NCBI GenBank assembly: GCA_027314665.1
Contig: DAHVAK010000271.1
Coordinates: forward strand, 1-57,746
Length of the DNA stretch: 57,746 nucleotides
Direction: 5' to 3'
Source: Spirochaetales bacterium
Lineage (GTDB): Bacteria; Spirochaetota; Spirochaetia; DAHUYW01
The translations under genes and the position numbers were made by a program. The notes beneath the pieces were generated by a model that saw only the letters and a program-made list of their open reading frames with translations, was not told the DNA's origin and made no database searches. Positions 1 through 57,746 of the stretch are shown piece by piece (position 1 is the first letter of the stretch; each line of letters opens with the position of its first letter).

Positions 1-1
1 C

Positions 2-784
2 TATGAGACCATCCGACGAAAAAAAAGCGGCGAGATCGTGGACGTCTCGCTGCGGGCCTCCGCGATAAGAGACTATTCGGGAGAGGTTACCGGAATCTCC
101 CTGATCGCGCGGGACATCACCACGCGCAAGGACCTCAACAAGCGCCTGCTCGAGATGCGCAATCGCGAGCAGGCGCGTATCGGGCGAGACCTTCACGACA
201 GTCTCGGCCAGCAGCTGACGGGAATCCTCTTTCGCATGAAGGGGTTGGAGGTTCGACTCCGCGCGCAGGGGATGGAGGAGGACCGCGCCGAGGCCGCCGA
301 GATCGGGCAGCTCGTGAAGGACGGGATCCACAAGACCCGGGAGCTTGCAGCGGGCCTCATTCCGGCGACGCTGCAATCCCTGGGCCTGAAGGATGCGCTC
401 GCCCAGCTCACCGCCAACGTGGCGGCGGTGTGCGAGATGAAGGCGCATTTCCATTGCTCTCAGCGTTTATCTCTGACCGATCAGGTCGTCGTGACGGAGC
501 TCTACCACATTGCCGAAGAAGCCTTGACCAATGCCGTGAAGCACGCCGAAGCCTCCTACGTCGAAGTCCACCTCGACGAGGCAAGCTCGGAGCTTACCCT
601 GCGCATACGCGACGACGGCAAGGGCATGCCGCCGAGCCCCGCGCGGGGCCTCGGCTTGAAAATCATGGATTACCGCGCCAACTTGATCAACGCGCGCCTT
701 TCCATCTCTTCGCGCCCGGGAGAGGGCACGGTGGTCGTCTGCCGCTTGCCGCTGGATCAATTCACTCGGGGAGGACGCATATGA
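2..784 (+). CDS. sensor histidine kinase, HisKA_3/NarL-type, 5'-truncated by the window edge
   Basis: The frame is open from base 2, so the ORF-track start at 38 is an internal GTG. It has a PAS-like tail (SGEVTGISLIARDITTRK), an H-box (RIGRDLHDSLGQQLTG) and HATPase_c motifs (DDGKGM, GLGLKIM). Its TGA stop overlaps the next ATG (ATGA). Confidence 0.85.
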   Translation, partial: YETIRRKKSGEIVDVSLRASAIRDYSGEVTGISLIARDITTRKDLNKRLLEMRNREQARIGRDLHDSLGQQLTGILFRMKGLEVRLRAQGMEEDRAEAAEIGQLVKDGIHKTRELAAGLIPATLQSLGLKDALAQLTANVAAVCEMKAHFHCSQRLSLTDQVVVTELYHIAEEALTNAVKHAEASYVEVHLDEASSELTLRIRDDGKGMPPSPARGLGLKIMDYRANLINARLSISSRPGEGTVVVCRLPLDQFTRGGRI

Positions 785-1434
785 TGCAGACAATTGTCGT
801 GGTCGACGACCATCCAATCGTGCGACAGGGCCTCATCCGGCTGATTTCCTCCGAGCCCAACCTGCGCGTGGTGGGGGAGGCCGAGGACAGCGACTCCGCC
901 CTCGATGTCGTGCGCGTCGAGCATCCCAGCCTCGTCCTCGTCGACCTTTCCTTGAAGAACTCAAGCGGCATCGAGCTGATCAAAGACATCGCCGCCCTCG
1001 CGCCTGAAGCAAAGGTGCTCGTTGTTTCCCTCCACGACGAGAGCGTCTATGCCGAGCGGGCTCTGCGGGCGGGCGCGCGCGGCTTCGTCATGAAAAGCGA
1101 GGCGATTGACGACGTTCTCGTTGCGATCAAAGTGGTCGTCTCCGGGGGGGTCTACCTCAGCCCGAGCCTGAAGTCGGAGCTGATAGATCTTCAGTTCTCG
1201 CATCAAGGAAGCGCTCGAGCAACAACCGGCATCGAGTCCCTGAGCGACCGCGAGCTCGAAGTGCTCCAGCTGCTCGGAGAGGGGAAGGGCCCTGGGATCA
1301 TCGCGCAGGCCCTGAACTTGAGCGTGAAGACGGTGGAAACCTACAAGTCGCACCTCAAGCAGAAGCTCAACCTCAAGGATACGACCGCCCTCGTGCAGTA
1401 TGCGGTCAAGTTCTGCCTCGACAAGAACCTCTAG
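781..1434 (+). CDS. response regulator, NarL/LuxR family (REC + LuxR HTH)
   Basis: The start at ATG 781 is in frame within ORF 430..1434. The N-terminus (MMQTIVVVDDHPIVRQGL) is a REC domain and the C-terminus (LSDRELEVLQLLGEGKGPGIIAQALNLSVKTVETYKSHL) is a LuxR-type HTH. It is translationally coupled to the upstream kinase. Confidence 0.9.
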   Translation: MMQTIVVVDDHPIVRQGLIRLISSEPNLRVVGEAEDSDSALDVVRVEHPSLVLVDLSLKNSSGIELIKDIAALAPEAKVLVVSLHDESVYAERALRAGARGFVMKSEAIDDVLVAIKVVVSGGVYLSPSLKSELIDLQFSHQGSARATTGIESLSDRELEVLQLLGEGKGPGIIAQALNLSVKTVETYKSHLKQKLNLKDTTALVQYAVKFCLDKNL

Positions 1435-1553
1435 CAGGGTGCTGACAAAGTGATTGACCCGCTGCCAAAACGGCGTTTTCTATGGCTTCTTGCCGCAGAT
1501 TGGCTTGAGAAAACGCCGTTTTGGCAGGTACCTTTGAGTTTTTCAGCGACCTG
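1435..1553 (+). repeat. MITE-like palindromic element, full copy A (119 bp)
   Basis: The element runs CAGGGTGCTGACAA...CTGCCAAAACGGCGTTTTC-loop-GAAAACGCCGTTTTGGCAG...TTTTCAGCGACCTG. Its first 51 nt are identical to the copy at 56694. It is flanked by TA at 1432-1433 and 1555-1556. It starts directly after the TAG stop of the response regulator. Confidence 0.8.
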
Positions 1554-1668
1554 CTAGCGGCGCTCCGGCGCGGTCCTGAAACCCCGCAGGCCCGCTCCCT
1601 GCAGCTCGCCTGCGATCGATTGACTTCCTTCCTTGCCCAAAGGAGCTCGCCTGAGATAGAATGAGGCG

Positions 1669-3474
1669 ATGATACCCCTCAGCAACATCCGCAATTTCTG
1701 CATCATCGCACATATCGATCACGGAAAGTCGACTCTGGCTGATCGATTCATCCAACGGGCGCATATCATCTCCGAGCGCGACTTCAAGGATCAGATCCTC
1801 GACAACATGGACATCGAGCGGGAGAGAGGCATTACCATTAAGTCCCAGGCGGTCACGATGCCTTACACCGCGGCCGACGGGCAGGAATACCGTCTCAACC
1901 TCGTCGACACTCCCGGGCACGTCGACTTTTCCTATGAGGTCTCTCGGGCGATCTACTCCTGCGAGGGCGCGATTCTCCTCATCGACGCGACGCAGGGGGT
2001 GGAGGCGCAGACGCTGTCGAACATGTACATGGCGCTCGAGCACGACCTGGAAATCCTGCCCGTGATAAACAAGATTGACCTGCCCGGCGCCGACGTCGAA
2101 TGGGTCCGCCGCCAGATTGAGCACGACCTTGGCCTCGACGCGAGCAATCTCTGTCTGATCTCCGCGAAGAAGGGGCTCGGGATCGAGGAGCTGCTGGAGG
2201 CCGTGGTCCGCGTGATACCTCCCCCAAAGCCGCCGAAGGACGACCAGCTCAAGGCCCTCATCTTCGACTCGCGCTACGACGCTTATCGGGGAGTCATCGC
2301 CTACGTGCGGATGTTTTCGGGGGTTGTGCAGCCCGGGCAGCAGATACGCTTCTGGTCAGGGAAATCGGGCTACAAGGTCGAGGAGACCGGGATCTTCAAG
2401 ATCGGGCTCGAGCCCACTGCGAACCTCTCGGCCGGGGACGTCGGCTACATCATCTGCGGGGTAAAGGAGATCTCCGAGGTTCGCGTCGGAGACACCATCA
2501 CCGACGAACTTCATCCCTGCGATGCGCCTCTGCCGGGGTTCAAGGAAGTCAAGCCGGTAGTCTTCTCCTCAATCTATCCCATCGATGCGAACGAGTACGA
2601 GGAGCTCCATTCCGCCATCGACAAGCTCCGGCTGAACGATGCCTCCCTCGTCTACGAGAAGGACTCCTCCGCGGCGCTCGGATTTGGATTTCGCTGCGGA
2701 TTCCTCGGGCTCCTTCACCTCGAGGTTGTCCAGGAGAGGCTTGAACGGGAGTTCGATCTCTCGATCGTTCTGACCTCTCCTTCCGTGCGCTATCGTCTCA
2801 CCTTGACCGACGGACAGACCCTCTACGTCGACAACCCCAGCGAGTTTCCCAATCCTTCGAGCATCGACGGGGCGGAAGAGCCCTACATCGCTGCGAGCAT
2901 CATCACGCCGACGGAATACCTGGGGAGCATCATCACCCTGTGTCTCGAGAAGCGTGGCACGCAGAAGAGCATGACCTATCTTGATCCGAAACGGGTCGAA
3001 GTGGTGTATGAGATGCCGCTCGCGGAAGTGCTCTTCGACTTCTACGACCGGCTCAAATCGATGAGTCGAGGCTACGCCTCCTTCGACTACACCGTAAGCG
3101 ACTACCAGCCGACCGATCTCGTCAAGCTCGACATCCTCATCAACGGCAAGCCCGTCGACGCGCTGTCGCAGCTCGTCTATCACGAGCGAGCCCAAAGCCG
3201 CGCGCGGACGATCTGCAAGCGCTTGGTCGACGAGATCCCCCGTCAGCAGTTCAAGATCCCCATCCAGGGAGCGATCGGCAGCACCATCATCGCGCGCGAG
3301 ACGATCTCCGCCTTCCGCAAGGACGTCACGGCGAAGTGCTACGGAGGAGACATCACCCGCAAGCGAAAGCTTCTTGAGAAGCAGAAAGAGGGCAAGAAGC
3401 GCATGAAGATGGTGGGCGACGTCGAGCTTCCCCAGTCGGCCTTTCTATCGGTGCTGAAGACGGCGGAGGAGTAG
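1669..3474 (+). CDS. lepA: translation elongation factor 4 (LepA)
   Basis: 601 aa. The GTPase G1 motif is AHIDHGKST, followed by DTPGHVDF and NKIDL. The conserved LepA C-terminus is present ([55 protein letters not shown]). Confidence 0.97.
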
Positions 3475-3484
3475 CGCGGGGCTC

Positions 3485-5194
3485 CTACGCGCGCGGGGCC
3501 TGCTCCTCGGTGAGCCGGCGCAAGGAGCGCTCGATCCAGGAGCGGCAGGTGTCGATGGATTCAACGGCCCTCTTCAGGAAGCCAGGATCGACCGACGGAA
3601 GGGGAGGCGGATCGGGGAAGTGAAGGTAGACGTAGTCCACTTCCTCAAGCGCCGCTGTCGCCTCTCGTTCCGAGGCCGATCCGCGAGAGAGCACATCAAG
3701 GTGCCGCAGCGCCGCCGCCGCCGCTGAGGCAAGAAGGCCCTCCTCGCGGCGCAGAAACGATAGGAGCGTCGATCGCCGCTCCGACTCCGACGAGTCCCGG
3801 CTGCCGTGCGGCAGCGATTCGGGAGCCTCCCTTGCAGGAGCCGCGGCTGAGCTCGCGTGCGCCTCGCGCAGCACGGCCGCGAGCTTCTCAGGCAGGGAAC
3901 AGCGGGGCAGGCCGAGATCGAGGCCCCGCTCGCCGATGTCGAATACGCGCTGCTCGCCTGCAACGACCTCCCCTAGCAGCCTGCGATACCCCAAGAGGAT
4001 CGGATCGGTGACGACCGTTCCGCCGCTCTTGTTCTCCGCCGCGAGCAGGGCGCGCGCGCCCTGACCCTGGAAGGGAGAGGGAGGCCGGGTTCGGCTCCAG
4101 CCTTCGAGCTGACGAAGGTGGGCGGGAGCTCCGCGGGCGTGGGTCTTTCCTAGCTGGTAGGAGAAGTCCAGCCCGGCGACGAACACCGGCGCCTCCGTGA
4201 GATCCAGGGCGCAGTAGAGGGCAGCGACGCCGACGGACCCGAGCGGCGGAATGAGGAGCGGTCGAAGCTGCGCCTCCGCGAGCCTTCGGGCGAGCGCCGA
4301 GGGCGCGAAATCGGAGAGGAAGAGAATGACAGGCTTGGTCGAGGCCCGAAGGGCTGCGGGGTTCGAGCAAAGGTCCGCCATTATCCGCAGCCCCGCCGAA
4401 TGGGAGGCCGAGCCGGGAGCGAGGCCCGCGGCAACAAAATCGTCGATGTTGGCGAACTGACCCTCGAGCACGAAGACCGCGTCCGGGCGGACCCCGCTGT
4501 GAACAAGGGTTGGGAGCGCGGTGTCGACGGCGAGCAGGTACACCCGATCGCGGACCGAGCGAATCGGCTCGAGAGCCCCCTCCAGAGACTCGCCGGCGCC
4601 CGCGACGACGATCGGAAGTGGGATGCGGGTGTCGCGCAGGTCTCGGGCGGAGAGGATCTCGGGGAGATTGAGAAGAACGTTCTTGATCCAGAGGCTTGAG
4701 AGCTCGATGAGCGTCAGGCGATTTCGCCAGTGGGCCTGGATCTCGCCTTGGACGCTTTCGAAGACCTGTTGGTAGAAGGCGCTCGAGAGGGCGTAGCCTC
4801 CGCTCAGACGAATCTCGATACAGCGGCGGAAGCGTCCGATGTGAAGCGAGTCCAATACTCCCTTCAGGGTCTTCACCGACTCGGTGCGCACGTACGAGAT
4901 GCGCGGATCGGTTGCGATCCGTCCTGCGCTTTCAAGCGACAAGGCCATCAGCTTCTGATCGGCTTCGATCGCAAGCACGTGGCACGTCTCGGGAAGCCGC
5001 GCGAGAAGGAGCGGGACTCCGTAGAACAGGAGAGGCGAGGGGAGAAGGACCAGGGTGTGGGAGGGAATCGCAAAGCCCGCCGCTCTTCGCTCCGCGCTCG
5101 CGACGGGAGACTGGGTCGAATACAGATGCCGACTACGATAGTAAACCGTGAGCCCCCTCCCCGTATCCTCGAGGAGGGGAGCCTCGGCGTCCAT
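3485..5194 (-). CDS. uncharacterized protein with a DUF115 / MptE-like (Maf-type) core
   Basis: 569 aa. The central segment IVVAGAGESLEGALEPIRSVRDRVYLLAVDTALPTLVHSGVRPDAVFVLEGQ resembles the GxGPSL...D nucleotide-binding core of DUF115 proteins. The start ATG overlaps the upstream stop (TGATG). Confidence 0.45.
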   Translation of the reverse strand: MDAEAPLLEDTGRGLTVYYRSRHLYSTQSPVASAERRAAGFAIPSHTLVLLPSPLLFYGVPLLLARLPETCHVLAIEADQKLMALSLESAGRIATDPRISYVRTESVKTLKGVLDSLHIGRFRRCIEIRLSGGYALSSAFYQQVFESVQGEIQAHWRNRLTLIELSSLWIKNVLLNLPEILSARDLRDTRIPLPIVVAGAGESLEGALEPIRSVRDRVYLLAVDTALPTLVHSGVRPDAVFVLEGQFANIDDFVAAGLAPGSASHSAGLRIMADLCSNPAALRASTKPVILFLSDFAPSALARRLAEAQLRPLLIPPLGSVGVAALYCALDLTEAPVFVAGLDFSYQLGKTHARGAPAHLRQLEGWSRTRPPSPFQGQGARALLAAENKSGGTVVTDPILLGYRRLLGEVVAGEQRVFDIGERGLDLGLPRCSLPEKLAAVLREAHASSAAAPAREAPESLPHGSRDSSESERRSTLLSFLRREEGLLASAAAAALRHLDVLSRGSASEREATAALEEVDYVYLHFPDPPPLPSVDPGFLKRAVESIDTCRSWIERSLRRLTEEQAPRA

Positions 5195-6744
5195 CAGGGC
5201 GATGCCGAGGCGAAGTTGAAGTTCTTTAAGAAGACCTGCTGGAAATTATCCTCGAACTTCGGCGACTGCAAGATATGATCGACGAGATCAGTCTGGGTGT
5301 ACTGCTGAAGGATGTAGGGGTAGTAGCGCCCAATTGCGGTCGCCTCGCCGGCAGGCGCGCTGCGCTCGTCGAGAGGATCCACAACGACGATGTTCGTGTC
5401 CAGGATGATCGGCTTGGAGATGGCGCCGATTTTCAGGGAGAAGAGCTCCTGGAAGAAGCTCTGGTTGTAGGCTCCGCTTGCGAGGGCATCGTTGTTGTCG
5501 AGGGCCTTCATCTGCGGGAGAAAAAAGGCGTTTCCATAGTTGATCGGGAAGTAGTTGGTCTGGTGAACGGCCAGGCCCTGTCGAACGCTGGCTGCATCGA
5601 AGCCGACCTTTGCAGCAGCGTCACGGAACTCGTTGCCGAGGTTCGAGAGGTAATCCTCGATCTGGCCTCGTTCGTACTGCTCCATGTAGGCCCGCACGGT
5701 TTTGACGGTGTTCGGATCGGTGAAATCCGGCTGTCGGGCCGGCTGGTTCACGCGATAGATGACCCAACCGAAGGAGGTCTTGATGACCGGCGATATCTGC
5801 CCGCTCTTCATTGCGAAAAGCTTTTCGAGATCGGCCACGTTTTGGAAATCCGGCTTGAGGCTGTTGAAGTCCACCCAACCCATCTCACCGCCCTTGTCGG
5901 CGTAGGAGTCCTTGGACTGGTTCTTGGCGATCTCCTCGAAAAGATTCGGGTTTTCCTCGAGCTTCTGGTAGATGGCGTTTGTGTCCGACTCGCTCGATTT
6001 TACCGTGATTCGGCTCATGTTGATGGTGCGGAAGAGGTTTGCATGCGCCTGGCCGAACTTCACGACGAGGTTGGCAGGATATTGGGCAAAGCTGAAGACC
6101 ACGTACCTGAAATCCCGTTCGGGGGAAGCCATCCCCTTGATGAAGTCGACGGCATTGGTGCTGACCTTCTGATCATAGAGGATGTCGTCGTAGTATTGCT
6201 GCTGGATGAGATCCTCAGCGTACAGCTCGCGGTTGGCCTGTCGATCGGACGGCGAGGCCTGATTGTACGCCTCGACGCTGAACTTCCCGTTCACAGTGTA
6301 GGGCCCGTACTTCGCCAAGGCTTCATCCACCCGATGCCCAGTCACGATGAGCCCGCTGCGGTGTGCATCCTGGAGGATGGCGGTGTGGACGACCGTGCGC
6401 TCAAAGGCACCGCGCCAAACCTGGTAGGTGACCAGCTCGGGGTTGGCGGTCGCCTGTTGACTTTCGATCTGCTGCTGGAGGAGATCCCGCTGTCTTGCGA
6501 AGTAGTTTTGCGGATTGCCTATGAAGCGGATGTCCTCGCCGTTGTACTTTCCGAACACGAGGCTTCCCGCGGCAAAGTTGCCGGGGCGGAACGGAAGGGC
6601 GACGAAGGTCACCACCACGATGACGAGAATTATCACGCTGAAGACGTAGACGAGGGGATGTGACTGGTGTCTCTTCTCAATCTGCTCAGAGGGCTTCTTG
6701 TCCGGGGTCTTTCCCTTGAGGCGACGCATTTCTCGTGATGGCAT
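5194..6744 (-). CDS. PpiD/SurA-like periplasmic chaperone with a parvulin PPIase domain
   Basis: 516 aa. It has an N-terminal TM anchor (LVYVFSVIILVIVVVTFVALPF) followed by a long chaperone region. A parvulin-like segment is present (GGEMGWVDFNSLKPDFQNV...GQISPVIKTSFGWVIYRV). Confidence 0.7.
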   Translation of the reverse strand: MPSREMRRLKGKTPDKKPSEQIEKRHQSHPLVYVFSVIILVIVVVTFVALPFRPGNFAAGSLVFGKYNGEDIRFIGNPQNYFARQRDLLQQQIESQQATANPELVTYQVWRGAFERTVVHTAILQDAHRSGLIVTGHRVDEALAKYGPYTVNGKFSVEAYNQASPSDRQANRELYAEDLIQQQYYDDILYDQKVSTNAVDFIKGMASPERDFRYVVFSFAQYPANLVVKFGQAHANLFRTINMSRITVKSSESDTNAIYQKLEENPNLFEEIAKNQSKDSYADKGGEMGWVDFNSLKPDFQNVADLEKLFAMKSGQISPVIKTSFGWVIYRVNQPARQPDFTDPNTVKTVRAYMEQYERGQIEDYLSNLGNEFRDAAAKVGFDAASVRQGLAVHQTNYFPINYGNAFFLPQMKALDNNDALASGAYNQSFFQELFSLKIGAISKPIILDTNIVVVDPLDERSAPAGEATAIGRYYPYILQQYTQTDLVDHILQSPKFEDNFQQVFLKNFNFASASP

Positions 6745-6845
6745 GATTATCCCTTACGATTCGTACCTGTATCGACGACCCGCAAACGATACCATGCAGC
6801 GGACAGCGTGTCAATTCGCCTCCCTCGGCGGCCATCCGCCCCTTG

Positions 6846-6874
6846 TTGACACGATCGGAGAAGTCCAGTATAGT
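6846..6874 (+). promoter_or_regulatory. sigma70-like promoter for the tRNA-Asp/tRNA-Pro pair
   Basis: TTGACA (6846-6851), a 17 nt spacer, then TATAGT (6869-6874). The -10 ends 16 nt before the tRNA-Asp 5' end. Confidence 0.6.
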
Positions 6875-6890
6875 TCGACCCGGATCATCG

Positions 6891-6964
6891 GGGGGCGTGG
6901 CGAAGCTGGTTATCGCGCCGGCCTGTCAAGCCGGAGATCGCGGGTTCAAGTCCCGTCGCTCCCG
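6891..6964 (+). tRNA. tRNA-Asp (anticodon GTC)
   Basis: Hand-folded cloverleaf. The acceptor stem GGGGGCG/CGCTCCC has 7 bp including one G-T pair. The anticodon stem is CCGGC/GCCGG with loop CTGTCAA. The T-arm contains GGTTCAAGTCC and the discriminator is G. No CCA is encoded. Confidence 0.9.
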
Positions 6965-6988
6965 ATTCCCTCCCTTCCGGGACGCCCT

Positions 6989-7061
6989 CGGGCTGTAGCG
7001 CAGTTGGTAGCGCGCATGGTTCGGGACCATGAGGTCCGCGGTTCAAGCCCGCGCAGCCCGA
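6989..7061 (+). tRNA. tRNA-Pro (anticodon CGG)
   Basis: The acceptor stem CGGGCTG/CAGCCCG is 7 perfect bp with C1:G72 and A73, as is typical of bacterial tRNA-Pro. The anticodon stem is CATGG/CCATG with loop TTCGGGA. The T-arm contains GGTTCAAGCCC. No CCA is encoded. Confidence 0.9.
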
Positions 7062-7157
7062 CTCTCCTTCTACCGAAAAAGCTTCACCTTCATCGAGGAA
7101 AGCCGCTGGAATTCGGGCCTATAGTTAGAGGAAAGCGAGTCCGAAGAGATAGGTAAG

Positions 7158-7997
7158 ATGAAGGTTTCTCGCTTCCTACTCGGCACGGCGGTGGCGTTTC
7201 TCCTAACAGTTGGGCTCGCGGCGGCCGAAGTGGAGCACGTCGTCCAGCAAGGTGAGACCGCCTACCACATCGCGCGCGCGTACGGCATCCCGGTCAAGGT
7301 TCTCCTCTCGGTCAACAAGATAACGGACGCACGCGACCTTCGCGTCGGAACGGTCCTGAAGATTCCCAGCCTCTACGTGGTGAAGCGAGGCGACACCCTC
7401 TACGGGATCGCACAGGAGTGCGGGGTGACCCTCCAGTCTCTGTTGACTCTCAACCGCCTTCAGGCTTCCCACATCCTCAAGGTAGGGCAGACCCTGGTCC
7501 TGCCGCGCAGCGCCCATGCGCCTTCGAAGGCACAGCCCGTCGTCGCTACCTCGCTCGACGACGCCGCGTCAAGCGCAGCGGATGGCGACGCCGTTGCACA
7601 GTCGGCACCCGAGTCCAGCCCGGATGCCCTGTCCTCCGGGCAGTCCCCCTTCTGGCCCCATCCCGGAAAGCGGGTTCTCCTCGCGGGAAAGCTTGCCGGA
7701 GGCGCCCAGATATGGGGCCGGGAGGGCGATCCGATCCTCTCGGTCTCGTCAGGGCGGGTGGTCTGGGTCGGGCCCTACCGGGGCTATGGACGAGTCGTCT
7801 TCGTGGAATCCGCCCGCAGCTACATCTACGTGTACGGGGGTGGCGAGCGTACCTTGGTGAGGGTAGGAGAGGAGGTCAGTCCCGGAACGGAGGTCGCGCA
7901 GATGGGCATCAACCCGCGCCTTGGCCAGGCGTTGACCTATTTCTTCGTCTACCGGGACGGCAAGCCGGTGGACCCTGAAACGGCGCCTCGCGGATAG
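7158..7997 (+). CDS. NlpD-like protein: signal peptide, two LysM domains and a degenerate LytM (M23) domain
   Basis: The signal peptide is MKVSRFLLGTAVAFLLTVGLAAA. The two LysM repeats are HVVQQGETAYHIARAYGIPVKVLLSVNKI and YVVKRGDTLYGIAQECGVTLQSLLTLNRL. The C-terminus has an M23-like fold (SGRVVWVGPYRGYGRVVFVE...GEEVSPGTEVAQMG) without obvious HxxxD or HxH catalytic motifs. Confidence 0.75.
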   Translation: MKVSRFLLGTAVAFLLTVGLAAAEVEHVVQQGETAYHIARAYGIPVKVLLSVNKITDARDLRVGTVLKIPSLYVVKRGDTLYGIAQECGVTLQSLLTLNRLQASHILKVGQTLVLPRSAHAPSKAQPVVATSLDDAASSAADGDAVAQSAPESSPDALSSGQSPFWPHPGKRVLLAGKLAGGAQIWGREGDPILSVSSGRVVWVGPYRGYGRVVFVESARSYIYVYGGGERTLVRVGEEVSPGTEVAQMGINPRLGQALTYFFVYRDGKPVDPETAPRG

Positions 7998-8023
7998 AGC
8001 CCCTCCGCAACGCGAGGCAAGAG

Positions 8024-8710
8024 GTGAAGCACGCAAAAATCATCGGGATCTCCGGAGGGTCCGGCGCGGGAAAAACGACGATCGTTCGCAAGATCTCCGA
8101 GATCGTATCCGACTTCGTCTTCATCCCCCAGGACAACTACTACAAGTCCTCCGACGAGATACCGCATCGAGCGACACCCTCCCGCAGCCCGACAGCGATC
8201 CCGAGCGGACTCCCTCCGCCGGAGCCCATCAGCAACGCCAACATCAGCGAGTTCAACTTCGACCGCCCCGACGCCTTCGACAACGAGCTTCTCCGCAAGC
8301 ACCTCCGCGCGCTCAAGGACTTTGAGGCGATCGACATGCCGCAGTACGACTTTGTCCACAACCGCCGCCTCGATCAGACGGTGCGGGTGGAGCCGAAAAA
8401 GCTCGTCCTCTTTGACGGGATCATGATCTTCTGCCACAGCACGATCCGCGAGTTGATCGATCTCAAGCTCTTCGTCGATACCCCCGACGACATCCGCTTC
8501 ATCAGGCGGCTGCGGCGGGACATCGAGGAACGCGGACGGACTGTCGACTCGGTCATCCGCCAGTATCTCGAGGTCGTGCGTCCCGGCCACTACGAGTTCG
8601 TCGAGCCGACCAAGCTCTACGCCGATCTCATCATCCCTGAAGGGGGCTTCAATGAGACGGCCATTCAGGTACTCGCCTCCTTCATCCGCGGCGTCGCCGA
8701 GGAGGGGTGA
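8024..8710 (+). CDS. udk: uridine kinase
   Basis: GTG start. The P-loop is GISGGSGAGKTT. Other Udk blocks are QDNYYK, FNFDRPDAFD, PQYDFVHNRR, FVDTPDDIRFIRRLRRDIEERGR and VRPGHYEFVEP. A Pro/Ser-rich insertion sits between the YYK and NFDRP blocks. Confidence 0.9.
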   Translation: MKHAKIIGISGGSGAGKTTIVRKISEIVSDFVFIPQDNYYKSSDEIPHRATPSRSPTAIPSGLPPPEPISNANISEFNFDRPDAFDNELLRKHLRALKDFEAIDMPQYDFVHNRRLDQTVRVEPKKLVLFDGIMIFCHSTIRELIDLKLFVDTPDDIRFIRRLRRDIEERGRTVDSVIRQYLEVVRPGHYEFVEPTKLYADLIIPEGGFNETAIQVLASFIRGVAEEG

Positions 8711-8793
8711 CACCGCTACCTATGGGGCCCTCTCCCCGGGGTTCTCATCCACGAGCTTTTCCCGCCCCCGCCTTGCCAGGGGAATGACCACGA

Positions 8794-8807
8794 ACCGACC
8801 AGTCGGT
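8794..8807. promoter_or_regulatory. candidate TetR operator palindrome
   Basis: ACCGAC-CA-GTCGGT has 6-bp arms. It sits immediately upstream of a TTGACC (8812-8817) / CATACT (8836-8841) promoter-like pair, ahead of the TetR ATG at 8868. Confidence 0.3.
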
Positions 8808-8867
8808 CGGCTTGACCTTCGGGAGGGAGCTGGCTCATACTGGGTTCGGCGCGTGCGGAGGTTGCGA

Positions 8868-9455
8868 ATGCCGGGAGAGGATCGAGGCGTACGGGAGTCG
8901 ATCATCGTCGCCGGGGTCTCGGCCTTTCGGAGACTCGGCTACCACGGGGCTTCGGTAAACGACATCGTCTCCGAGGCGGGGGTCTCGAAGGGGGGCTTCT
9001 ACCACCACTTTCCGAGCAAGGAGGCCCTCTTCGTGGAGGTGATGGAGCGTGTGCTCTTCATTCGCGAGGAGGGGGAGCCCCCTGCGCCGGGCGATGCCGA
9101 CGTCGAGGAGCGTCTGCGCGCTCTGTTTTTCGCGCCGCTTTCGCGCGAGGCGGACTATCTCCCCATCCTTTTCGACGCAATCAAGGCCTCGGCAGTCGTT
9201 CGGGAGCGGGTCGCCGAGCTCTTTGGCTCCTACCGCGAGCGCTGCGAGGGCCTGCTCCGCAGGGGACAGGAGGTCGGGGCCGTTCGCGAGCGCCTCGACT
9301 GCGCCTCGTGGGCCTTCCAGATCGTCGCCTCTATCGAGGGGGCTTTTCTGCTCTCGGTCGTTTCGCCCGATCCCACCGGGAGCGAGCGTCTTCCCGAGGC
9401 GCTCGACAAGCTCTTCGAAACCCTCTGGCGAGTCCTGCGGCGCATCGACATCTAG
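8868..9455 (+). CDS. TetR/AcrR family transcriptional regulator
   Basis: The internal ATG at 8868 is preceded by GGAGG. The TetR HTH is IIVAGVSAFRRLGYHGASVNDIVSEAGVSKGGFYHHFPSKEALF. The part of the tracked ORF upstream of 8868 overlaps udk. Confidence 0.85.
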   Translation: MPGEDRGVRESIIVAGVSAFRRLGYHGASVNDIVSEAGVSKGGFYHHFPSKEALFVEVMERVLFIREEGEPPAPGDADVEERLRALFFAPLSREADYLPILFDAIKASAVVRERVAELFGSYRERCEGLLRRGQEVGAVRERLDCASWAFQIVASIEGAFLLSVVSPDPTGSERLPEALDKLFETLWRVLRRIDI

Positions 9456-9466
9456 CAGGGTTCGGT

Positions 9467-9880
9467 TTAGATATTGTAGGTGAGGTGCTCTTCGGCCATT
9501 CGCTGCTCGTTGAGCAGCTCATCGAGGCTCTTGTCGAGACAGCCGCGCACGGCGCGCTCGATGCCGCTCCAGAAGAACTCGAGCGGACCGTCGCGCTTCG
9601 GCTCGGGCACGATCTCGATCTTTCCGTCGAGGCAGGTGAGCACATCGAGCACGCTCGTGTGGTCGGGCGAGGAAGCGAGGGCATAGCCCCCTTGCGAGCC
9701 TCGGTAGCTCTCCACGATTCCCGCCTTCTTGAGCACCACGAGGAGCTGCTCGAGGTAGTGCTGCGGTATGCCATGAGCGCCGGCGATGTCCCGGATTTGC
9801 ACGGGCCCCTTGTTGTAGTATCGGGCCAGCTCAAGAACGGCTGTAAGCCCATAGACGCCTCTCGCCGATAGGGTGAACAG
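9467..9880 (-). CDS. Rrf2 family transcriptional regulator (start extended to an in-frame CTG)
   Basis: The tracked ORF (GTG at 9802) lacks the first part of the wHTH. The frame stays open upstream to the stop at 9893-9895 and encodes (L)FTLSARGVYGLTAVLELARYYNKGPVQIRDIA, a typical Rrf2 N-terminus. The only start-like codon there is CTG at 9880-9878, 5 nt downstream of AAGGAG. Confidence 0.6.
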   Translation of the reverse strand: MFTLSARGVYGLTAVLELARYYNKGPVQIRDIAGAHGIPQHYLEQLLVVLKKAGIVESYRGSQGGYALASSPDHTSVLDVLTCLDGKIEIVPEPKRDGPLEFFWSGIERAVRGCLDKSLDELLNEQRMAEEHLTYNI

Positions 9881-10021
9881 ATCTGCTCCTTCTCACGTCG
9901 CGAAGTGAAGAATAGGGGTGAGGCAGTCGAATGTCAAGGACGAATCCTCGGCGGAGCCTGCGCGCTTGACAGAGGGTACGGAGCCAACTACCCTCACCCC
10001 ACAGAAATGGGAGGAAGCAGC

Positions 10022-10723
10022 ATGCTGATCAAGGCTCGACGGCTCGTGGTGACGATTGCCCTGCTTTCGGCAGTCGCGGGCTTTTCCTTCGGCCAGGGAA
10101 ATTCCGAGAAGGCGTCCCGCCGCGCGATTGAGGTCACCGGCATCGGCATCGCTCACGCCGCCCCCACTCTAGCCCGCGTGCAGCTTGGGGTGCAGTCGAG
10201 ATCCCCCGATGTGAAGACCGCCCTCGCGCACAACGCCGCCGGAATGCAGGCGCTCCTCGCGGCGCTGAAGGCTGCAGGGGTCTCGGGGAGGGATATCGCC
10301 ACCTCGGAGTATCAGGTGCTCTATGTGCCCGAGGAGGGGACGCCGGGAGCCTCCCGCCCGGGATACTATGAGGTGACTACCTCGGTGACTGTCACCGTCC
10401 GGGAGATTGAGCGCCTTGGGTCGATTCTCGACGATTCCTTCGCGGCGGGAGCAAATCTCTCCGGAGGGATAGCCTTCGGGATCTCGGACAGCGCCGCCCT
10501 TGAGGCGGAGGCGCGCGCGAAGGCCTTTGCCGACGCGAAAGGGCGCGCCGAGGAGCTCGCGCGCCTAGCCGGGGTAGGGCTCGGTCGCGCGGAGCGGATA
10601 ACCGAGCTCGGCGGCCTTCCCTCGGTCCGCCCTGTCTTTGCGGCCGCGGGGATGGCGCCTCCGGTCAGCGCGGGGGAGCTCACGGTGCAGATATCCCTTC
10701 AGGTCCTCTTCCCCATCGAATAG
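10022..10723 (+). CDS. SIMPL/DUF541 family periplasmic protein
   Basis: The ATG at 10022 follows GGAGG. The signal peptide is MLIKARRLVVTIALLSAVAGFSFGQ. A DUF541-like body follows (IEVTGIGIAHAAPTLARVQLGV..., AEARAKAFADAKGRAEELARLAG). Confidence 0.7.
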   Translation: MLIKARRLVVTIALLSAVAGFSFGQGNSEKASRRAIEVTGIGIAHAAPTLARVQLGVQSRSPDVKTALAHNAAGMQALLAALKAAGVSGRDIATSEYQVLYVPEEGTPGASRPGYYEVTTSVTVTVREIERLGSILDDSFAAGANLSGGIAFGISDSAALEAEARAKAFADAKGRAEELARLAGVGLGRAERITELGGLPSVRPVFAAAGMAPPVSAGELTVQISLQVLFPIE

Positions 10724-10732
10724 GAGCGAGCC

Positions 10733-11200
10733 ATGTACCAGACAGCCGTCCATCGCAGCTTTCGCGCGAGCCACTCCTTGAGCGGCGGCCCGCAGCAGGA
10801 GAGGGTTCCGCACGAGCACCACTTCACTTTGGAGCTCGTCTTCGCCGCGATGGAGCTCGACGAGAACGGCTTCGTGGTCGACCGCACGGCTCTCGAGGAT
10901 TGCTTGGCGGAGCTCCTTTCCTCCGCGGAAAGGCACCTCATCAACGACCAGCCCTTTTTTGACGATCTCCCGCCCACCCTGGAGAACATGGCCCGCTTCT
11001 TCGCAGAGGAGATCGTGAACCGACTTCGCGAGGAGGGACTCGATGCGAAAAGGGTCGCTCGAGTGGATGCTCGCCTGTGGGAGTCGGAAAGCTCCTGGGC
11101 CTCCTACAGCTTTGAACCGGGCTCCCCGGGGCCCGCGCCCGCAAGCCCCCGCCGCAAGGCGCAAGCGCGCCGCGAACCTGCCAAGAAGCCGCGGAAATAG
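10733..11200 (+). CDS. 6-pyruvoyl-tetrahydropterin / 6-carboxytetrahydropterin synthase family protein (QueD-like)
   Basis: PTPS family blocks are present: FRASHSL, PHEHHFTLELVF, NGFVVDRTAL, HLIND, PPTLENMARFF and RLWESE. It carries a basic Pro/Ala-rich C-terminal extension. Confidence 0.7.
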   Translation: MYQTAVHRSFRASHSLSGGPQQERVPHEHHFTLELVFAAMELDENGFVVDRTALEDCLAELLSSAERHLINDQPFFDDLPPTLENMARFFAEEIVNRLREEGLDAKRVARVDARLWESESSWASYSFEPGSPGPAPASPRRKAQARREPAKKPRK

Positions 11201-11241
11201 GTCGGTGTGGCCGGCGGAACGCCGGGGGGAGGCGCGCCGTG

Positions 11242-12666
11242 TCAGGAATGCTGAGCGGGGAACTGAATCGCTACGGTCGTTCCGCGCTGGCGCTTGACGC
11301 TGATCTTCGCGTTCAGCTGCAGCGCCAGCGCGGAGACAAGCTGAAAACCCAAAGTGGTGGCTGTGCGCGGATTGATCTTGCCGGGGAGCCCGATTCCGTC
11401 GTCGGTCACTCGCAGGGTGAAGCTCGATTCTTGGCGATCGAGCCGCACGGTGACCGCCCCGTGTGTTCGCCCCTTGAAGGCGTACTTCACCGCGTTGGTG
11501 AAAAGCTCGGAGATGATGAGTCCCAATGGGATTGCCGTGTTGATGTCCAGCTTCACCTCGGCAACCTCGATTGAAAGCTCGATGTGCTTCGGACCCGACA
11601 ATACCGACTGCAGGAGATTCGCGGTAAGCTGGCGGACATATCCGCCAAAGTCGACCTGGGTCAGGTCCTCGCTTAGGTAGAGCTGCTCATGGACGAGGGA
11701 AATGGAGTTGATGCGGTCGCGGATCTGTTCGAAGACTTCGAGGTCGTGCCGGTTCTTCAAAGACTGGCTCTGAAGGGAGATGAGGCTCGCGACCATGGCG
11801 AGATTGTTCTTCACGCGATGGTGAACTTCCTTGAGCAGGACCTCTTTTTCGTGAAGCGACCGCTTGATCTCAAGCTCCGTGCGTTTCTGCTCGGTGACGT
11901 CGGCGATGAGCACAATCGTCGTGGCTCGGTGATTGTCCTCGACCGGAAGGAGCTTGATCGCGAGTCTGCGCTCTCCGAGGAAGATCGCGGCGTCGTCATC
12001 GAAGGCCCCGGCTCTCAGCCGTGAGAGGATGCCGGTGGTCGACGCGCCGTTGACGCGAAAGGCCAGCTCGTCGAAGTTCCGTCCGAGGAGGGTCTCCTCC
12101 CCTTCGCCGAGGATGGAGACCACCGATTGGTTCGCGCTGATGATGTCTCCGTGCTCGGTGACCTCCAGAATCCCCTCGGACATATTCTCGAGGATGATCT
12201 CGGCGTGTCGCTTGGAGCTCAAGAGCTCGCGGGTGATCTTTCGAGCGTAGATGTCCTCGGCGCCGTAGACATTCCTCTGGTTGAAATCCATGGGGTCGAG
12301 CGTCTCCCGCGAAAGAATCTCAAGCACATGGTCCCGCATCTTGTTCAAGGGACCCTTTGCGATGCAGGCGTTGGCTCCGAGCGCCTCAAGGCTTATCTCC
12401 TGCTCGGCGGCAATGGCGGAGAGAATCACGATGAAGATGCCTCGATAGGCAGGCGTCCGGCGAATGATGCGGCATAGGTGCGTGCCGTCGATGTTCGGCA
12501 TCACCAGATCGGTGATCAAGACCCCGGGCACGCAGGTCTTCATCGCCGCGAGGGCCGAGAGGCCGTCCTCGGCTGCAATTGGCGTGTGCCCCTCGCGCGC
12601 GAGAAGATTGACGAGGAACTCTCGAATCACTGGTTGGTTGTCGACGATGAGGATTGTCTTTCCCAT
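11242..12666 (-). CDS. hybrid response regulator / PAS / HisKA_2 histidine kinase
   Basis: The N-terminal REC domain is MGKTILIVDNQPV...ITDLVMPNIDG. A PAS-like middle section follows. The H-box is EVHHRVKNNLAMVASLISLQS and the HATPase_c motifs are ELFTNAVKYAF and DDGIGLP. Confidence 0.85.
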   Translation of the reverse strand: MGKTILIVDNQPVIREFLVNLLAREGHTPIAAEDGLSALAAMKTCVPGVLITDLVMPNIDGTHLCRIIRRTPAYRGIFIVILSAIAAEQEISLEALGANACIAKGPLNKMRDHVLEILSRETLDPMDFNQRNVYGAEDIYARKITRELLSSKRHAEIILENMSEGILEVTEHGDIISANQSVVSILGEGEETLLGRNFDELAFRVNGASTTGILSRLRAGAFDDDAAIFLGERRLAIKLLPVEDNHRATTIVLIADVTEQKRTELEIKRSLHEKEVLLKEVHHRVKNNLAMVASLISLQSQSLKNRHDLEVFEQIRDRINSISLVHEQLYLSEDLTQVDFGGYVRQLTANLLQSVLSGPKHIELSIEVAEVKLDINTAIPLGLIISELFTNAVKYAFKGRTHGAVTVRLDRQESSFTLRVTDDGIGLPGKINPRTATTLGFQLVSALALQLNAKISVKRQRGTTVAIQFPAQHS

Positions 12667-12674
12667 GTGGGCGC

Positions 12675-13001
12675 TCAGCCGCCACCGACCGCAAGCAGGG
12701 TTGAGATGCGCTCGAGCTCTTCGCGCAGGAGGGAGCGCAGCGCGGGGACTTCCGTGAGCGTCCGTGATTGGGCGGAGCTCTCAAGGGCCTGTGCAGCGCT
12801 GAGGAGCTCCGCCAGACCGAGGCTTGCGCTGGCTCCCTTCAGGGAATGAGCGAGCTCGGCGATCCGCGAGAAGTCGCATGCGCCGATCGCCTCTTCCAAT
12901 TGCGCGAGCTCGGAGGCCGCGTTTGTCGTGAAGAGCTGGAGCAGGGAGCGATATTCCTTCTCCTCGATCTCAAGCTCCGTGGCCTTCGCCGGAATATCCA
13001 T
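12675..13001 (-). CDS. Hpt (histidine phosphotransfer) domain protein
   Basis: 108 aa from the internal ATG at 13001. The Hpt signature is IAELAHSLKGASASLGLAEL. It lies between two REC-containing genes on the same strand. Confidence 0.75.
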   Translation of the reverse strand: MDIPAKATELEIEEKEYRSLLQLFTTNAASELAQLEEAIGACDFSRIAELAHSLKGASASLGLAELLSAAQALESSAQSRTLTEVPALRSLLREELERISTLLAVGGG

Positions 13002-13042
13002 GCTGTCCCCGGGGCGCCCGGTCGGATCGCCGTGCTCGACGT

Positions 13043-13993
13043 TCACGTGCTCGCCTCTGGTACGGCAACCGGAACTCCGGTCGTTCCCACCTTGAATGAG
13101 TATCGGCAGGTCGCATTGCCCACTACATGAAAAGAACCGTCTAGAGCGGGAGTGAGGGTCTTCGAAGCCTCCACGAGCGGGAGGGCGCGCTGTGCGAGCT
13201 CCGCGTAGCCGACTTCGCCGCTTTCGGCTCCTTCGAGGGACAAGTCCACCGTCAGGAGCGAGCCGGAGGGCTCTGCGGTTAGGCCGACGAGGATCGTGGC
13301 GCTGCTCGCCTCGCTCGCCGTCCGAGATCCGTTTCCCGCAATCGCCTCGGCCCACTGGGTTGCGACCGCATAGAGCAACCCCCCGAGAAGCGAGAGCTGA
13401 GGCGCCGTCGCGACGGAAAGCGAAAGGGGCAGGACGGGGACAAAGGAAATGCTCCGGTCAGCCTCCCGGACTGCGAGCCGAACTATCTCGGCGAAGTATC
13501 GCTCGATGAGCCGCGGCGATTCGCCAACCGAGCCGAGGAGTCTTTCGCCCGCGAGAGCGGCCTCATGACAACCCCGCAGGAGGAGCGCGACGGTGCGTTC
13601 GAGGGTCTTGGTGCGGCGGATGAGCTCGCGCTTTTCCAGGCATCGGGAGATGCGAAAGAGGAGCTCGTCGCTCTCGCAAGGCTTCAGAAGATAGTCATCG
13701 AGCGATAGGCGTTCGGCCTCGGTCGCAAAGGAGACGTCGACGTAGCCGGTGAGCACGATGACCATGGTTTCGCGGTCGGCCGCTTTTGCGGCGGAAAGAA
13801 CGTGGAGCCCGTCGACTTCCTTCATCACCAGATCGGTGATGATGACATCGAACTTCGTCTGTCGAATGAGCTCGATCGCCCTCTCGCCGCTTGATGCCGT
13901 GGCTATCGTGAAGCCGCTCTTTTCAAGCACTATGCCCAGGCCGGTGAGGATAATCGCGTCATCGTCGACTAGCAAGATGCTCCCTCGTTTCAT
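13043..13993 (-). CDS. response regulator with an uncharacterized C-terminal output domain
   Basis: The REC domain is MKRGSILLVDDDAIIL...ITDLVMKEVDG...LLKP. About 190 aa of C-terminus has no motif I recognise; the segment ILVGLTAEPSGSLLTVDLSLEGAESG is vaguely ATPase-lid-like. Confidence 0.75.
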   Translation of the reverse strand: MKRGSILLVDDDAIILTGLGIVLEKSGFTIATASSGERAIELIRQTKFDVIITDLVMKEVDGLHVLSAAKAADRETMVIVLTGYVDVSFATEAERLSLDDYLLKPCESDELLFRISRCLEKRELIRRTKTLERTVALLLRGCHEAALAGERLLGSVGESPRLIERYFAEIVRLAVREADRSISFVPVLPLSLSVATAPQLSLLGGLLYAVATQWAEAIAGNGSRTASEASSATILVGLTAEPSGSLLTVDLSLEGAESGEVGYAELAQRALPLVEASKTLTPALDGSFHVVGNATCRYSFKVGTTGVPVAVPEAST

Positions 13994-14009
13994 CCCCGCT
14001 CACGACTCT

Positions 14010-15158
14010 TCAGCCGCTCGTGGCCTCGCTTGGCGTGAGCTTCTTGCTGAACAAGCGGTAGGACTTGTATCGAGTCCCGCCCCACTTTTCAATTGGGCGA
14101 ATCATGTTGAGGTTTGTTTCCACCACGAGGGAACATTCTGACCACTTGTACCCGGCAGCGAGCCCGGTCTTGATGGTTTCCACCACCATGGCTATGTCGA
14201 CGCCCTGATTGCGATACTCCTTCATGACGCCCATCATGAAGGTCCGGGCCCCCACGCTGTGCTTGCGCCCATAGAGGAAGTGGAACCACCCGAGGGGAAG
14301 GAAACGTCCGTTCATGCGCTTTACCGCCGGATTGATGTCCGGCAAGGTGATCGAGCAGCCGATCGGAGCTCCCTGTTTCGTCTCCACGATGAAGCACAGG
14401 CGAGGATCAACGAACAGCAGGAGTGCCTCCTTGATCTGCTCGAACTGACGATCGGTGAAAGGGTAGTGGCCCCAGTTGTCGGCCCACGCCTCGTTGAAGA
14501 TGACCTTGATCTTGGCGATCTCTTCATCGAGCCGCTTAAAGTTGACGTTTCGAAAGACATAGCGCTTCTGGTTGACGAGGCGCTCCTTGGCCTTAAGCAG
14601 CCCATCTCGGATCGGTGCGCTACCATCCACCTTGAAGGCGTACCAGTCGATCTCCTTGTCGTAGCCGGCATCGTGCATCTGATTGATGTAGTACCGCGGA
14701 TTGTAGGTTTCCATGACGACGGGGGTCGCCGGGATCGCATCCCAACCGTCGACAAGGAGACACTGCTCGTCGTACACCGTGAAGCTTTCCGGTCCGACGA
14801 TCTTCGTCATGCCCTTCGCGGCTACCCAGCTCTCCGCAGCGCCGAGGAGGGACCGGGATACCTCGTCGTCGTCCACGCACTCGTAGAAGCCGAAGAAGCC
14901 GTCCCGGGAGCCCTGAAACTGGTTGTGATTGAAGTTGATGTGGGCGGAGATGCGCCCGGCGCATCGACCGTCCTTGTAGGCCAGAAAATAGGCCGCCTCT
15001 CCAAACTCAAAGAACGGCGAGCGCCGTCTATTGAGCATGCGAAGCGTGTCAGTGATGATGGGTGGCACCCAGTTGGGATCCCCCTTGTAGACCTTCCAGG
15101 GGAAAAGCACGAACTCCTTGATGTCTCGCCGTGTAACAGCTTCCCTGACAGTTACCAT
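14010..15158 (-). CDS. uncharacterized protein, possibly GNAT-fold acyltransferase-like
   Basis: 382 aa from the ATG at 15158, which is preceded by AGGAGG. The sequence is coherent and non-repetitive (MVTVREAVTRRDIKEFVLFPWKVYKGDPNWVPP...). The functional call rests only on overall resemblance and is weak. Confidence 0.4.
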   Translation of the reverse strand: MVTVREAVTRRDIKEFVLFPWKVYKGDPNWVPPIITDTLRMLNRRRSPFFEFGEAAYFLAYKDGRCAGRISAHINFNHNQFQGSRDGFFGFYECVDDDEVSRSLLGAAESWVAAKGMTKIVGPESFTVYDEQCLLVDGWDAIPATPVVMETYNPRYYINQMHDAGYDKEIDWYAFKVDGSAPIRDGLLKAKERLVNQKRYVFRNVNFKRLDEEIAKIKVIFNEAWADNWGHYPFTDRQFEQIKEALLLFVDPRLCFIVETKQGAPIGCSITLPDINPAVKRMNGRFLPLGWFHFLYGRKHSVGARTFMMGVMKEYRNQGVDIAMVVETIKTGLAAGYKWSECSLVVETNLNMIRPIEKWGGTRYKSYRLFSKKLTPSEATSG

Positions 15159-15305
15159 AGTCCTCCTCTCTTCGATGCACAGCAAACCAGCGTTCCCATC
15201 ATAAAACACTTTCGGGACTTTATCCACCCTATCGAGTTCTTGGAGATTTGGGACCGATTCGCTACCCACTTCCCGCTCGGCGGGAAGTTCTGGTATTGTT
15301 ACCCC

Positions 15306-16085
15306 ATGAGAAACCCGCTCGCGGTGATAGGGAGGTACGCGGCTCAATTCATGAGCGCCTACGGACGGGTAACCCTGTTGACCATCGAAAGCGTCGCAGC
15401 CTGGCGCAAAATCCCGAAGTATCTTCCCGAGATTCTGGAGCAGTACGCCAATCTCGAACGTCGCTCTCGCCCCGTGGCGACCGTCACCGCGGCGGCGATG
15501 GGGCTCATCCTCGGTGTGCAGATCGGAACCCAGATCAACGCGGCAACCCCGGCCTGGATCGAGGGGGGGCTCATCCTGCGTGCGGTCCTCCTCGAGATGG
15601 GGCCGCTCATCCTGTCGCTGATCCTTGCAGGGAGGGTCGGGGCGGGAATCGCCTCCGAGCTAGGCGCCATGCAGGTCACTGAGCAGATAGACGCCTTGCG
15701 GGCCATGGCCATCGATCCAGTGGAGTTTCTCGTCATGCCGCGGGTGGTCGCCGCGCTCATTGCCTTCCCGGTGCTCATCATCTATAGTGACCTCATCGCG
15801 ATACTCGCGGGGTTCGTCTCCTCGCACTTCACGATACACCTTACCTGGGTCGGCTTCGTAAAGGGGATGCACCACTCCTTTGTCGTCACGGACGTCTTCG
15901 CGAGCATCATAAAGGCGGCCGTCTTCGGCGAGGTCATTGTCGTGGTTGGCTCCTATTTCGGCTTAAGCTCGCGGCGAGGCGCCAAGGGGGTGGGGGCTGC
16001 GACCACCCAGGCCTTCGTGTGGACGGCGATCGCCATTCTCTTTCTCGACTACGTAATCTCGGCGGTGCTTTACTTTATATGGTAG
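15306..16085 (+). CDS. mlaE: MlaE-family ABC transporter permease
   Basis: 259 aa from the ATG at 15306. Typical MlaE blocks are present (GLILGVQIGTQ, LEMGPLILSLILAGRVGAGIASELGAMQVTEQIDALRAMAIDPVEFLVMPRVVA). The N-terminal part of the tracked 608-aa ORF is an antisense shadow of the neighbouring gene. Confidence 0.9.
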   Translation: MRNPLAVIGRYAAQFMSAYGRVTLLTIESVAAWRKIPKYLPEILEQYANLERRSRPVATVTAAAMGLILGVQIGTQINAATPAWIEGGLILRAVLLEMGPLILSLILAGRVGAGIASELGAMQVTEQIDALRAMAIDPVEFLVMPRVVAALIAFPVLIIYSDLIAILAGFVSSHFTIHLTWVGFVKGMHHSFVVTDVFASIIKAAVFGEVIVVVGSYFGLSSRRGAKGVGAATTQAFVWTAIAILFLDYVISAVLYFIW

Positions 16086-16831
16086 TCATCGAGCACCTGC
16101 AGAAGTACTTCGGCGAGAACAGGGTTCTCGATGATGTGAATCTCACCCTCAACGACGGGGAGATCTTGAGCATCATCGGAATGAGCGGGATCGGCAAATC
16201 GGTACTCCTCAAGATCATCATCGGACTCATCGAGCCCGACGGGGGCAGGATCTACCTCGACGACCTGGATATCACCGACCTCGGGGAGAGCGAGTTCAAT
16301 GAGCGCGTGAGAAGCCAGATTAGCATGGTCTTTCAGCAGGGAGCGCTCTGGGATTCCTTGACCGTCCAAGAAAACATCGAGCTTGCTCTCGCCGTCCGCC
16401 ACAACCTGTCCAAGCCTGAGCGAGACTCCCTGGTGCACGAGAGCCTCGAGCTCGTGGGGCTTCGCGACGCCGAAAAGCTCTACCCGGAGGAGTTGAGCGG
16501 CGGCATGATCAAGCGGGCCTCCATCGCGCGCGCAATCGCGGCCCGACCAAAGTATCTGTTCTACGACGAGCCGACCACGGGGCTCGATCCGGTCTTGGCG
16601 AACATGGTGAACGATCTCATTATTACTTTGCACCGGGAGCTGCACACGACCTCCTTGATCGTGAGCCACGATATTGAGCACCTCCAGAGATTCTCCCAGC
16701 GCGTAGCCCTGCTCCACGGCGGCAGAATCGAGCACATCTGCGAGGCCGCGGAGATGTGGAATCAGAACAACAGACTATTCAACAGCTTTATTCGCGGAGA
16801 GTTGGACATACTCTATGAGAACAAAACATAA
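16079..16831 (+). CDS. mlaF: MlaF-family ABC transporter ATP-binding protein
   Basis: The start at 16079 (MVVIEHLQKYFG) overlaps the mlaE stop. Walker A is GMSGIGKS, the signature is LSGGMIKRASIARA and Walker B is LFYDEPTTGLD. Confidence 0.9.
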   Translation: MVVIEHLQKYFGENRVLDDVNLTLNDGEILSIIGMSGIGKSVLLKIIIGLIEPDGGRIYLDDLDITDLGESEFNERVRSQISMVFQQGALWDSLTVQENIELALAVRHNLSKPERDSLVHESLELVGLRDAEKLYPEELSGGMIKRASIARAIAARPKYLFYDEPTTGLDPVLANMVNDLIITLHRELHTTSLIVSHDIEHLQRFSQRVALLHGGRIEHICEAAEMWNQNNRLFNSFIRGELDILYENKT

Positions 16832-17708
16832 CGAGCTCGGCATCGGTGTCGGCGTGACGGTCGCGACTCTCATCGTCGTCCTCGGCATACTCGCCCTGGG
16901 AAGCTCGGACATCTTTGTGGGTGGGATGCGCATCACCATGACCGTGCCCGACGCGGACGGATTGTCGACCGGCGATGCGGTGCTCTTCCGCGGGATATCG
17001 ATCGGAACCGTCGATTCCCTGACCATCGATCCGGACGGGGTGCTCGTCACGATGAAGCTCAAGGGAAAACCGGCGATTCCCCGCGATTCGCGATTCTTCA
17101 TCAAGAGCTCGAGCCTGCTCGGCGACAAGGTGGTCGAAATTCGTCCGGGAAGCTCGCCGGAAAACCTCCGGCCAAACAACGGGGTCAAGGGCAGCTCCGA
17201 GAGCGGGCTTCTCGGGCTCGCTTCGAACGCGGGGCAGGTGCAGCATCAGATCTCGACGATCCTCACGAACATCGACAATCTCTCGGGCGCATCCACGCTG
17301 AAGAGCGTCTATGGAACGATCGACAACCTGAACCAGACCATCGTGACCCTTCAGGGAATCCTCGCCGACAATCGGCTGGCCCTGAAGTCCACGATGGACA
17401 ATCTCTCCGCCATCAGCGGGGAGAGCCGGAAGCCCGTGTACGAGACGATCAAGACCCTCGACGCAACCATCCGTTCGATCGACCGGACCTCCATCGAGCT
17501 TCAGTCCGCAATTCGGCAGACCAGCTCCTCGCTTTCGGCGTTGAACGGGGTTCTCTCCCAGGTCGAGGCGGGCAGGGGGACGCTCGGGAAACTCGTAAAG
17601 GACGACTCCCTCTATGTAGAGATGAAGGACGCCGTCGCGCAGTTCAGGGCGCTCGTGCAGGACATCAAGAAGAACCCGCAGAAATACGTGACCGTGAAGC
17701 TCTTCTAG
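16815..17708 (+). CDS. mlaD: MlaD/MCE-domain substrate-binding protein
   Basis: It has an N-terminal TM anchor and an MCE domain (TVPDADGLSTGDAVLFRGISIGTVDSL...SSSLLGDKVVEIRPG), followed by a coiled-coil tail. It overlaps the mlaF 3' end. Confidence 0.85.
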   Translation: MRTKHNELGIGVGVTVATLIVVLGILALGSSDIFVGGMRITMTVPDADGLSTGDAVLFRGISIGTVDSLTIDPDGVLVTMKLKGKPAIPRDSRFFIKSSSLLGDKVVEIRPGSSPENLRPNNGVKGSSESGLLGLASNAGQVQHQISTILTNIDNLSGASTLKSVYGTIDNLNQTIVTLQGILADNRLALKSTMDNLSAISGESRKPVYETIKTLDATIRSIDRTSIELQSAIRQTSSSLSALNGVLSQVEAGRGTLGKLVKDDSLYVEMKDAVAQFRALVQDIKKNPQKYVTVKLF

Positions 17709-17713
17709 TCCGG

Positions 17714-18709
17714 CTAGAACACGCTGGTCATCTGCGCCAGGGCGTCGGGGACCAAGCCTTCGGTGAGGCGCGGGAGGTGGCGGACCATGCTCGAGACGTA
17801 TTTGAAGATGCTGTCGGCAAAGATCATCACCCCCAAGCCGACGGGCTCGCGCTCCGCGACGCGGAGCGCCCCTTCGCAGACGAGGGCGGCGCTGGGACCG
17901 GCGAGAAGCCCCTCGATCTGGCAGAGATCAAGGACGCGCTCGTAGGCGAGCTCGTAGTCGATCTCGAGCACCTCGTCGATCAAGGCAGGGTCATAAAGCT
18001 TGGTGACCTCAAGCTCCTTGAGGTTGCGGAGCCCGGGGACGTCGTGGCCTTCGGTCGGCTGTACCGCGATGATCTTTACCCCAGGATTCTTCGCCTTGAG
18101 GAAGGTTGCGCAGCCCGTCACGGTTCCGCAGGTGCCGAGCGAAACAAAGAGATGGGTTATCCTCCCCTCGGTCTGCCGCCAGAGCTCCGGTCCGGTCGTC
18201 CGTACGTGGGCCTCGACGTTCTGCCCGTTCTCGTACTGGTTCGGCATGACGTAGCGGTCCTTCTGGGCCTTGGCATGGGTCTTGGCGAGATTGATCGTGC
18301 CTCCGCTCTGACCGGGAACCGGGCAGAGGGAATCGCTCACGACGTCGATCTCGGCCCCCATGATCTTGAGGAGGACCTTCTTCTCCAGGGGGATCCGCTC
18401 CGGGACCACCGCCCGCATATGGTACCCCCGAACCTTCGCCATCGCCGCGAGACTGATGCCGGTGTTGCCCGAGGTCGGCTCCACGATCCCGCGCCCGTTT
18501 CCGACCTCGCCCCTCTCCTCGAGATCGCGAAGCATCGCGTAGGCGGCTCGGTCCTTGACCGATCCGAAGGGGTTCATCCATTCCAGCTTGGCATAGAGGG
18601 TAGAATCAGGAGAAGGGTTCAGGCGGTTGAGCCGCACGAGGGGGGTGGGGTTTTCCTCGCTAGGAAGAAGCTCGAAAACATCCTCATAGACGCGGGTCGC
18701 GTGGTTCAT
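17714..18709 (-). CDS. cysteine synthase family PLP enzyme (CysK/CysM-like)
   Basis: The PLP lysine block is LEWMNPFGSVKDRAA. Other blocks are EPTSGNTGISLA and GTCGTVTG. Confidence 0.85.
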   Translation of the reverse strand: MNHATRVYEDVFELLPSEENPTPLVRLNRLNPSPDSTLYAKLEWMNPFGSVKDRAAYAMLRDLEERGEVGNGRGIVEPTSGNTGISLAAMAKVRGYHMRAVVPERIPLEKKVLLKIMGAEIDVVSDSLCPVPGQSGGTINLAKTHAKAQKDRYVMPNQYENGQNVEAHVRTTGPELWRQTEGRITHLFVSLGTCGTVTGCATFLKAKNPGVKIIAVQPTEGHDVPGLRNLKELEVTKLYDPALIDEVLEIDYELAYERVLDLCQIEGLLAGPSAALVCEGALRVAEREPVGLGVMIFADSIFKYVSSMVRHLPRLTEGLVPDALAQMTSVF

Positions 18710-18821
18710 AGGCCCCTCTAAGTTGAGTATATTGATAAGGTACTCGCGGCAAAGGGAAAAGTAAAGTCACCCCTCGCGCGGCGCCCGCCGCGTTCGGCGG
18801 GGCGATCGCACGGGGCAGGCG

Positions 18822-19799
18822 TCAGATTCCAGCCACCGGATGCGGGCGGTAGGGCTGCTCCAGGTAGGCGATCTGCTCGGAGCTCAGCGTGATCGCGGTT
18901 GCCGCGATTGCCTGTTCGAGGTGTTCGGGCTTGCTCGCGCCGATGATCGGACTCGTAACGTAGGGCTTGGAGAGCATCCACGCGAGGGCCACCTGCGCGC
19001 TGCTCTTGCCGATGGCCTTTCCCACCTCGATCGCGCGCTCGACGATCGCGAAATCCTCGGGCTGGTAGTAGAGACGGTGGGCAAACTCGTCGCTCTTGCT
19101 GCGCGTCGTCTGATCGCTCTTCGCGGCCGTGCGGTTGCCGGCGAGAAAGCCGCGCGCAAGCGGGCTCCACGGGATCACCCCGATGCCTCGATCCACGCAC
19201 AGCGGGATCATCTCGCGCTCCTCTTCGCGATAGACCAGGTTGTAGTGGTTCTGCATCGAAACGAAGAGCGACCATCCCCGGAGCTTGGAGGTGTAGAGGG
19301 CCTTGGCGAACTGCCAGGCATACATGCTCGAGGCGCCGATGTAGCGGGCCTTGCCCGCGCGAACGACGTCGTTTAGCGCCTCGAGGGTCTCCTCGATCGG
19401 AGTCGCGTCGTCCCAGCGGTGTATCTGGTACAGATCGACGTAGTCCATCTTGAGGCGTCGCAGCGAGGCATCGATCCCCGCCATGATGTGCTTGCGAGAG
19501 AGTCCCCTCGCGTTGGGATCGGGCCCCATTGGATTGTAGACCTTCGTTGCCACGACGATCTCATCGCGGCGGGCGAAGTCCGCCAATGCCCGACCGGTAA
19601 CCTCTTCGCTCTCGCCGAGAGAGTACATGTCGGCGGTGTCGAAAAAGTTGATCCCGGCCTCGATGGCCCGCTTGAAGAAGGGGCGGCTCTCTCGCTCGTC
19701 GAGAACCCAATCCCGCCATTTGGGCGTGCCGTAGGTCATGGTGCCGAGACACAGCCGCGAGACCTTCAGGCCCGTCGCCCCAAGTCGTACATAGTCCAT
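18822..19799 (-). CDS. aldo/keto reductase
   Basis: The ATG at 19799 is preceded by GGGAG. Blocks are MDYVRLGATGLKVSRLCLGTMTYG, INFFDTADMYSLGESE and DYVDLYQIHRWD. Confidence 0.9.
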   Translation of the reverse strand: MDYVRLGATGLKVSRLCLGTMTYGTPKWRDWVLDERESRPFFKRAIEAGINFFDTADMYSLGESEEVTGRALADFARRDEIVVATKVYNPMGPDPNARGLSRKHIMAGIDASLRRLKMDYVDLYQIHRWDDATPIEETLEALNDVVRAGKARYIGASSMYAWQFAKALYTSKLRGWSLFVSMQNHYNLVYREEEREMIPLCVDRGIGVIPWSPLARGFLAGNRTAAKSDQTTRSKSDEFAHRLYYQPEDFAIVERAIEVGKAIGKSSAQVALAWMLSKPYVTSPIIGASKPEHLEQAIAATAITLSSEQIAYLEQPYRPHPVAGI

Positions 19800-19956
19800 T
19801 GGTTGCTCCCTTGACCGCTCCCGATTCGGCAAATTGAGCGGTCGGCCTCACTGTATCACCGGGCAGGGAGGCGACAAAAGAGGTTTGACGCGCCCAGTTC
19901 GCTCGGCTATCATTGGTGCATTCCTTGGAGATACCGGCAACAAAGGGGGGCCGCCC

Positions 19957-20451
19957 ATGAAACTCTACGAACGTGTGTTGAATACCCTCGGGTGGATAGG
20001 GTTCATCGCCCTCGTGCCCGTCGGACTCGCGGTCTTTGGCATCCCCGGCCCGCTCAACTTCCTTCACGGCCTCCTCGGGAAGTTCGGCAGCGCCTCGTTC
20101 TTGGTCATCCTCTTCTACGGACTCATTCTCCTGCGGGTGCTGTTCGGCAAGAGCGAGATCTATGCGCCGGTGCTGATCGGGGCGGTGGTGAGCTTCTTTC
20201 TCATGTCGACGACCACCGAGATCGGATTCATGGACTGGTACCGCAAGCTGACCGATTCGATCGTGTATCTCGGAAACCATCGCTTCGTTTTTCTCGTCGC
20301 GATCGGTGTGGTCATCTTGGGGGTTCTCCTCGGCGGGCTGAAGAAGCTGCACTGGGTCATTCAGCTGATTTTTCTCGTCATCGTGCCGATTGCCCTCATC
20401 GTGCTCGCCCAGATCTACGGTTTTGCTCCGCTCGGCGCCCCTTCCGCCTGA
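19957..20451 (+). CDS. small integral membrane protein (about 5 TM), unknown function
   Basis: 164 aa from the ATG at 19957. It contains consecutive hydrophobic helices (WIGFIALVPVGLAVFGI, FLVILFYGLILLRVLF, VLIGAVVSFFLM, FVFLVAIGVVILGVLLGGL, VIQLIFLVIVPIALIVLAQI). Confidence 0.6.
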   Translation: MKLYERVLNTLGWIGFIALVPVGLAVFGIPGPLNFLHGLLGKFGSASFLVILFYGLILLRVLFGKSEIYAPVLIGAVVSFFLMSTTTEIGFMDWYRKLTDSIVYLGNHRFVFLVAIGVVILGVLLGGLKKLHWVIQLIFLVIVPIALIVLAQIYGFAPLGAPSA

Positions 20452-20469
20452 GCATCGCCGCGCTTTCGC

Positions 20470-20498
20470 TTGCATGTTTAGTCTGACCCGTCTATACT
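20470..20498 (+). promoter_or_regulatory. sigma70-like promoter upstream of nuoCD
   Basis: TTGCAT (20470-20475), a 17 nt spacer, then TATACT (20493-20498). It lies 40 nt upstream of the ATG at 20539. Confidence 0.5.
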
Positions 20499-20538
20499 GC
20501 TTGCAAAGGGAAACTATCCCAATCCACCTTTTGATCTG

Positions 20539-22260
20539 ATGGGCAGCGGTATGGATGTAGCCACAGGCATCATTGGCGAGCTTCAACAGCGATTCGGAAC
20601 GGCGGAGATCGTTCCGCAGACAACGTCGGACGGACTGCCCACCTGCTGGGTAGGCGCGGGGCGGCTCAAGGAGATTTTGAGCTACCTCAAGCTCGGTAGC
20701 CCGCGCGCCTACGGCACGCTGCACGATCTCTTCGCGGTCGACGAGCGAAAGCGCTCCAATCGCGAGGGTCTGCCGGCGGCGGATTTTTCGGTAGTCTATC
20801 ATCTCCTCTCCTACGATCGGGATGAGGACCTGCGCGTCAAGGTCGCGCTTAGCGGCGAAGCTCCCTCTCTTCCGTCGATTGTCGGGATCTGGCCCGCGGC
20901 CAACTGGTACGAGCGCGAGGCTTGGGACATGTTCGGGGTTACCTTCGACGGCCACCCGAATCTGCGCCGGATTCTCATGCCCACCTGGTGGAAGGGCCAC
21001 CCCCTGCGCAAGGAATCCCCCTCCCGCGCGACCGAGATGGCGCCCTTTCAGCTGCCGGAGGACACGGCGGCAGCGCAGGACGAGGAGGAGCGCTTCAAGC
21101 CCGAGGAGTGGGGATGGACTACCGAGGAGGGCGACTTCGAGCACATGGTCCTCAACGTGGGTCCCCAGCATCCCGGGACCCACGGGCTCCTCAGAGTCGT
21201 GTGCCGGCTCAACGGGCAGGAGATCGTGGATGTCGCCACCGACATCGGCTTTCATCATCGCGGAGCGGAGAAGATGGCCGAGCGCCAATCGTGGAACGCC
21301 TTCATCCCCTACACCGATCGCATCGACTATCTCGGCGGCGTGATGAACGAGCTTCCCTACCTTCTCGCCCTCGAGAAGCTCGCCGGGATCGAGGTTCCCG
21401 ATCGGGCAAAGGTCATCCGCATCATGCTCTCGGAGCTCTTTCGGGTGATAAGCCATCTCGTCTACTACGGAACCCTGGTCCAGGACGTCGGCGCCATCAC
21501 CCCTGTGTTCTTCACCTTCAACGACAGGGAGCGGGCGCTCGACATCGTGGAATCGATCGCGGGCGGGCGGATGCACCCCTCGTGGTTCCGTATCGGAGGC
21601 GTGGCCCAAGACCTCCCGCAGGGCTGGGACACGTTGATCGGGGATTTCCTGAAGTACATGCCGAAGCGCCTGGCGGAGTACGACAAGCTGGTCCTTCGCA
21701 GCGGGATCTTCAAGAAGCGCACCCAGGGTGTCGGCGATTTCACGATCGAGGAGGCCAAGGAGTGGGGCGCGACGGGTCCGATGCTCCGCTCGGCCGGGCT
21801 TGCGTGGGACTTGCGCAAGAAGCGTCCCTACGGAGGCTACGATCAGTTCGAGTTCGATGTTCCGGTGGGAGTGGCGGGCGATGTCTACGACCGCACGGTC
21901 GTGCATGTCGAGGAGATTCGCCAGAGCCTGCGCATCATCGAGCAGTGTCTGAAGGTCATGCCCTCCGGTCCCTACAAGGCGGACTACCCGCCGACCCCGC
22001 CCGGGGGGACTCCGCGCCGCGGACCTCGCGGGCCTTCCATGCCGGTAGGCGAGGCCTCGTTCACCGTCGAGACGATCAAGGGAAACACGACCTACTTCGT
22101 CATCAGCGAGGGCGGGCTAACCTCCTACCGCACGCGCATCCGAACCCCCTCCTTCGCCCACGTTCAGATGCTCCCGATCCTGAGCAGGGGCTTTACGATC
22201 GCCGATTTCGTGGCGATCATCGGGAGCCTCGACTACGTCCTTGCCGACATCGACCGATGA
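20539..22260 (+). CDS. nuoCD: fused NADH-quinone oxidoreductase subunit C/D (NuoCD)
   Basis: The NuoC part is [45 protein letters not shown]. The NuoD part includes [47 protein letters not shown] and the C-terminus [18 protein letters not shown]...[12 protein letters not shown]. Confidence 0.9.
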
Positions 22261-22273
22261 GGAGGGATAACCG

Positions 22274-22702
22274 ATGTTCAGCGCGCTGAGAGCCATCTGG
22301 ATGGTTTTCCTCCACACCTTTCAGAAGCGGGTGACCGTTCAGTATCCCGATGAGATACGCAGGCTCGCGCCGCGCTCTCGGGGCCGGGTCATCCTGACCC
22401 GCAATCCGGACGGGCAGGAGCGCTGCACCGCCTGCAATCGCTGCGTGGTTGCCTGCCCGACCGGGTGCATCGCGATCCAGGGTGCAAAGCGCGAGGACGG
22501 CAGCCGCTATCCCGCCTCCTTCAAGATCGACTTCGCCCGCTGCATCTCGTGCGGGTACTGCGAAGAAATCTGCCCCACCTCGGCGATCCAGCTCGTTCCA
22601 GACGTCGAGCTTGCGGAGTTCCGACGTCCAAACATGACCTACGTGAAGGAGGACCTCCTCGTGAACGGGCCGGGCAAGTATGTGGGAATGAAGGTCGAGT
22701 GA
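22274..22702 (+). CDS. nuoI: NADH-quinone oxidoreductase subunit I (2x[4Fe-4S] ferredoxin-type)
   Basis: It contains YPDE...[27 protein letters not shown] and [18 protein letters not shown]. Confidence 0.9.
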
Positions 22703-22743
22703 GCAGCTAAGGCGAGGCGTTCAGGCCTTTCGCGGCGGGCGGT

Positions 22744-23913
22744 CTATGCCGTCGGATCGATGAAATCCAAGAACAGGAAGCTGTCTTTCGCAAGGGGATA
22801 GGAGTAGGTCTGGACCTTGTGGTCGGTCTCGAGGTCCTTGTAGGAGGCGGAGAGCGCCCCCCTTCGCTCAAAGGTCATCATGACCGTGTTCGAGAGGGAA
22901 TAGGGGCGCCAGCTCCAGTTCGATCCCCGATAGGAGGAGTCCCGCTCCCAGGATCCTCTCTGCGACCGCGTCCAGTTCGCGGAAAGCTGGGTTCCGTTTC
23001 GGTCGCAGATGTAGGCGCGGATGCACGAGGCAGGGGCCTGCGCGACGGCGCGAGCGAGGAAGGCGTCGGTCTCCTGGGCGCCCTCCAGGCTCGCCGCCTC
23101 GGGGAAATGGCCTCGCATCCTCTCGATGGCGGCGAAGAGTCCTTCGTAGGCGGTGAGGGTCTTGTTCCGCTGCTCCTCGATCAGAAGGTCGAGGCGAGCC
23201 TCATAGGCGTCCGCGGGAAGGAGCTCCCGGCGCGCCTCGGAGAAGAAGTAACCCTGCACGAGACGAGCGCCGAGCCGCATGCAGTAGCGCAGCTCCTCCT
23301 CCGTCTCGACGGCCTCCACGACGAGGGAGGCCCCGACCTGTTCGGCGAAGAGCGCGAAGCCGCGCATCAAGGCGTCCGATGCGCTCATCCCGATCCTGCC
23401 CGCCAGGCTCCTCAGATTCACCTTAATGAAGTTCGGGCGAAAGGTGGCGATCCAATCCAGGTGTCCGAAGCTTCCGCCCACGTCGTCCATGGCGATCTGG
23501 CAGCCCGACTTGCGGTATTGGTCCACGATTCCCGCCAGCTCACGCGCATCCTTTGGAAGAAGATCTCCGGCGATCTCGACGACGACCCGGCTCGGATCGA
23601 TGCGATGATCTTCGATCATCTCGATCGTGCGAAGGCTGTGGTGCTTCTTCCAGTAACGGTACATCCAGGCTGGGCGCACGTTGAGAAAGAGGAGGTCCGG
23701 ATCGCCGTGCGTCGCAAACTGGGCGAAGGCCATCTCGCGCAGGCGTCGGTCGACGCGCCGCTGCTCCTCGGCAGTCACTAGCGGGCTGACGAAGAAGCCG
23801 CCGAGGCTCTCGAAGGAGCCGCTTCGCTCCACTCGACCGAGGGATTCATAGCCGACAATGCGCCGCGTCTGCAGCGAGACCACCGGCTGAAAGAAGGGAA
23901 CGACTGAGCCCAT
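22744..23913 (-). CDS. EAL-domain c-di-GMP phosphodiesterase with a C-terminal sensor-like domain
   Basis: The start is taken at the ATG at 23913 (MGSVVPFFQPVVSLQTRRIVGYESLGR). EAL blocks are IAMDDVGGSFGHLD, IKVNLRS, VVEAVETEEE and QGYFFSEA. The last ~130 aa (..YICDRNGTQLSANW..GSNWSWRPYS..) looks PAS/Cache-like. Confidence 0.8.
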   Translation of the reverse strand: MGSVVPFFQPVVSLQTRRIVGYESLGRVERSGSFESLGGFFVSPLVTAEEQRRVDRRLREMAFAQFATHGDPDLLFLNVRPAWMYRYWKKHHSLRTIEMIEDHRIDPSRVVVEIAGDLLPKDARELAGIVDQYRKSGCQIAMDDVGGSFGHLDWIATFRPNFIKVNLRSLAGRIGMSASDALMRGFALFAEQVGASLVVEAVETEEELRYCMRLGARLVQGYFFSEARRELLPADAYEARLDLLIEEQRNKTLTAYEGLFAAIERMRGHFPEAASLEGAQETDAFLARAVAQAPASCIRAYICDRNGTQLSANWTRSQRGSWERDSSYRGSNWSWRPYSLSNTVMMTFERRGALSASYKDLETDHKVQTYSYPLAKDSFLFLDFIDPTA

Positions 23914-24031
23914 GTCGAGCTCGGGAAGCTCACTCAACACCTCGGGGCTCCCGCCTGCTGAACGGGCAGGGTGGCGCTCCCAAGGCTCAGGAGCGAACGA
24001 GCAAAGATGCGGCAGATGTCCGCCAACTTTT

Positions 24032-25954
24032 TCACCCAGCGCCTCCCGATCCCGTGGATCGAATCCTTTTCTTCGCGCCAAGTATCGAATGAGGCAGAGG
24101 CGTTGTCAATTCGCGCCGTTCGACGACGATCATGTGAACCTCCCGCATCTCAGCGTGGCGGTACCTGAGAAGCTGCCCGTCGAGAACCCAGCTTCCGTCC
24201 GAGACCGAGATGCGGGCCCCGCTCGGGTAGCGGTCAAGGGGGATGAAGATTTCCGTCTCGACGGCGAGGCGCGGATCGTGGCGGAAGACGAAGATGAATC
24301 GCCCGTTGTTTCGATCGAAACGCATCGAGAGCGGCTCGCCGGCGGTCGCCCGGGCGTAGGGTCGAACTACCGCCTCGAGGCCCCGCCCCCCCGAATCGCG
24401 ACTGAAGATCGAGAAGTCCTCGCCGTTCCAGTGGTCGCCGCGGAGGTTGTCGTTGTCAGAAGTGTAGTTCCACCAGGTGCACGAAAGCAGCCGTGCTTCC
24501 ACCCCGCGCATGATGCGATCGACCGCGGACAGCTGATCCGTGAAATCCCCGCTGCGATAGGCCCGGCCCTCGTCCAGATCGAAGGGGATCCCGGTTTCCC
24601 CCAGGATGACGGGGGCGCCGTCCAGTCGCTCCTTCGCGTCATGCTGAAGCTGCGCCATCTGCCCCTCCACATCGCGGCGGACAGCCCCTCGCCCGAAGAC
24701 GAACCGACGGCGCAGGGGATTGTAGGCTATGCGGGGATAGAAGCGCCTGCGGACGATCGTGAGGGGATCGTACCAGTGGGGGGCGTACGCAAGGCGATCG
24801 ATTTCCTTCGAGTCCCACCTCGGAGGTAGGTGCCCAACGATGGGCTCGACGAAGATGAGGGCTTTCGGGTTTGCGGCGCGAATGGCGCGGGCGTAGCGCT
24901 CGACGAAGGGCCGGTAGCAGTCTCGATCAAAATCGAGGGCGCGTCCGGCGGCGGTGGCAAAGTAGTCGCTTCGCAGCAGTCGAGGCGCTCCTCCGGGCCC
25001 GATCTCCCAGACCCCCTGGCGCCGCCAGATGCATTCGCGATCATCCTTCCAGAGGCGGGCGCCCTCGGCGTTGACCGTCCGCCGCCCAACCATCCGTGCT
25101 CCGGCAAGGCCCATTTCATAGACGGGAACCGTCTGAGAAAAACCGGAGGCAAGCAGCATCGACTGGTAGGGACTCGGGCTGTCGCCCATCTTGAGACTTC
25201 CCTCAAGCCGCCGGAGGTCGCCGAGGCCGGCGTATCCGTGAAGCGGCTCGTTCATCACGTCGAAACCGACCACATTGCCGCAGCCGCGCAGCCGAGAAGC
25301 GATCTGAGCGACCGCCGCGAAGTAATGACGCTGCAAGAACCTCTGGGCGGGCTCGCCGTCGATCAGCAGGCTTGGCGCGAAAAGGTCTCCGGCAAAAAAA
25401 AGGGTGAACATGGTGGAGGCACCGAACCTCGCGCCGTTCGTCGGCCAGAGCAGGTGCGGGAAGGTCCCGTTGTAGTACTGATGGAGGACCGCGGAGCCGG
25501 TCTGGTGCACCCGGGCCGGATCGATTCCGACGGCCTCGAGGGTCCAGCCTGGCGCACCGTCCCCTCCGAAAAAGCGCGACCAGACGTCCTGATGGGGATC
25601 GATGAGGAGCGAGATCCCGTGCTCGCCTGCCTTGCGGGCCACGGCCTCGAGATAGTCGAGGTAGGCAGAGTCATACAGCCCGGGTCCGGCGTGCTCGACC
25701 CCCTCCCAGGTGACAAGAAAGCGGAGGAAGGTAAAGCCCCAGGAGCGTAGCCGCGAGAAGTGCTCGTCGGCCTCGGAAAGGGGGAAGGGGCGTCCCACGA
25801 AGGAGGGAGAGCGGTGCTCCAGGAAGCCCTCGCTGAGATGGGTGGCCCCGTCGGGATGGAGGGGAAGCTTGCTCGAGCCGCCCAGATTTACCCCGCGAAG
25901 GAGCAGCGTGCGACCATGCTCGTCTACGAACCGCGGCCCCTCGATCTCGATCAT
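24032..25954 (-). CDS. glycoside hydrolase family 5 protein (glucosylceramidase/beta-glucosidase-like subgroup)
   Basis: 640 aa with no signal peptide. GH5 blocks are LLLRGVNLGG, LRSWGFTFLRFLVTWEGVEH, ISLLIDPHQDVWSR and GFDVMNEPLHG (the NEP acid/base motif). Confidence 0.75.
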   Translation of the reverse strand: MIEIEGPRFVDEHGRTLLLRGVNLGGSSKLPLHPDGATHLSEGFLEHRSPSFVGRPFPLSEADEHFSRLRSWGFTFLRFLVTWEGVEHAGPGLYDSAYLDYLEAVARKAGEHGISLLIDPHQDVWSRFFGGDGAPGWTLEAVGIDPARVHQTGSAVLHQYYNGTFPHLLWPTNGARFGASTMFTLFFAGDLFAPSLLIDGEPAQRFLQRHYFAAVAQIASRLRGCGNVVGFDVMNEPLHGYAGLGDLRRLEGSLKMGDSPSPYQSMLLASGFSQTVPVYEMGLAGARMVGRRTVNAEGARLWKDDRECIWRRQGVWEIGPGGAPRLLRSDYFATAAGRALDFDRDCYRPFVERYARAIRAANPKALIFVEPIVGHLPPRWDSKEIDRLAYAPHWYDPLTIVRRRFYPRIAYNPLRRRFVFGRGAVRRDVEGQMAQLQHDAKERLDGAPVILGETGIPFDLDEGRAYRSGDFTDQLSAVDRIMRGVEARLLSCTWWNYTSDNDNLRGDHWNGEDFSIFSRDSGGRGLEAVVRPYARATAGEPLSMRFDRNNGRFIFVFRHDPRLAVETEIFIPLDRYPSGARISVSDGSWVLDGQLLRYRHAEMREVHMIVVERRELTTPLPHSILGAKKRIRSTGSGGAG

Positions 25955-26102
25955 CTCCCCCCTTTCGCCTTCCTGCGATGGGTTGAACTGTGGCAGGTTT
26001 GGTCGAAAGGGGCAAGCGACTCCGCCGCAGTTGACACGTGCCGCGAGACATTGGTAGGATGGTCAATAAACCAATATACTCTGCACTGGAAGGAGATCTC
26101 GC

Positions 26103-27188
26103 GTGAGCAAGGAAGCTTCTCGAAGCCTGATCCGTCATTTCTCGCCCGCGTGGTACGCCTCGGTCATGGGGACCGGGGGGCTGGCCAACGTGCTCTATCT
26201 CTTCAGCGGCCACGCCGCTTTTTTGCGTCCGGCGGCCTTCGTCCTGTGGTGGCTCAACTGCGCCCTGTTTCTCCTCTTCATCGGACCATGGATCGCACGG
26301 TGGTTTCTCCATCTGGACAAGCTCACCGAGGATCTCACGCACCCGATGCTCTCGAACTTCTTCGTCACGATGCCGGTCGGAGCCTTGATCCTCGGCACCA
26401 ATTTCTTCCTGATGGGGAGAGGCCTCTTCCCGATGCCCTTCATTGCCGGGCTTGGGGCGGTGCTTTGGGGCTTTGCAGCCGTTGCCATCCTCTTTTTCGG
26501 CGTCGTAGTGATCTACAACATGCTGGTCCGGGAAAGCGTTGCCGTTGAGTCCGTCAACTTCTCCTGGTTCATAACTCCAGTGGCCAGCATCGTGGTTCCC
26601 CTGCTCGGCGACCCTCTGGTGAGCCACTTTGCGCAGCACAACCTCCAAGCGGCGAAGCTTATCAACCTGATCGACATCAGCTTCTACGGTACCGGCATGA
26701 TCCTCTTCCTCATCATCGCAAGCATCGTCTTCAATCGGTTGATCAATCATCAGATGCCCCACCCGATGATGGCGCCGACCTTCTGGATCATTCTCGGACC
26801 CATCGGGGTCGGAACCATAAGCCTGATGGGCATCGCCGATGTTTCGAAGCAGATCGGCCTCATCGAATCGACGAGCGGAATCTATCTGCTCTCCCTCGTG
26901 CTGTGGGGATTCGGGATATTCGCCTTCCTGCTCACGCTGATGGTCAACGGACGCTATCTCCGTGAGGCCGGCGTCCCCTTCTCACTCTCCTGGTGGGCCT
27001 TCATCTTCCCCCTCGCGGCCTACGCGATGTCCTCCTTCAGCGTGGCGGCCTATCTGGGGCTGCCGGTCGTGCTGTGGTACGCGGGCATCTTAACCCTGCT
27101 CCTCGCGGTCCTCTGGGTGGTTGTGTTTCTGCGCTCCCTCGTTGCGACCCTCAGGGGCGAGCTGCTCCTCCCGCGCGCGAAGGGATAG
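26103..27188 (+). CDS. TDT family (TehA/Mae1-type) C4-dicarboxylate/anion transporter
   Basis: GTG start. It contains FSPAWYASVMGTGGLANVL and about 10 TM helices throughout. Confidence 0.8.
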   Translation: MSKEASRSLIRHFSPAWYASVMGTGGLANVLYLFSGHAAFLRPAAFVLWWLNCALFLLFIGPWIARWFLHLDKLTEDLTHPMLSNFFVTMPVGALILGTNFFLMGRGLFPMPFIAGLGAVLWGFAAVAILFFGVVVIYNMLVRESVAVESVNFSWFITPVASIVVPLLGDPLVSHFAQHNLQAAKLINLIDISFYGTGMILFLIIASIVFNRLINHQMPHPMMAPTFWIILGPIGVGTISLMGIADVSKQIGLIESTSGIYLLSLVLWGFGIFAFLLTLMVNGRYLREAGVPFSLSWWAFIFPLAAYAMSSFSVAAYLGLPVVLWYAGILTLLLAVLWVVVFLRSLVATLRGELLLPRAKG

Positions 27189-27311
27189 CTGACGGGATCG
27201 AGATGCGGAGGAGGCGAGCCGCCCGGATGCAGTCACGGACGGGGGCTGCCTAAAAAAGGGCCACCGCGAGAGCTCCTGCGCCGGCGGCCGGAATAGGGTA
27301 TAATCGCCGGC

Positions 27312-28217
27312 ATGGAAAGCTACGACGTCATCTCGCCCGCCTTTCGTTCTCTCGTTCTGTCCAATGTCCAGGTGGAGACCCTCTTCACCGGAACTCGATG
27401 GGGGGAGGGGCCGGTATGGTTCGGCGACGCCGGCTGTCTCGTGTGGAGCGACATCCCGAACAATCGGATGCTCCGCTGGGTCGAAGGGGTCGGCGTCTCG
27501 ATCTTCCGCCAGCCCTCCAACAACGCCAACGGCAACACCCGGGATCTGCAGGGGCGGCTGATCACCTGCGAGCACGGGGGACGCCGCGTGACCCGCACGG
27601 AGTACGACGGGCGGATCACGGTGATCGCCGACTCCTACAAGGGCAAGCGACTCAATTCCCCGAATGACGTCGTCGTGAAGTCCGACGGGACGATCTGGTT
27701 TACCGATCCTCCCTACGGAATACTCACCGACTACGAGGGGAACCGCGGCGACAGCGAGCTCGGCGTCAACTACGTCTTCCGATTCGATCCGCGCACCGGC
27801 GAGCTGACGCCCGTCGCCGACGACTTCACCAAGCCGAACGGGCTCGCCTTCTCCCCGGATGAGTCTATCCTCTACGTCTCCGACACGGCCCTGTCGCACG
27901 ATCCGAAGGGAGCCCACCACATTCGCACGCTCAGCGTGAAGGATGGGGAGCGGCTGGCAGGGGGCAAGGTCTTTGTCGAGGTGGTCCCGGGGATGTCGGA
28001 CGGCTTCCGCCTAGACGAGCACGGCAACGTGTGGACGAGCGCGGGCGACGGGGTGCACTGCTACTCGCCGCACGGCGAGCTCCTCGGCAAGATCAAGATT
28101 CCGGAGGTCGTTTCGAACGTCACCTTCGGCGGACCGCGGAAGAATCGCCTCTTTATCGCCGGTGCCACGAGCCTCTACGCAATCTACGTCGCCTGTCGCG
28201 GGGTTCAAGCCCCCTAG
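27312..28217 (+). CDS. SMP-30/gluconolactonase/LRE-like beta-propeller protein
   Basis: It contains EGPVWFGDAGCLVWSDIPNNRMLRW, NGNTRDLQGRLITCEHG, NSPNDVVVKSDGTIWFTDP and PNGLAFSPDESILYVSD. TATAAT at 27299-27304 ends 7 nt before the ATG. Confidence 0.85.
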   Translation: MESYDVISPAFRSLVLSNVQVETLFTGTRWGEGPVWFGDAGCLVWSDIPNNRMLRWVEGVGVSIFRQPSNNANGNTRDLQGRLITCEHGGRRVTRTEYDGRITVIADSYKGKRLNSPNDVVVKSDGTIWFTDPPYGILTDYEGNRGDSELGVNYVFRFDPRTGELTPVADDFTKPNGLAFSPDESILYVSDTALSHDPKGAHHIRTLSVKDGERLAGGKVFVEVVPGMSDGFRLDEHGNVWTSAGDGVHCYSPHGELLGKIKIPEVVSNVTFGGPRKNRLFIAGATSLYAIYVACRGVQAP

Positions 28218-28257
28218 GGCGGGCCCGAGCATCCCTTGAGCCTTTCTCACGTTCGAC

Positions 28258-28284
28258 TTGACAGGAGGTCTATGAGGTTATAAT
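28258..28284 (+). promoter_or_regulatory. consensus-hexamer promoter in a local AT-rich tract
   Basis: TTGACA (28258-28263), a 15 nt spacer, then TATAAT (28279-28284). An AT-rich leader follows, with AAGAGG before the ATG at 28341. Confidence 0.5.
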
Positions 28285-28340
28285 CTTATTGATGTATTTG
28301 ATGATGTTTGCGTTTTTAGAGGAAATGGCGGAAAAGAGGC

Positions 28341-28703
28341 ATGAACTATTACGGGCCGCGTGAAGTGGACGGAAGGGACGGCCGGGGAAGCGGGCGGTAT
28401 CACTTTACCTCCAAGAACGACTATCGAACCGAACCCGTGGGCTACTGCGCCGAGGGCTGCGCAGGCCACGAGACTGCCCATGAGGCTCGCGAGCACTTCC
28501 GACAGTACCTCGTCAACGAGCGCGTGGATTTTCGGGTGAACCACATGAAGCGTCCCGAGCGCTGCAAAATCTGCGCCGAGTGGACCTTGAGCTACGCGCG
28601 GGTCGAGGCCTGGGATTACTACCCCCTTTGCCAAGAGCACCTCACGCGAGAATCCGTCCTCACCCTGCTCGGGGAGATTCCCGACTTCGTCGCAGCCTGG
28701 TAG
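28341..28703 (+). CDS. hypothetical Cys/His-rich small protein (120 aa)
   Basis: It has an RBS and its own promoter. Cys pairs are CAEGCAGH, CKIC and PLCQEH, suggesting a zinc-binding fold. I recognise no family. Confidence 0.55.
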   Translation: MNYYGPREVDGRDGRGSGRYHFTSKNDYRTEPVGYCAEGCAGHETAHEAREHFRQYLVNERVDFRVNHMKRPERCKICAEWTLSYARVEAWDYYPLCQEHLTRESVLTLLGEIPDFVAAW

Positions 28704-28759
28704 GGCAGCCCGTCGGCGCCCGCTGGCCTGCTCTCCTCCCTGGGGGAGCCGCGGGGCGC

Positions 28760-29197
28760 TCAATAGGGGTGGGTGATGTACTCCTCGAGCTGCTCGATGA
28801 GCGCCTCCCGATCGGCAAGGGCCGCCTTGAGCACGTCCCCGATGGAGATCATGCCTACCACGGTCTCCTCCTGCACCACGGGCAGATGCCGCACGCGCTT
28901 CTCGATCATGAGCGTCATGCATTCGTCGATGGCGCGCGCGGGGGAGACCGTGAGCACCCCCTCCGTCATGACCTCCGAGACGGGGGTGGCCTGAGAGCGC
29001 TTCCCCTTGAGCACCACCTTGCGCGCGTAGTCGCGCTCCGAGAAGATTCCGACGGGCTTGCCCAAACGATCTGTAACGAGAACCGCTCCGATGTTCTTGT
29101 CGGCCATGAGCTTCAAGGCGTCGAAGATGCTGGTCTCCGGATGGACCGACCAGACATCGCTCCCCTTGCGTCGAAGGACGTCACGAACGTTCTGCAT
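28760..29197 (-). CDS. CBS domain pair protein
   Basis: 145 aa from the ATG at 29197. It has two CBS motifs (VWSVHPETSIFDALKLMADKNIGAVLV, and VLTVSPARAIDECMTLMIEKRVRHLPVVQEETVVGMISIGDV). Confidence 0.85.
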   Translation of the reverse strand: MQNVRDVLRRKGSDVWSVHPETSIFDALKLMADKNIGAVLVTDRLGKPVGIFSERDYARKVVLKGKRSQATPVSEVMTEGVLTVSPARAIDECMTLMIEKRVRHLPVVQEETVVGMISIGDVLKAALADREALIEQLEEYITHPY

Positions 29198-29311
29198 GTG
29201 CGCGCCTCCATGTAACCGGGAATCGCCACTCCCCATACCCGTAGGGAAACACACGCGGGCGTGACTCAAGTGTAGACCGGAATTCTCGCGCTGCACAGCC
29301 TTTTTGTGCCG

Positions 29312-30496
29312 TCAGCAAGCGGCGGGATCGACGTCGGCTTCATAGTCGACGCCTTCGATCTCGAAGCCGGACAGCCCGAGAAACTCCCGGCGGACAGTCG
29401 CGAGGTCGCCGATCGCAGCAAGGTTTTCGGTGGTCGCCTCATCCCACCTGCGGCGCACCTGCTCCTGCACGTCATCCCGCAACTCGCGGTCGTCGAGACG
29501 GATTCGACCCTCGCCGTCGACCGGGACCCGATCGCCCCCGAAGAGAAACTCGCGAAAGAGACGATCGATCTGCTCGATGGGGCCTTCGTGGATGCCCTTC
29601 TCCCGCATCACCCGGTAGAGCAGCGCGGCGTAGAGGGGGAACCCCGCGATGACTGCACCCGCTTTGCTGACCACGGCCTTGTTGACCGAGGCATAGGCCG
29701 AGCCGCCCCGTGCGGCAAGCCGCTGGTGGAGCCGGCGCGCGGTAGCCTCGAGGTGCTCCTTGGCCTTGCCGATCGTCGCGCCCCGATAGAAGGGAAAGGT
29801 CAGCTCGGGCCCCAGGTAGGAGAAGGCTATCGTGGCCGCTCGGGGCGACAGGACCCCACCGGCCTCCAGAGCTTGAATCCAGAGCTCCCAATCCTCGCCG
29901 CCCATCACTTTAATGGTCCCTTCGATCTCATCCTCGCTCGCAGGCTCGAGGTTCACCATGCCGACCCGGGCGGTCATGAGATCGACGGTCTTGACCGAGG
30001 AGCGCTGTCCTACGGGCTTCAAGACCGATCGATAGAGGCCTTCGCCGTTCGGCTTGGGACGCACCGGAGAGGCAAGGCTGTAGACGACGAGATCGACCCT
30101 TCCGAGGCGCTCCCCGATGAGGGCCACGGTCGCCTCCTTCGTGGCCGGCGAGTAGGCGTCGCCGTTGATGCTCCAGGAGTCGAGGCCTGCCGCCCTGGCC
30201 CTCCGGTCGAAGGCGGCGGTGGCATACCAACCCGCCGATCCGGTGCGCGAAGGCGAACCGGGCTTTTCGAGCGCCACGCCGACCGTTGCCGCTCCGCAGC
30301 CGAAGGCCGCCATGACCCGCGAGGCGAGGCCGTATCCGGCGGAGGATCCGATCACGAGGACCTTGCCCGGACCCGCAAGCGGGCCGCGGCCCGCAGCGTA
30401 GTCGATCTGGGCCGATACCAGTCGAGCGCACCCCACGGGGTGAGCCGTGAGGCAGACGTTGTTGCGAATTCGCGGTTCGACGATCACCCTGTCCAC
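29312..30496 (-). CDS. fabV: trans-2-enoyl-CoA/ACP reductase (FabV/TER family)
   Basis: It contains CLTAHPVGCARLV, KVLVIGSSAGYGLASR, AGWYATAAFD and VYSLASPVR. Confidence 0.9.
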   Translation of the reverse strand: MDRVIVEPRIRNNVCLTAHPVGCARLVSAQIDYAAGRGPLAGPGKVLVIGSSAGYGLASRVMAAFGCGAATVGVALEKPGSPSRTGSAGWYATAAFDRRARAAGLDSWSINGDAYSPATKEATVALIGERLGRVDLVVYSLASPVRPKPNGEGLYRSVLKPVGQRSSVKTVDLMTARVGMVNLEPASEDEIEGTIKVMGGEDWELWIQALEAGGVLSPRAATIAFSYLGPELTFPFYRGATIGKAKEHLEATARRLHQRLAARGGSAYASVNKAVVSKAGAVIAGFPLYAALLYRVMREKGIHEGPIEQIDRLFREFLFGGDRVPVDGEGRIRLDDRELRDDVQEQVRRRWDEATTENLAAIGDLATVRREFLGLSGFEIEGVDYEADVDPAAC

Positions 30497-30633
30497 CCCC
30501 GGGAGAGAGAGCCCTGATCGTAGGTGCCTGTGCCCAACCTGTCAACAGAGAGGGAGGAGGGCGCGCACGAACGGCAAGGCGGACCGCGAATTGTAGTGGA
30601 CGCATGATAGGCATAGTTGTACAATCAGGTTCA

Positions 30634-31887
30634 ATGAGAAAGCGGGTAGTAGTTACCGGTATCGGAACGGTCAATCCAGTGGGGCTTTCCGTCACCGAAA
30701 CCTGGAACAACCTGCTTGCGGGGAAAAGCGGGATTGCCCGCGTTCAGGCCTTCGATCCCGAAGAATGGGGTTTGGAGTCGCAGATCGCCGGCGAGGTCAA
30801 GAACTTCGATCCGGGCGCCTTCATGGACAGGAAGGAGGCCCGTCGACTCGATCGCTTCAGCCAGCTCGCCCTGGCCGCCGCCCTGGAGGCGCGACGGGAT
30901 GCCGGCCTCACCCTCGACGGGGAGCTGCGCTATGAGACGGGAACCATCATCGCGAGCGGAGTCGGGGGACTCTCCACCCTCGTCGAACAGGTCCGCAACC
31001 TCCGCGAAAGCGGCGCTCGCCGGGTCAGTCCCTTCACCGTCCCGATGATCATGTCCAACGGCGCAGCGAGCCTCGTCTCAATTCAGCTTGGAGCCTGGGG
31101 ACCGAGCTTCTCGACGGTTTCGGCCTGTGCTTCCTCGGCGGACTCGATCGGGGTGGCCTTGGACATGATCCGAAACGGGCGCGCGCGGGTCATGTTTGCG
31201 GGCGGGAGCGAGGCGGCCATCCTTCCCATCTGTTTCGCAGGTTTCGACCAGGCGCATGCCCTGTGCAGCACCTCCAACGACCATCCCGAGAGGGCTTCCC
31301 GCCCCTTTGACCGGGATCGAAGCGGATTTGTCCTCGCGGAGGGCGCCGCGGTGCTCGTGCTCGAAGAGGAATCCTTCGCACGGGAGCGAGGCGCGCGAAT
31401 TCTAGCGGAGCTCGCCGGGTACGGCTCGGCGGCGGACGGCTATCACGTCACGGCGCCGGAGCCCGACGGGCGAGCTGCCGTCAAGGCGATCGAGGTGGCG
31501 CTCACCGACGCGCAGGCAAGCGCGGACGAGGTCAGCTACATCAACGCCCACGGCACCTCCACCCGCCTCAACGACAAGGTGGAGACCCTCTCGATCAAGA
31601 AGGTCTTCGGCGATGCGGCCGAAGGCATCCCGATAAGCTCGACCAAGTCGATGACGGGGCACCTCGGCGGCGCAACCGGCGCCCTGGAAGCCCTCGTCTG
31701 CGTCAAGGCGGTCGAGACGGGATGGGCGCCTCCAACCATTAACTACGATAATCAAGACCCGGAATGCGACCTCGACTACATCCCGTGGCAAGCCCGCGAG
31801 ATTGCGAGCGGGGTCGTGCTCACGAACTCCTTCGGATTCGGTGGTCACAGCACGTGCCTTGCTTTCAGGAAATACGAAGCGAAATGA
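30634..31887 (+). CDS. fabF: 3-oxoacyl-ACP synthase II
   Basis: The start is chosen by homology (MRKRVVVTGIGTVNPVGL). The active-site Cys block is STVSACASSADSIG, and the His blocks are INAHGTSTRLND and MTGHLGGATG. Confidence 0.92.
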   Translation: MRKRVVVTGIGTVNPVGLSVTETWNNLLAGKSGIARVQAFDPEEWGLESQIAGEVKNFDPGAFMDRKEARRLDRFSQLALAAALEARRDAGLTLDGELRYETGTIIASGVGGLSTLVEQVRNLRESGARRVSPFTVPMIMSNGAASLVSIQLGAWGPSFSTVSACASSADSIGVALDMIRNGRARVMFAGGSEAAILPICFAGFDQAHALCSTSNDHPERASRPFDRDRSGFVLAEGAAVLVLEEESFARERGARILAELAGYGSAADGYHVTAPEPDGRAAVKAIEVALTDAQASADEVSYINAHGTSTRLNDKVETLSIKKVFGDAAEGIPISSTKSMTGHLGGATGALEALVCVKAVETGWAPPTINYDNQDPECDLDYIPWQAREIASGVVLTNSFGFGGHSTCLAFRKYEAK

Positions 31888-31912
31888 ATCGATCGGCCAA
31901 TGGAGGCGAGGC

Positions 31913-32800
31913 ATGGAAAACGAGCAAGCAAGCTACGACTATGAGCCGTTCGCGGCTACGGCAGAGTACAAGGAAGTCAATCAGACGATAGTCCGCCGGT
32001 GGGTGGGGGCTATTTCGGCGAGGGGCGGAAGACCGGTCCGAAGAGTTCTCGATCTCGCCACAGGGGTTGGGACGATGGTCGAGTTGTTTCTCGACTATCT
32101 ACCGGTTGGGTGGGCCCAGCCCGAAGTAATCTGCCTGGACCAGAACGAAACGGCCCTGATCCAAGCGAGGGAGAACCTTCGACCAAGGGTCAAGAACCTG
32201 AATCTCCTGCACTCAACGGTCGAGGAGATGAACCTGCCGCCGGGAAGCGTCGATGTCGTCATCTGGGGAAACGGGATCCACTACCTCAACGAGGGGGCGC
32301 AAGAGAGCGCGCTGCGCAACATCCGCCGAACCTTGACGGAGGGCGGATGGTTCTTCTTCAATTCCGCGTTCTGCTTCGAGTCGAGGCCCCCGCAGACCAT
32401 TCCCTTCTACCGCACCCAGATCCGGAAGGCCGTCGGCTACCTTCGGGCCCGAGGGGTCATGCGCGAGGAGAAGGAGAGCAGACCCGCGGCGGGGAATTTC
32501 CTGCCCGAGGCTCACTACCAGATGCTTTTGCAGCGCATGGGCTTCGCGGTGGAGGAAATGAAGGACGTCGAAGTCCGGGTGCATCAGACCGCGCTCGAGC
32601 ACATCAGCGGATTCGTCCAGTACGCAGCCGGCGCCCTTCACGGCTACCGACCGGAGGCTGCCGCGGAAGCCATGCGCGAGACCGTGGAGCCGGCGCTGAA
32701 GGAGCACGGCGTTCGTGACGAGAACGATCAGCTCTACATCCCGCGGAACTGGATGGAGGTCATTGCCCGAGTCTTCGCCCCCCTTGCCGCCGGAGCGTAA
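31913..32800 (+). CDS. class I SAM-dependent methyltransferase
   Basis: Start at the ATG at 31913. Motif I is VLDLATGVGTMV and the post-I/II region is VDVVIWGNGIHYL. Confidence 0.75.
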   Translation: MENEQASYDYEPFAATAEYKEVNQTIVRRWVGAISARGGRPVRRVLDLATGVGTMVELFLDYLPVGWAQPEVICLDQNETALIQARENLRPRVKNLNLLHSTVEEMNLPPGSVDVVIWGNGIHYLNEGAQESALRNIRRTLTEGGWFFFNSAFCFESRPPQTIPFYRTQIRKAVGYLRARGVMREEKESRPAAGNFLPEAHYQMLLQRMGFAVEEMKDVEVRVHQTALEHISGFVQYAAGALHGYRPEAAAEAMRETVEPALKEHGVRDENDQLYIPRNWMEVIARVFAPLAAGA

Positions 32801-32853
32801 GCCGGAAGCCGCTGAGCCCGACCGGCCCTCGAGCGAAGCCGCGGGCTTGGTGA

Positions 32854-34920
32854 TCAGCCGACGAGGTGAACGAGCCTCCAGCCCCAATTGACGAATGCCC
32901 CGAGGAGCAGCGCTCCGACGACCTCCGCTCCCGAAATGAGAAGGGCCTTCGACGAGCCGAACTCGCGCCTGAGAACGGCGATCGTGCTCACGCAGGGCAC
33001 GTAGAGCATGACAATGAGCGCAAACACGTAGATCTGGCGCGGGCTCAGCACGGTGTTGAGGAGCATCGTGTGACTGAGCGCCGCTAACATGATGAGGGTG
33101 AGCTCCTTTCGAAAGATCCCGAAGATGAGCACGATGATGGCGATCGCCGGAAGTCCCAGCACCCCCTCGGTGAAGGGCGCGAGCGCCTGCGAGATCCAAT
33201 CCAGAACCCCGACCAGGTTCAAGAGATAGAGCACCAAGCTGCCGATGACGATGATGGGAAAGGCAAACTGCAGAAAGTCCTTCAGCCGGAACCAGGTCTG
33301 ACGAATGGTGATGCGGGCGACCGGTACCTTGAGCTTCGGCATCTCCATGATGAGGCCGGGATTGTCGCCCGGAAGGAGACGGTTCATGATTCGTCCGACG
33401 ACAAACATGAGCACCAGACTCACCAGGTAGAGGGAGAGTGCCGGAAGAAACCCGAGGAAGACCCCGACCAGCCCGAGGATCACTACGGTTCGGGCAGAGC
33501 AGGGGACGAGGGTCGCGAGCACCGCGGCGATGAGGCGGTTTCGCGGCTGTTCCATGATCCGGGTTCCCATGACCGCCGGGACGTTGCATCCGACCCCGAG
33601 GATGATGGGAATGAAGGCCTTCCCATGGAGCCCAAGGCGATGCATGAGTGAATCAGTGAGAAAGGCGATCCGCGCGAGATACCCGCTGTTCTCGAGAATC
33701 GAGAGAGCGATGTAGAACGGGACGATGTAGGGGAGGGCCACCTCGACGCCCGCAACCACCCCCTCCACGAGCCCCTGCCAGAGGAAGTTGGACAGCCAAG
33801 AGGGCAGGGACAGGCCATAGAAGGCCGTGCGCGCAACCGCGAACAACCCATCGAGAAGCGTCGAGAGCCGATCGCCGATGAAGTAGATGGCCCCGAAGAG
33901 GGCGAACATCCCGACGACGAAGACGACCCAACCTCCGAGCTTCGTCAGGAGAAAGGAATCGAGCTGCTCGCCTGCCGCGCGCGTCTTGCGCTTGGTCGTG
34001 CGCACGACGGCATCGACTGCCCTGGCGCAGAAGGCGTAGCGCTCAGCGGCGAGGATTGTCGCCACGGGATGGCCGTGCAGCCGCTCGAGCCGCTTTGCAA
34101 GCGCGCGGGCGAGGGCGAGGGGGTCCTGCACGGCGGAGACCGGAGCTTCCACGAGCCCCGTCGCCGGGGAGCCTCCGCCCGGCTCGCGCGTGCCGTTGCG
34201 CTCCTTGCCGACGGCAAGCGAGGCCCTCACCGCCTCCGCGATCTCCCGATCCGATTCGAGGAGCTTGATCGCCGCGAAACGCGACGGATAGCCCTGGATC
34301 GAGGATCGCCCGTGATGCGGGGCCAGACTCCGCTCGAGAGAGGCGATCGCCCCCTCCACCTCCCGCCCGTAGCGGACGACGGAGCTCCTGGTCGACCCCG
34401 AAAGCGAGAGCGCCGCCTCGATCAGCTCCGTGAGCCCCTTCCCCGTGACCCCGGAGGTCTTCACGACCGGAACCCCGAGGAGCTCGCCGAGCCTTGCCTC
34501 GTCGATCTCGATCCCCGACTTTTCCGCCAAATCGAAGAGATTGAGGGCGAGGACGATCGGCGCCCCGAGCTCGATGAGCTGGAGGGTGAAGTAGAGATTG
34601 CGCTGCAGCACCGTGGAATCGACCACGTTGACGACGGCGTTGGGCCTCGCCTCTGCAATGTACTCCCGGCTTACAAGCTCCTCCTGGGAGTAGGTGGAAA
34701 GCGAATAGATCCCGGGGAGATCGACAACGCGGATGCTTCGCCCGCCATGCAGGCAGACCCCCTCGGCGAGCTCGACCGTCTTGCCCGGCCAGTTGCCGAC
34801 GATCTGATTCATCCCGGTGAGCGCGTTGAAGATGACGCTCTTGCCCACGTTCGCGTTCCCTGCCAGCGCGATGAGGTAGTCAGCTTTCTGTCCGGCTTTC
34901 GGGAATTGGGAGGCTGTCAT
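32854..34920 (-). CDS. feoB: ferrous iron transporter FeoB
   Basis: The G-domain is IALAGNANVGKSVIFNALTG with DLPGIYSL and NLFD. It is followed by the polytopic membrane domain. Confidence 0.95.
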   Translation of the reverse strand: MTASQFPKAGQKADYLIALAGNANVGKSVIFNALTGMNQIVGNWPGKTVELAEGVCLHGGRSIRVVDLPGIYSLSTYSQEELVSREYIAEARPNAVVNVVDSTVLQRNLYFTLQLIELGAPIVLALNLFDLAEKSGIEIDEARLGELLGVPVVKTSGVTGKGLTELIEAALSLSGSTRSSVVRYGREVEGAIASLERSLAPHHGRSSIQGYPSRFAAIKLLESDREIAEAVRASLAVGKERNGTREPGGGSPATGLVEAPVSAVQDPLALARALAKRLERLHGHPVATILAAERYAFCARAVDAVVRTTKRKTRAAGEQLDSFLLTKLGGWVVFVVGMFALFGAIYFIGDRLSTLLDGLFAVARTAFYGLSLPSWLSNFLWQGLVEGVVAGVEVALPYIVPFYIALSILENSGYLARIAFLTDSLMHRLGLHGKAFIPIILGVGCNVPAVMGTRIMEQPRNRLIAAVLATLVPCSARTVVILGLVGVFLGFLPALSLYLVSLVLMFVVGRIMNRLLPGDNPGLIMEMPKLKVPVARITIRQTWFRLKDFLQFAFPIIVIGSLVLYLLNLVGVLDWISQALAPFTEGVLGLPAIAIIVLIFGIFRKELTLIMLAALSHTMLLNTVLSPRQIYVFALIVMLYVPCVSTIAVLRREFGSSKALLISGAEVVGALLLGAFVNWGWRLVHLVG

Positions 34921-34940
34921 GGCTTCACCGTGCGCTTGCG

Positions 34941-35609
34941 TCAGTCGACGGGCTCGCCTGATGGCTCTACGGAGGCCGCCGAGGGCATGACGACGACCCG
35001 AGCGGCGACACCGCGACCGAGCGCGAGCCTCGATCCCTGGACCTCGATCTCCACCGGCCCGCCCGCCCGACGGGCGCGAAGGCGAACCGGGGTCCCCGGG
35101 GCGATCCCCATGTCCTCGAGCCGGCGCCGCGCGCCCCCGCCGCCGCTAATGAGACAGACCCGGTACTCTCGATCCTCTTCGGCTTGGGTGAGAGGGATGG
35201 CCCCCTGCGAGAACAGATCGAGCAGGGAGAGCCGCTCGTCCCGCAGCCCGCTCTCGGTGTCAATCGTCATCTCGTGCTCTATCCGACAGGCCTCTTCGTG
35301 CGCCCGTGCCGTGCGCATCCCGAGAAGACGAAACACCCCTTCGGCCAACTCATGGCGCTGGTAGATCTTCCGGCCGATCGACCGCCCCCCTCTCGCGAGG
35401 TGGACGGCCTCGCCCTCCATCGTCACGAAGCCGCCGGCGAGCAGATCGAGAAGAACCGCACCGATGGCGACGCCGGACAGGTCGGAGTTGTCCCGCAGAG
35501 CCCGCACGGTGGACGGCTGCGATCCAAGCTCCAACCTATAAAGGGCTTCGAGGCACTCTTCCCGCACCTCCCTCTCGCCCCTATTCCTTCGGTCGCTCAT
35601 CGAGTGCAC
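34941..35609 (-). CDS. DtxR/MntR-like regulator fused to a FeoA (SH3-like) domain
   Basis: It has an N-terminal wHTH and a metal-regulator dimerisation region (IYQRHELAEGVFRLLGM..AHEEACRIEH). The C-terminal FeoA-like part is YRVCLISGGGGARRRLEDMGIAPGTPVRL. It sits directly upstream of feoB. Confidence 0.75.
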   Translation of the reverse strand: MHSMSDRRNRGEREVREECLEALYRLELGSQPSTVRALRDNSDLSGVAIGAVLLDLLAGGFVTMEGEAVHLARGGRSIGRKIYQRHELAEGVFRLLGMRTARAHEEACRIEHEMTIDTESGLRDERLSLLDLFSQGAIPLTQAEEDREYRVCLISGGGGARRRLEDMGIAPGTPVRLRARRAGGPVEIEVQGSRLALGRGVAARVVVMPSAASVEPSGEPVD

Positions 35610-35948
35610 TCCTTTTCGCTCTTCAGGCTCCCGATATCTATCATACGCAAGATCGGGGTCGAAGGGGAAGGGCCGCGCTCACCCTGTCTGCCGTGCGGAC
35701 CCTCCGCGACGACCCCAGGTCCGATGAAGCTCGCGAGGCTTCCGATCGCGTAGAGGTGGGCGTGCTCACGGCTGGCGCTATGGACACCAGTTCGACGCCT
35801 CGCCGGCCTTCGTAAGGTTCCGCGCCGTTTTCCGCATGCGGTGAGCCCCCCCCAAGAGTTTCTCAGGGCCCCTGTGCCGACCACCTTGCCGAAGGTCGCG
35901 CGACGGGGCTACCCTGGGAGAGCCTTGAAGAGGCCAAAGGGGGCGGCG

Positions 35949-37376
35949 GTGTTTCTCGGCATCGACCTTGGCACCGGGTCGGTCAAAGTGATGCTCCTCG
36001 ATTCGCAGGGAAGGGAGCGACTTGCCGTCCGTTCCTACCCGATCGAGTCTCCCGCGCCGGGGCGGGCGGAGAGCGATCCCGAGGCCTGGCTTGCGGCGAT
36101 CCGCGCCGCGGTGGGCGAGCTCTCCCCGCTTCCGCCGCTTCGCGGGATCGGACTGTCGGGGCAGATGCACGGCGTCGTCCCAATTTCGCGGGAGGGTCTC
36201 GCTCCTCTGCAGCGCGCCATCCTCTGGGCCGACCAGCGGGGCGCCCCCTACCTCCAGCGGTTTGCGGGGCTGTCCGGCGAGATGAGGGCGCGGATGCTCA
36301 ACGAGCCGGCCGCGGGCCTTACGGCGACCACGCTCCTGTGGATGAAGCACGAGAGCCCGCGGGACTACGAGCGCGTCGAGGAGATCCTTTTCCCCAAGGA
36401 CTACATCAGGGCGGTCCTCACCGGGACCATGGCAACCGATCCCTCGGATGCGAGCGGAAGTCTCCTCTATGACTTCAAAACGAGGGGATGGTATTGGGAG
36501 CTGATCGGCGCCCTGGAGCTCGACGAGGAGATGCTGCCCGAGATCCGCTGGGCGACCGAGCCGGCGGGGGTCGTTACCACTGAAGGGGCGCGGAGGAGCG
36601 GGCTGCCCGCGGGGACTCTCGTTGCCGTAGGAGCGGCCGACGCCCCCGCCGGGGTGTACGGAAGCGGGCTGGCGGGAGCGGCGGAGGCTCAGCTTTCGGT
36701 CGGGACCGCCGCGCAGATCTCGCGCCCCATCCCGAGCGACCGCCTCCCGGAGCGGATTGCCTCGCTCAACGTCTTCGAGGGGGTGCTGCCGTCGCAGCGC
36801 TATCGGGTTGCCGCGATGCTCAACGCGGGAGTTGCCCTGGAGTGGGCGAGGGGGCTTTTCCCGCGGGAATGGGAGGCGGTCTACGCCGCGCTCGAATCCC
36901 GAGGGCTCGCGGAGGGAAGCGACCTTCTGTTCCTGCCCTACCTGACCGGCGAGCGCACCCCCTACCTCAATCCGCGCGCGCGGGGCGCGTGGATCGGGCT
37001 CTCCCTTCACCACACGGCGGATGACCTCCTCTTTGCGGCGCTTCTCGGAGTGGCCTGCTCGATTCGCTTGGGGCTCGAGACCCTCGGTGCCGAGGGGATC
37101 GAGCGCATCCTCGCGGTGGGGGGGAGCCTGCGCCATCTCTTCTGGCGGAGGGTTCTCGCGACCGTGATCGGGAGACCCCTCTCGGTCTCGCCCCATCCGG
37201 ACATCTCCGCCCGCGGGGCGGCCCTTCTCGCGGCGGCGATGACGGGCGAGCGGCTGCCGGTCGCGCAGGAGCCCGACGCCCCCCAGGAGCCCGAGGAGGC
37301 TCCCTGGGTCGAGGAATACTACCGAAGCTTCCGGGAGGGCTATCGGGCCCTGCAGCCCGTGCAACCGCCCCTATGA
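35949..37376 (+). CDS. xylB: FGGY carbohydrate kinase, xylulokinase-like (copy 1)
   Basis: The start is taken at the GTG at 35949 (VFLGIDLGTGSVK), by analogy with copy 2. The TTG at 35925 is an alternative. Other blocks are GLSGQMHG, ILWADQR, DASGSLLYD and PYLTGERTP. Confidence 0.85.
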   Translation: MFLGIDLGTGSVKVMLLDSQGRERLAVRSYPIESPAPGRAESDPEAWLAAIRAAVGELSPLPPLRGIGLSGQMHGVVPISREGLAPLQRAILWADQRGAPYLQRFAGLSGEMRARMLNEPAAGLTATTLLWMKHESPRDYERVEEILFPKDYIRAVLTGTMATDPSDASGSLLYDFKTRGWYWELIGALELDEEMLPEIRWATEPAGVVTTEGARRSGLPAGTLVAVGAADAPAGVYGSGLAGAAEAQLSVGTAAQISRPIPSDRLPERIASLNVFEGVLPSQRYRVAAMLNAGVALEWARGLFPREWEAVYAALESRGLAEGSDLLFLPYLTGERTPYLNPRARGAWIGLSLHHTADDLLFAALLGVACSIRLGLETLGAEGIERILAVGGSLRHLFWRRVLATVIGRPLSVSPHPDISARGAALLAAAMTGERLPVAQEPDAPQEPEEAPWVEEYYRSFREGYRALQPVQPPL

Positions 37377-37386
37377 CCGCCCTCCC

Positions 37387-39513
37387 TCACTCCGTCGGCT
37401 CCCCCGCTGCAGCATCCAGCGTCTCGAGTCGGGCGCGCGGGTAGTAGTGGGAGAGAATCTCCTGGTAGGTGTAGCCTGCGGAAGCCATTCCGGCTGCCCC
37501 GCTTTGGTCCATTCCTACCCCGTGTCCCCATCCCCCGCCCGTGAAGATGAAATACTGCGGAAGACCGTTGGGGCCGAGCTTGGGGCGCACGGTGAAGAGG
37601 GTGCTGCGCAGCCCGCCCAGGGCGTAGCGAATCAGGTCGCCGCGCACGAAGACCGTGCCGTCCGCGCCGATCACCTCGACCTCGGCCACCCGGCCGGATA
37701 TCCCGCGGCCCCGGGTGATGATCGAGAGGACTCTTCCGATCGCCTTCTGCCGCTCGACGCGCCGGGCGATCTCTTGGGCGGGAACCCACTTCTCCCAGCG
37801 GTAGGCCGCTCGAGAGTAGTAGGGGGCGATCGCGCTGTAGGAGCTTGGGTCGCCCCGCAACCACGAGATAAGCGCCGTGAGCGGTAGATCGCTCGCGCGC
37901 TTCGCGGTAAGGAGGTCCGGGACCGCCTCCATGCCGGTCAATTCGCCCCAAACGACCGTGCTGTTTTCGGAGTAGCCCCCGGAGTTTGCGCTGTAGAAGG
38001 CCTCGAGCGGGCGGCCTTCGAAGAGGAGCACCTGTCCCGCAGTCGCATTCACCGCTTCGGTGGTTGCCGCGCTTTCGCTCCCAACCCCCCCGTAGGCGGC
38101 GGATACCACCGAGCCCGCGAGATCGTAGCCGCGGGAGGCAAAGGTCCCCAGGGAGGCGAGGGTGTAGGAGCGGGCCGCGACTGCTTGAGCCTTGAGGGCC
38201 GCCATCGGCCAGAAGGCAGGCATCTCCGAGGGGAGGACCGAATAGAGGTACTCCTCGAGGGGAAGGGCATTGATTACGGCGAAGCCCTCGCGGTCCGGTC
38301 GAAACTCCATAGTCCCCCGATAGGCCGGATTGCCGGTGGCCGCGTAGAAGCTGCCGCGCTCCGACACAAGATCGAAGATGAGGGTGGTGCACCGGGGATC
38401 CCCATACTCGAGGGTGACGGGGGCGCTCCAGGACAGGAAAGGCTCCTTTCCCGCATCGGAGAGGATGATCCCTTTTCCCTCGCTCCTTACGACGATGAGC
38501 TGATCGCCCGCTCCCCGGTAGAGGGGCGCGCCTCCCGGGGAGGCGGAGCGAATCACGAAGGGTCCTCCGGTCTTGAGGGTGATCGATCGAAGCTCCTCCG
38601 ACAGCCCCACGCGGACGATCCGCGAGGCGGCGACCTGGGGCGGGACTGCAGCCACCCGAGGAGGAACCAGCGTGCGCTTCGCTGTCGCCCGCGCCTGAGC
38701 CCGCTTCTCAGCGAGGATCGGATGAGCATCCTGCAGCTCCGTGATCTTCATCGCAATCCAGCCGTCGTTCGGGAGGATTTCGCGGGCCCGAAGGAGAAGG
38801 GGATAGGCCGCGTGATCTTCCCCCCGCGCGAGGATCGCGCGAGCGAGGGGGACGAGGGCAATCGTGAGGTCGGGATCCTGCCTGAGGACCCGCTCAAAGG
38901 ACTTTTCGGCGCCGGCGTACTCCGCCGAGGCGTAGAGGAGCTTCCCGAGAAAGTACCACGCCATGGGATGCCACTCGCGAAGCGCAAGCGACGAGCGCAG
39001 GAGCGAGATTGCGCGGAGCCGATCGCCGGAGTCCAGGTAAAGGAGCCCCTCGTAGAAGAGGGAGTGCGCCGATTCGATGGAGAGGGGAAGAAGCTCCCGC
39101 GCCCCTTTGAGATCCCCGGCGAGATAGCGGTTGACGAAGAGCTCCTGCTGCACCTTCGCCGGATCGGCGCTCGAGGCAGCGAGATCGCGGAGCACCTCGC
39201 CCGCCTTTCCGTACTCTCCGGCCTCCTGATACTCGCTCACGATCTCCCAGCGCGCCTCGAGGTCATGGGGGTTCCCGGCCATGAGCCTGCGAAGCATCTC
39301 GATGCTGCGGTTGAAGGAGCCGTGGTAGTAGTCGGCCACTGCCGCGGCGAAGGTCGGATGGGCCTCGGCGGGGACTATAGCGCCGCCTGCGCCACCCGCC
39401 ACCCGCGTCGTCACGCAGGAGCCCGCCCCGACGAGGATCGTCCCGATTGCGAGCAGCTCGAGCGCTCGCCGGAGGTGACGGATTCCGACTTTCGGAGTCT
39501 GTTCATTACGCAT
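37387..39513 (-). CDS. TPR-repeat + SpoIID/LytB domain lipoprotein
   Basis: The start at the ATG at 39513 gives a lipobox-like signal (LLAIGTILVGAGSC). TPR-like repeats occupy the N-terminal half. The C-terminal SpoIID blocks are EEYLYSVLPSEMP, ALKAQAVAARSY, YSANSGGYSE and GHGVGMDQSGA. Confidence 0.85.
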   Translation of the reverse strand: MRNEQTPKVGIRHLRRALELLAIGTILVGAGSCVTTRVAGGAGGAIVPAEAHPTFAAAVADYYHGSFNRSIEMLRRLMAGNPHDLEARWEIVSEYQEAGEYGKAGEVLRDLAASSADPAKVQQELFVNRYLAGDLKGARELLPLSIESAHSLFYEGLLYLDSGDRLRAISLLRSSLALREWHPMAWYFLGKLLYASAEYAGAEKSFERVLRQDPDLTIALVPLARAILARGEDHAAYPLLLRAREILPNDGWIAMKITELQDAHPILAEKRAQARATAKRTLVPPRVAAVPPQVAASRIVRVGLSEELRSITLKTGGPFVIRSASPGGAPLYRGAGDQLIVVRSEGKGIILSDAGKEPFLSWSAPVTLEYGDPRCTTLIFDLVSERGSFYAATGNPAYRGTMEFRPDREGFAVINALPLEEYLYSVLPSEMPAFWPMAALKAQAVAARSYTLASLGTFASRGYDLAGSVVSAAYGGVGSESAATTEAVNATAGQVLLFEGRPLEAFYSANSGGYSENSTVVWGELTGMEAVPDLLTAKRASDLPLTALISWLRGDPSSYSAIAPYYSRAAYRWEKWVPAQEIARRVERQKAIGRVLSIITRGRGISGRVAEVEVIGADGTVFVRGDLIRYALGGLRSTLFTVRPKLGPNGLPQYFIFTGGGWGHGVGMDQSGAAGMASAGYTYQEILSHYYPRARLETLDAAAGEPTE

Positions 39514-39601
39514 GCTGTAGTTCGCCTCAGCACAGTATCGGTCGGAAGAACGGGAAGGGCAACTCCAACCCGCGTCGGCGCCTTCAGCCAACACCGATAG
39601 G

Positions 39602-40174
39602 CGGATTTGGGATCGGAGCGTCGAAGAGCTCTCTTCAAGCTATCGGGTGGTGTGCTGCGATCGGCGAGACTCCCTACACGATCGCGGACGACATCGCCGG
39701 AGGCTTCGCCGCCGCCCAGCTCGAGCGGTGCTGTCTCGTCGGAGCCTCGGCGGGCGGCTTCTGCGCCCTCGAGGCCGCCCTTGCCTTTCCCGAGAGGGTG
39801 GCCGCCCTCGTGTTGGTTTCGGCGGAGCACCAACGGGACTCCGCAGCGCTCGCAGCGGGGGTGAACTCGGGGGACGCGGCGGCGATGGCAGAGGCTCACG
39901 CCCGCATGCGGCTCGACGGCCCGGGGCAGTCGAGGGCTCGAATTGCTCCGGAAGGCGCCTCGCCGAGACCGCCTGTCCCGCCCTGGCAGTCGACGGAGAG
40001 CTCGACTATCCGAAGTCGCACGCCTTCGCCTCCCTGTTTGAGCATGCGATCCCGCGGGCGCGACGAATCACCCTGGCAGGCTCCGCGCACCTTCCGCCCC
40101 TCGATCGTCCGGAGGCCTTCAACGCCATCCTGAGGGAGTCCCTCGCTGGACTCGACGAGGAGTGCCGGAAGTGA
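39602..40174 (+). pseudogene. alpha/beta-fold hydrolase remnant (N-terminally truncated, at least 2 frameshifts)
   Basis: Homology blocks are split over two frames. IWDRSVEELSSSYRVVCCDRR is in the 39647 frame. ETPYTIADDIAGGFAAAQLERCCLVGASAGGFCALEAALAFPERVAALVLVS (nucleophile elbow GASAGG) is in the 39447 frame. The typical C-terminus (AVDGELDYP...ITLAGSAHLPPLDRPEAFNAIL) is back in the 39647 frame. No HG oxyanion N-terminus is present. Confidence 0.7.
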
Positions 40175-40295
40175 GCGACGCAAGCGCTTTCGCCCCCCGC
40201 GAACCGTCCCCAAGCGGGCTCGCGCCGGTCTCCCTGCTTGCCGCCGGCTTTGACAATCCCCGTGGGCATGCTTGCGAACCGGTGACCCGATGCCC

Positions 40296-41177
40296 TTATG
40301 CGGGAAGTCCGAATTGCTGGGTGTTGATCCACTCCGCCTTCGTCATCGACCAGCAGTCGACGGCGAGCCCTTTCAGGACGTACTCGTAGGGGAGCCAGCC
40401 GTAGCCGTTCTCGCCCCACTGGGTTCCCCAGGAGTTGCGGATGAGCAAGGCTCCGGTGGTCTCTACCCCTCCGGGATTTCGGTTCGTGATCTTCACCGCG
40501 TCGTCGTAGCCGACGAGCGCCACCGCGTGGCCGCCGACGACGCGGTCCGTCGGAATGGGAAAGGGAATCTTGCCCTCGTTGGATGCCGCCTGGGTGTGGG
40601 AGTCGTAGACCGTGAAACCGATGATCGAGACGTGCCCTGCCGCGAGGGAGCTCTTGATGCTCGTCAGAAACTCCGCCTCGGTCGCTCCGATCGGATCGAG
40701 TCGATAGTAGAGCAGCGCCTGGAAGCTCAAGGCAAAGGCGTAGCAGAAGGCCGTCGGCTCCTTGTCGAAATCGGCGATCGTGTAGGGCCAATACTTTTCG
40801 GGGGGAGTGCCGAAGAGTGCCAAGGCTCCCATGGTGGACCTCAGGTAGGCGCCGCTGTCACCCTTCCACCCCATTAGGTTTCTGGTAACCTTGTAGAGAA
40901 AGAGGCGCGAGCAGTTCGTGAAGGCTCCCTTCGCGCGCCGCTCGAAGTACTCGTACATCCCCACCGCCGCGTTGGCGGTGCAGGACCCGAGGTCTTGTTG
41001 ATCCTCAACGGGCGAGCAGTAGGGACGCAAGTCGACCGAGGCGCCTGCTTTTACGGCCTGCCGAACCTTCAATCCGGAGAAGGAATCCTTGATTCTCTCG
41101 TGTCCCGCCGCATAATCTCGAATGTCGGGATAGTCCGGAATCCATCCCATTCCCATCGCTCCCTCCATGTGCTTCAC
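40296..41177 (-). CDS. papain-family (C1A) cysteine peptidase
   Basis: The catalytic Cys block is DQQDLGSCTANAAVG, the His block is VGGHAVALVGYDD and the Asn/Trp block is IRNSWGTQWGENGYGWLPYEY. No signal peptide or pro-domain is evident. Confidence 0.85.
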   Translation of the reverse strand: MKHMEGAMGMGWIPDYPDIRDYAAGHERIKDSFSGLKVRQAVKAGASVDLRPYCSPVEDQQDLGSCTANAAVGMYEYFERRAKGAFTNCSRLFLYKVTRNLMGWKGDSGAYLRSTMGALALFGTPPEKYWPYTIADFDKEPTAFCYAFALSFQALLYYRLDPIGATEAEFLTSIKSSLAAGHVSIIGFTVYDSHTQAASNEGKIPFPIPTDRVVGGHAVALVGYDDAVKITNRNPGGVETTGALLIRNSWGTQWGENGYGWLPYEYVLKGLAVDCWSMTKAEWINTQQFGLPA

Positions 41178-41345
41178 CCTCCTTTGTCACCTCGCATCGA
41201 ATCGCCGCGCATCCAAGGACGGTTTCGCGATTCGGACGTATCGGTGCCTGAATTGAGGTGTGCTTCAAATGATAGTGCCTTCGGCTCCCGCTCGCAATCG
41301 AAGGCTCGAAAAAAGACTCCGGCGGCGACGCTGCGGCGCCTCGCT

Positions 41346-42767
41346 TCAAGGCTTGACGACGAGAGCCCCGAAGCTGCTCCCGCCCATCTGAGTTCCGTAG
41401 ATCTTGCCGTGGATCCGCACGTGGATCGTCCGCTCTTGCAGGTACGCGTTGTACAGGACGACGACGACCGCCCCATCAGGTCTGACGAAGGAGACGGCGT
41501 TCGAATCCATTCCGCCGCTCGCAGCCAGCTTCGATCCGGGAGGCACGAACTTGCTGAAGCTTCCGAAGGCGTAGTACATCGGGGTGTAGGCGACCCTCTT
41601 GGCCGTCGTGTCGACCACGATCGCGCTGTTCTGTGGCCACGGGCGAACGACATCGAGATTCATACCGTGCTGGTCGAGCACCATGTTCCACATCTCGTAG
41701 ACCGACACCCCCGCTTCGAGGTAGTCGCGCATCAGCCCCCAGGTGTAGGCGGCGTAGGAGATGTCGTTCTGAGGGCGCTCCGGGTTGAAGCCGGGCCTCC
41801 ATGGCCAGTTCCCGCAGTCGGTCTCGGTTTCCCACAAGGGCATGCCCTTGTCGAGGAAGCGGAAGGTCGGGATCAGGTCGATCCCCGACCACTGAAGCCC
41901 CACCACCGAGACGTAGCCCCGCGCCTGCGGATCGCTCAAGACTCCTTGCGCGTGCGGAAGCTCGTCGCCCTCGTTGAAGGTTCCGAGCATGATCGCATTC
42001 TCGAGCCCCTCCTTCGCGAAGAGGGGCCCCATGTAGCTCAGAACGAAGGTGTGGTACTGCTCGGGGGTCCAGAGGCAGGAGGGGTAGTGCTGCTCGATGA
42101 GCGGCTCGTTCTGCACCGCCACCAGGTCGAGGGGGAGTCCCTCGGCGCGATAGGCCTTGATGAAGTCGGCGAGGTAGGCGGCGTAGGCCGCGTAGACCCG
42201 CGGATCACTGCGAAGCGAGCCGCCGTCGTAGGCGTTGTTCGTCTTCATCCAGGTCGGCGGAGTCCAGGCGGAGCCCCAGAGCTTCAGCTCGGGCTGATAG
42301 GCGAGCGCAGCCCGAATGAAGGGGATGAGGAGCCTGCGGTCGCGCGCAATCGAGAAGCCCTTCATTTCGTAGTCGTTCGGGCTCTCGTCGTCAGTGTAGC
42401 GGTCGAGGGCGTAGTCGCTTGCCCCGATCGGAACCCGGCAGATTCGAAGCGCGAGCCCCTCGGTCGGGTCGAAGAGCCTCTCCATCACCGCGCTGCGTTC
42501 CGCCTCGGAGAGAGAGAGGAGCGCCTCCCACCCCTTCTCGTTGAAGGCGCCGCCGAATCCCTCGATCGTCTGCCGGGTTCGGGCGGGGTCGACGACGACA
42601 TCCGCGGTCTTTCCTCCCACGGTGACGATCACCTCCTTGAAGGGCGAGCTCCCGTCCGAGACGTAGGCGGTTGCGTTCGTCGCCTCAGGCAAGGGACGAT
42701 CGGAGGCGCAAGCGGCAAGCGCGAGAGCCGCTAGTACAGAGAGCGCAACGACGGTTCTTCTTTTCAT
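41346..42767 (-). CDS. glycoside hydrolase family 30 lipoprotein (glucosylceramidase-like)
   Basis: The lipoprotein signal is MKRRTVVALSVLAALALAACAS. GH30 blocks are QTIEGFGGAFNE, RVPIGASDY, LWGSAWTPPTWMKTN, AVQNEP and WETE. Confidence 0.85.
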   Translation of the reverse strand: MKRRTVVALSVLAALALAACASDRPLPEATNATAYVSDGSSPFKEVIVTVGGKTADVVVDPARTRQTIEGFGGAFNEKGWEALLSLSEAERSAVMERLFDPTEGLALRICRVPIGASDYALDRYTDDESPNDYEMKGFSIARDRRLLIPFIRAALAYQPELKLWGSAWTPPTWMKTNNAYDGGSLRSDPRVYAAYAAYLADFIKAYRAEGLPLDLVAVQNEPLIEQHYPSCLWTPEQYHTFVLSYMGPLFAKEGLENAIMLGTFNEGDELPHAQGVLSDPQARGYVSVVGLQWSGIDLIPTFRFLDKGMPLWETETDCGNWPWRPGFNPERPQNDISYAAYTWGLMRDYLEAGVSVYEMWNMVLDQHGMNLDVVRPWPQNSAIVVDTTAKRVAYTPMYYAFGSFSKFVPPGSKLAASGGMDSNAVSFVRPDGAVVVVLYNAYLQERTIHVRIHGKIYGTQMGGSSFGALVVKP

Positions 42768-42963
42768 GGCGTCTTACCTCCTGAGCTCAGAGAGTCGTAC
42801 TGCGCGGAGAAACCCGATGGCTAGGGACAATAGCCCGATGGACTTCGCGGAACCCATCGGAGACCAGCTGCGGCGATGAGCGCTCTCTCCACGCGTGGGG
42901 AGCGCGGTTCATGACCCAAGTATGGACTCATTTTGGCCCGTTTGCCACCTTTCCATCGGCCAA

Positions 42964-43003
42964 CAGGGTGCTGACAGAGTGATTGACCCGTCGCCAAAAC
43001 GGC
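42964..43003 (+). repeat. MITE-like element, left-arm fragment (half copy)
   Basis: CAGGGTGCTGACAGAGTGATTGACCCGTCGCCAAAACGGC matches the left arm of the full copies with a few substitutions and then diverges. There is no TA flank and no right arm. Confidence 0.65.
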
Positions 43004-43167
43004 AAATCGTTGATGCAGAGCGGTCATCGCGGCTCCTGCTCCGGGGGCGCGCTTCACTCTCCACGGCACGCGCTGCGCATTTTCCCTTTTTTCGATGCAA
43101 CCGGACAGACCAAGCCCCGGTATACAGGCGGTGACAGACCATTCCTGGTTCACAGAGGAGGTGTGCG

Positions 43168-43470
43168 GTGAAAAGACTGGTGTTGGCGATCGGCCTGATG
43201 CTCGCAGCAGGGTTGCTGTTCGCAGCCGGGCCTCAGGGAGGGGCGGGAGCCGCGAGGCAGACGCAGGCGCAAACGGGGGACTGTGACGGAATACCGGACC
43301 AGATCCGGGACCAGCTTCAATTGCAGGACGGCTCCTGCCTGGACGACTTCCTCACCGTGGAGAGCTCCCCCATCCTCGGCTCTTCGGCGACTCAGAGCCG
43401 GGATCAGCTGCAGGACTGCACCAGCGACGGCGTTCCCGATCAGGACAGGATCCAGCAGAGCAGGCCGTAG
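43168..43470 (+). CDS. small secreted protein with two thrombospondin-type-3-like Asp-rich motifs
   Basis: The GTG start is preceded by GAGGAGG. The signal peptide is MKRLVLAIGLMLAAGLLFAAG. The two related motifs are CDGIPDQIRDQLQLQDGSC and CTSDGVPDQDRIQQ. Confidence 0.55.
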   Translation: MKRLVLAIGLMLAAGLLFAAGPQGGAGAARQTQAQTGDCDGIPDQIRDQLQLQDGSCLDDFLTVESSPILGSSATQSRDQLQDCTSDGVPDQDRIQQSRP

Positions 43471-43656
43471 GGGCAGTCATCACGATGCAGCTCAAAAAGT
43501 ATCGAACGCGGGCCCGCACGGGGGGAGTTCCCCCTGCGCGGACCCGCCTTTCGTCGCACCATGAAAGAGACCAAGCGGGTCCGACCGCTCTCGCCGGGAT
43601 CTCAACAAGCCGGCCCCCGGCTCAAGATCCAGACAGAGTCCATCCAGCTTCCGCGA

Positions 43657-44547
43657 CTACCTCACCGCAGGCTTGGCGCTCCCATTGGCGTCTTGCTTGA
43701 ACGGGAGAATACCCGCCATCTCGCCGATGACGTTCACCAGCTCCGTGTTCGACGGGATCACGATCTTCGCATTCGCCGAAAGGGCGGTCTCCACCGTCAT
43801 GAGTCTTCTCAGCAGCTGCGCGTTACCGACGAAATACTTGTCTGCCGCTTCATTGACGAGCCTGATCGCCTGCGCCTCGCCCTCGGCTTCGAGGATCTTC
43901 GCCTGCCGTACCCCTTCGGCCTTCTTGATCTCGGCTCTTCGCGCGCCGTCGGCCATCGTCTCCGTGGCGGTCGCGAAATCAATCGCGGCAACCTTCTCGT
44001 TCTCGGCCTTCACAACCTTGTTCATCGTCTCCTGGACGTCCTCGGGCGGATCGATCTCTTTCAACTCGGTTCTGACGATGTCGATTCCCCAATGCGCAGT
44101 CTCTTCGCGCAGCGTGCGGTGCAGCTCGCTGTTGATCTTGCCGCGCTCGCTGTTCGCCGACTTCAGGGTCATTGTGCCGATGATGTTTCGCAAGGTCGTT
44201 CGGGCAAGATTGACGATCTGATACTTGTAGTTGTTTACGCTGTATTGGGAGTTCTTTACGTTCTCTTCGTCGCTCTTGACCTTGAAATAGACCTGCGCGT
44301 CCACGCTTGCATTGAGCTTGTCGCTGGTGATGATCTCCTGCGGCTCCGCGTTGACCATGACCTCGGTGATGTTGATCTTGAACATTCGGTCAATCACCGG
44401 AATGATCCAGTTGAAGCCGGGAGAGGCGTAGCGGCGGTATTTGCCGAGGCGTTCGACAAGCCCGCGCGTGGTCGGACGTATGACCCGAATTCCACTCAAG
44501 AACACCACGAAGACGACCACGACGGCGAGAAAAATCCAATAATACAT
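43657..44547 (-). CDS. SPFH/band-7 (stomatin/prohibitin-like) membrane protein
   Basis: It has an N-terminal TM anchor (MYYWIFLAVVVVFVVFL) and an SPFH domain (GLVERLGKYRRYASPGFNWIIPVIDR...). A coiled-coil follows (EAEGEAQAIRLVNEAADKYF). Confidence 0.85.
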   Translation of the reverse strand: MYYWIFLAVVVVFVVFLSGIRVIRPTTRGLVERLGKYRRYASPGFNWIIPVIDRMFKINITEVMVNAEPQEIITSDKLNASVDAQVYFKVKSDEENVKNSQYSVNNYKYQIVNLARTTLRNIIGTMTLKSANSERGKINSELHRTLREETAHWGIDIVRTELKEIDPPEDVQETMNKVVKAENEKVAAIDFATATETMADGARRAEIKKAEGVRQAKILEAEGEAQAIRLVNEAADKYFVGNAQLLRRLMTVETALSANAKIVIPSNTELVNVIGEMAGILPFKQDANGSAKPAVR

Positions 44548-44686
44548 ATCATTCTCCTTGCCCGACCGGGCGGGCCGATGTGCGGCTTGAAGCTGCGACC
44601 TTCGAGGTGTCGCAGAGGGCGCCTTGAACAGGTCTCTGCGTCACTCACGTGCGTCTATCGCCCGACACGCTTCAGTATTTCGCTAT

Positions 44687-44807
44687 CAGGGTGCTGACAA
44701 GGTGATTGACCCACTGCCAAAACGGCGTTTTCGGTTGTGTCTCTTGCCCCAAGGTGGTTGGAGAAAGCACCGTTTTGGGAGGTACCTTTTCGGTTGTCAG
44801 CACCCTG
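44687..44807 (+). repeat. MITE-like palindromic element, full copy B (121 bp)
   Basis: The element runs CAGGGTGCTGACAAGGTGATTGACCCACTGCCAAAACGGCGTTTTC...GAAAGCACCGTTTTGGGAGGTACCTTTTCGGTTGTCAGCACCCTG. TA flanks lie at 44684-44685 and 44809-44810. It sits between the SPFH gene and the 3' end of the integrase. Confidence 0.8.
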
Positions 44808-44924
44808 CTAGTCCCCTTTTCGGGCGCGGCGACGACATCCCCGGCGAGGGCCGGCGCGGCGCGTTTCGCGGCGTGCCGGCCATGGACGCGCGCCGCAGCA
44901 GCTCTCTGTGCGAAGACCGCTCAG

Positions 44925-45857
44925 TCATCTCTCGCCGCTGCTTTCTTCTGTTCCGCGAGCCGGCCCGTCCGGGAGGCCCTCGTTCACCTCTGCCGAGCCG
45001 CGCCGAGCTGCCTCGGATACGTCGATGAAGGCCTCGTGCGGCTTCAAGGTTGCATTGGTGTACATTCTCGCCGTGAGACCGGGATCTGCGTGACCCAGGG
45101 CAGCGGCTACGGCCCGGAGGTCCTTGCCTCGCTGGATCTGGATGCGCGCCCAGGTGTGGCGCAATTGGTGGGCCGTGACCTCCCGTCCAAGCGTCCGCAG
45201 CGATTCGTACTTGATCCTGTTCGTTACCGATATTCGGTTGAACGGCTTGCCGTGATGCTCGAAGAGATAGGTGGCGCCGTGGAAGTAGGTTCGGACATGC
45301 TCCACGAACTTGGTCTTGACGTGGACCACCCTTTCCTTGGCTCTTTTCCCCACGATGCGCACCTCGACGAAATCAACGTCCGCCGGCTGCAAATCGGTGA
45401 GTCGGATCGCCAACATTTCGGACACCCGCACGCCGGTACCGACGAGAAACTGGACCATGAGCCGAATTGTGTTGTCCTTTGTCTTTTCCACGAAATTGTG
45501 GACTTCCTCCACGCTGAGCACCTTTTCCGGCGGGACGGCGAGGCTGTCGATTCGCTTCGGTTTGACCTGCTTCAGCACCTCTTCGAGTTGATAGTTCTTG
45601 CGAAGACTCTCGGCGGAGGAGCTGTGCTTGAAGGCATAGCGGATTCGGCTCTTGGCGGCCGCGATCTTACGGTTGATCGTCGCCGGACTGTAGCGCCTTC
45701 CGTCGTGCTCTTCTTCAAGCCAGGCGGCATATTCCTTGAGCGCGTCCACCAACAGCAGGTCGCGCTCCTTCATGAACGTGATGAACTGCTTCACGTCGAG
45801 ATTGTACGCATCGCGAATTTCCTCGAGCTCCTTGAACACCTTCTCCTGCTCCGTCAT
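44925..45857 (-). CDS. tyrosine recombinase / phage-type integrase
   Basis: 310 aa from the ATG at 45857, which is preceded by AGGAGG. It has a SAM-like N-domain. The catalytic blocks are GTGVRVSEMLAIR (Arg), AHQLRHTWA (HxxR) and LGHADPGLTARMY (His...Tyr). The gene is visibly more A/T-rich than its neighbours. Confidence 0.88.
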   Translation of the reverse strand: MTEQEKVFKELEEIRDAYNLDVKQFITFMKERDLLLVDALKEYAAWLEEEHDGRRYSPATINRKIAAAKSRIRYAFKHSSSAESLRKNYQLEEVLKQVKPKRIDSLAVPPEKVLSVEEVHNFVEKTKDNTIRLMVQFLVGTGVRVSEMLAIRLTDLQPADVDFVEVRIVGKRAKERVVHVKTKFVEHVRTYFHGATYLFEHHGKPFNRISVTNRIKYESLRTLGREVTAHQLRHTWARIQIQRGKDLRAVAAALGHADPGLTARMYTNATLKPHEAFIDVSEAARRGSAEVNEGLPDGPARGTEESSGER

Positions 45858-46109
45858 GCCGCACGCCCCTCCTACTTTCTCTTCGCTCCAGGTACCCCAG
45901 AGATTTGCAGAACTATTATTTAGTAATGTAACAGATAAAGTAGGCAAAGTCAAGCCTTCTCGGCGCCGCGAAACCGACCTCCGGGTGTGCGCGCCGCGCA
46001 TTCGGCTCCGACCCCTTCGGGGAGTGCTGTCGCATAGAGGCGAAGGATCGACTCTCTCCGTGCCGCTCCACTCCTTTACCATGGTATCCTGATGCAACAG
46101 GGGGGTGAT

Positions 46110-46622
46110 ATGGTGAAGGACAAAGGATTTGTCGAGTCCCGAGAGGTGATTGAAGGGATGCTTCGTGGGGAGACGCTGGGATTCCTCGGACTGTCCGTGG
46201 ACGGTAGGCCCTATGTAGTCCCGCTCACCTACGGATACCTCGACGGCCGGATCCTCTTCCATGGCGCGCTATCCGGAAAGAAGCTCGACTGCATCAGAGC
46301 AAACCCGAACGTTTGCTTCACGGTCGGGCGTCAACGGGGCAAACTGGTTCGTCATCCGCAGGGCGCGCGCTGCCACGTGGCCAATGACAGCGCCATCTGC
46401 TATGGGGTCGCGCGAATACTGGAGGATGTGCAGGAGCGCCGAACGGCCCTGCAAGCCTTCAACCGCTGTCTCGAGCCCGACGCCGGAGAGATTACCTTCG
46501 AGGCGGCCGCACAGTGCTCTGCCGTCGAGATCAAGATCGCCGAGATGACGGGTCGACGGCAGCAAGGATCGAACTACGCCTTCTTTCGCTACGAGTTTGG
46601 AGACAAGGGCGCGCGAGCATAG
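46110..46622 (+). CDS. pyridoxamine 5'-phosphate oxidase family (NimA-like) flavoprotein
   Basis: The start ATG at 46110 follows GGGGG. The split-barrel blocks are LGFLGLSVDGRPYVVPLTYGYLDGRILFHGALSGKKL and NPNVCFTV. Confidence 0.75.
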   Translation: MVKDKGFVESREVIEGMLRGETLGFLGLSVDGRPYVVPLTYGYLDGRILFHGALSGKKLDCIRANPNVCFTVGRQRGKLVRHPQGARCHVANDSAICYGVARILEDVQERRTALQAFNRCLEPDAGEITFEAAAQCSAVEIKIAEMTGRRQQGSNYAFFRYEFGDKGARA

Positions 46623-46672
46623 GGGGGGGCGGAGGCTCTGGGGATCCCGGAGAGCCTTCCTCCACGGCAGGG

Positions 46673-48139
46673 CTACCGTTCCGGCTTCTGCTTCTCCTCG
46701 GCGCTGCGGTCGTCGAAGACGAGGGTCGCCTCACCGACGCGCAGCACGTCGCCGGGGCGCAGGTGCCGCCGCTGGGCGGGGCGATTGTTCACCATGACGG
46801 GTTCATCGCTCACGACCGTGAAGGTGCCGCTGCGCTGATCCTTCACGAGGGTCACCTGACTCGTCGCGGATTCTCGGTTTTTTTCCGAGTCTTCCTCTTC
46901 CGATGTGACAGTGACTCGATTGCTCGCGTCGAAGCCAATCACGGTCTTGCCCTCGTTGAGTGAGAACACCTTGGTCGAGCCTCCAGCGAGAATCTCCAGA
47001 TTTGCATCGCTTCGTCGGTTGAGAAATCGAGCCCTGCTGATGAGAAACCAGGCGAGTAGCGCGATCAGGAAGGGAACCACGAGAAGGGGGCTCAGTCTTC
47101 CGGCGGGGGGACCGAAGAGGGTTCCGACGAAGTAGTACTGCGAAGCCGACGATGTCCCGTCCGGTCCGTGATACTCGACCCGCACTTCCCTCCTGTCGCC
47201 GGCAAGCATTCTCGGCGAGTAGGTCAGTCGATACTCCTCCAGAACACTCCTTCGCACGGAAAGATAGACGCTTGCAAGCTCCTTCTCGCTGCGCGCGTCG
47301 AACACGCGTCCTCCGGTCGAGTGGGCGATCGTCTGAAGGTTGGCATCCGGGAGCGCGGGGCCAAACTGAATCGGGAAGACGGATATTCCCTCGCGAATGA
47401 GGACGCGCACCGCCTCCTCGCTGGAGACGAGGGCCGAGCCGAACTGCGGATTCGGCCTGCCGGTGTGGAGATAGTAGGGGAAGTTCTCCCCATCGGTCAG
47501 AAGGAGAATCACCTTGCGTCCCTTCCACCCGGAAAGAACCTGCGCGGCAGCCCGGAGCGAGGCATAGAGCTCCGTGAAGGAATCGGCCTCCGTGGGCCGG
47601 ACAATCCTCGCGAGCGCCGCTTCCATATCCGAGCGCAGACGTGTTGGAAGCGTCTCTACGCGATAGAGGGTGTTGAACGAGGCGAGCCCGATCCGGTCGG
47701 CAGGATTATCGACCGAATTGAGAAAGATGCGGATCGCGGAGCGCGCCGCCTCGATTCGGGTCTGGGGGCGCGCGCCGGCTGCGGAGGCGTCGAGGGGTTC
47801 GTACATGCTTCCGGAGTTGTCGACGAGCAGAAAGAAGGTCAACCCCTCGTTCGCCGGAGCTCCCTCGTGAAACGAGAAGTGCGCCACCGGGAGCAGCGGC
47901 CCGCCGGGTAGCCCCTCGGACATCGAGAAGTCGCCCGCTTCGAGCCCGGTCACTGCGTTCCCATTCGGCCCGGTCACTCCCACGTAGACGTCCACCTCCT
48001 GCCGGGTGAGAAGGCGCGAGGGATCAATCTGCGCGATTGTCGCCTGCTCCTGGGCGAAGGCGGGCGCCGCCGCCGCGAGAATCATGATCAAGGCCGCCAA
48101 AGCTGCCGCGGGCTTCACTCTCTTCTTCACGGGGCTCAT
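46673..48139 (-). CDS. secreted vWA domain / single TM / cytoplasmic FHA-like domain protein
   Basis: The ATG at 48139 lies 6 nt after TAGGAGG, which spans the upstream stop. The signal peptide is AALAALIMILAAAAPAFA. The vWA MIDAS block is FFLLVDNSGSM, with ILLLTDGENF. The TM helix is LLVVPFLIALLAWFLI. The C-terminus is divergent FHA-like (GKTVIGFDASNRVTV...VMVNNRPAQRRHLRPGDVLRVGEATLVF). Confidence 0.7.
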   Translation of the reverse strand: MSPVKKRVKPAAALAALIMILAAAAPAFAQEQATIAQIDPSRLLTRQEVDVYVGVTGPNGNAVTGLEAGDFSMSEGLPGGPLLPVAHFSFHEGAPANEGLTFFLLVDNSGSMYEPLDASAAGARPQTRIEAARSAIRIFLNSVDNPADRIGLASFNTLYRVETLPTRLRSDMEAALARIVRPTEADSFTELYASLRAAAQVLSGWKGRKVILLLTDGENFPYYLHTGRPNPQFGSALVSSEEAVRVLIREGISVFPIQFGPALPDANLQTIAHSTGGRVFDARSEKELASVYLSVRRSVLEEYRLTYSPRMLAGDRREVRVEYHGPDGTSSASQYYFVGTLFGPPAGRLSPLLVVPFLIALLAWFLISRARFLNRRSDANLEILAGGSTKVFSLNEGKTVIGFDASNRVTVTSEEEDSEKNRESATSQVTLVKDQRSGTFTVVSDEPVMVNNRPAQRRHLRPGDVLRVGEATLVFDDRSAEEKQKPER

Positions 48140-48149
48140 CTCTTGCCTC

Positions 48150-49130
48150 CTACTCACGTTTGTAGAGGAACTTCACCGCCCCGCACGCTATCACGTCGTC
48201 GAACTTCAAGGGGGCTCCCGCCTGCCGGGCGGCGCGAGCGGGCTGGAACTCGGCGGGCTGTCCACCCGCAATCCGCTCATCGTTCACCCGTACGCTGCCC
48301 TCCATGGGCTCGATGAATAGGTCGCGCCCCCGGGCGACGAGCCGGCAGTGCGCCTCGGCTATATCCCGATAGCCCAGTGAGCTTCCCGGTTGCACCAACT
48401 CCGGCGTGGCGCGCTTCTTCGCGGGGATGGGGATGTCGCAGCGGGCGCCGGAGCCGATGACCATCCTGCGCTGGTTGAGGATGTACTCCCGGCTCTTGAA
48501 GGGACCATTGAGGACCCTGAAAACCCCGAACGAAAGGCGCCTCTCGACAACGGCGTAGGCAAGGCCGATGAGGATCCCGAGCAAGAGCAAGCCCACGAGG
48601 TGCGCCACGGGAAAGGCGGGGAAGAAGAGCCGTCCGTACTCGATTGCCGCGCCGCCGAGGATGCCTCCGGTGAATCCCCCGAGGGCCCCGATGGCAATCT
48701 TTCGGGCCGACGACGAGCGGATGCCCGCCGCCGCCCCGACGCAGGCCCCCAGGATCCCCCAACCGACCGCCCGCGCTACCGGCATCGCGATGCTTTCCAC
48801 CCGGTGGAGGTTGCTCATGAGATAGTCGCCGACGAGGAAGAGGATCCCTTGGGCTGCGAGGAATCCCAGGGCGCCTCCGCCCGCCCCGACGACCCCTCCA
48901 ACGCCCGCCCCGAGCACGATGCGTCTCCTGCGCGAAGCGATGATCCCATCGGCTCCGCCGAGGAAGGCGCCGAAGATGAGCCCAAAGAGCGCACCCGAGA
49001 CGATCGAGTAGGCGAGATAGCTCGAAAAGTGCACCTGCAGGTGGATGAGCAGCTCCATCACCGGCCACGTCGCGAGGCCCGCGGAGATTCCGAGGGCAAG
49101 CTGTATGAGACGTCGAATGAGAATCGTCAT
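48150..49130 (-). CDS. multi-TM Gly-rich membrane protein with a C-terminal FHA-like domain
   Basis: It has 5-6 Gly/Ala-rich helices (GAFLGGADGIIA, GAGVGGVVGAGGGALGF, GALGGFTGGILGGAAI). These are followed by RRMVIGSGARCDIPI...AHCRLVARGRDLFIEPMEGSVRVNDERI. It is translationally coupled on both sides. Confidence 0.65.
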   Translation of the reverse strand: MTILIRRLIQLALGISAGLATWPVMELLIHLQVHFSSYLAYSIVSGALFGLIFGAFLGGADGIIASRRRRIVLGAGVGGVVGAGGGALGFLAAQGILFLVGDYLMSNLHRVESIAMPVARAVGWGILGACVGAAAGIRSSSARKIAIGALGGFTGGILGGAAIEYGRLFFPAFPVAHLVGLLLLGILIGLAYAVVERRLSFGVFRVLNGPFKSREYILNQRRMVIGSGARCDIPIPAKKRATPELVQPGSSLGYRDIAEAHCRLVARGRDLFIEPMEGSVRVNDERIAGGQPAEFQPARAARQAGAPLKFDDVIACGAVKFLYKRE

Positions 49131-49136
49131 CTGCCA

Positions 49137-51059
49137 TCACTCCAGAAGATCGGGTGCGCTCGCGTAGCCGCTACTGTCGAAGAGAATCTTGCCGGACTTG
49201 CGGTCCGCCACGATCCTCAGGCTCAGCCGCTCGAGCGGCAGCACGCTGAAGGCATACTGGCCCGAGAGCGCACCGCTGTGCACCGTGAGGGTGTGCGGAC
49301 CAGGGGCGAGGCGAAGCTCGGCTGCGCGCGCGCCGATCCGAGGTATCGCAGCGAGATGGGGGGTTCGGCCCCATTCGCGATAGGTGCCGGAACCATCGAG
49401 GTCGACGCTGACGGTGCCCGCGCCCGACGTGAGCTCGACCGCCCCAGGGTAGGGTACGAGGCTTGCGTCGATTCGGAGCTGGCTCTCAAACGGTCGGACC
49501 GCGAGGGCGTAGTCGGAGGGGTAGTATCCGTCGTGCGCAAAGCGAAATTGATAGGCCCCGCCTGAGCGCAGCGACGAGGCGACATCCCCGACAAAGGCCA
49601 CCCAGCTCCCGTTCGCATACAGCTCGACAGCCGTGCCGCCGGTGATCGTTTCTCCCCCGGCCGCCGATTCGACCCGAAACGATACAGAAAGGGGAAGGCT
49701 CGCCCCCTCATCGATCGATACGACGAGGCTTCGGCCCGCGCCGCCGCCGCCGGTCGCCCGCTGGTCGCGGCGGGACTCGAGGGTGAACCCCCGCCACACG
49801 AGCTGGTTCGAGGCCGCGACCTTGACCCGATACTGCCCGACGGGGAGGTAGAGCGGACGGCTCACGAAGACCTCGGTCTCCTGCGTGTTCTGCTCGCGGT
49901 CTACGTGGAAGACAAAGCGAGCCCCTTGCACGCGAGGAATCTCCTTTCCGTCGTCGCGGAACAGCTCCGCTGCAACATAGCGCTCCCGAGCCGGCAGGAG
50001 CCCGCGGGCAACGCGAACCGTCAGCACGAGCTCGCCGTAGCGATTGGGATAGAGAAGCTCGGAGGCAATCCCGCTTCGCAAGCCGTAGTAGGCTGCCCCG
50101 CCGCCGAGAAGCAACAAGGCGACGGCTACCGCAGCGACGGCGCCTCCGAGTCGGGAACGCTTTCTCGGCGGCGACCAGGTTCGGCTCAAGAACGAGGCGA
50201 TCTGGGTTCGCTGCTCTCCCGCCGCCCGCGACCCGAGTCGTCGGTCGAGCTTCTTCAACACGACGCAAAGGTCCTGGAAACGCCGCGTCCGCTTCGCGCT
50301 CATCGCCTTGCGAATCAATCGAGCGGTGAAGCGCGTAATGGCGGGGTTGTGTGTCCTAGGCCTTCGGTATTTCCCGTGCTGGATGGCCTTGAGAGTCTCG
50401 GGTGTGACGGAACCGGGGAAGGGCCGCTTGCCGGTCATCATCTCGTAGAGCATCACCCCGAGGGAGTAGATGTCGGCGCGCTTGTCGACGCTTCGGGTGT
50501 CCTGGAACTGCTCGGGGGCCATGTAGGACGGCGTGCCGAGGATCGTACCCTCACGGGTGAGATCCGCTTCATTCTCGTCGTCGATGTGCGCAATGCCGAA
50601 GTCGACGAGCTTGACGTCGCCTCGGCGTGAAAGGAGGATGTTGCCTGGTTTGATATCCCGATGGATGACGCCGCGATCGTGGGCGTACTTCAGGGCGCGG
50701 CAGCAGTCGCGGAAGATGAGGAGCGCTACCCACTCGGGGAGGTATCGCTCGCGCTGCAGAAGCTGGGAGAGGGAAATCCCATCGACGTATTCCTGAACGA
50801 TGTAGTAGGCGGGTCCCTCGCGAAAATGGTCGAAGACGTCGACGATGTACTCGTTGCGGAAGTCCATCATGATGGAGGCCTCTCGCCGGAAGCGCTCGCG
50901 CACGGCCGCACTTCCGCGCAGGGTGAGCTTCTTGATGGTCACGGTCCGGTCGAGAGTCGGGTGTGCGGCGGTGTACACCGCGCCCATTCCCCCTCGCGCA
51001 ATCTCGGAGATAACCTTGTATTTTCCAATAGTCTCAGGCGGTCGGGCCATCGTTTGCAT
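49137..51059 (-). CDS. Hanks-type Ser/Thr protein kinase with a TM helix and an extracytoplasmic beta-rich (PEGA-like) region
   Basis: The kinase motifs are GGMGAVY, VTIKKL, HRDIKPGNILL, DFGIAH and GTPSYMAPEQ. The TM helix is AVAAVAVALLLLGGGAAYYGL. About 300 aa of C-terminus carries PEGA-like repeats (GAYQFRFAHDGYYPSDYALAV). Confidence 0.9.
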   Translation of the reverse strand: MQTMARPPETIGKYKVISEIARGGMGAVYTAAHPTLDRTVTIKKLTLRGSAAVRERFRREASIMMDFRNEYIVDVFDHFREGPAYYIVQEYVDGISLSQLLQRERYLPEWVALLIFRDCCRALKYAHDRGVIHRDIKPGNILLSRRGDVKLVDFGIAHIDDENEADLTREGTILGTPSYMAPEQFQDTRSVDKRADIYSLGVMLYEMMTGKRPFPGSVTPETLKAIQHGKYRRPRTHNPAITRFTARLIRKAMSAKRTRRFQDLCVVLKKLDRRLGSRAAGEQRTQIASFLSRTWSPPRKRSRLGGAVAAVAVALLLLGGGAAYYGLRSGIASELLYPNRYGELVLTVRVARGLLPARERYVAAELFRDDGKEIPRVQGARFVFHVDREQNTQETEVFVSRPLYLPVGQYRVKVAASNQLVWRGFTLESRRDQRATGGGGAGRSLVVSIDEGASLPLSVSFRVESAAGGETITGGTAVELYANGSWVAFVGDVASSLRSGGAYQFRFAHDGYYPSDYALAVRPFESQLRIDASLVPYPGAVELTSGAGTVSVDLDGSGTYREWGRTPHLAAIPRIGARAAELRLAPGPHTLTVHSGALSGQYAFSVLPLERLSLRIVADRKSGKILFDSSGYASAPDLLE

Positions 51060-52155
51060 CCTCGGGAGCGCTTAGCTCGATAACATCGCGCGTAAGCTCG
51101 GCGGTACGGTCCGCGGCGAGCAGCGCCATTATATACCGGGACGGGTTATGGATCTGGACGTACCTCCCCCCTGCGCGGAGACTATACCTTCCCCTGACTG
51201 CACGGTGGCCGCCGAAATGAAAGGCCGTTGGAGCCTCGCTTGGATCGAGGTAGTGTTCGAGCATCCGATCCACCGCGTCCGTTTCGGCTTGGTCGTTGTC
51301 GGTCCAGGTCAGGCCGTAGATCACCTCGTCGCGACCGCGATACTCGATCACCTCTTCGCGCGAAAAGAAGCGCGCGGGCTCAGCGTGGCTGATGAGGTAG
51401 TGGGGGCCGATCGCGAGGAGGGGAAGCCGCTTCTCGAACTCAGAGACTCGCGCGATAAGCTGCTCGGTGTAGAATAGGCGAAGGTACTCGAGAACCATTG
51501 CACCCTCATACGCGTACTTGCCGAAGGGACGATTTCCGGCTCCCGTCTCGTTGGCGATGTTTTCGTGATTCCCCTTAAGCAGGTGGATGCGAGTCGGCGC
51601 GGCCGACTTAAGCGCTGCAATCATCATGAGCACCGCAAGGCCTTCGGTCATTTCCCCGTCCATCGCCTCGTGCAAGGCGAAGCCGTCCGAGAACTCGGTG
51701 AGTGCGCGCCTCCATCGCTCCCTCACCCGACCCTCGCCGTGCAAGTAGTCCCCGAGACAGACAAGCTGGATCGAGCCGGCAAGGATCCCTTCGAGAACCG
51801 TGGCGGAATCCGGCAGAACGTAGCTCAAGGCGGCCCAAATGAGGCCTGGGCGCGCGTGGATGTCAGGCAGAAGAACGGTCGGGAGATCTCGATCGAGCAC
51901 GACGAGCCCACCCGGCTCCCTGAAGCGGTCGAGCGGACGAATGGTCTCGTGCTCCGAGGCGAGGACGCTGTTGACCGTGCGGAGCGCCTCATCGAGTGCC
52001 GATGGGGAGGGGACGGTTCGCGCCGATCGATACCCATCGAGCTGCTCTCGAAGCGAGGGGGGAACCCTTTGCGGCTCACTCACCGGAAGGCTGCCCTTCG
52101 CCGATCCGACACGATCGCCCTCACTCGGCGACGACCGTCTTGTTGACTTCCACAA
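51034..52155 (-). CDS. PPP-family metallophosphoesterase (likely Ser/Thr phosphatase)
   Basis: The motifs are LLPDIHARP (DxH), LGDYLHGEG (GD) and LLKGNHEN (GNHE). The start is uncertain: the TTG at 52155 overlaps the upstream gene by 35 nt, and the GTG at 52083 is an alternative. The 3' end overlaps the kinase start. Confidence 0.8.
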   Translation of the reverse strand: MWKSTRRSSPSEGDRVGSAKGSLPVSEPQRVPPSLREQLDGYRSARTVPSPSALDEALRTVNSVLASEHETIRPLDRFREPGGLVVLDRDLPTVLLPDIHARPGLIWAALSYVLPDSATVLEGILAGSIQLVCLGDYLHGEGRVRERWRRALTEFSDGFALHEAMDGEMTEGLAVLMMIAALKSAAPTRIHLLKGNHENIANETGAGNRPFGKYAYEGAMVLEYLRLFYTEQLIARVSEFEKRLPLLAIGPHYLISHAEPARFFSREEVIEYRGRDEVIYGLTWTDNDQAETDAVDRMLEHYLDPSEAPTAFHFGGHRAVRGRYSLRAGGRYVQIHNPSRYIMALLAADRTAELTRDVIELSAPEDANDGPTA

Positions 52156-52651
52156 AGTCCTCGCTCAAGATCTGGGTGGCTTCGCTCAAGCGCTCCAGTT
52201 CCTCCTTCGGCTCGAGGCGCTCCGTAAGAACTGCGATCTTGAAGACCGCCGAGCTCTTTCGAATCGGTCCCTTGGAAAAAACGACAGGCTCGTCGATGCG
52301 GATATCCTCCGCAAGCGAGGCGCTCTTGTCGCCGGCGCTCTTGGGAACATCCTGCCGCAGCTCGATGGAGGCATACTCCGCCGGTCGCTTGCCCCCGACG
52401 AGCGGACCGAGGGTGAGCAGGGAGCCCGAATAGGTCATCACGAGCGCACCTCGGTCCTCCTCCTTTGCGAACTCGTCCCATTCCTCCATGTGAAACTCGC
52501 TGATTCGCGCCTCGAAGGCATTTCGTTTCTCGAGCCAGGCCTGCGCTATCCGTTCGACGGACTCATCGGTTTCGGGAAGCCCCGAGCTTGCCGTGATGCT
52601 CTTGATGTGATCGCGGACATGTTCGGGTATCTGACTCATGTACTCACCCAT
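52121..52651 (-). CDS. unknown protein (176 aa), first gene of the kinase operon, paralog of the N-terminal domain of 52859..53746
   Basis: MGEYMSQIPEHVRDHIKSITASSGLPETDESVERIAQAWLEKRNAFEARI... I recognise no family. It is clearly similar to the divergently transcribed neighbour. Confidence 0.7.
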   Translation of the reverse strand: MGEYMSQIPEHVRDHIKSITASSGLPETDESVERIAQAWLEKRNAFEARISEFHMEEWDEFAKEEDRGALVMTYSGSLLTLGPLVGGKRPAEYASIELRQDVPKSAGDKSASLAEDIRIDEPVVFSKGPIRKSSAVFKIAVLTERLEPKEELERLSEATQILSEDFVEVNKTVVAE

Positions 52652-52858
52652 CGAAACTCCTCCGCGCCGTCGCGTGCCCCCCGCCAGAGACGGCCCATTG
52701 AGTGGTAAGATATCCCGTCAAACCTGCGAAATCAGTCCGGCGGCGCCCGGCCTGCATGGGCGCTCATGCCTGCAGGGCCCCCGCCCACTGCCGTACCCGC
52801 GCCGGGGCTCAGGCGAAAGGGGCGGGTGATCCAGCCGTTTGGTGCTATCCTAGAGCCT

Positions 52859-53746
52859 ATGGTCTATTCTGAGGAATACCTGCGGCAGCTGCTCACGGAT
52901 CGGGTCAAACGCCACCTCGAGTCGATCACCGAGTCGTCGGGCCTGCCTCCCGGCCGGGAGTCGCTTGATCGCATCACCGCGAACTGGCTCGAAAAGCGGC
53001 GGCTCTTCGAGGATCAGATTCGGCTGTTGGGAATGGAGATGCCGAGCGAGCTCGCGCAAGAGGACGCACGGGGAGTCGTTCTTCTCACCTATTCAGGCTC
53101 GCTCGTCGCCCTCGGGCGCGCCGGGCAGCAGGGGCGATGGTTCGAATACGCGAGCATCAAGCTGCGCAATGACGTTCCGGGCCTCGTGAAAGCGAGCGGG
53201 GTCACCGTCCAGGGACGGATTGCGATCGACGCTCCGGTCCACTTCGGCAGCTGCCCCATCGAGCGCTCCTCCGATGTGCTTCTCATCGGGGTCTGCCCCT
53301 CGAGGCTCGAGCAAGCGGAAGAGGACAGGCGGCTTCGCGAGGCCACCGTGTTTCTCACGAACGGATTCGTCAAGCTCAACCGAACTCTCACGATTCCCGA
53401 TGATGCGATCGGTCATTTCACCATGAAGAGCATGGTTCAGTACCTCGCAAAAAAACACGAGATAGCGCAGACCCTCACCCGAGAGCTTCTCGACGACTAC
53501 CTGACGATGATCGAAGCCGGGGCCCTGATGGGCGAAAGCGTGCCCCTCGGGAACCTCGGACACCTGCGCCTTGCCAGGCGCCCGGCCCAGAAGGCGCGCG
53601 TCGGACGCAATCCTGCCACGGGCGGCGAGATGACGATTCCGGCGAGACCCGAAGCCTTCGTGCCGCGAATGTCCTTCAGCGCCCGCCTGAAGGAGCGCGC
53701 GGCGTCGCTGCCTCTTCCTGAAGGCGACGGACCCTCCCTCGAGTAG
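52859..53746 (+). CDS. unknown N-terminal domain fused to a C-terminal HU/IHF-type DNA-binding domain
   Basis: Start at the ATG at 52859. Residues 1-180 are paralogous to 52121..52651. Residues ~189-281 match the HU fold signature (MKSMVQYLAKKHEIAQTLTRELLDDYLTMIEAGALMGESVPLGNLGHLRLARRPAQKARVGRNPATGGEMTIPARPEAFVPRMSFSARLKERA), and GRNPxTGxxxxIPA is the HU beta-arm motif. Confidence 0.75.
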   Translation: MVYSEEYLRQLLTDRVKRHLESITESSGLPPGRESLDRITANWLEKRRLFEDQIRLLGMEMPSELAQEDARGVVLLTYSGSLVALGRAGQQGRWFEYASIKLRNDVPGLVKASGVTVQGRIAIDAPVHFGSCPIERSSDVLLIGVCPSRLEQAEEDRRLREATVFLTNGFVKLNRTLTIPDDAIGHFTMKSMVQYLAKKHEIAQTLTRELLDDYLTMIEAGALMGESVPLGNLGHLRLARRPAQKARVGRNPATGGEMTIPARPEAFVPRMSFSARLKERAASLPLPEGDGPSLE

Positions 53747-53822
53747 GCGCATCCCGCCCGCGCGAGCCCGCCTTCCATTCCTGTCACGGAGTGATATACT
53801 CTGCGGAGAGGAGTCGGCATCC

Positions 53823-54170
53823 ATGGATGACACGATCTACAAGAGAAGCCCCGAGGGCAAGGAAATCGCTCGCGGATCGGAGATGAGGCAGCTGTGTCTC
53901 CGCTTCCGTGATCGCACGATCGAGATGGCGAAGACCGTTCGTATCGGAAGAGACGAGAACAACGACGTCGTGATTTCGGATGACCCGCTCGTCTCGCGGC
54001 GTCACGCCATCATCGAGCACATCGACGGCGGGTATCGGCTCAGGGACCTCGGGAGCACGAACCAGACCTACCTCAACAACAACCCCCTTCCGGCGCAGAC
54101 GAGCGTGGCGGTCAAGAGCGGCGATATCATTACGATCGGGCATACGCAGCTGAAGCTCTCGCGGCTCTGA
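53823..54170 (+). CDS. small stand-alone FHA domain protein (115 aa)
   Basis: It carries canonical FHA motifs: VRIGRDENNDVVISDDPLVSRRHAIIEHIDGGYRLRDLGSTNQTYLNNNPL...GDIITIGHTQLKL. Confidence 0.85.
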   Translation: MDDTIYKRSPEGKEIARGSEMRQLCLRFRDRTIEMAKTVRIGRDENNDVVISDDPLVSRRHAIIEHIDGGYRLRDLGSTNQTYLNNNPLPAQTSVAVKSGDIITIGHTQLKLSRL

Positions 54171-54204
54171 CCAGCGATGGGGAGCCCCCTTCGAGGAAAG
54201 AAGA

Positions 54205-54801
54205 ATGGCGAATAGACCGTCTGCCCGAAAGACGCCGGCAAGGAAAACCGCTTCAGAGAGAAAGAAGCCTGCTCCCACGAAGGCTGCGGCCTCAAGGAAG
54301 GCAGCGAAACCCCTATCGGCGCGGGACAAGCTCTCGGATGAGCTTGTCAGCATGCTGCCGGAAATCGACGCGGAGGGCTTGCTGTTTCTAATTCGCCAGG
54401 CCAATGTCCTGCTGCATAACAAGCGGGTCGATGAGCTGAATGCCGAAACGGAAAGGCTGAACAAGCACGGAAAGGAGGCGCGCAAGAAGGCCGGGACTAC
54501 CGCACGGGTCGGGCAGACCGTCGAGGAGATCACCGTCGAAATTCAGAAGTCCCCTGATGCCAAGACCTACTACGTCATCGTGGATGAGCAGAAGCATTTC
54601 TTCACCGCCGAGGAGATGGGGGCGGTGGTGAAGCTCTGCTTCAAGCCCGAACGGAAAAGCGAAGCCCTGCGCTATCTGCATCAGTTCATGAATAACGAAC
54701 GCAGGGAAGTCTTAATGGATCACGGTGTCTCCACCGAGAAGCATCCGTTTTTCGAAGCCCTTTTCTACGAAGTGCGCTCCAAGTTCACTCTCGATCGTTG
54801 A
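54205..54801 (+). CDS. unknown protein with a histone-H1-like Lys/Ala/Pro-rich N-terminal tail
   Basis: The tail is MANRPSARKTPARKTASERKKPAPTKAAASRKAAKPLSARDK. It is followed by a ~150 aa globular region from a family I do not recognise. The gene lies 34 nt downstream of the FHA gene on the same strand. Confidence 0.6.
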   Translation: MANRPSARKTPARKTASERKKPAPTKAAASRKAAKPLSARDKLSDELVSMLPEIDAEGLLFLIRQANVLLHNKRVDELNAETERLNKHGKEARKKAGTTARVGQTVEEITVEIQKSPDAKTYYVIVDEQKHFFTAEEMGAVVKLCFKPERKSEALRYLHQFMNNERREVLMDHGVSTEKHPFFEALFYEVRSKFTLDR

Positions 54802-54862
54802 TCCGCCTGCATACTCCCGTCCGGACACCCCTACGAACAATCCCATCGCATCAAGATCCGTT

Positions 54863-56056
54863 CTACTCGAGCGCCTGGTAGGCGAGCTGCGCAAAGTCAT
54901 CCACGAGCGGTAGCGTGAAGGCGGGCATGTACTGCGTCATGAGCAGACAGAGCAGCCCCTCCGACGGATCGACCCACCACTCCGTGTTGGCAGCGCCGCC
55001 CCAACCGAACCTCCCGACCGAGCCGGGTTGGTGGAGGAGGCCTGGGCGAAGCAGGACCGATCCGCCGAGCCCGAAGCCGTTCGCGGGGTTTCCGTGAGCG
55101 GCTATGCCCTCGGGCAGGTGATTCTGCATCATCCACTCTACGGTCTTGCGTCCGAGAAGGCGAACACCGTCAAGCTCTCCCTGGTTGAGCATCATCTGTC
55201 CGAACCGGAAGTAGTCGGCCACGGTGGAAACGAGGCCGCCGCCGCCGGAGGGATTCCTCGTCGGCCGGGCGTAGCGACTCCCTTCCGGGCGCTCGATCGG
55301 TTTGAGCCCGCCCCCTTCCGCCGTGCCGTAGACGGTCGCGAGCCTGTCAATCTTTTCCGGCGGGACCCAGAAGGAGGTGTCGACCATTCCAAGCGGGTCG
55401 AATATCCGTTCCTTGAGAAAGGCGTCGAAGGGTTTTCCGGAGGCGAGCTGCACGATGTAGCCGAGGACGTCGATGGACACGCTGTAGCGATACGCGCTGC
55501 CGGGGCTGAAGGCGAGCGGAAGCTTGGTGAGAAGGTTGATCATATCCTCGAGGGTGGCGTTAGGGTTCGCCTCGACCTGAGCCCAGAGCTCTTTGCGATA
55601 CATCTCATCCAGCACGGAATGCTCGTCGAAGCCGTAGCTCAGGCCGCTCGTGTGGGTGAAGAGGTCGTGTACGATCATCTCGCGCTTGCAGGGGATGAGC
55701 TCATAGTCGCACTCGTTTCGCGCAACGATGACCCGCGCGTTCTTGAACTCGGGAATGTAGCGAGACACCGGATCGCTGACGCGGAGCTTGCCCTCTTCGA
55801 CGAGCATCATGGCCGCAACGCTCGTGATGGGCTTCGACATCGAATAGATTCGAAAGATCGTGTCGAGCTCCATCGTCCGCGTGTTCTCCTTGTCCTTGAA
55901 GCCGAAATTCTGAAGGTAGGCCACCTCGCCCTCGCGTGCTATCAAGACAATGACGCCGGCGAATTGCCCGCGGTCGACGTATCCCTGCATGACCGGTCTG
56001 ATCCGCTCTAGGCGCAGAGACGACAGCCCCACTCGTTCAGGATCGACGATCTTCAT
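54863..56056 (-). CDS. serine hydrolase, beta-lactamase/transpeptidase-fold (class C / EstB-like)
   Basis: The SxxK nucleophile block is IYSMSKPITS, followed by a YSVS (Tyr motif) region. There is no signal peptide. Confidence 0.8.
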   Translation of the reverse strand: MKIVDPERVGLSSLRLERIRPVMQGYVDRGQFAGVIVLIAREGEVAYLQNFGFKDKENTRTMELDTIFRIYSMSKPITSVAAMMLVEEGKLRVSDPVSRYIPEFKNARVIVARNECDYELIPCKREMIVHDLFTHTSGLSYGFDEHSVLDEMYRKELWAQVEANPNATLEDMINLLTKLPLAFSPGSAYRYSVSIDVLGYIVQLASGKPFDAFLKERIFDPLGMVDTSFWVPPEKIDRLATVYGTAEGGGLKPIERPEGSRYARPTRNPSGGGGLVSTVADYFRFGQMMLNQGELDGVRLLGRKTVEWMMQNHLPEGIAAHGNPANGFGLGGSVLLRPGLLHQPGSVGRFGWGGAANTEWWVDPSEGLLCLLMTQYMPAFTLPLVDDFAQLAYQALE

Positions 56057-56247
56057 GCTCTCCTCCGTGTGCTATTGATTATAGGTGGGTTTGAAGCCGA
56101 AAACAACAACGCAGTCGGCCTCGCGACAGAAAATCGCGGCCGCCGACATTCTTGAGCGAAGTGCACTGGTTAGACGCGCGGATTCTTTTTGGGAGTTGGA
56201 ACGGGGGAATGAGGCACGGATGGTATACTAGCCTCCGGAGGTACGCT

Positions 56248-56649
56248 ATGTCGCTTATGAAAGAGTTTAGGGAATTTGCAATGCGCGGCAACGTGGTAGA
56301 CATGGCAGTGGGTATCATCATTGGCAGCGCATTCGGCAAGATCGTTTCGTCGGTAGTCAACGACGTGCTCATGCCGCCGATTGGGTTGTTGCTCGGCGGC
56401 GTCGATTTCAGCGGCTTCGCCGTGACGCTGAAGTCGGCCGCGGGCGAGGCCCCTTCCGTCGCAATCCGGTATGGTACGTTCATCAACGCGGTTATCGACT
56501 TCCTGATCGTTGCCTTCGTGCTCTTTGTCGTCATAAAGGTGATGAATACCCTGAGGCTCAAGAAGGAAGCGGAGCCGCCGGCGCCGGCAAAGCCGTCTAG
56601 TCAGGAGGTTCTCTTGTCGGAGATACGCGACCTGTTGAAAAAGAGCTGA
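56248..56649 (+). CDS. mscL: large-conductance mechanosensitive channel
   Basis: The ATG at 56248 is preceded by GGAGG. The sequence [46 protein letters not shown]...[20 protein letters not shown] is canonical MscL. Confidence 0.95.
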
Positions 56650-56693
56650 GCCTCGGTTTCTCCACACCCCCTTTTCAAGAGAAGGCCCATTAA

Positions 56694-56812
56694 CAGGGTG
56701 CTGACAAAGTGATTGACCCGCTGCCAAAACGGCGTTTTCTATGGTTTCTTGCCCGAAACTGGTTCGTGAAAACGCCGTCTTGGCAGGTACCTTTGAGTTT
56801 GTCAGCACCCTG
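56694..56812 (+). repeat. MITE-like palindromic element, full copy C (119 bp)
   Basis: The element runs CAGGGTGCTGACAAAGTGATTGACCCGCTGCCAAAACGGCGTTTTC-loop-GAAAACGCCGTCTTGGCAGGTACCTTTGAGTTTGTCAGCACCCTG. TA flanks lie at 56691-56692 and 56814-56815. It begins 44 nt after the mscL stop. Confidence 0.85.
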
Positions 56813-56874
56813 TTAAGGCGAAACGTAAAATCGGAAAGTACCCGAATCCGGCCAAGCAAGAAGGGAGGAAGGCT

Positions 56875-57532
56875 TTGAAGTGTTACCTCGGGATCGACCT
56901 CGGGACATCGACCGTGAAAGCAATCGTTGTCGACGAGAGCGGGGCTGTCCTCGCAATTCGCGAGAGAGGCTACCCGATTCACCATCCACGCCCGGGTCTT
57001 GCCGAGCAAGTGCCGGATGAGTGGTGGGAGGCCACGGCGGAGTGCCTTCGCGATCTGATTGCCGCCCGAGAGGTCAAGGGATGCTCCATCGAGGCAATTG
57101 GTCTTTCCGGACAGATGCACGGTTTGGTGATGCTCGACAAGAGCGGAGCGCCGCTTCGCAACGCCATCATCTGGACAGACACCCGAACTGCCGAGATATG
57201 CGCCGAGTGGTCGCGGTCCGGCTCGGCCGAGGCGTTCCACTCGATCACCGGGCTTCCTCTCGCCAGCGGCTTTTTCGCCCCCTCCCTCGAGTGGGTTCGC
57301 CGGGAAGAGCCTGATATCTGCCGGCGGACGGCAGTCGCGATACTTCCGAAAGACTACATCCGATTCAAGCTGACCGGGAAGATCGCCACCGACCCCTCGG
57401 ACGCCTCGGGAACCTGTCTGTTCGATATTGGCAGGAGAGACTGGGCTCCTTCGGTCCTCAAGACTTTCAGGCTCGATGAAAAGATCCTACCCGAGCTTGC
57501 GGAGACGCTCTCGCCAGCGGGGACGGTCACTC
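56875..57532 (+). pseudogene. xylB: FGGY kinase / xylulokinase-like (copy 2), 3'-truncated by an IS insertion
   Basis: The TTG start follows GGGAGG. It contains MKCYLGIDLGTSTVK, GLSGQMHG, IIWTDTR and DASGTCLFD. Colinearity with copy 1 stops after ..LSPAGTVT, near 57531. The remaining 22 codons of the ORF are read-through into IS sequence. Confidence 0.75.
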
Positions 57533-57746
57533 TGAACCTTCCCCGATTCGATGGACATAGAGTTAAGCATCTTGATAGAACATGGCGAAGGAAAAGGTAA
57601 TGGCAGACACCCGGAAGAAGTACACGCGAGAGTTCAAAGTCGAAGCGGCGAGATATGATCGATTCTTGTGGACGGGATAGAAAAAGGACGCCTCTTTCCG
57701 GTAAGGTTTTGTCGCCAAACAATCCTGCCAGAAGGGAGAACGTCCG
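57533..57746 (+). mobile_element. IS3-family insertion sequence, left end (continues beyond the window)
   Basis: It starts with TGAACCTTCCCCGATTCGATGG; IS3-family ends begin with TG. An OrfA-like start lies 49 nt inside. Confidence 0.6.
57582..57680 (+). pseudogene. IS3 OrfA-like transposase N-terminus, prematurely terminated (probable frameshift)
   Basis: MAKEKVMADTRKKYTREFKVEAAR matches the conserved (K)YTxEFKxEAV start of IS3 OrfA. The frame then stops after 8 more codons. The +1 frame continues with ..GKVLSPNNPARR.., which is reminiscent of the OrfA HTH. Confidence 0.5.

Follow-up and report, generated by a model that had tools for sequence, protein, structure and literature searches.

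Eight ORFs were recovered in the window (the whole stretch of 57,746 nucleotides that was analyzed), each at the position given beforehand by a sequence-only reading of this DNA, and reading frames overlap within the cluster. Both the eight-gene layout and nearly all of the domain calls in that reading were confirmed, and the topologies it claimed (a signal peptide, single TM segments, and a multi-TM, Gly-rich N terminus) match predictions. Across the Spirochaetota, the conserved unit comprises six genes: U176, a PPP-like phosphatase, a Hanks-type kinase, a six-TM protein ending in FHA*, a signal peptide-vWA-TM-FHA* protein, and the divergent U-HU. FHA* denotes a degenerate FHA fold and is used here for the two membrane proteins.

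Genes and control region

The Hanks-type Ser/Thr kinase (49137-51059, minus strand; Pfam Pkinase, 7e-52) consists of a catalytic domain (residues 1-275), one predicted TM segment (~304-322), and a beta-rich ectodomain (~330-640). Across 40 homologs, the catalytic Lys is retained together with the HRD, DFG, and APE motifs; the ectodomain is poorly conserved and is the least conserved part of the protein. It had been called PEGA-like, a description that is weakened: the window protein itself gave no Pfam match, and PEGA matches were weak and confined to four of eight homologs. The divergent PPP-like metallophosphatase (51034-52155, minus strand) has a maximal ORF of 373 aa, but its homologs align from residue 25-49 onwards, and the real start is probably at or below 52083. 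It fell just short in Pfam (Metallophos, 5.8e-4, 20.8 bits against a cut-off of 21.5 bits); its family profile matched PPP Ser/Thr phosphatases only, BSU1 best at 1.2e-4, followed by PP1 and PP5. The GNHEN motif is invariant, and so are the six residues D74, H76, D112, N172, H233, and H293, which were matched to the metal ligands of PP1 by motif order. The PPP assignment is upheld by that profile and by the invariance of the six putative ligands, and the weak profile matches suggest that the enzyme would act as a protein phosphatase.

The first of the two membrane FHA* proteins (46673-48157, minus strand, 494 aa) is predicted to carry a signal peptide, a periplasmic vWA domain, a single TM segment, and a cytoplasmic degenerate FHA fold, with hydrophobic segments at residues 17-35 and 355-373. 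Pfam matched VWA_2 (5e-14) and VWA (3.5e-13), and the MIDAS motif (DNSGS...T...D) is intact, its residues being invariant in 50 homologs; there is also a weak NCBIfam hint to the vWA gliding protein CglB (E = 0.098). A family profile of the C-terminal region matched the FHA domain of Rv0020c (8e-7), but the Arg that follows the conserved Gly of canonical FHA domains is present in none of the 50. The second protein, TM-FHA (48150-49130, minus strand, 326 aa), whose gene overlaps the vWA gene by 8 nt, combines a six-helix, Gly-rich membrane domain with a cytoplasmic degenerate FHA fold; its AF2 model (pLDDT 84) shows six long helices and then a beta domain. Foldseek matched this model to the FHA domains of OdhI, GarA, and FhaA at a target-normalized TM of 0.8-0.87, the YscD and PscD structures also being among the matches, and the family profile matched the GarA FHA domain at 2.9e-10. 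The two weak FHA-like calls thus survive both profile and structure tests. The best Pfam match of both membrane folds is nevertheless the cytoplasmic domain of the T3SS protein YscD, and in the TM-FHA family the canonical Arg was found in 1 of 52 sequences and the Ser in 10 of 52. Because both membrane folds lack the phosphothreonine-binding Arg, the cluster has one canonical reader, not the three phosphothreonine readers originally proposed.

That reader is a small protein of 115 aa, FHA115 (53823-54170, plus strand; Pfam FHA, 1.9e-21), an accessory partner of U-HU. Its GR, SxxH, and STN motifs are invariant, and as judged from sequence it is the sole FHA domain of the three to keep the phosphothreonine-binding Arg and Ser. 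NCBIfam models gave a weak hint to the gliding protein GltG (1.2e-7), a match to NF049868 FhaB below the cut-off (2.6e-14), and a sub-threshold match to TIGR03354 VI_FHA. FHA115 is linked in just five or six related loci, each time as the immediate neighbor of U-HU, with order and orientation differing among loci.

The first gene of the minus arm, U176 (52121-52651, minus strand), is a stand-alone U domain belonging to no known family: no match was found in Pfam, NCBIfam, or PADLOC, nor among PDB sequences, whether U176 alone or its family profile was the query. Its AF2 model has a pLDDT of 91, and the best Foldseek match in the PDB reached only E = 0.08, with a query-normalized TM ≤0.25. The U family makes up 205 clusters among 1.84 billion representatives, and the domain was found in Spirochaetota genomes only. 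U-HU (52859-53746, plus strand) joins a U domain to an HU/IHF DNA-binding domain. The paralogy noticed between its N terminus and U176 is clear at 46% identity (E = 3e-44), and the HU call survives the profile search (Bac_DNA_binding, 4.5e-11, ORF residues 219-311), the arm motif GRNPATGGEMTIPA being visible in the sequence. The most likely start codon is the ATG at 52859, which gives 295 aa, rather than a start at 52766. The C-terminal outputs of U proteins vary: none, HU, DUF2442, or a new helical domain. In P0166, a vWA-TM-U-helical protein, the U domain replaces FHA*; this variant occurs on eight contigs, where a TM-FHA gene precedes it and no kinase or PPP gene lies within 8 kb. The core of vWA, TM-FHA, and U can therefore operate without the kinase, and because this recurrent variant fuses vWA-TM directly to U, the U domain is linked to the FHA* membrane proteins. 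An invariant T-Y-S-G-S hairpin in the U domain is a candidate acceptor site only, and its +3 residue (Gly) is not that of a typical FHA ligand.

U176 and U-HU diverge from an intergenic control region (52652-52858), in which conserved blocks, the RBS, and start codons align with those of the four closest relatives. A scan of 46400-55000 for consensus sigma-70 promoters found no site anywhere, the control region included; the same interval gave 12 terminator-like matches, all outside the control region, where shuffled sequence gave about half as many (mean 6.2, sd 2.4).

Conservation across the Spirochaetota

All 80 related genome loci lie in the Spirochaetota. The kinase, TM-FHA, and vWA genes are colinear in 44 of the 47 loci long enough to judge, the PPP gene follows U176 in 60-66 of 75, and U-HU is divergent from and adjacent to U176 in 52 of 73. 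Neither the PPP gene nor U-HU is obligatory, since 9 of 75 loci lack the former and 18 of 73 the latter. The six genes are colinear across dozens of species, at identities down to 37-45%, and the identity of each component co-varies with that of U176 (r = 0.79-0.90). The check on co-conservation proposed with the sequence-only reading was thus run, and the six genes are co-conserved well outside the source strain, far above chance. The two FHA* membrane proteins belong together, as they form one polypeptide in three species (a single ORF in loci L028, L047, and L050), and one unrelated locus pairs TM-FHA and vWA with an ECF sigma factor, so this pair is a portable membrane module.

The borders drawn around the cluster fared less well. 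Apart from the small FHA gene, no recurrent gene family was found in the flanks of the related loci. The gene with an H1-like tail (54205-54801), counted as a member, is absent from all related loci, the closest relative included, and its homologs occur in unrelated contexts; a marginal PADLOC JetC match (E = 0.006) belongs to this unlinked gene. The supposed pair of bordering MITE copies is a dispersed 125-nt palindromic repeat with four copies in the window, and the neighboring integrase is not conserved in related loci. The H1-tailed, integrase, PNPOx, and beta-lactamase-like genes are all strain-specific neighbors, and GC content is unremarkable.

The cluster is real and confined to the Spirochaetota; in it, a Ser/Thr kinase of the membrane and a phosphatase are combined with two membrane vWA/FHA-fold proteins and with the U domain, which is also fused to HU. 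It has been inherited vertically as a module of the chromosome and is neither a mobile nor a defense island. In the literature searched, including queries aimed at this gene set, the cluster is not described and no source names the set. As a phosphosignaling cluster with a kinase, an eraser, vWA/FHA membrane proteins, and an HU output, it is genuine and without a description in those sources; none of the outcomes that might have undone the claim (a random neighborhood, FHA-like and HU calls lost in profile searches, a set already annotated) was found in full.

A proposed pathway and its alternatives

We lean, by a modest measure, toward a Spirochaetota-specific, vertically inherited transmembrane Ser/Thr phosphosignaling module with an HU-based DNA-binding output. 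Predicted topology places the vWA domain and the kinase ectodomain on the periplasmic side and the kinase domain and both FHA* folds in the cytoplasm. The MIDAS site and the ectodomain may sense an envelope or periplasmic cue, while the FHA* folds would serve as phospho-independent scaffolds, like YscD of the T3SS, bringing kinase and U-domain proteins together at the membrane. The kinase would then phosphorylate itself and the U-domain proteins, the latter purely by conjecture, and/or FHA115, and the PPP-like enzyme would reset the phosphorylated proteins. FHA115, always beside U-HU when linked, could read the phosphothreonine mark; the net output would be a change in how the HU part of U-HU binds DNA, with stand-alone U176 acting as partner or competitor of its paralog. 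Precedents exist: DNA binding by M. tuberculosis HupB is controlled, and lowered, by Hanks-kinase phosphorylation (PMC4754617, citing Gupta 2014); that of D. radiodurans HU is also under Hanks-kinase control (PMC9900698); and the Sulfolobus Arn network regulates gene expression through FHA and vWA proteins, Hanks kinases, and a PPP phosphatase (PMC6509490, PMC7472852).

Alternatively, the FHA* proteins could be structural parts of an envelope-spanning assembly (for adhesion, motility, or the cell envelope) comparable to YscD or Myxococcus GltG/CglB, with the kinase and phosphatase regulating assembly and U/U-HU secondary or in feedback. The YscD and PscD matches, the lost phosphothreonine-binding residues, the weak CglB and GltG hints, the retention of TM-FHA and vWA in the kinase-less variant, and their pairing with an ECF sigma factor in an unrelated locus all fit such an assembly. 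However, no secretion, motility, or envelope-machine genes are conserved beside the cluster, the U proteins are its most tightly linked partners and in one variant are fused to the vWA protein, and most loci carry the HU fusion; we consider the assembly unlikely. Far less probable still is an anti-phage or inter-organismal conflict system, with a threat sensor and kinase relay like those of the vWA-MoxR ternary systems or Esr, a role that the sequence-only reading had entertained. The composition does resemble Esr and the threat-sensing vWA/kinase/FHA modules of the Aravind type (PMC13622651, PMC7159879), PADLOC kinase models PD-T4-6 and mad6 match the kinase strongly, the kinase ectodomain is the least conserved part, and the window has a tyrosine integrase and repeat elements close to the cluster. 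Those PADLOC matches are generic, however, being confined to the catalytic domain, and no other component was matched; there is no MoxR or STAND NTPase, effector nuclease, or toxin; and none of the integrase, MITE, and remaining flanking genes stays with the cluster in related loci, the repeat being dispersed over four copies. Restriction to a single phylum, co-varying divergence, and stable gene order run opposite to the patchiness and horizontal transfer that are typical of defense islands, and the GC content is ordinary. The cluster looks like an ordinary chromosomal signaling pathway, not a defense system. Fortuitous adjacency of independent FHA, vWA, kinase, and HU genes in one strain, a suspicion to which the strain-specific neighbors lend some color, has a negligible chance of being correct: it is already refuted by co-conservation across the related loci, where colinearity persists to the low identities given above, and the component fusions and overlapping reading frames also speak against it.

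Relation to known systems

Modules of vWA, FHA, kinase, and phosphatase are already known, namely Sulfolobus Arn, Deinococcus DRA0331-0334, the T6SS TPP, and actinobacterial Esr. The assertion that this logic is found in no described system, with the T6SS pathway as its nearest relative, must therefore give way, as the Arn and Deinococcus systems are closer in composition. The Arn system (ArnA, a ZnF-FHA protein; ArnB, vWA; ArnC and ArnD, Hanks kinases; and PP2A, a PPP-type phosphatase; PMC6509490, PMC7472852, PMC10470591) has the same parts list, including a phosphatase of the PPP family and not PP2C, and its output is likewise gene expression, there via an FHA protein with a zinc finger of the nucleic-acid-binding type. 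Arn is archaeal, however, and its genes do not form one conserved operon; the cytoplasmic ArnB also serves as the phosphorylated FHA ligand, whereas the vWA domain of the cluster is periplasmic behind a signal peptide. The cluster further differs in anchoring two degenerate FHA folds in the membrane and in having HU, joined to a U domain, as its DNA-binding element. Sequence similarity is remote and at the FHA level only (ArnA, 5a8i, E = 0.0024 with the TM-FHA family profile). The D. radiodurans DRA0331-DRA0334 operon (vWA, STPK, FHA, and KI-FHA-PP2C, with push-pull regulation; bioRxiv 10.64898/2026.01.23.701218) is likewise bacterial, an operon that encodes a dedicated phosphatase along with a vWA protein, a Hanks kinase, and an FHA protein of the canonical type, but it belongs to another phylum, its phosphatase is a PP2C with its own FHA domain, and it has no U domain, HU fusion, or 6TM-FHA protein.

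Like the cluster, the T6SS pathway PpkA-PppA-Fha1 has a Hanks kinase in the membrane, a vWA domain in the periplasm, a phosphatase, and an FHA reader of the canonical type; there, however, the vWA domain is part of the kinase and not a separate protein, PppA is a PP2C, and the pathway ends in the assembly of a secretion machine where the cluster would end in a DNA-binding protein. No T6SS genes were found in the window or in any related locus. The vWA-MoxR ternary systems and Esr also combine a vWA protein with a paired kinase and phosphatase and with an FHA output protein whose effector or DNA-binding domains vary (PMC7159879, PMC13622651), but are defined by a MoxR AAA+ or STAND NTPase and variable sensors and effectors, none of which the cluster has. 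The mycobacterial FhaA/FhaB(FipA)-PstP-PknA/PknB cluster similarly pairs a membrane-anchored with a soluble FHA protein beside a phosphatase and receptor kinases, yet its phosphatase is a PP2C, its FHA domains are canonical, it has no vWA protein, and it is linked to the cell-wall synthesis genes rodA/pbpA; HupB, unlike U-HU, has no dedicated regulatory domain fused to it and is not encoded with the kinases. Against all of these systems, what is new is the U domain, which lacks a Pfam family or a solved-structure match and carries variable C-terminal outputs, HU among them.

Gene order and conservation of the cluster

All eight ORFs that the sequence-only reading had grouped at 46673-54801 were recovered at the same coordinates. 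The minus arm comprises U176 (52121-52651), a stand-alone 176-aa protein matching no Pfam, NCBIfam or PADLOC family, a PPP-like phosphatase (51034-52155), a kinase (49137-51059; Pfam Pkinase, 7e-52), the multi-TM protein TM-FHA with its C-terminal FHA fold (48150-49130), and vWA-FHA (46673-48157; Pfam VWA_2, 5e-14). Its frames overlap or abut: TM-FHA and vWA-FHA share 8 nt, and 6 nt separate the kinase from TM-FHA. In Pfam, the FHA-like parts of TM-FHA and vWA-FHA were matched only weakly, by FHA or by the cytoplasmic domain of T3SS YscD. The plus arm encodes U-HU (52766/52859-53746), the small canonical FHA protein FHA115 (53823-54170; Pfam FHA, PF00498, 1.9e-21), and a protein with an H1-like basic tail (54205-54801) that belongs to no Pfam or NCBIfam family and gave one marginal PADLOC match, to JetC (E = 0.006). 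As had been proposed, U176 is a paralogue of the U-HU N-terminus (46% identity over the N-terminal 175 residues of U-HU, E = 3e-44) and U-HU contains an HU domain (Pfam Bac_DNA_binding, PF00216; E = 4.5e-11, 43.3 bits against a cut-off of 22.4 bits); the U-HU C-terminus has the beta-arm motif R-N-P-x-T-G of HU/IHF, GRNPATGGEMTIPA read in translation. Judged from homologues and from the sequence itself, the most likely start of U-HU is the ATG at 52859, and once this start is set the divergent spacer predicted at 52652-52858 is reproduced. The spacer shares short blocks with the four closest relatives, namely CTGAxT ... GGGATAT[CG][TA]T upstream of U176 and GTG[ACT]TA 10-12 nt before the U-HU ATG, and also holds about 100 nt of additional GC-rich sequence found only in the window. 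No consensus sigma-70 promoter was found in a scan of the cluster, and Rfam returned no riboswitch or sRNA there.

Scanned at one genome per species, GTDB yielded 91 loci, and the best 80 were kept. These best 80 of the 91 are all from Spirochaetota, labelled Spirochaetales, Treponematales or Leptospirales, and are mostly metagenome-assembled, together with Alkalispirochaeta alkalica DSM 8900. Gene order was judged by tblastn of the window proteins against the related loci. The PPP gene lies directly after U176 in 60 of the 75 judgeable loci, and in six more with overlapping starts; in the remaining nine of the 75, it is the kinase gene that directly follows U176, with no PPP gene. Kinase, TM-FHA and vWA genes are colinear in 44 of the 47 loci long enough to judge, the other three being rearranged or below the detection threshold. 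Of 73 loci, 52 have U-HU next to U176 in divergent orientation, three have it elsewhere in the locus, and in 18 it was not seen. The identity of each component to its window counterpart co-varies with that of U176 (r = 0.79-0.90), as expected for a unit inherited together. When all flanking ORFs were clustered, the small FHA was the only recurrent extra family; it occurs in only 5-6 loci, each time immediately beside U-HU but in varying order and orientation, and in one genome U-HU and the small FHA have been relocated as a pair to the distal end of the kinase arm. The most divergent locus (L001; U176 37% identical, no PPP gene) has a PilZ-domain gene at 9623-9967, immediately upstream of U176 on the same strand.

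The inclusion of the H1-tailed protein in the cluster did not survive this comparison. By tblastn, neither its gene nor the integrase, PNPOx-like and beta-lactamase-like genes of the window were present in any related locus, and in the closest relative (U176 80% identity) a radical-SAM gene instead comes after the small FHA. The H1-tailed family (30 clusters, 58-83% identity) is well conserved in spirochaetes, and because its members sit in unrelated neighbourhoods, the protein is judged to be a bystander here. It is 198 aa long, with an N-terminal tail rich in Ala, Pro, Lys and Arg (14 of the first 45 residues are K/R) and a globular C-terminus that is conserved; the family has no Pfam match on record, and its only source-named member is from a Spirochaetales MAG. 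The H1-tailed protein might itself be nucleoid-associated.

Catalytic sites, topology and phosphothreonine readers

Family alignments were built from homologues extracted from 85 related loci. The kinase homologues keep the catalytic Lys and the HRD, DFG and APE motifs, and the vWA family retains a perfect MIDAS motif, which the sequence-only reading had noted in the window protein. Hydropathy agrees with the proposed topologies: a cytoplasmic kinase domain, one TM helix and then a 310-aa ectodomain for the kinase; a signal peptide, the vWA domain, one TM helix followed by a basic stretch, and the FHA part for vWA-FHA; and a glycine-rich multi-TM N-terminus for TM-FHA. The vWA domain is placed in the periplasm because a signal peptide precedes it and a TM helix comes after it. 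The description of the kinase ectodomain as PEGA-like fared less well, since the window protein has no Pfam match in this region; PEGA or CarboxypepD_reg is weakly matched in the C-terminal part of four of eight homologues (best 24.7 bits).

The phosphatase falls under the Pfam Metallophos cut-off (20.8 against 21.5 bits). A family profile of 13 sequences nevertheless matched 49 PDB sequences, and 49 of the 49 are PPP-family Ser/Thr phosphatases, BSU1 first (1.2e-4) and then PP1, PP5 and PP2A; the E-values are weak (1.2e-4 to 0.75) and the matches centre on the GNHE region. Residues D74, H76, D112, N172, H233 and H293, as well as GNHEN, are invariant in the 13 diverse homologues. The binuclear metal ligands of PP1 are D64, H66, D92, N124, H173 and H248, plus the GNHE motif, and the order D-x-H, G-D, G-N-H-E, H, G-H in the spirochaete family fits the six PP1-type ligands, an equivalence by motif order and not by solved structure. 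Motif II reads GDxxHxE, as opposed to GDxVDRG. We accept the enzyme as a divergent PPP-like metallophosphatase with predicted protein-phosphatase activity.

The C-termini of TM-FHA and vWA-FHA are real FHA folds, because their family profiles match FHA domains of known proteins (GarA and OdhI at 2.9e-10 for TM-FHA; Rv0020c, FhaA, at 8e-7 for vWA-FHA) and the AF2 model superposes on FHA structures. The model of whole TM-FHA (pLDDT 84) has six long helices and then a beta domain, which superposes on the FHA structures of OdhI, GarA and FhaA with target-normalised TM of 0.8-0.87 and rmsd of 1.8-2.4 Å; YscD/PscD of the T3SS is also among its structural matches. The 6TM domain itself had no significant structural match (Wzx, TRIC and ClC, all E > 0.02). 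The phosphate-binding Arg after the conserved Gly is found in one of 52 TM-FHA and none of 50 vWA-FHA sequences, and only 10 of 52 TM-FHA sequences have the Ser three residues before the conserved His. Both membrane folds are thus predicted from their residues to be degenerate FHA domains, of the T3SS YscD/PscD kind. Since this Arg is lost in both, and in TM-FHA mostly the Ser too, but the GR, SxxH and STN motifs are invariant in FHA115 homologues, the three phosphothreonine readers of the sequence-only reading reduce to a single canonical one, FHA115. Residues 1-9 of FHA115 (window 53823-53850) carry a motif conserved in five of six homologues, [DE][DE]-T-[IV]-Y-K-R, about 35 residues upstream of the FHA domain; its [DE][DE]-T-[IV] part recalls, as a hint only, the phospho-Thr self-binding switch of GarA/OdhI.

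The U domain and its fusions

In the AF2 model of U176 (pLDDT 91, pTM 0.87), two helices at the N-terminus are followed by a beta core of eight strands and, at the C-terminus, by a long helix. Compared with the PDB by Foldseek, its best match had E = 0.08, and the PH-like, Sm, p32 and Bet v 1 matches all had query-normalised TM ≤0.25; sequence and profile searches of PDB sequences with the U domain gave no match. We also considered whether U is a divergent FHA or another known fold, but hhalign against the FHA profile gave a probability of 0.1%, and on this and the negative PDB searches the candidate was rejected. Invariant residues include H15, W39, the hairpin T73-Y-S75-G-S77, R89, Y93, R99, D116 and G128-P129. 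The U176 family is small: it forms 106 clusters in a set of 5.8 billion proteins, with every source-named member from Spirochaetota, and a U profile search of 1.84 billion representatives gave only 205 matches, in two main lengths of ~176 aa and ~280-305 aa.

Besides HU, U is fused to DUF2442 in one protein (P0118) and to a new helical domain of ~120 aa in two others (P0213 and P0204). This helical domain has the motif DLFEKWIIL.WFR and no Pfam match, and also forms the C-terminus of P0166. The latter (701 aa, on 8 contigs) has the order signal peptide-vWA-TM-U-helical domain, and its gene comes immediately behind one for a TM-FHA protein; neither a kinase gene nor a PPP gene occurs within 8 kb. 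At loci L086/L087 (8001-10106), the TM-FHA gene and a gene for a HAMP-guanylate cyclase precede P0166, there is no Hanks kinase near, and the opposite strand carries a 7TMR-DISM/SpoIIE (PP2C) gene 2 kb downstream. Three species, among them the cultured A. alkalica DSM 8900, encode TM-FHA and vWA-FHA as a single polypeptide of 759-772 aa with the consistent topology 6TM-FHA*-TM-vWA-TM-FHA*, where FHA* denotes a degenerate FHA fold (L028 13200-15506, L047 13466-15784 and L050 13218-15497). From these fusions we infer that TM-FHA and vWA-FHA would sit in one membrane complex, that U would act at its cytoplasmic face, and that U may be an adaptor or receiver with interchangeable outputs.

Remote TM-FHA relatives beyond the spirochaete family also adjoin vWA genes, one of them inside a multi-kinase/PP2C cluster, another immediately behind the gene for an ECF sigma factor. 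At L089 (7453-10525), a remote relative (26% identity) is flanked by the genes for an ECF sigma factor and a vWA protein, in overlapping frames, an arrangement which suggests that TM-FHA and vWA together can act as a membrane module of anti-sigma-like type.

Alternative readings, proposed mechanism and known systems

The sequence-only reading had set the cluster near an integrase and between two MITE copies, as an integrated island might be. A tyrosine recombinase is indeed encoded at 44925-46262 on the minus strand (Phage_integrase, 2.7e-22), its 445-aa ORF probably starting internally, near MTEQEK at about 45857, and a 176-aa Pyridox_ox_2 gene (46092-46622) lies between integrase and cluster on the plus strand, opposite to the integrase. 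The repeat is a ~125-nt palindromic element with terminal inverted repeats CAGGGTGCTGACAA…TTGTCAGCACCCTG and resembles a MITE or a REP-like element belonging to this genome; the copies at 44684 and 56691, compared end to end, are intergenic and 81-88% identical. It does not, however, border the cluster, as four copies in the same orientation are dispersed over 57 kb (1435-1560, 42964-43090, 44684-44815 and 56691-56815). Because the repeat is dispersed, there is no tRNA near the integrase, the GC content is unremarkable, the remaining window genes have ordinary chromosomal functions, divergence co-varies between components, and the integrase is absent from 85 of 85 related loci, the cluster is taken to be a core chromosomal module and not an island. 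A defence or conflict role had also been entertained. In PADLOC-DB 2.0, the kinase is the one conserved component with a match, confined to its catalytic domain (PD-T4-6, mad6 and other generic kinase models), and the JetC match belongs to the unlinked H1-tailed protein. The six remaining proteins had no match and no system was matched by two components; nor was an AAA+/NTPase domain found in the eight proteins (Pfam, NCBIfam) or among recurrent neighbours. With no NTPase or effector, restriction to a single phylum and co-varying divergence, we consider the defence reading unlikely. The earlier observation was largely right; the cluster is real and, in the literature searched, undescribed.

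Taking composition, topology, catalytic-site integrity, co-inheritance and fusions as established, we propose the following mechanism. A cue in the periplasm would be detected through the MIDAS site of the vWA domain, the variable ectodomain of the kinase, or both, and the degenerate FHA folds would scaffold the kinase and U proteins without reading phosphothreonine. The kinase would phosphorylate itself and the U proteins and/or FHA115, the PPP-like enzyme would reverse this, and FHA115 would read the phosphothreonine mark. DNA binding by the HU part of U-HU would then change, with U176 as a partner or competitor. The output step has precedents in the control of M. tuberculosis HupB by STPKs (PMC4754617) and in HU phosphorylation in D. 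radiodurans (PMC9900698). Against the mechanism stand one variant without an adjacent kinase gene and the absence of PPP and U-HU from a minority of loci. A bolder and rather doubtful reading is that U is an unrecognised receiver/adaptor domain, the spirochaete counterpart of the two-component receiver, which docks at the cytoplasmic face of the vWA/6TM sensor, is switched by the Hanks kinase and PPP, and has interchangeable outputs, the HU fusion providing a direct one-step route from envelope signal to the architecture of the nucleoid and to global transcription. If U proved to link membrane vWA/FHA-fold modules to variable outputs as a general adaptor, the grammar of bacterial Ser/Thr signalling would be extended, and the control of nucleoid proteins by phosphorylation would become directly accessible.

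To our knowledge, spirochaete signal transduction is little understood apart from chemotaxis and a few two-component systems. Our search of the literature on spirochaete Hanks-kinase/FHA signalling and on this gene set found no description of the cluster and no spirochaete Hanks-kinase pathway with a defined output, and the source names of the cluster proteins are only 'hypothetical' or 'FHA domain-containing'. The cluster is kept across free-living genomes labelled Spirochaetales, Treponematales and Leptospirales, with A. alkalica DSM 8900 available as a cultured carrier, and offers for study a complete and self-contained predicted pathway, in which a sensor, a kinase as writer, a phosphatase as eraser and an FHA protein as phosphothreonine reader lead to a DNA-binding output. 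A new domain, U, is defined by it as well, whose fold is predicted with confidence and has no PDB match, together with an unusual HU variant predicted to be regulated.

The combination of vWA, FHA, Hanks kinase and phosphatase is a recurring one. The Sulfolobus Arn network likewise has a phosphatase of PPP type, and a nucleic-acid-binding domain is part of its FHA protein (PMC6509490, PMC7472852, PMC10470591). Another such set is the Deinococcus DRA0331-0334 operon (bioRxiv 10.64898/2026.01.23.701218), and the MoxR-vWA threat sensors, including the actinobacterial Esr pathway, belong here too (PMC7159879, PMC13622651). The T6SS threonine phosphorylation pathway (PpkA/PppA/Fha1) is encoded with T6SS core genes (Tss, Hcp, VgrG), whereas, as the sequence-only reading had noted, the spirochaete cluster has none, either in its flanks in the window or among the genes listed for related loci; moreover, the T6SS phosphatase is of PP2C type and the vWA domain there is part of the kinase, whereas the spirochaete cluster has a Metallophos/PPP-like enzyme and a vWA domain on a separate protein. 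In the vWA-MoxR/ternary NTPase systems and Esr, a MoxR AAA+ or STAND/GTPase NTPase adjoins the vWA gene, and the spirochaete cluster has none. In Arn, the ZnF-FHA protein binds the phosphorylated C-terminus of a cytoplasmic vWA protein, whereas here there is no zinc finger and the vWA domain is periplasmic. The cluster thus works like the T6SS pathway, Arn, the Deinococcus operon and MoxR-vWA/Esr but is a member of none, because it is without T6SS genes, a PP2C, a MoxR/STAND NTPase, a zinc-finger FHA protein or a cytoplasmic vWA. It is best classed as a phylum-specific Ser/Thr signalling module of an already known type. New in it are the U domain and its fusion to HU, the two membrane proteins with degenerate FHA folds as predicted scaffolds, and the divergent PPP-like eraser.

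What the first reader, a model, noticed from the sequence alone, without database searches (positions are those of the whole stretch)
52121..53746. Divergently transcribed paralog pair carrying an unrecognised ~170-aa domain, one copy fused to HU/IHF
The 176-aa protein and the first ~180 aa of the 295-aa protein align without gaps over long blocks. By-eye alignment gives 22 of 40 identical residues for HVRDHIKSITASSGLPETDESVERIAQAWLEKRNAFEARI against RVKRHLESITESSGLPPGRESLDRITANWLEKRRLFEDQI. It gives 10 of 17 for RGALVMTYSGSLLTLGP against RGVVLLTYSGSLVALGR, and 10 of 12 for EYASIELRQDVP against EYASIKLRNDVP. I do not recognise the domain. The longer copy ends in an unmistakable HU beta-arm signature (GRNPATGGEMTIPA). 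A stand-alone domain next to a domain-HU fusion suggests a partner-switch or heterodimer module that tethers a signal to DNA. The stand-alone copy leads the kinase/phosphatase operon.
Basis: seen in the sequence. Interest (0 to 1): 0.7.

Follow-up and report, generated by a model that had tools for sequence, protein, structure and literature searches.

The report
Spirochaete signalling domain fused to HU
Two neighbouring spirochaete genes share an uncharacterised protein domain with no recognisable relatives; one copy is fused to an HU-type DNA-bending protein and the other heads a conserved kinase/phosphatase operon, which suggests a lineage-specific route from a membrane sensor to DNA.

Summary
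ORF A (52121-52651, minus strand, 176 aa) and residues 1-178 of ORF B (52859-53746, plus strand, 295 aa) are 46% identical with one gap (E 8e-45). B residues 188-280 form a genuine HU/IHF domain (PF00216, 43.5 bits).

The shared ~175-aa domain matches nothing in Pfam, NCBIfam, PADLOC or PDB sequences. Confident AlphaFold models (pLDDT 88-90) have no Foldseek neighbour in PDB or BFVD. An exhaustive HMM search of 1.84 billion representative proteins found only 209 members. All named members come from Spirochaetota, and almost all are either stand-alone (~176 aa) or HU-fused (~290 aa).

The gene context is conserved. A is followed by a PPP-like phosphatase, a Hanks receptor kinase, a membrane FHA protein and a VWA membrane protein in more than 90% of 80 genomes. 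B lies divergently next to A in about two thirds of genomes, often with a small FHA gene. One lineage fuses the domain to the VWA membrane protein.

Best reading: this is a spirochaete-specific variant of the FHA/vWA/kinase/phosphatase cassettes, and the HU fusion is its DNA-binding partner. Heterodimerisation, phosphorylation and ligand binding all remain untested. The domain is new, but the system logic is a variant of a known kind.

The parts
52121..52651 (-). Gene A: stand-alone N-domain protein, 176 aa, net charge -13 (family median -19, pI 4.4). First gene of the kinase/phosphatase operon.
   Evidence: ORF; RBS; 46% identity to B; 106 homologues of ~176 aa, all 'hypothetical', Spirochaetota; AF2 pLDDT 89.9; charge.
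52652..52858 (.). Divergent intergenic spacer (207 bp) that must hold both promoters. In most relatives it is only 42-90 bp.
   Evidence: No sigma-70 consensus match. No motif shared across lineages was found except the RBS of A and -10-like TAnnnT elements.
52859..53398 (+). Gene B, residues 1-180: the paralogous N-domain (three helices, a ~7-strand antiparallel sheet, a long C-terminal helix).
   Evidence: Residues invariant in both paralogues (B numbering): W43, S79-G80-S81, Y97, R103, P107, S138, N174.
53399..53419 (+). Gene B linker (residues ~181-187). Lower model confidence. Preceded by the Thr/Ser-rich N-R-T-L-T end of the N-domain helix.
   Evidence: pLDDT 64-74 for residues 171-190; column frequencies.
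53420..53698 (+). Gene B, residues 188-280: HU/IHF-fold DNA-binding domain with the R-N-P beta-arm (nt 53603-53644).
   Evidence: PF00216 43.5 bits; PDB sequence hits only to HU/IHF; Foldseek top hits are HU/IHF-DNA complexes, 1p71_A E 5e-6, TMt 0.71; arm residues R247, G249, N251, P252, T254 and G255 are at least 92% conserved in the family.
51034..52110 (-). Divergent PPP-like (calcineurin-like) metallophosphatase, ~358 aa. The start codon is uncertain (the ORF opens at 52155).
   Evidence: Metallophos is sub-threshold for the window protein (21.0 bits against a 21.5 cut-off), but 18 of 24 orthologues match, best E 7e-7. Invariant D83-x-H85, G120-D121, G180-N181-H182-E183, H242 and G301-H302. 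The weak PDB sequence hits are all PP1, PP5, BSU1 or PP2A.
49137..51059 (-). Hanks-type Ser/Thr receptor kinase, 640 aa: kinase domain 14-255, one TM helix (~302-327), and a ~310-aa extracytoplasmic region with no Pfam match.
   Evidence: Pkinase E 7e-52; hydropathy; C-terminal region has no family.
48150..49130 (-). Polytopic membrane protein with a C-terminal FHA-like domain.
   Evidence: Yop-YscD_cpl E 5e-7 and FHA E 0.049, both below the curated cut-offs; TM segments; orthologues carry FHA/YscD hits.
46673..48157 (-). Signal peptide, periplasmic VWA domain, TM helix (351-379), and a cytoplasmic tail with weak FHA-like similarity.
   Evidence: VWA_2 E 5e-14; sequence; hydropathy; tail matches Yop-YscD_cpl at E 1.5e-3, sub-threshold.
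53823..54170 (+). Small cytoplasmic FHA protein (115 aa), 77 nt downstream of B on the same strand.
   Evidence: FHA E 1.9e-21. It recurs next to B in other genomes in three different arrangements.

Best explanation
A and B are ancient paralogues of a Spirochaetota-restricted alpha/beta domain (~175 aa) that no library describes. A is a very acidic stand-alone copy. It is the first gene of a transmembrane Ser/Thr phospho-signalling operon: a PPP-like phosphatase, a receptor Hanks kinase, a polytopic FHA protein, and a periplasmic VWA protein with a cytoplasmic FHA-like tail. B carries the same domain on the N-terminus of an HU/IHF fold and is usually transcribed divergently from A, often with a small FHA protein.

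I infer that B is the DNA-binding partner or output of this cassette. The HU part dimerises and bends DNA. The N-domains hang below the HU dimer body and form the regulated surface. That surface is probably modified by the kinase and phosphatase on conserved Thr/Ser positions (the invariant T-Y-S-G-S-L hairpin, or the N-[KR]-T end of the last helix and the linker) and read by the FHA domains. A acts on the same interfaces as a competitor, decoy or co-regulator.

Shown: paralogy, the HU domain, the absence of any known relative or fold neighbour, conserved synteny, and a VWA-TM-N-domain fusion. Inferred: phosphorylation, FHA reading, contact or competition between A and B, and a transcriptional or nucleoid output.
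For: Paralogy: 46% identity over 173 aa, E 8e-45. HU domain. A closed, lineage-specific family with essentially two architectures: 209 hits among 1.84e9 representatives, and only Spirochaetota names. Synteny in 80 A-anchored species genomes, counted over loci where the position is visible: kinase downstream 69/73, PPP-like gene next 67/78, membrane FHA 55/58, VWA 55/58, B divergent and adjacent 50/74. In B-anchored loci, A is divergent and adjacent in 49/75 and elsewhere in the locus in 4. Several MAGs without adjacency carry both genes on different contigs. The linkage survives rearrangement: B and the small FHA gene sit convergently after VWA in L004, L022 and L034. The small FHA gene is next to B in three arrangements. 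Rosetta-stone fusion: P0285 is signal peptide, VWA, TM, N-domain, found on 8 contigs, with the membrane-FHA gene just upstream. This puts the N-domain on the cytoplasmic tail, where the window's VWA protein has an FHA-like tail. Precedents: FHA (ArnA) and vWA (ArnB) proteins controlled by kinases and the PPP phosphatase PP2A regulate gene expression in Sulfolobus (PMC6509490, PMC7472852). A vWA-STPK-FHA-PP2C operon exists in Deinococcus (bioRxiv 10.64898/2026.01.23.701218). STPK phosphorylation lowers DNA binding of mycobacterial HU (HupB), as summarised in PMC4754617.
Against: There is no direct evidence for phosphorylation of A or B, for FHA binding, or for contact between A and B. B also occurs without the operon nearby: Spirochaeta africana has it next to an MCP gene, and 22 of 75 B-anchored loci show no A. 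B may therefore have a function independent of the cassette. The excess of within-genome A-B similarity is tiny (36.4% versus 34.9%). About 11 of 78 loci lack the phosphatase gene. The conserved polar residues (H, K, S-G-S, R, Y, R, D, S, N) would fit a ligand pocket as well as a phospho-switch.
Confidence: 0.5

Rival explanations
1. The N-domain is a small-molecule or phospho-ligand sensor. A and B each bind the same metabolite, nucleotide or phosphopeptide in a pocket between the long helices and the sheet. A passes the signal to the kinase/phosphatase complex and B passes it to DNA. No A:B complex or phosphorylation of the domain is needed.
For: Nine residues are invariant in both paralogues and mostly polar: W, S-G-S, Y, R, P, S, N. 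Near-invariant H, K, T, R, E and D accompany them. This pattern is typical of a binding or catalytic site. Their spacing places them on the helix faces and strands that pack against each other. The weakest Foldseek echoes are ligand-pocket folds: PYL/START, lipocalin, GAF.
Against: Those fold matches are noise (probability at most 0.16, TM at most 0.27). No enzyme or transporter for a candidate ligand is conserved in the neighbourhood.
Confidence: 0.2
2. B is simply the housekeeping HU-type nucleoid protein of these spirochaetes with a lineage-specific N-terminal domain. Its adjacency to A is a relic of an old tandem (inverted) duplication and carries no regulatory meaning.
For: B is annotated only as an HU family protein. 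It is strongly conserved over its full length. It also occurs away from the operon. No other HU gene was seen in any fetched locus, but those loci sample only the A/B neighbourhood.
Against: A-B identity of ~35% against A-A orthologue identity of 43-81% shows the duplication is ancient. Even so, adjacency persists in about two thirds of species. It is also re-created in other arrangements: convergent after VWA, or with the FHA gene inserted between A and B. Neutral relics are not retained this way.
Confidence: 0.15
3. A is an acidic anti-HU or DNA-mimic protein. It binds the basic HU arms of B directly and blocks DNA binding. B's own acidic N-domain acts as an in-cis autoinhibitor.
For: The A family has a median net charge of -19 and pI 4.4. 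The B N-domain has -9. The HU part has +4 and pI 9.6.
Against: Acidity alone is weak evidence. The 35-46% identity between A and B's N-domain points to a shared fold-specific function rather than generic charge mimicry. No similarity to known DNA mimics was found.
Confidence: 0.1

Closest known systems
HU/IHF family nucleoid proteins (PF00216), including HU proteins with extra regions such as mycobacterial HupB
   Same: B residues 188-280 score above the Pfam threshold. The modelled fold superposes on HU/IHF-DNA complexes. The R-x-G-R-N-P-x-T-G beta-arm with the intercalating proline is conserved. HupB is a precedent for Ser/Thr-kinase control of an HU (PMC4754617).
   Different: B carries a folded 180-aa N-terminal domain of unknown family. 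HupB instead has a low-complexity basic C-terminal tail. B is genomically coupled to a paralogous stand-alone domain and to a kinase operon.
FHA-vWA-Ser/Thr kinase-phosphatase cassettes: Sulfolobus ArnA/ArnB with ArnC/D and PP2A; Deinococcus DRA0331-0334
   Same: The part list is the same: FHA, vWA, a Hanks kinase and a protein phosphatase. As in the Arn network, the phosphatase is PPP-type. The proposed output is control of gene expression (PMC6509490, PMC7472852, bioRxiv 10.64898/2026.01.23.701218).
   Different: Here the VWA domain is predicted to be periplasmic and membrane-anchored, and the FHA protein is polytopic. The cassette is led by an extra, uncharacterised acidic protein (A). The candidate DNA-binding component is an HU fusion rather than a zinc-finger FHA protein.
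Partner-switching modules (STAS anti-anti-sigma / HATPase kinase anti-sigma / PP2C)
   Same: The idea is the same: a small phosphorylatable protein competes for a partner and so frees or sequesters a transcription factor.
   Different: None of the defining domains (STAS, GHKL kinase, PP2C, sigma factor) is present. The resemblance is at most in logic, and that logic is untested.

Membership tests
HU/IHF (Bac_DNA_binding, PF00216), for the C-terminal part of B | Sequence match above the curated Pfam threshold | tested here: met
   43.5 bits against a cut-off of 22.4, E 3.7e-11, residues 188-280, profile positions 2-88 of 90. NCBIfam equivalog models for IHF-alpha, IHF-beta and HU match only below their cut-offs, so B is not an orthologue of any named subunit.
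HU/IHF (Bac_DNA_binding, PF00216), for the C-terminal part of B | HU fold: two helices, a three-strand sheet and an extended beta-arm | tested here: met
   The AF2 model has H189-199, H204-223, strands 234-273 and H275-283. The 28 Foldseek matches at E <= 1e-3 are all HU/IHF-family proteins, with target-normalised TM 0.65-0.77.
HU/IHF (Bac_DNA_binding, PF00216), for the C-terminal part of B | Conserved arm motif with the intercalating proline (R-N-P-x-T-G) | tested here: met
   GRNPATGGEMTIPA at residues 249-262. P252 and G255 are 100% conserved in 119 family members, N251 96% and T254 98%.
HU/IHF (Bac_DNA_binding, PF00216), for the C-terminal part of B | Dimerisation and DNA binding or bending | not testable with these tools
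   Needs EMSA or ChIP, or multimer modelling.
Any described protein family or fold, for the shared N-domain | Significant match to Pfam-A, NCBIfam, PADLOC or PDB sequences | tested here: not met
   No Pfam hit better than E 0.096 for either window protein. Across 100 family members no Pfam family matched more than 14 members, and all matches were sub-threshold. NCBIfam gave 0 hits and PADLOC 0. The family profile against PDB sequences gave one hit at E 0.013, to a proteasome subunit.
Any described protein family or fold, for the shared N-domain | Structural neighbour of a confident model | tested here: not met
   The model of A has pLDDT 89.9 and pTM 0.85. Foldseek against PDB gave best E 0.057 and TM at most 0.27. 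BFVD gave best E 0.022 and TM at most 0.27. AlphaFold DB was not available, so predicted structures of cellular proteins were not searched.
FHA/vWA/Ser-Thr kinase/phosphatase signalling cassette | Co-operonic Hanks kinase, FHA-domain protein(s), vWA protein and protein phosphatase | tested here: met
   Pkinase E 7e-52, FHA E 1.9e-21, VWA_2 E 5e-14, and a PPP-like metallophosphatase with all metal-ligand motifs. The arrangement is conserved in 55-69 of 58-73 informative genomes.
FHA/vWA/Ser-Thr kinase/phosphatase signalling cassette | Phosphothreonine-dependent interaction among the components | not testable with these tools
   Requires biochemistry or phosphoproteomics.
Partner-switching module (STAS / anti-sigma kinase / PP2C) | STAS-domain antagonist, GHKL-type anti-sigma kinase and PP2C phosphatase | tested here: not met
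   None of these domains was found in A, B or their neighbours.

The most novel reading that the evidence does not exclude
The N-domain is a new fold that works as a phospho- or ligand-controlled switch. Through paralogue competition (free A, or a membrane-anchored copy as in the VWA fusion, against the HU-fused B) it couples a transmembrane Hanks-kinase/VWA/FHA sensor directly to an HU-type DNA-bending protein. This would be a short eukaryote-like-kinase-to-nucleoid pathway peculiar to spirochaetes.
Probability: 0.3. Interest if true: 0.7.

Novelty: new variant of a known kind. Interest (0 to 1): 0.55.

Why it matters
HU proteins are usually treated as small, constitutive nucleoid organisers. 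Here an HU fold is permanently joined to a folded regulatory domain, and that domain's only other occurrence is at the head of a receptor-kinase operon. This would be a concrete, testable case of signal-controlled HU activity. It would also give a function to a protein family that is invisible to current annotation: the stand-alone copies are labelled 'hypothetical protein' and the fusions 'HU family DNA-binding protein'. The family is confined to Spirochaetota, including cultured Spirochaeta africana and Alkalispirochaeta alkalica, so genetics and biochemistry are feasible. It also adds a new component to the widespread but poorly understood FHA/vWA/kinase/phosphatase cassettes.

Tried and rejected
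- **Library and fold searches.** The N-domain found nothing in Pfam, NCBIfam or PADLOC, by PDB-sequence phmmer/hmmsearch, or by Foldseek against PDB and BFVD. The faint echoes (GTP cyclohydrolase I, REC114 PH, PYL/START, Sm, coronavirus spike domains) all have TM below 0.3 and were rejected as noise.
- **Shared operator site.** I looked for a common site in 51 A/B intergenic regions. Only the RBS of A and lineage-specific -10-like elements recur, and the sigma-70 scan of the window found nothing.
- **Co-evolution.** I compared A-B identity within a genome with identity between genomes. The result is significant by permutation, but the effect is 1.4 percentage points, which is inconclusive.
- **Phylogeny.** An NJ tree of N-domains was too noisy, because of fragmentary metagenomic sequences, to show clean reciprocal monophyly. 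Orthologue and paralogue identities were used instead.
- **The 198-aa ORF downstream of B.** It is a separate spirochaete-only family that is not linked to B elsewhere, so it was excluded from the system.
- **RNA elements.** Rfam and tRNA scans found no RNA element near the locus.
- **Second HU gene.** None was found in the fetched DNA, but that DNA is not a genome sample.
- **Defence-system reading.** Only generic kinase models match in PADLOC, so this reading was rejected.
Full report
**1. What is in the sequence**

ORF A runs from 52651 to 52121 on the minus strand (176 aa). A GGAGGAG ribosome-binding site lies 5 nt upstream of its ATG. ORF B lies on the plus strand. The open frame starts at 52766, but the ATG at 52859 gives 295 aa, which matches the length of the homologues. 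The two start codons face each other across 207 bp.

BLASTP of A against B aligns A residues 3-174 with B residues 6-178. Identity is 46% (79/173) with a single gap, E 8e-45. B residues 188-280 (nt 53420-53698) match Pfam PF00216 at 43.5 bits against a cut-off of 22.4. PDB sequence hits are exclusively HU/IHF.

**2. The shared domain is unknown to current resources**

- Neither protein's N-domain matches Pfam-A or NCBIfam.
- Scanning all 100 aligned stand-alone homologues against Pfam gave no family in more than 14 members, and every match was sub-threshold.
- PADLOC found nothing.
- A family profile against all PDB sequences gave a single hit at E 0.013, which is noise.
- AlphaFold2 with family alignments gave confident models: A has pLDDT 89.9 and pTM 0.85, and B has pLDDT 87.7 and pTM 0.73.
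- Both N-domains show the same topology: two short helices, a long helix, a roughly seven-strand antiparallel sheet, and a 27-residue C-terminal helix.
- Foldseek with the full-length B model found only HU/IHF structures.
- Foldseek with the A model found nothing at E <= 1e-3 in PDB (best E 0.057, TM <= 0.27) or BFVD.
- AlphaFold DB was not available. The accurate claim is therefore 'no solved or viral-predicted structural neighbour', not 'new fold'.

**3. Family size and architectures**

An exhaustive HMM search with the A-family profile against 1.84 billion representative proteins returned only 209 hits at E <= 1e-3, of which 76 were at E <= 1e-30. Complete hits fall into two length classes:

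- about 176 aa, the stand-alone form;
- about 280-305 aa, the HU-fused form.

Every source name is Spirochaetota: Spirochaetia, Spirochaetaceae, Treponemataceae, Treponema, Alkalispirochaeta, Sediminispirochaeta, and one MAG labelled Leptospirales. Cultured members include Spirochaeta africana (B only seen) and Alkalispirochaeta alkalica DSM 8900 (A and B adjacent, L069). Databases label the proteins 'hypothetical protein' or 'HU family DNA-binding protein'.

One exception is informative. P0285 (701 aa) was seen on 8 contigs from independent assemblies. It consists of a signal peptide, a VWA domain, a TM helix, the N-domain and a 126-aa tail, and a membrane-FHA gene lies immediately upstream.

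**4. Conservation within the domain**

Residues invariant across both paralogues (A numbering) are W39, S75-G76-S77, Y93, R99, P103, S134 and N170. Near-invariant residues are H15, K42, T73, R89, E92 and D101.

The A family is very acidic, with median net charge -19 and pI 4.4. B's N-domain has -9, and the HU part is basic at +4 and pI 9.6. In B the HU arm (R-x-A-Q-K-A-R-x-G-R-N-P-A-T-G-E-E) is almost invariant, so DNA binding is under selection.

A-A orthologue identities are 43-81%. A-B identities average about 35%. The duplication therefore predates the radiation of these lineages. The window's 46% is the second highest of 47 pairs.

**5. Genomic context**

Downstream of A on the minus strand, with overlaps or gaps of a few nucleotides, lie four genes.

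- **PPP-like metallophosphatase (51034-52110).** The window protein's Pfam hit is just sub-threshold, but 18 of 24 orthologues match. The D-x-H, G-D, G-N-H-E, H and G-H metal-ligand motifs are invariant. The weak PDB matches are all PP1, PP5, PP2A or BSU1.
- **Hanks kinase (49137-51059).** It has one TM helix and a 310-aa extracytoplasmic region with no family match.
- **Polytopic membrane protein with a C-terminal FHA-like domain (48150-49130).**
- **VWA protein (46673-48157).** It has a signal peptide, a VWA domain, a TM helix, and a cytoplasmic tail with weak FHA-like similarity.

Downstream of B lies a 115-aa FHA protein (53823-54170).

In 80 species-representative genomes anchored on A, counting only loci where the position is visible:

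| Feature | Count |
|---|---|
| Kinase follows A | 69/73 |
| Phosphatase is the next gene | 67/78 |
| Membrane FHA present downstream | 55/58 |
| VWA present downstream | 55/58 |
| B divergent and adjacent | 50/74 |

Anchoring on B gives A divergent and adjacent in 49/75 loci. Several MAGs that lack adjacency carry both genes on separate contigs.

The linkage survives rearrangement. In L004, L022 and L034, B sits convergently after the VWA gene; in L004 and L034 the small FHA gene sits beside it. In about ten loci the FHA gene lies between A and B. This is the pattern expected of functional coupling, not of a decaying duplication.

**6. Most likely mechanism (inference)**

The cassette is a transmembrane Ser/Thr phospho-signalling complex. 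It has extracytoplasmic sensing parts (the kinase ectodomain and the periplasmic VWA domain) and cytoplasmic phosphothreonine readers (three FHA or FHA-like domains). A and B are the only conserved soluble components without an enzymatic or reader role, which makes them the natural substrates or effectors.

B's HU domain should dimerise and bend DNA. Because the fusion is at the HU N-terminus, the two N-domains would sit under the dimer body, away from the arms, and be available for protein contacts.

Candidate phospho-acceptor sites are:

- the invariant T-Y-S-G-S-L hairpin;
- the N-[KR]-T end of the last helix, which in B runs into the lower-confidence linker (pLDDT 64-74).

The VWA-TM-N-domain fusion places the N-domain on the cytoplasmic tail, where the window's VWA protein has an FHA-like tail. 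This argues that N-domains act at the cytoplasmic face of the membrane complex. A could therefore compete with B for the complex, or for B itself.

There are precedents. The Sulfolobus ArnA(FHA)/ArnB(vWA) module is controlled by kinases and the PPP phosphatase PP2A (PMC6509490, PMC7472852). Deinococcus has a vWA-STPK-FHA-PP2C operon (bioRxiv 10.64898/2026.01.23.701218). Ser/Thr-kinase phosphorylation reduces DNA binding by mycobacterial HupB (PMC4754617).

I put 0.5 on the general statement that B is the DNA-binding partner of the A-led phospho-signalling cassette, acting through the shared domain. I put much less on any one molecular detail.

**7. Rivals**

- **Ligand sensor (0.2).** The domain may be a ligand or phospho-ligand sensor, and A and B sense the same molecule independently. 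The polar invariant residues fit this reading.
- **Housekeeping HU (0.15).** B may be the lineage's ordinary HU and the adjacency meaningless. Retention and re-creation of the linkage after an ancient duplication argue against this.
- **DNA mimic (0.1).** A may be an acidic DNA mimic that blocks the HU arms.

The within-genome excess of A-B similarity (36.4% versus 34.9%, permutation p < 2e-4) is too small to discriminate between these and may reflect composition.

**8. Verdict**

The finding is real and well delimited. It identifies an unannotated, Spirochaetota-restricted domain family with two main architectures, embedded in a strongly conserved signalling cassette. The system logic is a variant of the known FHA/vWA/kinase/phosphatase modules, with two unusual features: an uncharacterised domain and an HU-fold partner. 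The heterodimer or partner-switch idea remains an untested but reasonable hypothesis. Interest is 0.55. Novelty is 'new variant of a known kind'.

Noticed in passing
window 54205-54801 (+): A 198-aa ORF lies directly after B and the small FHA gene. It has a Lys/Ala/Pro-rich, histone-tail-like N-terminus. It has 30 homologues, all from spirochaete metagenomes, with no Pfam domain. It is not next to B in other genomes, so it is probably not part of the system.
   Followed up: yes
L166 8001-10106 (protein P0285): A 701-aa fusion of signal peptide, VWA, TM helix, N-domain and an unknown 126-aa tail. It is found on 8 contigs in a low-GC lineage. A membrane-FHA gene precedes it, and no Hanks kinase is nearby; an adenylate cyclase and a 7TMR-DISM/SpoIIE phosphatase are in the neighbourhood.
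   Followed up: partly
window 52652-52858: The A/B intergenic spacer is 207 bp here, against 42-90 bp in most relatives (88 bp in the closest ones). The extra DNA is GC-rich and holds a near-repeat, CTGCAGGCATG ... CATGCAGGCC. In the window a TGCTATCCT element sits about 7 nt before B's ATG, which might mean a leaderless B transcript.
   Followed up: partly
L009-L014, L029, L048, L049, L053 (A-anchored loci): In about 11 of 78 genomes the PPP-like phosphatase gene is missing and the kinase follows A directly. The phosphatase is therefore a dispensable or replaceable part of the cassette.
   Followed up: no
window 49137-50130 (kinase residues ~330-640): The kinase's predicted extracytoplasmic region of ~310 aa has no Pfam match. 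It may be another uncharacterised sensor domain.
   Followed up: no
window 44925-46262 (-): A tyrosine recombinase (Phage_integrase, E 2.7e-22) lies about 400 bp beyond the end of the VWA gene. No other mobile-element features were examined.
   Followed up: no
window 52121-52651 versus 52859-53398: The window's A/B pair (46% identity) is the second most similar of 47 same-genome pairs, whose mean is 36%. This could reflect local gene conversion between the inverted paralogues, or shared GC-driven composition.
   Followed up: partly
window 6891-7062 (+): tRNA-Asp(GTC) and tRNA-Pro(CGG) lie in tandem. They are the only Rfam or ARAGORN hits in the window.
   Followed up: no
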